Assembly: GCA_000182565.2 (NCBI GenBank)
Contig: KQ257453.1
Length of the DNA stretch: 64,000 nucleotides
Reading direction: 5' to 3' (one strand)
Source of the DNA: Spizellomyces punctatus DAOM BR117
Taxonomy: Eukaryota
Shown in pieces: positions 1 to 64,000 of this stretch. The notes under the pieces were generated by a model. It did no database searches. It was not told the origin of the DNA and worked only from the letters and a program-made list of their open reading frames with translations. Positions within the stretch are counted from its first letter, which is position 1. Every line of letters begins with the position of its first letter. The translations under genes and the position numbers were made by a program.

Positions 1-36
1 ATAGTTGTTGACAGGGCGTTTAAATATGGCTCCTAC

Positions 37-129
37 GGGTACTATGGGTCCTGGTAGAGTTGAACGAACTATGGGTTTTCTGGCATTTCTGGGTACTATG
101 GGTCCTGGTAGAGTTGAACGAACTATGGG
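37..129. repeat. Two identical 39-bp direct repeats (37-75 and 91-129)
   Basis: gggtactatgggtcctggtagagttgaacgaactatggg occurs twice, with a 15-bp spacer. Confidence 0.95.
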
Positions 130-132
130 CCC

Positions 133-182
133 TCTGGTAGTGCATCACCCATGGTATATACCATGGGTGATGCACTACCAGA
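133..182. repeat. Perfect 50-bp palindrome
   Basis: tctggtagtgcatcacccatggtat|ataccatgggtgatgcactaccaga: 25-bp arms, no spacer. Confidence 0.97.
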
Positions 183-286
183 TAGGTCTCATTAGGCAGG
201 AAAGCTTTTGCAAAGGAAGTTTTGTTGCATGTATGTAAGGTGGGTTTGTCAAGCTTTTCAAGCTTTTGCTTTTTCTTTGGCGGCAT
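182..286 (-). pseudogene. Fz1: Truncated Fanzor1 (SpuFz1-like) N-terminus with NLS
   Basis: Translates MPPKKKQKLEKLDKPTLHTCNKTSFAKAFLPNETY, essentially the SpuFz1 N-terminus as recalled, with an SV40-like NLS (PKKKQK). Similarity stops after NETY, exactly at the palindrome; the frame stops at 20. Confidence 0.85.
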
Positions 287-307
287 GATGATTGGAATAG
301 AAAAATG

Positions 308-512
308 GATGAAAGCCTGGAAAATGGGCAGAGAATGATGAAAGCCTATTGGCAGAGAATGATGAAAACCTGGGAAATGGGCAGAGAAGGCGGGTTTATA
401 TAGAGATATGACAACTGCGCATTGGACCCATTTTTCAATGGTGGAGCAACTGCAGAATATTCAATCCGTTCATTGCCGCACATATTGGACCTGTTTTTCA
501 ATGGTGGAGCAT
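308..512 (-). promoter_or_regulatory. Putative Fanzor promoter/5' UTR with internal repeats
   Basis: Minus-strand TATATAAA at ~395-402. Two ~30-bp repeats (attggacc..tttttcaatggtggagca at ~421 and ~484) each contain CCAAT on the minus strand. Three imperfect gaaa(g/a)cct..ggcagagaa repeats lie at 311-388. Confidence 0.5.
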
Positions 513-597
513 CGTTTGGGCATCGAACCATTATCAAATCATAGTTCATGAGTCTAAATCGAGTAAAATTATGATTCAATTGGTTGGAATCACTGTA

Positions 598-627
598 CTA
601 GTGCCAATACCCACCGGCTCCGCACTA
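598..627 (-). repeat. Terminal inverted repeat (left end) of the Fanzor element
   Basis: Plus strand CTAGTGCCAATACCCACCGGCTCCGCACTA, followed by TG; the minus strand reads CATA-GTGCGGAGCCGG. The partner repeat is not in the window. Confidence 0.8.
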
Positions 628-674
628 TGTTCGAGAAAAAGCCACCAAAAAATGTCCACTGGAATGACCCCCGA

Positions 675-746
675 AGGTCCCACCGAGAATCGAACTCGGG
701 TCGCAGGATTCAGAGTCCTGAGTGCTAACCGCTACACCATGGAACC
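675..746 (-). tRNA. tRNA-Gln (CTG)
   Basis: Reverse complement GGTTCCATGGTGTAGCGGTTAGCACTCAGGACTCTGAATCCTGCGACCCGAGTTCGATTCTCGGTGGGACCT forms a cloverleaf with anticodon CTG; a T-run terminator lies downstream. Confidence 0.95.
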
Positions 747-1789
747 AATTCAGCAGTACATGTGCGCTTGTTTATAATGAGCTGTGCAACCCCACAAGAG
801 GGATGCCACCTATTGCTCACCTGACAGATGAGCGGCTCACCTGCCCCACGATGCACAGCCCGCGGCATGACCAGTGCTATCCATATCACGGCCACACGGC
901 ATGACCCATTCGTGCTATGCAAACGCTCTCTCTTGCCACAACGACATTGCCATCAATGCTATGCATGTGTCATAGCCTCCTTCTTTCCGTCCAATGCTAT
1001 GCATGTCATGGCCTATCTCTCTAGCCAGCCAGCCAGTTGCATATAGCCATTCAAACATGTAATAAAATATCTATCATACTTTTAGTAGTAAATTTTCAGT
1101 TCCCTTTTTGTTATTAGTACCCAGAGTCATTGACTGAACCAATAGCCTAGTCATCACATGACAATGTCTTGCATGATTCGGGTCATCCCGCTAGTCATGA
1201 GATATCGATAAATGAAACTATCTAAATGAATCACACAGCCACTCTCTAAATTCTATCCATCGATCAACAGCAAATAAATAACATATAACGTGACTGTGTG
1301 TGTGCGCATGTGATAAAGGCATGTGAATAATTGCCTTTTATAGAACGCGTTATTTCCCGCCTGCCGATCTCTCTCGTGTCTCCCTTGTGTGTGAGAAAGA
1401 GTGAATAATCGGAGGGAACCGTGTCATTCATTCTCCCGTCTCATTCCGCATTATTTCCATAAAAGGAAATCTATAATTCTTTTATTTTTCCCACGCGCTT
1501 CAAATCAGGCGCGCGTTTACTTTTTATATCTCTTCACTCCACACACACACACACTTAAACACATCACATGGTGTGTTTATCTCTCGCTCTCGTATTTTAG
1601 ACTTGTGACCTTTTTTTTCTTCTTCTTCTTGAACGATGCTTCAAGTCTTTTCCCCTTTCTCCTTCTTCTTCTAGACTTACTTGCAATTTACAGTTACGGT
1701 ACTTACGGACGACAATTACCGAGGGCAATTACGACAACGAACAAGAGAAACGCTTTACAGACAAGACTGACAGAAAACAGAACGTAGAC

Positions 1790-3261
1790 ATGCCTGGACA
1801 ATTGGCGGAACCCGTCTTGACGGTCGCCTTTAACAACATTCAGAAACTCACTTCCATTGACGAGTCAGACTTGCAAACAATATGGAATGGCAAGTATTTA
1901 CCTTTGCATTCGCCTTGCTCTTTGTGCCCGCTTTTTTGCATAGTCTCGCTCTCTCTCAGGCAAAGCGTATACTTACCCACTCTCTCTCGCTAGTCTTTAC
2001 AAAGTGCAAGGACAATTTGGAAAATGGCCGGCGCTTGGAAAACATTAGCTGGAGACTGTGGTATCGCTCCTGTCATGGCCACTCACCAAAGGAAGACGCT
2101 TCTCCCCTCCACATTCCCAATGTTCAACAACCCAAATCCCAAAAATCCCCGCACGTCTCTCCCGAATCCTTTAACAGACTATTGAAAAAAGCAGTCGAGG
2201 ACTCGAAAAACACCACCACCGCACGCAAAGAATCGACTGCGAATTTGGCCCAACTAAAGGCTGATGCCGCAGCATCCATCCTTCAGGAACAGCAACAGCA
2301 GCAACAACAACAACAACAACAACAACAACAACCAGAGCAACAACCAGAACAACCACAAGGAGAATTGTGGCAGCAACCACCTTCACAACAAGACCCGCAT
2401 CTACCCGTGGCTGCCCTCGTCCTCACTCCCCCTGCTGCTCGCGTTGCACCGCCTCCACCCGCCGCTGCCATCCAACGCTGTAATTCTGCCGCAGCCATCC
2501 TTAAACCTCAACCCACCCGAACCTACGCCGCACCACTTGTTCCCGCTCACCACCCACAGGCGCGCATCTCTCCTGCCGTTCTCCCATATCGCGCTCTCCC
2601 ACCCAGCGCACTCGGCCCACGTCCACAACCCACTGCAGTGCATCCAAATAATGACCGGCCCAAAGTGAAGTTTTTCATTTCAGAGAGTCACTCTCCGGAT
2701 ACCCCTGAACGTCTTCCTCAACGCCGCCCTCTTCCTGCTCGATCCAATCTCTCTACATGTACTAGTATTACAACAAGAAATCCCGTGACAGCAGCAGCAG
2801 CACCACAAACAACAGCGGCAACTCAAGGCTATGATTCTGATGACGATTTCAGTGACTCGGATTTTTCAGATTTCTCAGACTCTGAAGACTATAGTGATGA
2901 TGAGTCGGACGAGCCTAGCTCAACGGACGCGCCCGTCTCACTCTTTCGCAAAGTGGACATTTACTCGCAGAGCGCTGCCGCCAGAACAGTCACACCCAAG
3001 CGATCTCTCCTCTCTGTTGCGCTCAAAGAAGGCTCCGCTCTGAAACGTGCAAAGCCATCACAGTTTCGCAACCTAAACGCCATGGGACGCCCATCAAGAG
3101 ACGAGTGTGAAACTACATCAGCAGGCACAACATCCGAGCTGTCACAGAGTTTACGTGAGAATTTAGAGTGCGAGCGTCGCATGATGCCCTACAATATGCG
3201 ATTTGCCCGCGGTGTGCATGCGGGAGCTGCATCGGCGTTTAATGAGGAAGGCTATTGGTGA
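1790..3261 (+). CDS. DUF1752 (AreA GATA-like N-terminal motif)/DUF3295-type fungal regulatory protein with polyQ
   Basis: WNVFTKCKDNLENGRRLENISWRLW motif after splicing intron 1890-1993 (GC-AG); C-terminal TSELSQSLRENLECER...EEGYW; polyQ and acidic tracts. Confidence 0.8.
2287..2358 (+). repeat. (CAA/CAG)n coding microsatellite, polyQ
   Basis: Run of caa/cag triplets inside the ORF. Confidence 0.9.
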
Positions 3262-4117
3262 AGAGGAAGAATTTGGAAGACAAACAAAAGATACTGATAG
3301 ACAAAGAAGTGTCGCTCCGTTTTTTTTTTTCTTTACGGTCGTAATGGAATGGAATAGAAAATGTTGATGCGCAGTGTTTGTATTGGTGTGTTTGATATGT
3401 CTCATCATTATGATGTGCAAAGGGAGGGTTTGCTGGTTGGGAAAAGCTATGCGCATGGTGTTTTGGTGATGGGATGGGATGAGAGACGAGATGCGACGAG
3501 ATGTGATGTGGATGAGGGACAATTTGGGTGTTACTTTTTTGTACATACGAGTTTTTTTTTGTGGTGTGTGTGTGTCTGCATGTGTTGGAAGCTTTTTGTT
3601 TTTACGAATACTGTAATACCCAAAACATGAATTTGCTCGAAAATATCCCCATTCATTGTGCTCCACTTTACTATAGACATTGTCTAGACAATTTCTGCGA
3701 GAGCGGGAGTGATTCGGAGACACGGAGCTGCAACATTGCTGCGCAAAAACAGTCCCTGTTTTGACCTGCGATATCGGCAAGGAAAACTACAGATCTTCTC
3801 TATCCATGACGTGGATATGACGCTTTGAGCAAGAAAGGGTTATCTATCACATACAAGATTGTAGGGTTCACGGAGCTCAAACCCTCCGAAGTTTGCAAGC
3901 CTTTTGGGCCCTTTCAACCAAATGATGACGTTGGCTTTACATTTCAAAAGTTTAAAAGAATATGGGGCCCTTTGAGAGAGAACAGCAGGTCACGCGCAAT
4001 GGTCACGCGTTATGCACGTGATACAAACACGTGTCCTATGTGACTCACATATTCGCGTTTGCAGTTTCTTCCCATGGGAGCTTTTTGTTTGTTGGTTGAT
4101 TCAGTGGAGATTTCTGC

Positions 4118-4141
4118 GTGTGTGTGTGTGTGTGTGTGTGT
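4118..4141. repeat. (GT)n microsatellite
   Basis: gtgtgtgt... run. Confidence 0.9.
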
Positions 4142-4297
4142 AGGTTGTTTTTTTTTGCTTTTTTATATTGGAGAGAGTGAAAGGTACGTGTGGGAATCCT
4201 CGATAGGATAGAATGTCATCATTGTTTGTCGTCAAGAGATGCAAAGGTTCACATTTACGGCATCTGTTTGGTAGGATCCTCGAACCGGCAATTTGCG

Positions 4298-6229
4298 ATG
4301 GGCGACACATTTCACCTCACGCAAAGCGCAACACAAGCATTCCTCAATGGCAGATACGCAGAAGCCCTCCAGCACCTCCACCAACTCTCCAGTCTGACAG
4401 ATGGAAAAGATCCACACGTGGAACATAATATCCTTGTTGCGGAATGGTATGCTGGGAAACTCGTTGGTGCAGAGAATCTCGTCAAGAGGATCGATGGAAT
4501 ATTAGGCATGGCGCAATTAAAAAAGGAGCAAGATGATTCACGAGATCGGGATCCATTGTTGGCTGATTCGAATGGTGATCAAGTGGTGGGATCTGGACGT
4601 GACAAGATGACTGCTACGTATAATCGCGCTGTGGGATTGTACCTCTCTGGAAACGCCCAAAAAGCCCTCGATTCCCTTCGTCCCATTCTGGATGACTTGG
4701 AAATGACAGACGCCTACGTGGGCCTTCGGGCGAGTTTGTTGGCTGTAGAGTGTTGTATGGCCTTACGGGTGCCTGTCATGGCCAGAAATGTGCTGGATGC
4801 GGCTGAGCGGGCGTTCAAGGACCGTCTAGTACGCGATGGAGAGGAGGAATCTGCTGATGGGTCAAGTAGCGGGTTGGCGCCGACGCTCAAGGATGCTATA
4901 CCCGTCTCATGTGGATCACTAGACACTGTGTTGTCTGTCTTGAGAACCCGTGTCTACCTCCTGGAAAAGAGCAAAGCAGATGCTAAAACCGAATTAAGCC
5001 GTCTTGAAAATGATAACCCTCCGCTAGAGACCTCTTCTTCAATCTACCGCAACATGTCGACTCTCTACATGCAAGCCCACCATGCCTACCTCCACGACTC
5101 GCCCCAAACAGCCATGACCGCCCTCGACGCATGCACTAAATCTACATTCACCCCACCTCCTACAAGAACCCCGACCATCCCACCAGACGACCCAACCCCC
5201 CTCTTCAAAACCCTACCTACGTATTACCACAACGCTCTAGGCTGCCTAAACGCCAAATCCGGCAACCACGCCACAGCCGCTCTCTCCTTTTCCAAAGCCC
5301 TCGCCGAAAACCAAACATGTATCAAACACCTCGTATCCCAAACCACCCCCCACAACACCACCACCATCAGTGACCAAGACGACGAAAAAGAAGAATGGGA
5401 ACGCATCGCAGAAGAACAAGACCGTCTCGACAATGACCTTGCCCGAACCACCCCACTCCCTCCCTCCCTCCCAACCCTCTGCAACACCCACCCCATCCTC
5501 TCCTACAACGCCGGCATCCAACTCGCCCACCTCGGTAAACCCTCACTAGCCTACACATGCTTTTCCCGTGCGCTATCAACAGTACCATCTTCAGCACATG
5601 TACCACCCTACCTATTGTACACCCATATAGGCCTAACATGTCTCGACATGTATAAACCAACGTTGACACCCCAAACGATTACCATCGGACACTACAAACT
5701 CGTGACCCCAAAACACCAAAGCAACGTACCCCTCCAAAAAGCCCAACAAGCATTCGAAACCGCTCTTGAACAATGCCCGGCAAACGCGGTACCTGTTATA
5801 TACCTTTATCTAGCTTACACGAGTCTGTTACAGCGTCGCATGGAAAAAGTTTTGCAGTACTGTGCTGTTGTTTTGGATCATGAACCTATTGGGCAGTCAC
5901 ATGTCCTTGCGGGGCTTTATATCCGGATTGCGTGTATCACGTTAGGGAGGCCTCCTCCGCCCTTGTTGGAACCGCTTTCGCATTCTTTGGCGACTGTTTT
6001 GGGGTTGTTTGAACAAACGGTTGCGGCGAGGGGGACGTACCCCCCGCATCCGGCGTTGCCTTCCTTGTTGAGTAGGTTGGAGGGGGCGGTTAGGGAGTAT
6101 GAAGGTGGGAAGGGGGCGTTGGTGTGGATTGCGTTGGCGAGAGGGGATAAGAGGGCGGCGTGGGAAGCATTGGGAGGTGAAAAGAAACGAGAACAACGGA
6201 GTGTTGGTGGTGACGAGTGGGGATTTTGA
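4298..6229 (+). CDS. CNOT10: TPR protein, CCR4-NOT subunit 10-like
   Basis: Long single-exon ORF. Motifs ATQAFLNGRYAEALQHL..EHNILVAEWY, YHNALGCL...FSKALAEN and LSYNAGIQLAHLGKP..AYTCF parallel the animal CNOT10 TPR blocks. Confidence 0.7.
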   Translation: MGDTFHLTQSATQAFLNGRYAEALQHLHQLSSLTDGKDPHVEHNILVAEWYAGKLVGAENLVKRIDGILGMAQLKKEQDDSRDRDPLLADSNGDQVVGSGRDKMTATYNRAVGLYLSGNAQKALDSLRPILDDLEMTDAYVGLRASLLAVECCMALRVPVMARNVLDAAERAFKDRLVRDGEEESADGSSSGLAPTLKDAIPVSCGSLDTVLSVLRTRVYLLEKSKADAKTELSRLENDNPPLETSSSIYRNMSTLYMQAHHAYLHDSPQTAMTALDACTKSTFTPPPTRTPTIPPDDPTPLFKTLPTYYHNALGCLNAKSGNHATAALSFSKALAENQTCIKHLVSQTTPHNTTTISDQDDEKEEWERIAEEQDRLDNDLARTTPLPPSLPTLCNTHPILSYNAGIQLAHLGKPSLAYTCFSRALSTVPSSAHVPPYLLYTHIGLTCLDMYKPTLTPQTITIGHYKLVTPKHQSNVPLQKAQQAFETALEQCPANAVPVIYLYLAYTSLLQRRMEKVLQYCAVVLDHEPIGQSHVLAGLYIRIACITLGRPPPPLLEPLSHSLATVLGLFEQTVAARGTYPPHPALPSLLSRLEGAVREYEGGKGALVWIALARGDKRAAWEALGGEKKREQRSVGGDEWGF

Positions 6230-6335
6230 ATTTAAGGGTTTATAATCGAATATAACGCATTTATGTTTTACCAGACCACTTTTCTAAATAAACACATCCA
6301 TTCCCTATATACACACACAACACAAATACTTAAAT

Positions 6336-9300
6336 TCACCCACTCTTTGCACAAAACCCAAACACCTTGCTCAAATCCACAAACCTCCTCGCATTCCTCT
6401 CCATATACCTCCCCACCAACCCTCCTAAAACCCTTAGACCCTCTCCATCCCTCCTCATCAACAAATCAACATGGACCATGCGCGTATCATCATTGACCCG
6501 TATCTCCAATCTTTTGATTATCGAATAATGTGATAGGTAGTCGAGNNNNNNNNNNNNNNNNNNNNNNNNNNNNNNNNNNNNNNNNNNNNNNNNNNNNNNN
6601 NNNNNNNNNNNNNNNNNNNNNNNNNNNNNNNNNNNNNNNNNNNNNNNNNNNNNNNNNNNNNNNNNNNNNNNNNNNNNNNNNNNNNNNNNNNNNNNNNNNN
6701 NNNNNNNNNNNNNNNNNNNNNNNNNNNNNNNNNNNNNNNNNNNNNNNNNNNNNNNNNNNNNNNNNNNNNNNNNNNNNNNNNNNNNNNNNNNNNNNNNNNN
6801 NNNNNNNNNNNNNNNNNNNNNNNNNNNNNNNNNNNNNNNNNNNNNNNNNNNNNNNNNNNNNNNNNNNNNNNNNNNNNNNNNNNNNNNNNNNNNNNNNNNN
6901 NNNNNNNNNNNNNNNNNNNNNNNNNNNNNNNNNNNNNNNNNNNNNNNNNNNNNNNNNNNNNNNNNNNNNNNNNNNNNNNNNNNNNNNNNNNNNNNNNNNN
7001 NNNNNNNNNNNNNNNNNNNNNNNNNNNNNNNNNNNNNNNNNNNNNNNNNNNNNNNNNNNNNNNNNNNNNNNNNNNNNNNNNNNNNNNNNNNNNNNNNNNN
7101 NNNNNNNNNNNNNNNNNNNNNNNNNNNNNNNNNNNNNNNNNNNNNNNNNNNNNNNNNNNNNNNNNNNNNNNNNNNNNNNNNNNNNNNNNNNNNNNNNNNN
7201 NNNNNNNNNNNNNNNNNNNNNNNNNNNNNNNNNNNNNNNNNNNNNNNNNNNNNNNNNNNNNNNNNNNNNNNNNNNNNNNNNNNNNNNNNNNNNNNNNNNN
7301 NNNNNNNNNNNNNNNNNNNNGGGTTCTTAGTTAGGCTCTTGTTGATAATGAATTTCTCAAGAGGAACGAGTCCTTGTCGGACTTCTTGACCGACTTTGGA
7401 CAGGTACGCATGGATCTTGTCCAAAACGTTTTCCTTGTCATCTTCCGAAAAGATTTGGTTCAAGATGTAACTTGTCCATAAGAAACGTATCAGCACAAGA
7501 GCGTATTACAAACACTCAACCGTTTCGACAAAAATAAACTCACCTACTAACATCCTGACTCAACCCACACCAATCCCTTCTCACCAAATCCAACCCCTTA
7601 GTCTCCAACACAGTCTGCAACCGCCCATCCTTTTCTTCAACACTCAGCGCAGCATACTTTTTCTTCTTTAAAAGCAACATACGCTGATAATACCCATCCA
7701 TCTCAATCTCCAAAAGGTTATACCGCTTGTTTACGGCTTTTTTAAACTCGTTCCCAATTTTCTTGACTTGAGCCAAGTCATGCGTGTTGGTGTGAATCAT
7801 GATGGAGTCCGTGTCACCGTAAATGACTTCGAGGTGCTCTTGTTCGGCAAGGTCCACCGTGTTTTGCAGAATCTCTCGTCCCTTGCTCGTGATGAGCATC
7901 GCGAGGGGTTTGGCGTAGAATCGAGAATGGGAAAACCCAAGACATCCGTACATACTATTAGCAGTCAATTTCAGAGCTTTTTGTCGGATATCATACTGCG
8001 CCAGTTGAGCAGGCGTGGCTTTAGGGTCTTTCATTAGGTTCTTGACGGCTCGACGCCGTTCAACAAGGGCAGCCAAGAGTTTTGGCAAGATGCCTTTGGC
8101 GAGATCCGGATCCGGTACATCCGGCATCTGACCCTCTTCCCCATCAGATGACCGATCGACCGTCGTGAAACAGATATTGTACTCTTGGATAATCGAAGGG
8201 TACAAACTGTTAAAATCAAGCAACAAAACAAACTTGTCGTAAAATCCCTTTTTTGGTTCCAGCACGAGACCACCCGCATACGCCGGTTTTCGTCGGCTGC
8301 TGCCTTGCTTGGGTTGTGGTTGACCCTCGTCCTCCATTTCATGAAGCTGATCTGTAATTACTTTCTTCCCACCAAAGATCTTGTCCGGGACTACAAACTT
8401 TTTGTTATGGAATTCATGAAGGAGAAGATACTCATTTCGTTCGGCTCGCGCTCCAGTCATTGTACGCGCCCACAAATTGCCGGCAAGGTTCGTGAGTTGC
8501 CTCGTCAGTGGCAGGACCTGAAGCTTAAACATCAACTGAGCTTGAAGGTACCCGTCAAATTCACAGTGTTGGATCATTTCAAGAAGTTTTCCCGCATCCC
8601 AAAAATATGTGGGAATTTTCTCATAGTCAATGTTGGGCCGGTCCACTTTTAGCTGAGATGCAGCCAGCTGCGTCAAACTGTAACTCTTTGACCTGATCAA
8701 ATCCTATCGATTGAACCGCAAATGAGTATCATATATAGACTAACAGGTCTTACTCATTCATTATTCACCTGCGCTGCCCGATAGGTATCACATAGCAGTC
8801 GTCCGCTAGCAATCTGCCTCTCCGCAAACGTTGAATCCGCGGTACCACCAGCCCCCTTTTGCAGATGTGGCCATCTATTCAATCCAATGAGTCCACGTTC
8901 TCACAAATCGCAAGTCCTACAAGCCACCTACTTTGTTCTCCGCAATCGACCAATCTTGGACCACTGATCAACCTTATGCCATTTCATACGATGCAACAGT
9001 ACATCCAAGTCAAAGTCGATGAAATTGTGTCCGACAATGATATCGGGATCACTTCGATGAATCTGGGCTATATATAAGCACAATGTCAAATCCAAACGTC
9101 TAGCAAGTGGTCCTTTCAAGCACAGACTCACCAATCAGGAACCCAAGCAACCCTCGCTCGTTGCGAAGAATTTCCACTTTTGTTTTTTGCTGCTGTAAAA
9201 GCGTATTGAACCCAGCAGGAAGTGGAATATCTTCCAACTGTCGAACAACCGTAAATCTCGTTGGTTGTTGCTGATCCGTCGTCACGCCGTCAAGATTCAC

Positions 9301-34009: not shown

Positions 34010-36912
34010 ATGGAGCAATCAGTTGTCGCCAGCACGAACACCACACCGTATGTTTCCCGCCCGCCCCCAATACCACCTTTCACCCACATGCCGCGGGGTG
34101 GAGTTGCGTACTCGTACGTTTCCCATTAGCATGATGCTCTGGCAACGATTACATAATACTGGGAGCATCTTTGACTTATTTGTGGTTATTATTTACTTTT
34201 TACGGATTTGCCTACAGACGAAAGTATCGGGATCTACAGCGAGAGCAAGAAAAGGACAAGAAGGCTGCGGCTATGGAGATCCAAAAGACCATACAGCGAC
34301 TTGCGAACGAAACGGAGCGACGACGAAGGTCGGCATGTGGCTCGCGTGACTGGTGATGTTCCAAGCTTCTAATGCTACATGTCTTGTATATTATAGAGAG
34401 GCATTGGAGAAAAAGCGACGAGAACGAGAAAGAGATGATCGAGAACGAGCTCGTATACTTGAAGCCCGTAGAGCGAAGCTGGAAGCAGCTGCACCTCCAT
34501 GGAGATTAGGGACATCTACAACCACATTATCTGGACAACGCCCACCACCCAGACCGCATATGCCCACCTGTAATAGCAGTTCAAGATCTCTGTCTCGTTG
34601 TTCCAACCGCCCACAAAGCCGTTCACAGTCATCTATACCAACTCGCCATCCAACCCGCGCATCGAAAATCCACTCTGCTCCACCGAAAGTCTTGTGCTCT
34701 GCTCCCACCCTTGGACACGATAAGGAAAGGAGGAATGATGACAGTTTTTTGCAGGATCATCCTGCCTGTACCACATATACGGAAAATACTTGTGGATTGG
34801 GGAGGACGAGGCGACCATCATCAGGTACCATTCTTTGATGCATTGGCCATGTACCTGAATCAACCCCAACTGACAAATCGTGCAGGGCGAAGTCACCTCA
34901 GTTATGTTACAGCTCACAATGGTCGAAGCGTTCGTGTTGTAAAAGGCTACTCGGTCGAATTACTTGACGGCGACAACGACTGGACGTCAGCGTGAGTACT
35001 GTTCACGCTTGTTTGCCCGATGCAGTCTTCTAACAGTCATGCTTTTCGGGTGTAGGAGCGCTTCAGTTCAGTCCCGTTCCAAATCCAGTCTGAAATCTCC
35101 TGTAATGTCTCGGGCAAGTAGTGGTAACAAATCTCTATATGACGAGCTTGAAGCTCTGCACACCGCGGACCTTGCGCCATCTCCTATGCCAAATTACCCT
35201 CCTCCTCCGGAAAAATCACAATCTTCACCCATACCAGAGCCAGCCCGGCGTATCTTACCAAACATTGTCGATCTCTCCCCATCCGCCGACCCATCATTTG
35301 GCGGAATAGAGAATCTAGAACAGTTGCTACATACTGATTGCAGGAAGAGCGAGAAATGGACACAGTCAAATCAGTTATCGAACGCTGCTGATCTACAGGT
35401 TCGATGCGTTTCCCGTCCACAAAGTGCTCGGTTCGACAAGTTGGGTGGATCCGCACCAAATTTGGACGTTGAGCGAGTTCGCGGCATAAGCTCAGTTGCT
35501 GAAAGATCTCGGTCGTCATCAGAACTGGATGATAAAGTGTCAACCAGTCGACGTACTTCCCAAGCAGGGCCTGACTCTACAACACAATCGCAGTTGAAAG
35601 GCGAGCAGCAGCCTGGAGCTCGACAGTCCGCCACTCCACCGACATCGGTGCAGCGTTCATCACTTGCAATGTCTCGCCCAGGATCGGCGGGAAGACCGGG
35701 CAGTGCAAAGACGATTACATTTGCAGACAAGCCTGTGATTCTTGGGACATCCTCTCATAGCTCCTTCTTTGATGAAATTGAAGGCGAGCCGAAAGACGAG
35801 GATCATCACATTGAGAGCGGTAATGGTGACTTGTTGATAAGCCTTATGCTTGCTCATGATCAATAATATATCCGAAATTATTTATTTGATACAGATTCGG
35901 ACTCTGAGCCTCCAGCATTTGTCACGCCAGCAACGCATCGTACAAAGGATGAATCTGGATCCATTGATACCGTAACAAACACTACAAGGGATAACCTGAC
36001 CGGATCAGCCGTCGATATAGCAAGAACCGGTTCTCGACATGTGCCCCAGACGCCCCCAAAGAGTCATTCATCCCCGTCAATTACGCAAACACAATCTGAA
36101 AGCGTCCGGTCACCTCTCTCACGCAGCCTCAATTCAATAAATCCCTCCCACCCAACAAGGATTAACCCCGCATCCGAGATCCGGCTCGCAACGCGGGAAC
36201 TCGTCCCTAAAGATCTCCTTCCGCTACCAGTAACCAAGCGACCACGCTCCGCACCCTCAAAAAGGGATAACAGTGCACTCCCTCCAATCCACGGCAATAC
36301 CACAGACGTCCTACCCTCACGAATACCCAGATGGAGAAGTGCTCCAGTGATTAGCGATCGATGCAAAGAAAGGATAAAACTACCTCCTATACAAAAGAAA
36401 GTTGTGACTACCAGACCGGGACGGGGACAGAGAGGTGAACATTTACAATCCAGGCTTGGAAATCTCAAAAAACTCACATCTACCTTTTTTTTTTAGAATC
36501 CCTCGAAATCTTTCTTTATGCAGAAGAGCTAAGCAAGCGATCTGACATGTCTGTAAAACTAATATCCGATGAACTCGACCGCATTCAAATGTACAGGCGG
36601 ATGGATTCCGCTGAAGACGTAAACGTCGTCCAGCAAAAGCGTGTACAAAGCAGTGCAATGTCCCGCCGGGATATACTTTCGTTCAACTCTTCACTTCCCC
36701 CAGACCAGCAGGGTTTTGGCCGAAACTTGGAAGGCAAGAAAGGGGATACTGGAGTTGGAGTTCGAAGGAAAAATGAAGGATATATCTATCGGCATCCAAC
36801 TAGCGGACCTTTACCGCTTGTTGCGGAAGAGACGCAGCTGGTCAAATCCATCGAGAATCTGGATCGGCTGTTGTCTGCGAAAATGGGAAAGCTTGGGTTC
36901 TGTGGGCGGTGA
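34010..36912 (+). CDS. Multi-exon hypothetical protein (coiled-coil N-terminus, S/P-rich disordered region)
   Basis: Chain of ORFs joined by GT-AG introns (RKYRDLQREQEKDKK...; ...LVKSIENLDRLLSAK). Exon boundaries approximate. Confidence 0.55.
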
Positions 36913-38043
36913 CTGTTTCCTCTTGTACGTTATGAAACAAGTGCGATGATAGACTTTTACAAGTAGAAAGGGGATTTACTGTATAATTAAGCTGTATCTT
37001 TTTAGATACATGATGATACCATGCATGTGCATCTGTGGAGTTGGTTATAACCTAAATGCCATAGTAGGAGATGTGAGCGCTTGACGCCTTCAACGCGCTT
37101 TCACCATTTTGATGGAAGGCGGTCTTCGTCCAGCCATCTTTCAACATTTCAAAGTTTAGCCTTCTTTGGAGCATGTTGCTCACAATACCGCGCCCACATT
37201 GTACAGGTGGCCGACTATACATCCCTTGTTTGCCCATGCTGCTCTGATTAGATCAATCACCAAACCTTCAGATCGCAATTACCCGCAATGATAGGTTTGG
37301 TCCTACGAGACGTCGAAATTGATGGTTGTCGCCCACTTTTAGATTGGCAGAGCTGATATCGCGCAACCAGCCAATCTACTAACCTGCAAGCAATGTATCG
37401 GCTTACTTGAGCGGCTTGAGAAAAGAACAACTATACTCTATAGTTGAGTACGCGAGAGATGAAATAACAAAAACGATTGGATCTATTCAATAACCAACCA
37501 AAGCTTTTCCTTTGCATTCTACCAACCAGATCCCAACATTTGTGCCAATTTCCTGCATAAAATTATCATTCTCCAAGCACCGCTTTTTCTGTAAGTTGAA
37601 GCGCACCAGTAACTACTGTGGGTTGCAAATCCAACAAGCGCCCTTGCTCTTGGGGAGCGGCAGTTGCAAATCCAAAAGGAAAAGGGGCTGGTGGAAATAA
37701 AACTCAGCAAGCCGCAAAATCGCCGGAACCTCCGTGTCGTGGATAAATAGCTAAATTGGGACAAAGTCTTAATCACGTGAATATATTTTTAGATGTCAAA
37801 AATGTTTATTTTCTTTTGAAATCCTGGAATTTGGCACAGCTTTTTCAAAACCCCCCCCCCCCCCCCATCGCCCGAACGCCCCCGCCCAACGGTACAGCCA
37901 GGGTCGACCGCTTGCAGAGGCAGTGCATCAATTTTGTATTTTTTTTTTCTTTTGGATTTTTACAAGATGGGCAGGCGGGCTATAAAATGTGATGATGCTG
38001 TGGTCTCTCCTTCCAGCATCATAATATCTCAAACCATTTAACA

Positions 38044-38679
38044 ATGCTCAAGTCTTTTGCCTCGGTCCTTCTTCTTTTGGCGCCGCTCGCGTCTGCCCAA
38101 ACCTTCATTGATGCACCTCTCGTGTATCCAACAACTCCAATTGGTGAAACCATCTGGACGCCTGGCTCACAAGTCAAAGTTCAATGGACTATCCTTCCCA
38201 ATCACCCTCAGGAGGTGACGGCCTTGACCATTGAACTCGGCATCGGTCAAAACACAACCGTCACTGGATCGGGCCGCTTCGTCGCTCCTTTGCCCGGTGT
38301 TGCGTATCCTGGGACCCTTGAGATTGATTACACTGTGCCCGCAGACCTACCGCCAAGGCAATACGCCTTGATCTTTGTCGGACGAGGTCAGGGAGGCGCA
38401 TTGTACGGACCCAATTGGACAACTTGGTTCACAGTAGGAGCTGGCAATGCCACCGCATCAACGACTGCTGCGCCTTTGTCAACCACAGCCGCGCCAACAT
38501 CTACTGCGCCAGTACCTGCCAGTGCTGCAACCAAAAGTACTCCTACCTCAACCACAGCTGTGATAACCCCTACTGGGCGTCCACTGTCGGGAACCTCCAG
38601 TGGTGCAAGCGCTCTGTATACCGGACTCTGTGGTTTGGTCGGAGTAGCTGGTTTGACGTTGAGTTTGCTGACTGTTTAG
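38044..38679 (+). CDS. Secreted Ser/Thr-rich, probably GPI-anchored wall protein (Kre9/Knh1-like Ig fold)
   Basis: Signal peptide, IWTPGSQVKVQW, T/S/A/P-rich stalk, SGA omega-like site plus hydrophobic tail; TATA at 37981. Confidence 0.8.
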   Translation: MLKSFASVLLLLAPLASAQTFIDAPLVYPTTPIGETIWTPGSQVKVQWTILPNHPQEVTALTIELGIGQNTTVTGSGRFVAPLPGVAYPGTLEIDYTVPADLPPRQYALIFVGRGQGGALYGPNWTTWFTVGAGNATASTTAAPLSTTAAPTSTAPVPASAATKSTPTSTTAVITPTGRPLSGTSSGASALYTGLCGLVGVAGLTLSLLTV

Positions 38680-38844
38680 ATGAGATAGACAAGTTTTTGT
38701 AGTATAGTGTACACTGTATGATATAATAGATGTTCGATATTAGATTATTCAAAGTTGCCTCGTCTATTTTCCCACAGCTGGGCATGCTCTTTGGACTATC
38801 TTCTTGGGGCTTGTTTTTCGCGTGATTTATACCATCAGCCCAAA

Positions 38845-39531
38845 TCATTCTGCCCTCACAAAGACCTTCATCTGCTCCCACGGACGCAAGCCTACTGCAC
38901 CACCGTACACTTGCCTCCATCCAGCCATGGACGCAATGACACTCTCATCTGAAAACGGATCTTCCGAGATTGGTCCGACAAGGATGACTCTGGTTATGTG
39001 CGGACAAACCTCCAGATATATGGGAAGCAATGCCGGACGACGAAGGTATGAAGCGAATAGAATCGTGGCATCAGGAACCGCAGATATTTCCGGAGTTTCA
39101 GATCGGATCAGCACGAATCTGTCAGAGTCGAGGAAAACGTTGATATTTGCCACGTCGATGCCATATATTAGCAATTTTGAGCCTGCCACGAATTGCAACA
39201 GGTACTCCAAGAGACCTGACGCCGAGCCAATGCTGAGGAGAATCGTTCCCGGGTAGTTGTCACTATCAGTTACCCCACAGTGCTTCAATATCGTCTCTAG
39301 CAATGGACGACAGGGACGGACACAACACAGCGAAGTGGAAGCAGAGTCATCATCAAACAGGGAGATAATGGATGAAGGGTTCTGTGTCTTGTGAAGGTTG
39401 CGAATGGTATCGTTGGTTTTCGAAAGGCTGGAAGCACCTGGGGAGGTGTAGAGGTCGGTTGAAGACCACATATTAGCCCGTAAAAGTTCATAGCCCAGAC
39501 GATCGAACGCTGCAGCAAATCCGCATTCCAT
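38845..39531 (-). CDS. Hypothetical methyltransferase-like protein
   Basis: ILLSIGSASGLLEYLL glycine-rich motif followed by IYGIDV. Confidence 0.55.
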   Translation of the reverse strand: MECGFAAAFDRLGYELLRANMWSSTDLYTSPGASSLSKTNDTIRNLHKTQNPSSIISLFDDDSASTSLCCVRPCRPLLETILKHCGVTDSDNYPGTILLSIGSASGLLEYLLQFVAGSKLLIYGIDVANINVFLDSDRFVLIRSETPEISAVPDATILFASYLRRPALLPIYLEVCPHITRVILVGPISEDPFSDESVIASMAGWRQVYGGAVGLRPWEQMKVFVRAE

Positions 39532-39826
39532 TTGGTTACATGGATTGATTGCTGAGGTAATGCAGCCCTAACTCCCCGACGGGTTGCGACTTGTATATCC
39601 TCAGGTTCCTTAGCTAACCAGGGTAATGAATGATTAGATCAAACGATGGGCACCAAGACGCCCAAAACCGGGTCTGGAAGGGCTTCAGGACTCGCATTCT
39701 AATGGCTGGGGATCCGTATTTAGAAGAGACTAGGACATCCCCTTCCTAGTGGTATACACTGTTGATTGCGTGGAAGACTACGAATTTCATACAAAGATTC
39801 TTGAAACCATACTTTCAGTATTAAAA

Positions 39827-41484
39827 ATGGCTGCCACAGCGTCCACCTGTAGTCGCATCTACCTTTTGATTAATGACGGGTCGCCACGGAATGAGACCAT
39901 CGAGTTTGCAAAGAGTGCTTCACCAGAGGAAATAAGAGCAGGCTTATTGGCCGCTGCAGAAATTGGCGGGGAACCAAAAGGGGCCATTGTAAAAGTTTCA
40001 ACGAAAGACGGTGTGCTGCTCCCTGTATCGGTCGATGGACTGACACCCAATTCGGAAGACAATCGATATATTTTGAATGTTAAAAAGGGTAGGTGCATCG
40101 ATCAACTGTGATTGAGGAACTAGATGTTAACCTTCGCTGAACTCATCTTCAGACAGCCTCATCAAGAATGATGCAGCTTCCGCAGTTATGTCTCCCGAGA
40201 TCGGAACCGCCAATTTGGATCTTTCCGCCCTCAAAGCAACTCTAAAAAGTTTGGAAGCCGACCTAGATGGTCTAACTGAAAAGAAAGGTCAACTAGCAAA
40301 CATTCCAACTCAGCATACGCCAAAGAGAGCTGTTAAACGGGTGTCTCAAATTGATCCTCGCTACATGTCTCAACCCAAATATGTGTTCACGGATGAAACC
40401 ATCAAATATTTGAAGACTCCGACATTCGACCCTTGGCAATGGCAGGAAAACGAAATGTTGGCTTTACTGGAATTCATGTTCGTTGAGTTGGGGGTGGTGG
40501 ATGAGTTCAAGATCGACATTCCTGTTCTGCGAAAGTTTTTGCAGGCTGTGAAGGATGGATATAATGCCAATGTGAGTATACACAAACGGTTTCGCATTGA
40601 AACACCTTCGAGTAACACTTGGCGATTCTTCGTGAATAGCCATTCCACAATTTCCGCCATTGCTTTTGCGTCACTCAGATGATGTACGGTATCCTCCATA
40701 CGACCAAAGTCGTGGAGAAGCTTACCCCAGCGGACAAGCTTATCCTTCTCGCCGCCTGTGTCGGGCACGATCTCGATCATCCAGGATTTAACAATGCATA
40801 TCAAGTAAATGCCCGTACGGATCTGGCGATTATTTACAACGATGTATCCCCATTGGAAATGCATCATTGCGCCGTCTTGTTCACGATTCTGAAGCATCCG
40901 GACACAAATATCATGTCCAACATTCCAGATTCGACCTATCGTGATATTCGCAAGGGCATCATTCGCGGGATACTTGCGACTGACATGGCAAAGCACGCAG
41001 ATCTCCTCTCGCAGATGAAGAAGTACGCAGATGAAGGTTTCAAGTATTCTGATGCGGAGCAGAAAAGTTGCTTGTTGCAGATGATCATCAAATGTGCTGA
41101 TGTGAGCAATGAGGTGCGGCCTCCGGACGTTGCGGAGCCCTGGGTCGATTGTTTGTTGGAAGAATTCTTTGAGCAAGCGGATCACGAGAAGGCTGCTGGA
41201 CTGCCATTTGCTCCTTTCATGGATCGAGAAAAAGTTACCAAAGCTGGTGCCCAGGTTGGGTGAGTAGCGAATGTCTTTCAATCATTTGCAATATCCTCTG
41301 TAATAATTCAGCGGTTCGGTTCTATGTTGATAGTTTTATTGGATTTGTACTGATACCGCTTTACGAACTTATGGCCCGTGTACTCGACAACATGGATCCA
41401 ATCATTACTCCCGTCAAGCAAGCTTTAGCCTATTACAAAGAATTGCAGGAGAAGGAGAAGGCAGCTGCTACTGGCGGGAAGTGA
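39827..41484 (+). CDS. Class I 3',5'-cyclic nucleotide phosphodiesterase, PDE9-like
   Basis: PFHNFRHCF (spliced), HDLDHPGFNNAYQVNARTDLAIIYND.SPLEMHH, ILATDMAKH, IKCADVSNEVRP and PFMDREKVTK. Confidence 0.92.
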
Positions 41485-41870
41485 ATGCCGGAGGCATACC
41501 TTTCAAAGGTGTCCTGCATGGAAATAGCATTTTACAAGTTCTTGAACGTGTTGGTCGCGCTGATGTGTCAGCATCGGTAATTTGCCCGGATATGGGCATC
41601 TGACATGTACGAAGCCTTTCAGCTCACCACTACAGGTCCAAAAACCTTTGCTCATCTTCCTTGTCGACGTTCAAAGCATACCCATTAAACCCAGTCATCT
41701 GCAAGCGCTCATGTCATTCTAAGACGCACTCTTATTGTAGCTCTTTTTTTCGTGTAAGTGTATATCCACTTGTCTCTTAGTGGGTCTTGGCATTCGTAAC
41801 CTCCCATGCCCTTCATACGAAAGTGTAAGCAAACAAGGTCGCCTGAAGAGCAGACAACCCTATTGCCGCA

Positions 41871-44800
41871 ATGCAGCACATACAACAAATAATAGCAGGG
41901 AAATCCAACACGACGTTGTCGTCAATTGCGACGGGGGTTTATCGCGGGACGCGATATGTGGTGCGTAATGTGCAGTGTCGTTGCTGGAGGAACGTGTAGC
42001 ACTATATTCAGAATGGTTGCATTATTTTCTTTTAGATCTATGCAAGCGGTGCTAATTGTATCGTCTATACTGCAACCAACGAATTCGTCCAGATTCTGAG
42101 AAGTCCAGCTGGTGATGAGGAAGAGGTAGCAGCCGTTGCATTTGCGTCTGACGGAGGATGTGTAAGTTCCGTCTTGAGAGAATAATTTTAAGCTAAATAT
42201 GGCGGGAATCATATGGGCAATGGAACATAGATGTATTGGTTCAGATGCTCTGACTCAATTGGTGCAACTATGGAGAGCCACATCTAAAAGCTGCTTGATG
42301 TGCAGATCGCGGCATCATTCGGAGACAAAGTTCTATTATTCAAACCCCGTGAAGGTGGGGATAAGGTATTTCATAATAGCTGCATGAGTGGAGGATTCCA
42401 AACCTTGTCAATGACTGTTATTCTTCAGATTCAGTGGAACTTGGAAAGCACGTTGACGCACCCCAACCCAGTACGGGCAATATCGTGGAGTACGCAAGGT
42501 GATTATAATCCATGGAGAGGAAACGTCGTATGAATCGAAACCTCACGCGTAGCCAGGTGAATTGTTGGTCGCTGGACGATCTATATGCTTATGGGAACGA
42601 AAGGACGATGGGGTAGATGCGCAAGATGGTGGCTGGATACAAACGTGGAGTGTTAGGTAAGATATTGAATTTCGGAATAGCCTTAGTAAGCTCTTCTAAG
42701 CTGTTCAACAGCTTATCATCAGACGTTGCCAAAGCGGAATTCTCGCCAGATGGACATTTCTTTGCGACTTTCGGAGAGGTGTGCATCCAAACCTCGAGTT
42801 GCGCAATCCTTTCTACTTCGTGAGTCTAAAATGACGTCCATTGGTCAGTTTGACAGGCTTGTTAAAGTGTGGAATAAGGTCACGGAAGGTACGAGTTGGT
42901 CGTTTCTCGGTAGATCACGCCGTACTAATTGACACACCCAGGTCACGGCAAAGACTTTCCAAAGTACAACTTTGTGTACTTACCACATGCGAGATCCGTG
43001 ATTAACATGGAGTGGCGACGCACATCAAAACACCGGTATGGCACTATCGAGCATGTATTACCGGCCGTATACTTAGACATGAAGACCATTTTTGTACAGA
43101 CTGGTTGAGGACAACGTCTTGATGACAATATCTCGGGATAACATATGTCGGCTCTGGTGCCCCGTCTCGGAAGCCGAGCCATATGAATTTCATCTTGCAG
43201 TCGCCATCGACCCCACCGATTTCCCACTCACTGAGGACCCAACCAAATCACCGCATCCCCATATCTGCGCTGTGCACTGGCTGCACAGTGAAGAGATTCA
43301 ACGCGCCATCAAACTCAGAGAAGAGGAAGAGAAGCGATTTGCCAAGAAGAATTCACGTCGAAAACCTGGTTCCACACTGCTGAAGAGTCGGAAATTGAAA
43401 GACGCAGTAAAAGACTATTCCGAAATACTCTTTCATGTCCAGAGCGATGGAGCTATGATAGTTTGGGGAGTGCAGTATCTGACGAGCCGTCCAAGGCGGA
43501 TGGCAAAAGTCATTGTGCTCATGAAAACTGACCAGACGGTCGCCTCTGAAGATTTCGACTTTTTTGAAGGGAATGTAACAGTCTTTCATAATGACTGGGC
43601 CATGAAAAAGTCCGGTGCGTAATTCATATTGTTTATGGAGTAGAGCATTACACAGTGCTTACGGTCACTATTACAGCGATTTTCTTCCCAGCTGAACTCC
43701 AAATACTTGCCCAACGGGCAGACGGCATCATCAACACATATACAATGAATCTGGATGACTTCTTCGCCACATCTTGGATGATTCCACACCTATCGCTGAT
43801 GCACTCATGGGGTGGTCCTCGTGGTTCTGTAAAGAAACTTTGCAGACATCCGAATAAGAATTTCGTTGCGTCTGTCGGGATGGATGGAGAGGTCATTGTT
43901 TATCAGAGTAGTGTCCCGCAGGTTGGGATTGTTGAACAATTTGCAATGAAGGAAATTACACTGACCCGTCCTTTGATAGGTTGGACTGAGGACAACCGAT
44001 GGCTTGCAAGTCATAGCTTCTTTTCCAGCGGATGGCGTTCACGACAGAACTCGGAACGTCACTTGGCTTCCTCATGGTAGGACGTCGTCTGTCACTGATT
44101 CTGGTGGGCTTGCTTCCTTAATGTACACGTTCCAGGCTTGCATCTCGTCATTGAGGAAGCGGGTATATTGATATTATACCGTATCGATGCAGCGGGAAAG
44201 ACCAAGCTACGAGAACTGGAAGGATATGATTCGACATGTCGTTTACTTCTTCTGCATGCCTATTACGATGCCGAAGTTAATGAAAAGAACGCCGTACATA
44301 TTATTGGTATCGGAGCCGAGAACACCGTGTTTGTGTGGGCCGCAGAGTTCAATGGTAGGTATCTGCCGTTGGCCAGTTATGTTGAATACGTTGGGTATAG
44401 GCCTGACCTTTTTCGGGTTCTTAATTAGCGAATGACGCTGTGGGAGCATCATTAATATCAAAAAGCCGCCTCGAGCATTCAATTGTTCGCGCCTCCCCGA
44501 CAGATGACCTGTGTTCGACCTTTTACCCCGACTCTCCAGTCGGTGCACATGTCTTTTTGACCTTTTCCGAAGACAATATAGTTCGATTTTGGCATACTGG
44601 GAATGGAAGTCTGGCGTCGCTTGCGTCCAATGACACTCAGCCATGGCGGGTAGTAGCGGAGTTTGAAGTCAATGAGGTGGCGGAGCTCGTGGAAACTGAT
44701 GCATTCGGTAAACTAGCGATAGGTGAGGGTCGCATAGTGCCTTATGCAGCTTCGTCATACTATTTCTCATGTTCTCAATGGCCGATACAGTGTCTGTTAA

Positions 44801-47800
44801 GGATGGTAGCAGGCAGCTGGCCGTCTGGGGAAATGAAGCCACGGGTTTGGAGATGAGAGAGGAATGGAGGATTTCGCTGAGGTACATTCTGAGGTTGTGT
44901 TATAAGTCAATGCAACTGCTCAACGGCATCTTTTGTCCGAACCTCAACAGTGATAGCGTGATTGGAATGGACTGGTACTTCACATCAGATGGCCAACATG
45001 TACTTGCCCTAGCTATGCCCAACCGGGTGCACGTGTATTGCCAGCAGCGACTGGCCAGCGTAGAGGACGTGCCTAGCTGGACGATCATCAGTACTATTGA
45101 GCTACCCTGGTGTGTGGCAGAGCGTTAGTGGCATTACTATGTCGCATATATGTTGATTGTGTATCTGTAATGTCAGGACGGATACGGTTTCCGCGGTGTC
45201 ATGGTTAACAAATGGATCGCTAGCGGTTGCAACTGGGCAGAAGATATCCGTCTATGAGAAGTGGCTTGAGGAAGATGAAACTGGTATGCAACTTGGTGTC
45301 ACATATTCGCAACTTTTCACTGAAATCGGTAGAAGGGCCATCGGCCAGGGATGATGATGCAACACCCAGACACATGTTTTCTGTGGTGGATGAAACAAAC
45401 GGCCGGATGCCCGATCATCATCCACAATTACTTGTGCAATATCTACTGTGGGGTGAGTGTAGTTACCGAGTTATTTTGAGAAAGGGAAATCAGTCGTTGC
45501 ATGCTCATCAACGAACATATATAGGAAAATTCAATTTAGCGCGATATACCCTTTCCTTACTGTATCATTTTGTCAAACGTATGGTCGAGAGCGGGAGAAT
45601 CATCAGCGCTACCCCTATGCCCCTGTGGAAGATATTTGCCGACGATGAGGTATATTGATTCGTGCAATTGGCCTATATGCGTCACTTTCTTTTCACCGTG
45701 CTTGTATAGCCAGAGACACAGGGCGGGCAGCAATACGATGCCTTGTTTGATTTTGGTGACGATGACTCTCAGTATGCATCTGGCTATGTGTGAGGTCAAT
45801 TTTACCGAGCTTCAACTGATCGGCTCATCTGTGGCAGGAAGGAAGTTAAAGTTGGCGAGTTTGGGGACGAGCAGGCAGCGTATCTTTCGGAGCAGTTGGC
45901 AAAAATATCACTGCCTGGTATCACCAATGTGGAGCAGATGTCCCTTTTGGCGGTAATCGATACGCTTGTACAGGTACTGTTGAGAGGGATACCATATCCT
46001 GACGTCAGCCCTTCTGACATTGACTGGATGGAATCTGGCAGGTGGAAAAACAGAAGCGATCCCTAGACGAGAATGGAGTCCGATATGTCCTCGCCATGCG
46101 TTTGTTCCTGTTTTCACAGAAGTCCTTTCCGTCTCACCTAAAGCCAAACGGCCTGACGTCGAGGGATATTACTTGGGCTTACTTTAGCGATTCGCAGGTA
46201 GTGTTTCATAGCAGATCTCCAGGCATCATTGTATACTGAAATGGTAAAATTCTCCCCTGTTGTAGGACATGCTCTTAGATTTCATTACCCAGTCATTCAA
46301 CAATAAACTCATCTGGAAAGATGCTAAAGCTCTAGGAATTGGTTTCTGGCTCCGCAACGCGGATACGCTCCGCCGAACTGTGGAAACAATGGCACGGAAC
46401 CAGTACATGGGCCCGAATGAGTCACGAGACCCTGTGGACTGTTCGCTGTTCTACATGGCGCTGAAAAAGAAGAATGTGCTACTAGGGCTGTGGAAATTAG
46501 CCAATGCCCATCCTGAACAAGCTGCCATGTTGAAATTCTTGGCAAATGATTTTGAAACAGACAGGTGGAAGAGCGCAGCGCTAAAGAACGCGTTTGCATT
46601 GTTAGGAAAGCAAAGATATGGTAAGATTTCTAACAAGCCAAGTGTAATTGTTGCGAGCCTCATCTCTTTTTGGATTATCTAGAGTACGCGGTAACCTTCT
46701 TCTTGTTGGCCGACAAACTTAAAGATGCCGTGAATGTATGTTTAAAGCAACTGAACGATCCCCAGTTGGCAATCGTTATTTGCCGTCTGTATGAAGGTAG
46801 GAGTGATTTAGTGATAAAATTCAATGATCCTCCACTAACTGGTCTGTTCAACCTTAGGGGAAGATGGCCCCATTCAGCGTGAGATGCTCTTGAATAGCAT
46901 TCTTCCACGGGCGCTTGATCAAGGCGATAGGTGGCTTGCCAGTGTTGCTTTTACAATGCTGAAACAGAGAGATAAAGCTTTATTAGCGACCTTGGTAGGG
47001 ATTATCTGATCATTGTTCAGCATCGAGGCCCGCTCAAGACCTCATCATCTTGTGTAATGTCTAATAGACCCCGCTAGATACGCTACTTCCTCCATCAGAC
47101 GAAGTGCAAACGTCGCCGCCCGACCAAAGTTCAAAGCCCCAATCCCTCTCAGATCCGACCCTCTTAGTATTTTATCACCATCTTCGTCGATCATACCGAA
47201 GTATGCGAATTTCTCAACCCCGCATCCCACCGGATCTGGAATGCGAATTTGTGTACCGAAGTGCACAGGCATACGAACAATTGGGATGCCCGGGTTTGGC
47301 ATTAGATATTGTGAGGAAAGCGGATGAGCTGGTTGGATTATATGTAACAGACGAGGAGGCTGTCCCGGTTGTTTACAAACCTCCGTCCGATGACATCGCT
47401 GTCGGGGTCTTGGATATAGATAAATGGGGAGCCGGAATCAAAACCAGCGAGATCAAGTCAGAAGAATCGGCTTCAAAGGAGACAGCAGGCGGTATTGACT
47501 GGGGCGACCCCGTTTCAAAGCAGAATGCTGGAGACTTTGACTGGGGTGCACCAGTTTCACAACAGACAAGCGCAGGCATCGATTGGGGCGAGCCTGTCAA
47601 CAAAACAACCGCTGATACTTTCGATTGGGGGGCACCAGTTTCTAATCAAACCGCGGGTGGGATCGACTGGGGTGAACCTACGTCAGGACCAACGATTAAG
47701 ACTTCAATGGATGATGAGTTTGAAGCCTTCAAAAGGAGTCTCGGTGGGTATCAAGAGGAGGAAATCACAGATCTCGACCTCGAGGAGGAAAATGGAGATA

Positions 47801-50800
47801 AAGACGATTTAATACCTGAAGTAAAGAACGACGTAGTGGAGGTTTCCGATATTCCAAATATCCCAGCAAAGCCAATTGACGAAGAGACTCTCCTCCGATT
47901 AGAGTTGGAAAAACGCAACATTCGCCTGTATAACTGGATGCTCGCCATGCGCGTCGTCCAAGCTGCTTATAAGTCCGCCTCGTCTGTGTCAAAAAACCGG
48001 GACGTGCTCAACGCCGAGAGCACGTTCCGGGACTACTTTGCGCTGTTGCAAGATGGGATTCGTGCGTTATGCAGTCTTGTCGAAATGCCCATTGCTGTTA
48101 TGGATCAGATATGGGACTCGAGGTGTAGAGAAATGGATGCTGCTGTCGCCTATGTGGAGCTGATGCCTCTACACGGAACATTGGCTGATTATAAGGTGGA
48201 AATTGGGAAGTTCATTGTGGAGGAGTCCAATACATTAGCGAGGTTGTCATTGGGAGAAGGTGATCTTTGTGGTTCGGCATTTATTGATTCGTTGTCGAGG
48301 TGAGTGACTGGAGTCAGGTATTCTTGGCCTCCCAACGTTAGTGACCAATGACTTCCTAGGCAAATGCTTTGGTTCCTCGTCCGGTGGATCGAACGTGCGT
48401 CTGCTGAGACACAGGCGGACTCCGTTCTTGACAAGGCCGTGGTCTCCCAAGCTGCTGCAACGGCCTTCCTCACTCTGACGGTCTACTCTATCCGCAAAAG
48501 GAGGTTTACAACCCTTTATTGGCTCGTCGGGTTTTGCGACCGCTTCTTCGATGCTCTTCTCGCCGGCAACATTAATGACCTCAAAGAAATAATATTGGAA
48601 GTTCTCAGTGATCGACCAGTCGGGTCAAATGCGGATGCCGAAGATTCAGAAGCAAATGTTGACAGTGAACCAGATGATGATGATTTTGAAGAAGAATGTG
48701 GAGCTTCAGTGCTATCCCACGGCGATGCCATGTTAGTCGCTGATGCCCTGACGACCACGGTGGCATTACAGCATGTTGGGCTCACCTTTGACGGATATCT
48801 GGCGCAGTTGAGGGATGACGGAACGAGTTCGTCGCGTTCAACGGATGATATCCACGGGTTTCTGTGTGATGCAATATTGCGGCGGTTGAGTCGAATGTTG
48901 TTCACTATGCAAAAGGCAGTCGCGAAGGGGTGGGAAAAGACTGCGATCCGCATTCGTAAGCCTTCACCATTTATGGGCATCATGAAGAGACTCTGACTTT
49001 ACCTCTGCTTGTGTACAGCCAAAGTCCGGAAGTATTTGCAAGATCCAGACGAAAAGCAAATATGGGATTTGCTGGGACGGACAGTCAGCATTGTGAAGAT
49101 GTTGGACTTGATCTTGCAAGGGGGAAAATCGGAGGAAAAGGAAGGTAACATTCAAAAGATAATACCGAGTGAGAACACCGAGGTTGGTTGTCGTTTGTCT
49201 GATAAGGAATTCTTCTACGAGACTTTCTTTGACTAACCTTCTTCTGACTTTAGGGGGGAGAACCAGCAGAACCAAAAACACAGGAGACCCAGCCAGAGTT
49301 GATCTACCGTACCAAAGACATTATACATACATTTGCGTTGAATCCGGTAACTTTCGAGGGTGTCTCCTGTCGCTTCACACCTTATTGACAAATGTGCCTG
49401 TGTTTTCCACCGTGTAGCTCGACCACAACCACATGGCGATTGGGACCCATCGAGGTATACAAGAGATCGATGTCTCAAACGCGTTGAACTTCTTCCTTGT
49501 GAGGCGATCCCGTTTCAATCTTTGCGTATTTTACGTTCTAACTGAAATGATTGTTTCGTACTTCTAGCGAAGAGGAACGTTTACAGATCTCCGTGCATCG
49601 GTTGATGACTTTGAACTGAGGGCCTCAAGGCAACCTCCGGAACATTTCTCTGCACCAAAGTTTGGAGTAACGGGCGCGGTCGAGAAGAAGGGTATTAAGC
49701 GCCAGGATACTCTCACGCGCAATTTGAGCTTCGATTCGATGCAAAAGGCGTTGAAGACAAATATGCACAGTTTGAGGAGAGAGTGTGAGTTCCTCGTGCA
49801 GCCGGGATCTTAAGCGATCGTTTTTTTTTTTTTTTTTTTTTTTTTTTTTGACATCCATACTGATTGTATCGAATTGTTTGTTTTTAGCATCTGCGGCTCT
49901 AGAATTGGATGCTGGGCAGGTATGTCTGCGACATGGGTTGTACCCTCAGTAGGTCAGTTTAATAATTTTTCTTCCGTCTCAGAGAATTGCACATAATGTT
50001 ACTGGGGTCTCCTCGCTTGCGTCACATCCTACTCTCAACTATTGTACGTATTGATAAGGCTTGTCCCAATCTTGATAATTATCCTCATCCACCGTTGTCG
50101 GCCTTAGACCTTGCGGGAATAAGTGAACCCCCAACCACACCCGCTGTGGTCAACCTTTATCAATTCGGACAGCCTAAAGAGCTGGTCACATACACGTCAG
50201 GCACCACTGCCCGCTTCACGCGATGCCGATTCGACCCCTTTGGTTCACGGTTTGGAGCCACTGATACCAAGGGCGATCTCTCTTTGTGGAGATTTGATGC
50301 TAGTGCACAAGCATTATCACCTGCAGCAGTTTTGGCGTGTCATGCTGTAACGAACGATTTTCTTTTTTGGAAGTCGAGTAGTTTGCTAGCTACTGCCGGA
50401 TTTTCTACTAGCCAGATGTGAGTGTCGTGTGATTCACGTGCGCCACCGCAAACAATGGTCGATGAAGCGTTTGACCTATGATTGGTTTCCTCGCTCTTAG
50501 GAATGTGTGTCTTTGGGATTCACTGTTGCCAGCTAACAAGTCGCGAATCAAAGGTATGTTACCATGATAAGCGGCATTGTTCACGACGTAGGTAATAATG
50601 CTGCAAATTCAATTTCAGGCTTTACGGTGGCCGAAGGTGGAGCGTACTCTCTAGCTTACTCTGCTCGACACGAATTGCTGTTTGCGGGAGGGAAGCGAGG
50701 AGATATATGTAAGCCAAGGGATTGGTTTCTCTGGTAGAATCGCTAAGTTAAATTATCTCTCGACAGATGTATTTGACACTCGACAGCGAACGCTATTGGA

Positions 50801-51152
50801 CAACTTCCACGGCCATGAACAAACTGTCAAATCATTGGCAATTGACGATGAAAATAATTGCTTGGTATCGGGCTCCACTGGGGGCGATGTAAAGGTGCGC
50901 AACTCATTACTGAGCTATATTCGAACTATATCGTCTCATATTTGTCTGCGCCAGCTATGGGACCTCCGAACATTCCAACAAACAGAAGCGTGGAACACTG
51001 TCCACCAGCGTTTATCCATTGGAGATCGACAATCGGGCAGCAGCGAGCGAGCAGGGCTAACATATGGTGTGATGCAGATTGAGGTTGTGGAAGATGGAAT
51101 CTACACCTGTGGAGCCGATGGATGTGTGAGGAGGTATAAAACTGGGATTTGA
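41871..51152 (+). CDS. RAV1: RAVE subunit Rav1 / DmX-like (Rabconnectin-3 alpha) WD40 protein, many exons
   Basis: N-terminal WD40 blocks (FSPDGHFFATFG, YLPHARSV). Rav1p_C motifs LDENGVRY, ALGIGFWL, DCSLFYMALKK and WKSAALKNAFALLGKQR. C-terminal WD40 propeller. Confidence 0.92.
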
Positions 51153-51557
51153 GATGTAGAACCTTTCATGTTGGATACGTTTATGGATGAAAATATGCTG
51201 TCACTCATGCATAATGTTGGCATACGTGACTTGTATACGTATGGAAATTAATATGGTGTCATACCGTTCTCTTACGGGCTATTAGACATTGCCTCTTGTT
51301 TTGAGCTCTTAATCGGCTTGCATCACACACAAAAACAACTTGGGTATAGCAGCTTTGTGGGCAGCATATGAGGATCTCAGCCTATTGTATATGCCTTAAC
51401 GTACAACGTCAGCATGTAAATGTAAATGACATGTATTCGATCACTGTTCAACTTGAAACTATTCGATCGCTGGTTTTGATCGACGATAATAAGAGTTTAG
51501 GCCATATGGGCTGTCAATAATTCAAATTGTACTGCTGTTATATCACATATCAAAAAA

Positions 51558-51629
51558 GCCTTCTTAGCATAGTGGTAGTGCGTCTGCCTCGTAAGCAGAA
51601 GGTCGCGTGTTCGATCCACGCAGGAGGCA
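51558..51629 (+). tRNA. tRNA-Thr (CGT)
   Basis: GCCTTCT-TA-GCAT-AGTGGTA-GTGC-G-TCTGC-CT-CGT-AA-GCAGA-AGGTC-GCGTG-TTCGATC-CACGC-AGGAGGC-A cloverleaf. Confidence 0.95.
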
Positions 51630-53205
51630 ATGTAAAATACAAATGGGGCATTTATTTTTTGAGATTTTGTTCCTCAGGCTGCCATCCTCTGATCCTCTGG
51701 CTTTGTTATGCACAATCCGCAATACAGGGGAAATTACCCAACCGACCCATTTGTTCAAATCTAGGCAAGTCATTTTGCGTGCTGTGGAACACCTGTTTTG
51801 GATTGAAGTTGCAGCACTCCAACCATGAGGAGCTATAATATCTGTAAATGGATGATTATCGAAATTCCGGGGGTCGCCAGTCTAGTCCTTTCATACGGTG
51901 TACATGTATTGTAATATGTTACCCATTTCTCAGTGCTTAATGTTAGAAGTAACAAGATTCGTAGTGGAGTTAGGAGGAAGGGTTGCGTCGAAGGTGATGA
52001 TGCGCTCTTAGTGATCTTTTTTGGCGCCGGCACACTATTATCTAACGATACCTTTTGCCGTGCTGTTCATTTGCCTGCACACTGAGGTTTTCACGGTTCA
52101 CTGATAGTCTGACTATGATGTGAGGATGGGATTTCTGTGATTTGGGCTGTACTGGTGATGAAGTTTGGCATGCATGTCCTTTACCGATGTTGGTGGACAT
52201 GTGTGGTTTGTAATTTAGGTTATTTGGCGTGGGCAGAAGTATGTAAAACTTTGACATGAATGTGCCGTCGACAGTCCATCAGCCGGTGCAAGTCGAAACA
52301 GATTGTAAGTTAACGGCAAAAATGGGTTGCGGAGAGGCGTTACCCATCCGTCAAGGTCCTACTTTGAAAAGGAATGCACGTTGGGCACACGGGTTTCCTA
52401 CATGTGTTCTCAAACTGTGAAAGGCACCAAAAGCCGAAACTTGACAACATACCTATATGTCCGTTTTACCGTAAAGTCTTGTAATCCGTCTTACAATCAC
52501 CTCCAGGTTTGGGCGTTGTAAAATAGGCATGGGTTTTGGGCCAAAAGACAATAAAAGAAATGCCAATTCGTATGTTATGCAAGATGGCCAATGCAGCCAA
52601 ACAGGCATGTATGGCAGCTGTTACAGGATTGACGCAGGGTGAGGAAGCACTTCGGTTTACGAGTGCTGCAGTTTGAATCACTATGTACCAACCCCTTTCA
52701 TAGGTAGTATATTTGTATCTTTTACCGTGCAGCTCAGAAGCCCGGCATGGCATACTTGTGCTTCCGGCAAGGCTGCTTTTACGAACAATCTACTGATATG
52801 TCTGAATAGATTGCCCGAACGTTTGGTTTATCATACTCAACCTTTTTACTCAAAGGAACGCCAGATGAGTTGGAAGACCGTTACTTGTTGTCCCGATGTA
52901 TCAAAAAATCGCAGTAACGCAAGTTGGTGGTCCTCCGATCAAGTTCATTCTGGCTCTAGGGCTGCCCAGAAGACTGAGGATTTGAATTTAATAAAAAGGT
53001 TTGAAACCGAGCAATATGGCGCATAGATATTTCAAATCTGCCCGATCTCCTACTTTTTGGAAATGGTAAAGCAGTATCGCTTTAATGATAACGGTATGAC
53101 ATTATGACATATAGATTGCTAGCTAAAACAACAACAACAACAACAAAAAAAATACAATGGAATTTCCACTCTTTGATGAAACTGAAAATATGTGGGCACT
53201 CCACA

Positions 53206-54153
53206 TCAAGCCTTCTTATTCTTTTCCTGCTCTTGAGCCCTCACGACCAAAACCGGACACGCACAATGATGAACGCAGTAGTCCGAAACAGAGCCCAAAA
53301 ACGTGCTAGAAAGTTTACAAATAAGAAATGAGCATCCGATATCAGTAATCCGGACATGCCAGCAAGAGATGTACCGTTTAATAGCACCCATCCCTCTTGA
53401 TCCAATCACAAATAAATCCGCATGAAGCTCTTTGGTCTTGTACACGAGTTCGTCACGAGGGTCGCCGCGGAGTGCTATAGCTCGGCATTTGGCCTAATAG
53501 AAATAATGAGATGCTGGACAAAAAACGGACAAAATCCGAACAAGAACATTTACCCCAGCTTTAAGAACCTGTGCTCCAAATTGTTTCAATAGCCGATGTG
53601 AAGCAGCCATGTTTTCATCCTCGGTCCGGTCAATCCAATCTAGAACCGGGAGATGCGAATGCGGGTGCGTGGTGGTTATAGTAGGAGCAGTAGAGGGAGG
53701 TGAAGAAGAAGAAGAATCGACATGATCAACTTTCCAAATCTCTTTAAAAGGGGGAAGCCCTTGCAAATCCCCCCTCAAATCCGTACCAAACGCATTCGCA
53801 CCTCCCGTGTCCATATAAACAAGTCCAAATGAGCTCGGTATGTTGACGATATCGCGGACATTGAGGAGGACGACTTGGTCTGTTTTGGGATTGACAATGT
53901 TTTCGAGGGTGTACTTGAAGGCGTATGCGCTGTACTCTGTAAAAAGTGTGAGATCTGGTGTTTGGATAGGTTCGGAGGAGGTGGACATACCAGAATGATC
54001 TAGCGCAATGGCAATAACTCTGGTGTGGGTAGAAGGTTCATGGTCCAAAATTTCTTCATGAACGGGCTCCTTTAATTGAGAGAGCTTTTGTTGTGTTGCT
54101 GCATCTTGCTCTGCGGAAGGTTGCTGGGTCGTCGTCGTCGGTTGTTCAGTCAT
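53206..54153 (-). CDS. Universal stress protein (USP) family
   Basis: RVIAIALDHS, ALRGDPRDEL, VIGSRGMGAIKR and FLGSVSDYCVHHCACPVLVVR across exons. Confidence 0.92.
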
Positions 54154-56014
54154 ATCTTTATTTTGTGCTGCTAGATTCGGAAGGTCTTGCTCGAGGGCGC
54201 TAGTGGTGGTAGTGTCCTTTTTATATTGCTTGATGAACCTGAGGCATGAGCACAGCGATATCACACATGTCAGGGTGAGTCATACCGCGAGCGTGCAGAA
54301 AATGCACGCTGTGGACAGCAGACATACGCAAGAATGTGTCATTTTGCATGGAATAAGCGTTGGGAAGAGCTGGATTAAAAGGCTGGGTTGGGCTGTGGGA
54401 TGATCGGCTCAGCTGTCACCGTCCATGTTGGTAAATTGTTTGCTACATTTTTTAAGCTGTTATCTGGTGTAAACTCTAAAAAGGGAGCGCAAAGGTTGAT
54501 CATCGCGTGCTGTTGTAAGGTTTTGGATAGAGTTGAAGCCAACCTGTCAAACTGTTTGGATGATCTGTCCTCACAATCCTCCACCTGCAACCTCACATCA
54601 CGGCAAGGGAAATCTCTCCCAAGGCTAAATAATCCTTGGAATTTGGCACACCTTTTTTTCCCGGACCGCATCATGTCCATGGACGTGATGATCCCCCGAC
54701 CACCAGACATGATGTCAAATGTGTCCGTCATCTACAAAAAGCTGTCCGCGGGGACTTTGAACAATTCTCTCCAGCCATGAGACCAAAGCTCTAAACGGAA
54801 ATCCGCGGCATTCACCCAGTCGAAAGCATAAACATGCAACGTATATGATCCGTAACCATATTTTTGTCAAATGCGCATGTTGCTCCGGATTTCATCGTTC
54901 CAAATCCCGATCACCAGCAACCGGATGCATCACAGACTAAAATAATCACACAACCCCGCCCGGCACATGAATGAGCGACGACTATCCCCAAAACACAAAC
55001 TCAAACTCCCGCGGGCTTCTGATCCACATGTCATGGTAAACCGGAGGATTAAAAATAAAGGCAATGACCCAATGAAAGACACATGTGGTAATCAAAACAA
55101 AAAACGTCAATGTGTTGACCTTTGCCCGTCAATTCGATGCGGTCAGCCCCTAAACAATGGGCCAGTCGATGAGGGTTTTATTTTGACGTGAAGTCCGAAG
55201 TGTATTTCTCCGCCGATTTTTTTGCACAGCCGGGAGACGGCTGAATTGCTAGTGTGGGGTAGATATGCAGAGAGTACATAAAATGAGTGTACACTCTTGT
55301 CCAGGATTTTGCAACAATTCGCCAACGACTTGACCTTTGTCACAATGGAAATGCAACGATGCAATGCAACACTGAACCCACTCCACTCTTGCCTCGAGGA
55401 CAGTTCACCATCCACTTCCCAGATAACGCTACCATGTGAACCACAGACATTTCACATCTTTGAAGAATATCCAAAAATGGAGCGATCCAATGCTACATCT
55501 ACATTTTTCCACTCAAACCCCAGTTCACCTCTTATCTCATATACATCCATTCTTTCGGATTTTGATACACGACCCGTCCATGCACTTTGTACACTTGCAT
55601 CTAGCAGCCCCGGAAGTGAGATAACGATGGATGGAGGGAGGAAGCCAAGGAGGTTTTGGAAGGTGTTCAAATTTTGGACTCACGATGGATGTTAGTTATG
55701 GAGATCCATCCACCAGGACGGATGGCGTTCTGAGGATGCTTTGGACATATGCGAGCATCTTCATTTGAGATCAAGTTACATAGCAAGTAGATGCCCCGTT
55801 TAGCGCTGCTTCCTAGTAGTAGCATAATATTGCACTGAGCAAAACATCATTGCAAAGTATGCTGGTATTTTTCATATATATATATATATACTTCAACATT
55901 GTTTACAGAAATCCGCAACATCCACCCACAGTGTTTGCGTGGGGACTTGCTTCTTTGTACAAGATAAATACAGACTGCACCAGATCTCTAGGCATTCAAG
56001 CGATTCGTAGATGA

Positions 56015-56823
56015 TTATTGGGCACGGTGACGAAATCGACGGGCGGCCGCGGCGTCCTTTTTGGCTCCCTTCTTGGCTTTGGCAGCAGCCTTCTTGGCAG
56101 CCGCATTCTTGGCCTTTGCGGCCTTCTTGTCGGCACCCTTTGCCTTTTTCCCTTTAGCGTCACCCGCAGCCTTTTTGCCCTTTGCGTCGCCAGCAGCGTC
56201 TTTGCCCTTTGCGGCAGCCGCTCCATCTTCAGCCGTCGCGGCTGCTACTGCTTTAGCCTCCCCAGCGGCATTACCGCCGGCACCACCGTTAACATTGACA
56301 AGGGCACAAGATCCGAATCCGTTTCCATTGCCAGCTTGCTTGATTTGCATGACGCATCCGGTATCGGGGCAATTCAAGTCGGCGGGAACGGTGAATTTAA
56401 CGTCATGGGCTTGCTTTGTCGTGCCCTTGGGTGCTTTCCTATTCTGGCCGGGTGCGTCTTGGGTGATGGCGGCCTTGACATCGAACGATGTGCCCTTTCC
56501 GGTAGTGTCGAATCCGACTTGGACTAAAAGAATAGGGTATTGAGATGAGCAAAAAATACACAAAACACTAGGTGGATTAGAAACAAAAAGAAAGTTGGAT
56601 ACATACGTGGACCTCCACCATCACCGTTCAAGATGAACCATTTGACAGTCGCTTCCTGTCCAGCTTGAAAGTTTCCAGTAGCCTTTGCGGCAGCGAGATC
56701 AGCACCTTTACCACAGTCTGCACCGATTCGGACAAACTTATTAGAAAGGGGCGCAGGTTCTTTGAGCTGGCCGTGCGCGCTGACGAGCGCTGCAGTGGAG
56801 AGAAGTAAAAGAAGCTTGTACAT
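56015..56823 (-). CDS. Secreted Egh16/GAS1-like (DUF3129) protein with Lys/Ala-rich tail
   Basis: Signal peptide then His; NGDGGGP, FDTTGKGTSF, VPADLNC..GCVMQ and GFGSC motifs; one intron at ~56525-56606. Confidence 0.7.
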
Positions 56824-57700
56824 TGTCTTTCTTGTTGTGTAGTCGTGCTCGAGGATACCAAGAAACGGTACTTTGCTGCGAGGTGCCGTGCTCTTATAGG
56901 ATTTAGAATTGGAGCTTCTTGGCGTCTTTTCTCCTCTGCTTATTTCCTGTCCGCGGAAATCCTCCAAACACGAGACTATCATCCTATTAATGATCACATC
57001 TTGCGGGTTTCAGCAATGATGGTGCTGCAAAGCTCTTGGCTAACCACTACTCTTTTACCGCGGAACAAATTGATACAAAGGCACAAAAGACAGGCAGTCA
57101 TCGCTTTCCGCGGTGGATCTGCAACTGCGACAACGTTTTGGACACTACAAGCCATGCAGGATTTGCTCAAAAGCAACAAAAAACCCGTTGAAACGTTCCT
57201 TTTTCCATGTCACTAGCAACCTGTTGCAATAGTAGAAATTTAGAACGCCTTCAATTGTGGTGTTCATTGCAATAGATGAAGTTTCAACTCCAGTTATTAA
57301 ATCACGTGAAAGCAGAATATCACATGAGTACACGTGATTAACGAGCTGACGTCAGAAGTGTGAAAAGTTCGGCGGTTGAACTTTACGCGCTACTTTTTTT
57401 ATTTGGATGGGGATGATCATTTATTTGATGGGCGTTTTTTTGTTTTTTTTTTTTGGATGGGATGGATTGGGGGATGGAGATGACTTCATCGATAGATCGA
57501 TATTCAAAACAATTATTAATATATCAATATTGTCCATCATTCGTCGTAGTTTTCTTGTTTTTATATGCAGGGATTTGGTGTGCACTTGCTGCACCATTTG
57601 CTCTTTTGTGTGTGTGCGTGTGCGCAGTGTGCATGCTTGTGTGTGTGCGTCGTTGTGCGCGTGTGTGTGTGTGTGTAGATTGCAACCTCCTTGATTTACA

Positions 57701-59178
57701 ATGATCAGCGAAACATGGCAAAAGATTGTCATTCCCATTGCTGCAGTGCTCATATCTTGGATCGCTCACACACTCCTCTTTCTCCTCTTGCGCTGGGCTG
57801 CTCGCAAGACGCCTTGGCCATTTGATGATGAGTTGGTCTGTTACAGGTACCTTGTTCAACATGTTTGCTGTTGTTGCGCTTTTTGTGTGCTGTACAAAGT
57901 TTGCTCATGCTCGCTTTGATAGCAAATGGCCGCTCTTTGTCCTGTTTCCAATCATTGCCGTCCTCGTTGCACTTGCAAACATAAGTGTCGATCCAAATAC
58001 CTTTGTCACGGTTCAGAGGATCTTTATCGTCCTGTTGATTGCTGGGATTGGCTATTTGGCTTGTAACATGGTGAGATGTATGTATTCTGCACAAGAAGGA
58101 TGAGGTGGAAAATACTCCAACGGATGGATGGAGCCCAGGCAAAAAAACCGAGTTGCGACGGAAACATGCAACCAAAAAGCAGCTAACCTTGTCTTTGTCT
58201 TGACCAACAGTGGCAGCTTTAACTCTTATCCGCGCAAATAAGGTCGAATCTGAAAACAACCTCCACGCCCGCATCGCTCACACCCAAGTCCAAGTCTTCA
58301 AACGTCTCTGCTATGGCTTCATCGCAGTCATTTGCGCGGCTTGCATCGTCTTCACCTTTCCCGCCGCATGGCAAATCGGAGCGTCTCTCCTTGCCTCAGC
58401 TGGAGTCATGGGCATCATTATTGGTATCGCCGCAAAGCCTATTCTCGAAAACTCTCTATCAAGCTTGATCATTGCCGTCACACGTCCGATTCTTCTTGAT
58501 GATGAAGTCATTATTGATGGAGAATATGGCCGGGTAGAAGCCATTCACTCCATGTATGTTGTCGTCCGGACTTGGGACGCCCGTCGACTCATTATTCCCC
58601 TCTCCCGCATCTTTACCTCAACATTCGAAAACTGGTCCCGTCGCTCCCCCTGGAAAATTGGAACTATATTTATCTACCTTGACCCATCCGTTCCCGTAGA
58701 CGCCCTCCGCACAATCTACATGGACAAGGTCCTTCCCTCCTCGGGTGGACTCTGGGACGGCAAAGTGGCCAATTGCGCTGTGACAGACGTGACATCAGAT
58801 GGATTCCTTCAAATTCGCTTTCTAGCTTCCGCTCAAGACCCATCCAAAGCATTCGATCTCCGGTGTCATGTTCGCGAAAAAGTCGTGGAAGCAGTCCAAC
58901 AGCGCTGGCCATGGGCTCTGATTCGTCATCGTCTTGAAATCTCCACATCCATGCCCAAACATGTACTGAACGACGGAGACCGACTTGATCCATTGATGAA
59001 CCAACCCGTCCGACCACGGCCTCTCTCTGATCAAGCAAGCCTGGAAACTATTCGACAAACGAGCGAAAAAGTTCTTTTCGATGGATTGGCGCGAGGAAAT
59101 TTGGATGATGCTGGCCATCATGATGGCGGACAGTATGACGGTGGCCATCATCAGAACGTTGGTGCCGAACATTCGTAG
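57701..59178 (+). CDS. Small-conductance mechanosensitive channel (MscS family), bacterial-type
   Basis: GASLLASAGVMGIIIGIAAK, RPILLDDEVIIDGEYGRVEAI and VVVRTWDARRLIIPLS...FENWSR; two 5' introns. Confidence 0.9.
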
Positions 59179-60482
59179 TTGCCTTGGACTTTTTTTTAAT
59201 TCCGGGAAAAATGGGCTTGGTTGTGCATGGATCTTGAGGACTATACCTAGAGCGTAGAAACTGTATATTATTATTAACAATGGAGAAAACCACAAACCAT
59301 TCATGACATGCTCTTTTGAATATTTCCTTCCAACCTAGGCATCCATTACGATTGCTCTAACTGTGGTAACTAGCGCCCACCAAGCCGTATCCTACCAGGC
59401 CTTTGCGTCCAAAGCTTGAATGGAGGATGTTCAGATACTTGTAAATCAGAATTATACTGGATGGTGAGGCAAAAAACTACATGATCACCGTAACATAAAA
59501 GTAGACTGCTGTTATCGTCAGAAGGGTAAAGTTCTTCAACACCAAATTGGATTGCCATGTTGAGCGGCGAGGGAACTTAAAGAACAAGACGTTAGAAGGA
59601 AGAGGTTGAGGCAGATCACAGATGTCAAACTAACAGCGGGCTGTTTATAAAAGTGGAAAAGAGCGAATTTTTAACGCTGGTATCTTGTCCATCTTCTCTG
59701 CCCTTCACACACACGCCTATCACGCCGAGCGCTGGAATGCAAGCCATTTCTAGGCATCATGACGGTGGCCGTCATCAGAGCGTTGGTGCCGAGCATTCTA
59801 GGTTCCTAGTGACATGCAAAAAGGAAGCTTCAACGGATGTTTTTTGTTGAGATGATACTTCTCAAGGACAGCAACACCGGTAGCTGCACCCAAGGCAATC
59901 TACTTCTTGCTGGAGAGACATTTCGATTGCAGGACAAACTTCTACCAAATGTGAGTCGATGTAAATAGTTATCTGCCATGACACACTCTACACAGTGAGT
60001 TTTAGATCGGCATAACTCAATAATGGACATGTTGGCCGTCGACGATTTTCCTTGTTACCAAAATATATTTGGTGCATGTATCGATGATATTCTGCGTCAT
60101 ATACAACTTGTATCGATGTATTCAGTGGATAATTGGTTGTTAAGGAGCATATGAAGTACTACAAAAGTCCCGTATAGTTCAAATCAAACACCGCTGTACT
60201 TGTCCGTTGAACACATTCATAGGAGTTATATCATTTCTTGTACTGTGGAGCTATAGCATTAATAGTATGAAGTTTGACTATCTCGCAAAAAAATACGTTC
60301 TGGAACTCCAGCGTTTAGAATGTTCAAGACCTCCACATTTCTGCCCCGTCTCAGATCATTTTATCAAGTTTCTCATTTTCACTAAACGTACCTGATGACG
60401 GCAGAGGCATTCATCTTGGCTGTACGAGTTGCAAAACAGAAACCAAAGGGTTTTGGATGCAGGCCTACATTAGTCTTCGGTG

Positions 60483-61025
60483 CCGCTGATTTGGAACCTT
60501 GCAGCGACATGTTCTTGCAAAACACCGCCAAGTTTTTTTGGTCAATGACCTGGAACACTTCAACGGTTGAGTCGCTCTTCATGGCATGTCTCAACGACGG
60601 TGTGGAGAAGGAGATCATTCAAGACAGGAATCAGGGTTCTAGGATGCAGATAATGAAAGCACACATACGTAATTGTGCTGATCTGCAACCTTGGTGGGAA
60701 TGTACATGTTCCTGCAAAGTGTGCACGAGTGGTCCAGCTCTTGTTCTCAATGACCTGGAACTCTTAATCTTGAGTCGGTGTTCGATTCATGTTTCAATGG
60801 ACGATGTGGAGAAGAAAACGATCCCAGTCAAGACAACAAGCAGGGCGCTGATGCAGATAATGTGGGTATACATCACCGCTGATTTGGAACCTTGGAGGGA
60901 CATGTTCTTGCAAAAACCGGCCTATTTCTTTGGTCAATGACCTGGAACCTCAATCGTGACTCGCTCTTCATGGCATATCTCAATAGAAGGTGTGGAGAAG
61001 AAAGTCAATCCGAGACAACAAGTAT
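60483..61025. repeat. About 195-bp unit repeated three times (copies at ~60484, ~60676, ~60877)
   Basis: gctgat(t/c)tg(g/c)aaccttg...acatgttc.tgcaaa...tcaatgacctggaac...tgtggagaag...agaca recurs; the middle copy is the most diverged. Confidence 0.8.
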
Positions 61026-61305
61026 AGAGTCAAACAAGACCCACCTTTTTCGTTCATTCCCTGTACCATCTTGTTCTCTGCACTGCCTTCGTTGATCCTC
61101 ATGGCATGTTCCAAAACAAGGCCTTTTCTGCCTGAAACCAGCAGGGAATGAAACCAGCAACATTACGCAGATATCCCAACTACACACAGAGCATCTTCCA
61201 TCACCCTCCCACACCAACCATTTAAAAAGGCACCGGGTCCCGATCCATCCCCCTTTTCATCATCACCCATCGTCGAGAACCAACACGGAACAGTTTCAAG
61301 CAACC

Positions 61306-61757
61306 ATGCGAACCATCTTCTCCATCCTCTTGGCTAGCGTATTGATGGGAAGCGTTTGGGTATGTACGTTTGTTTTTCTTTTGTCAAAGTTTCCTTTTTG
61401 ATGTTTTAAAACGACTTTGACATTTTTTAGGGGTTCCCCCAAAATGTCGAGATTGCCGGTCCAGGAACTACAACCACTCACCCGGCTCCAATCGGCGGAG
61501 AAGCTCCCAGCGGTGCACCCATGGTAGCAGGTCCAGGCGGCGGTTCAGGCGGCGGCGACGGCGGTAGTGGTGGAGGAGGTGGAGGCAGTCCTACCGCCCC
61601 TTTCCCATCGTTTGAAGCATTCCCTTCGTTTGCGGTTCCGGCTCCGGCGCCTTCGGGGGCAGGTTTTGATGTTGCTGGGCCTGGTGGTACGTCTGTGCAC
61701 CCGAGTGAGATAGCCACGGCTCATCCGAGTGCTGCTGCGCATCCTACGGCAGCGTAA
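61306..61757 (+). CDS. Small secreted Gly/Pro/Ala-rich protein
   Basis: Signal exon MRTIFSILLASVLMGSVW and intron 61360-61430 splice in frame to the Gly-rich ORF; three (I/V)AGPG repeats. Confidence 0.7.
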
Positions 61758-62024
61758 GAGTTGAGTATGTTTTGTAGGAAGGGTCTATAGTGTTTGGGAT
61801 CATCATGAATGTCTGTCATTATACCATTTCTTGTACTGTAAAGCTGTATCCATGAGTAGTATATGAATATATCATCATTTTTTCGAAAGTCTTTTGCATC
61901 CAAGTCGTTGTCACATTTTGACTGACAAAAGCAAAGTATCCTGCATAATCCCCTCGAAAGCTCATTTATCAAAACAAACGAATTCACGATACAAAATGCC
62001 CCCATCCCCCATCACATCGTCAGC

Positions 62025-64000
62025 CTACACTACCGGTTTATCATGCGCATGTTTATCCACAAACTTTTGCAATCCCTTTGACATGTAGTAAGGTCGTTCC
62101 CTGGAACCATCATTCCGTTGTGAGTCTTCGCAAAACGAAATGAAAATGGTTGTGATGGCCATCGAAAAAGTGGAGAGGAAGGCGGTTGCGGTGATGTAGG
62201 AGAAGATAATGATAAACTATAGTGTGTGTTAGGTTCTTTGTCGAAGAGACAAACGCGACAAGAGGATGCTTACCACGAGGGGAACGGCATAGTTGGCGAA
62301 GACTTCGGTGTCCTTTTCGAGGTAGACCATTAGGCCGAGACCTCCAAGACCTGTGATAAACACAACAGCGAGTTTGCCGATGAAGATGAGGAAATTGCTG
62401 ACTTTGTTGACAATGATGATGCTAAAAGCGGGTACGTGAGCCAGAGCTCAACACACTGTAGAAATATCCACTTGAAACCTACCGAAGTGCATTCGCAGCG
62501 ATAATCTCCAACGCCATCCTTGCGGCCGTACAGAAACTGTATCCATAGACGGCGATCTCAACGTATGCATTCTTTGTCAACATTTTCAACAGCTTTTCAA
62601 TGCACTTGAAGCAGCACTGGAGACAGCACAAACAGTATTGTGCTGCCTTGTTTCCTGTTCCCTTGACCCGTCGTTGCGCCTCAACAATCAGGAGACGTAT
62701 CAACTGAACGATGGCAATGATGAGTGAACCAAACGCCAGCGAACCGAGGTGGTATCGGAGGGTCCGACCGAAGGATTTGAGAACAGGGAGGGAAGGAAGG
62801 GCTTTCTTGTCTCGGGCCCAGTACCAACACGCAATGGCTCCAGCAACTGTGCACTGCCCGATCGCGACAATCCAGTTGTAAACCCACAAGAACCCAAACA
62901 CGAAATACACTTGCAGGTACTGTAACGTCCCCGATGACGAGTAATGCTTCCCAATATTGCTCAATCCTTCATTAATATCTGCTTCTACTGCACCGGCAAT
63001 CACGTCACCCGATGTGGCAAGGAGGGCCATCACGCCGATAAACACAACCATCCAGATAAGGAGCACAAGGTACTTAAAGAACGGGAAGAAAACAATCATG
63101 GGCATGGCTTTCATGGATGTGCTTGCTTCTTTGATGATTCGGACCGCAAGACGAATTCGACGGAGCATGCATAGGATGATGAGGGTAAGGATGAGGGCGA
63201 TACCACCAATCACACAACCTAAAAACAAAAAACCGGGTCAGGAACCCACTAGAATTAACAAAACAAAGCAGGACTTACCCAACGTCAATAACAGCTTCTC
63301 ATTGTAAAGGGCCGCATCCACTTGCCCAAATCCAGTCCCCAAGAACCCTTGATGCAACACCGTAATTCTCAAGTAATTATAAATAAAGTACCCCGCCAGA
63401 CCCCATCCAGCAAGCAACACCAGCGAAATCGTGAACCAAACAAGGAACCCCGCAAAGAACTGCAGAAGCAACAACCATGTCGCCGACAAGATGAATGCTG
63501 CTCCAACACAGACCGAAATGACCCACCAATTTTCAGCAAGGTCTTGGAAAATCATTGTAGCAACGTCTCGACCATTGAAATCTAATGAGAGTGTTTTCCC
63601 CCAATTTGGCGACGCCGTCGACTGGAAGGTTTGATTGTAGTATGTTGCATTCGCAGCCGCTCGAATGTCCGCCAACAAAATCGTGGGTATACACCGATGC
63701 AAAACGGCTTCAGATTGAAGCGTAAGGGTACATGTTCCATTTCCAACCTGCCACATCCGACCTTGGACGTCGGATGCAGGTGAAATGTCATATGGACACA
63801 CAATATAATTGTAGTCAGCCGTGTGCTGAGGACACTCGTAGACACACCTCTTGTACGTGTTGTTCACGTCAAGGTCAAAATAGTAGAGATACGTTTCGTT
63901 ACGAAGATCACGGGCGGAATCAGTACCATTGATGGATCCACAGAGGTTACCCTCTGAATCCCGACCATATAAGAGACGATTGACGTTTCCGTACCGAATT
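62025..64000 (-). CDS. Choline transporter-like (CTL/SLC44) protein, 5' end outside the window
   Basis: YGRDSEGNLCG, RYHLGSLAFGSLII, CCLQCCFKCIEK, NAYVEIAVYGYSFCTAA and FCEDSQRNDGSRERPYYMS. Confidence 0.93.

Follow-up and report, generated by a model that had tools for sequence, protein, structure and literature searches.

The window analysed here is a stretch of 64,000 nucleotides from Spizellomyces punctatus DAOM BR117, with 46.6% G+C. Near its left edge, on the minus strand, is a tRNA-Gln(CTG) gene (675 to 746), called by ARAGORN and scored at 62.9 bits with Rfam. Just upstream of this gene, at 872 to 1006, there are three to four copies of the motif CAATGCTATGCATGT and its variants (families D2 and D6). 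A U6 snRNA gene (19519 to 19645, minus strand; 69.5 bits, Rfam) and a second tRNA gene (51558 to 51629, plus strand; 68.2 bits, Rfam) lie further into the window. An open reading frame of 643 aa (4298 to 6229) has a 100% identical protein on record, with the next match, from S. sp. 'palustris', at 86%. A 459 aa open reading frame on the plus strand (1882 to 3261) contains a long glutamine run and Ser/Asp-rich stretches; its exact sequence is absent from the protein collection and the annotated gene model probably differs from it. There is one assembly gap, a run of 775 N at 6546 to 7320.

Downstream of the tRNA-Gln gene, and outside its limits, is the end of a mobile element. At 598 to 627 on the minus strand there is a 30 nt sequence, TAGTGCGGAGCCGGTGGGTATTGGCACTAG, which is the left-end inverted repeat of a Spu-1 element. 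The minus-strand junction reads ...ctcgaa, CA, TAGTGCGGAGCCGGTGGGTATTGGCACTAG, tacag. The CA (629 to 628) is the flanking dinucleotide and the TA (627 to 626) is formed by the first two bases of the repeat, giving CATA at 626 to 629. By manual count 18 of the 30 bases of the repeat are G or C, against 46.6% for the window. It has one match in the window at 3 or fewer mismatches, with none of 100 shuffled sequences giving any match, and no second copy, direct or inverted, is found in the 64 kb even at 11 or fewer mismatches. The ends of the repeat itself, TAGTGC...GCACTA, are able to pair as a 6 bp stem in the computed fold. The 3' end of the tRNA-Gln gene is 47 nt from the repeat, and between them are two T-runs (652 to 647 and 640 to 636).

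Short motifs such as CATA, TATA and CCAAT are not significant alone; CATA occurs nine times on the minus strand of positions 1 to 760. The CATA at the junction is meaningful because of its position relative to the repeat. It is equal to the 5'-CATA target-adjacent motif (TAM) of SpuFz1 described in Saito 2023 (PMC10432273), and the CA outside the 5' repeat also matches. The 30-mer agrees with the repeat of that description in length, place and the adjoining CA, the letters of the published repeat being given as a figure logo only. A preliminary description of this DNA, made from the sequence, had proposed a GC-rich terminal inverted repeat of 30 bp entered from a CATA TAM. Both parts are confirmed, with every feature in place at 627 to 598 and 629 to 626 and with the CA and first TA of the repeat together making up the published motif.

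Between the repeat and the start of the Fanzor (Fz) gene is a non-coding region of 311 nt that is internal to the element (287 to 597, minus strand) and multi-copy by reads. Motif matching finds five CCAAT sequences in it (583 to 579, 488 to 484, 425 to 421, 352 to 348 and 295 to 291) and one TATA motif, TATATAAA, at 402 to 395. Two occurrences of the sequence CATAGTGC are found in the window, where 1.5 are expected. Tandem duplications are present at 308 to 388, with three units of 24 to 28 nt, and at 421 to 511, with two 28 nt units at a spacing of 63 nt, each of which holds a CCAAT. Since a contig from set X1 skips 53 nt of this region (307 to 361), one duplication is missing from some copies, and the unit number varies among copies; the window copy has the extra 53 bp upstream duplication that the X1 copy is without. 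By eye, the translation of the 287 to 597 region looks similar to the N-terminal extension in the gene model of P0018.

Transcription of the family was followed in X15, a stranded RNA run with the same species label, of which about 6% was read, with 1,046 reads mapped. Sense depth is 18 to 24 over 397 to 528, upstream of the TATA motif, and 15 to 17 over 309 to 396, downstream of it, for the family as a whole, since X15 reads from different Spu-1 copies are not distinguishable. There is no step in sense depth at the TATA motif, so a start site just after it is unsupported. The preliminary description had read this region as a promoter; the CCAAT and TATA motifs are indeed there, but the RNA depth is as high upstream of the TATA as downstream.

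The Fz frame opens with an ATG at 286 to 284 on the minus strand, as given by the motif and open reading frame listing. The open reading frame (286 to 20) has 88 aa and begins MPPKKKQKLEKLDKPTLHTCNKTSFAKAFLPNETY. Its first 35 codons (182 to 286, with position 182 as the third base of codon 35) are those of a SpuFz1-type Fanzor, including the sequence PPKKKQK and the start of the WED domain. Residues 2 to 36 match SpuFz1 as it stands in PDB 8GKH, where it is fused to MBP (chain 8gkh_P), with an E-value of 1.2e-14 and one gap of 3 residues. In a paralog search among longer proteins, 22 of the 39 scored candidates had E-values of 1e-3 or lower. All but one of these belong to S. punctatus DAOM BR117 (21 proteins), the exception being from Spizellomyces sp. 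'palustris', and the lengths of ten lie between 580 and 638 aa. The peptide is 100% identical over the aligned part to four of the S. punctatus paralogs (P0001 and P0003 to P0005). In alignment A1 the window is identical or nearly so to the paralogs through residue 35 (…NETY) and unrelated afterwards. When the full-length P0006 and P0002 were used as tblastn queries against the 64 kb, only 286 to 182 was found (E about 1e-15), the rest having E-values of 0.28 or more. These matches establish the identity of the fragment, and bear out the earlier proposal that it is the SpuFz1 N-terminus; the outcome that the same description had set against itself, a peptide with no similarity to Fanzor proteins, is not what was found.

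The 3 residue gap (RLK) sits in a 9 nt tandem repeat at 249 to 267 (2.1 copies). It is common to P0001 to P0005 and is therefore a trait of a subfamily and not damage. From the sequences, the copy number of the 9 nt repeat appears to explain the RLK/RLE difference of 3 residues among SpuFz1 paralogs.

Pfam finds no family in the 88 aa open reading frame at E-values up to 10. A local copy of Pfam-A likewise gives none at 0.01 or lower for the full-length P0006, P0002 and P0018, for which precomputed annotation gives PF26935. The N-terminal segment contains the basic motif PPKKKQK, which we take to fit the classical nuclear localisation signal (NLS) pattern. Its role as an N-terminal NLS is putative, being read from the motif. 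Of 22 other Fanzors tested in Jiang 2023 (PMC10530073), in the main text of which Spizellomyces does not appear, 21 had a working N-terminal NLS, and in the text available from Saito 2023 (PMC10432273) nuclear localisation is mentioned only for expression constructs. A test of SpuFz1's own NLS was found in neither of these texts, as available.

Public reads were mapped to positions 1 to 1300 of the window, with a likeness of at least 85 and both directions summed. Two of the sets, X16 and X17, are ChIP DNA libraries, and the ratios between their depths are not copy numbers. For X16, mean depth is 4.3 in the flank (749 to 1300), 42 to 74 in the bins of the tRNA gene (661 to 748), 538 to 726 over 529 to 616, 63 to 135 over 309 to 528, 226 to 322 over 177 to 308, and 1 to 5 over 1 to 176. 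The corresponding values for X17 are 3.7, 22 to 30, 386 to 405, 123 to 188, 368 to 703, and 18 to 26. In raw DNA reads, 183 to 627 is repeated tens of times, and likeness to the family ends at 183 on one side and at 627 to 630 on the other. The letter of the window at position 254 is found in 4 of 196 X16 reads, a check that is free of ChIP bias. Among the positions listed there are at least 13 where most X16 reads carry a letter other than that of the window; one of these, 614, falls within the repeat, and 334 of 460 reads disagree with the window there. It is clear that the segment belongs to a multi-copy family.

The reads also define both boundaries. Before 183, the loose ends of 156 X17 reads have an agreement of 0.9 and, read by hand in frame on the minus strand, give Y-R-Q-R-L-L, which is the continuation of Fz found in P0002 and P0006. 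The window copy is therefore truncated at a point where other copies go on. Behind 627, 628 and 630 the agreement of the loose ends is low (0.48 to 0.56), so there are many different flanks, as expected for one terminus. The preliminary description had allowed that the 30-mer might be single-copy, or located away from element ends. This was not the case, as its depth is about 100 times that of the flank (not to be read as a copy number) and the reads enter different flanks beyond 627 to 630.

Two further classes of reads diverge inside these boundaries. The first diverges before 533 (88 X17 reads, agreement 0.92) and has only 533 to 627 in common with the window. It may derive from ghost elements, which have the Spu-1 repeats without the Fz gene. 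It was considered whether the window copy is itself such a ghost. Apart from this read class, the numbers favour that view, since ghost loci outnumber Fz loci three to one (134 and 42) and have similar repeats and the CA (Saito 2023, PMC10432273). However, the window has the start codon of Fz and 35 of its codons, which ghost loci lack by definition, so this reading is already refuted and its residual probability is negligible. The second class diverges before 598 (38 X17 reads, agreement 0.99). Here the 30-mer alone stands in a second conserved context, of the kind expected at a right end; the identity of this context as the omegaRNA scaffold is putative.

Taken over the whole segment from 183 to 629 on the minus strand, it is very probable that this is the left-end remnant of one Spu-1/SpuFz1 Fanzor copy of S. 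punctatus DAOM BR117. The remnant consists, in order, of the flanking CA, the 30 nt inverted repeat, the upstream non-coding region and the first 35 Fz codons. Its identity, its presence in many copies, both of its boundaries and its truncation are shown by the matches and reads above. At 182/183 the Fz gene gives way to unrelated low-copy DNA, made up of a 50 bp palindrome and, after it, 27 nt tandem repeats.

The RNA reads from X15 speak to the activity of the family. Sense depth over 177 to 308 is 46 to 80, against 0 to 4 on the other strand. Over 573 to 616, plus-strand RNA, directed outward through the repeat, has a depth of 233.8 against 104.7 for the Fz-sense strand, within a wider signal at 573 to 660, and behind 628 and 630 the plus-strand reads have loose ends that vary. 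Outward reads over 573 to 660 would fit transcripts of the omegaRNA type made at the right ends that other copies possess.

The abundant sense RNA of the family over 177 to 308, together with a frame in which an ATG and 88 codons are open, might suggest a new role for the remnant, in which its upstream region drives an 88 aa protein with a basic N-terminus, or in which it affects the tRNA-Gln gene. This is highly improbable. No X15 reads are found on 1 to 176, in any of the four bins, in the approximately 6% of the run that was read, so nothing shows transcription across the break. Residues 36 to 88 are a translation of the palindrome and tandem repeats with spurious matches only, and the exact 88 aa sequence is absent from the protein collection. 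The two T-runs of the tRNA gene separate it from the element. A HMMER search with residues 36 to 88 against 1.84 billion representatives returned two matches (E-values of 1.5e-6 and 5.6e-5), both of which were rejected as spurious; the match inspected, P0025, is a translated tandem repeat with about 26 to 30% identity.

The DNA on the other side of the break is of a different nature. A perfect 50 bp palindrome (I1) occupies 133 to 182, starting exactly where Fanzor likeness stops. It has 25 nt arms that are 100% complementary and has no spacer. Its fold has an energy of -50.4 kcal/mol (z of -9.4), and no other perfect palindrome in the 64 kb reaches 40 nt. Beyond it, at 1 to 132, is low-copy non-Fanzor sequence with 27 nt periodic tandem repeats (54 nt double unit; D1), the array at 41 to 133 having a period of 27 and 3.4 copies. 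The segment from 1 to 181 is not Fanzor, and the rest of the 64 kb contains no relative of it. Its depth is at the level of the flank in X16 and about six-fold above it in X17, so it is not a high-copy element. An X1 contig of 142 letters has 66 of these on positions 1 to 66 of the window with a repeat-type joint (29 back to 1), which suggests that similar repeats run about 76 nt beyond the left edge of the window. A reading of TGGTAGTGC... as a tRNA primer-binding site was rejected, as by eye there is no fit to a tRNA 3' end.

Among the matches listed there is no read or contig bridging 182/183, so that this junction is taken from the assembly alone. A spacerless palindrome located exactly at the break and without equal in the window could also point to an assembly artefact, either a palindromic mis-join or a collapsed repeat. 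This is very unlikely. Both sides of the junction are present in independent DNA reads from 2026, and 1 to 176 has coverage in both X16 and X17. Among the best-supported matches listed, none has a loose end behind 176 to 182, and the sole N gap is far off.

Some short sequences of the foreign segment recall the Spu-1 element. The hexamers TAGTGC and GCACTA, which pair to close the hairpin in the Spu-1 repeat, are also found in the palindrome stem. On the minus strand, four 27 nt units carry CCCATAGT, so that CATAGT recurs in the array every 27 nt; the same six letters, made up of the TAM and the two repeat bases after it, stand at the left-end junction. Of 688 segments of 181 nt taken from elsewhere in the window, 2 contain both CATAGT and TAGTGC, in a comparison that is post hoc and in which tandem copies count as one event. 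This co-occurrence is probably due to chance. The break would be non-random if the foreign DNA were the end of an undescribed Spu-1-related element, or a hairpin-type repair scar, inside the Fanzor gene, a reading that we regard as very doubtful. Self-targeting was rejected as the cause of the break, because the nearest sense-strand CATA (235 to 232) is about 50 nt away and SpuFz1 cuts 16 to 21 nt from its TAM (Saito 2023, PMC10432273).

Another possibility, which we hold to be rather unlikely, is a complete element interrupted at codon 35 by a nested insertion. In that case the remainder of Fz and the right-end repeat would lie to the left of position 1, perhaps with an omegaRNA that is still expressed, and it is there that the preliminary description had placed the right end. 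This reading gives the copy the same identity as that of a truncated remnant, and the two part only over what lies beyond position 1. Likeness is lost at a single point, as an insertion would have it, and the foreign DNA opens with a TG...CA palindrome and tandem repeats of the subterminal type. There are also precedents, since Saito 2023 (PMC10432273) describes embedded genes at 11 Fz loci, among them Ty3/Gypsy inside Fz. Against this, the foreign 1 to 176 is not high-copy (1 to 5 against a flank of 4.3 in X16, 18 to 26 against 3.7 in X17), although further tandem units could explain the excess in X17. The foreign segment has no relative in the 64 kb, and there is no other Fz piece or repeat in the window.

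In the truncated remnant, only 35 of about 630 codons are left, and the RuvC residues D383, E541 and D606 are far beyond codon 35. No further piece of Fz is found by tblastn elsewhere in the 64 kb. No omegaRNA scaffold was found in the window, where Rfam, which may lack a model of Fanzor omegaRNA, gives only the two tRNAs and U6. With neither catalytic residues, nor a scaffold, nor a second repeat in the window, the remnant is read as an inert relic. The copy cannot make the nuclease and is dead. The decay that had been proposed for it is confirmed by the alignment, tblastn and the reads, all of which have the open reading frame cut after codon 35.

The N-terminal homology, the 30 nt repeat with its CA, and the CATA at the left-end junction are all as expected of a Spu-1 member. 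An inverted second repeat about 2.1 kb away, to be expected on the side left of position 1, an Fz open reading frame of approximately 630 aa with RuvC and a zinc finger, and a 75 nt omegaRNA scaffold with a 14 to 15 nt guide are not found within the window. The copy is thus a fragment of a Spu-1 member and not a working member. From the published system, the right-end omegaRNA of an intact copy would guide Fz to CATA plus the sequence of the right flank. The empty site, CA-TA plus the right flank, would offer exactly that target.

Metagenome contigs were searched for a complete Spu-1 element with P0006 as the query, giving 159 pattern matches of which none was confirmed, and for the exact 30-mer, giving no matches. 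The 30-mer at a right end was therefore not seen directly, no complete element being available among these contigs for comparison.

The element family is already known, with its repeats, conserved CA, TAM, omegaRNA, biochemistry, structure and a census in DAOM BR117 published. The hope that this copy might be new is not sustained, as Saito 2023 (PMC10432273) catalogued 42 loci with full-length (19) or partial Fz in DAOM BR117, in addition to 134 ghost loci. The locus in the window may already be in the published lists of Fz loci. It adds one truncated Spu-1 copy, 47 nt downstream of a tRNA-Gln gene, the possible value of which is as a dated relic for studying the decay of Spu-1 copies. If the right end survives beyond the break, there would be one more guide in the repertoire discussed by Saito et al.

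The system with which the remnant is to be compared has been described twice. Bao and Jurka 2013 (PMC3627910) described SPu-1 as an element of about 2,100 bp with 33 bp terminal inverted repeats and putative TA target duplications. In Saito 2023 (PMC10432273) the SpuFz1 locus is 2.1 kb, with 30 nt inverted repeats, a conserved CA upstream of the 5' repeat and a 5'-CATA TAM. Its omegaRNA is a 75 nt scaffold ending in the 3' repeat followed by a 14 to 15 nt guide, its catalytic residues are D383, E541 and D606, and a transposase was not found between the Spu-1 repeats. Genes such as Ty3/Gypsy are embedded in 11 loci. Both descriptions fit the window, in which CA, TA and the rest of the repeat follow one another. 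The ghost Spu-1 elements of Saito 2023 (PMC10432273) have similar 30 nt repeats and CA, as the window copy has, but their repeat differs at seven positions and they are without the Fz open reading frame, the start of which is present in the window copy.

Spu-1/SpuFz1 comes closest, since it is from the very same genome and agrees with the window copy in the 35 residues at the N-terminus, the window copy belonging to the subfamily without RLK, like P0001 to P0005. About 450 bp of the roughly 2.1 kb element is kept, and there is no right end or omegaRNA in the window. In the IS200/IS605 elements encoding TnpB and omegaRNA, such as ISDra2, the TAM is at the left-end junction, the omegaRNA comes from the right end and the right flank serves as the guide. 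Spu-1 shares this logic of TAM, omegaRNA and guide, so that its empty site would be the target, although Spu-1 is not known to home. It differs from IS200/IS605 in being eukaryotic, in being bounded by inverted repeats, and in its putative TA duplication.
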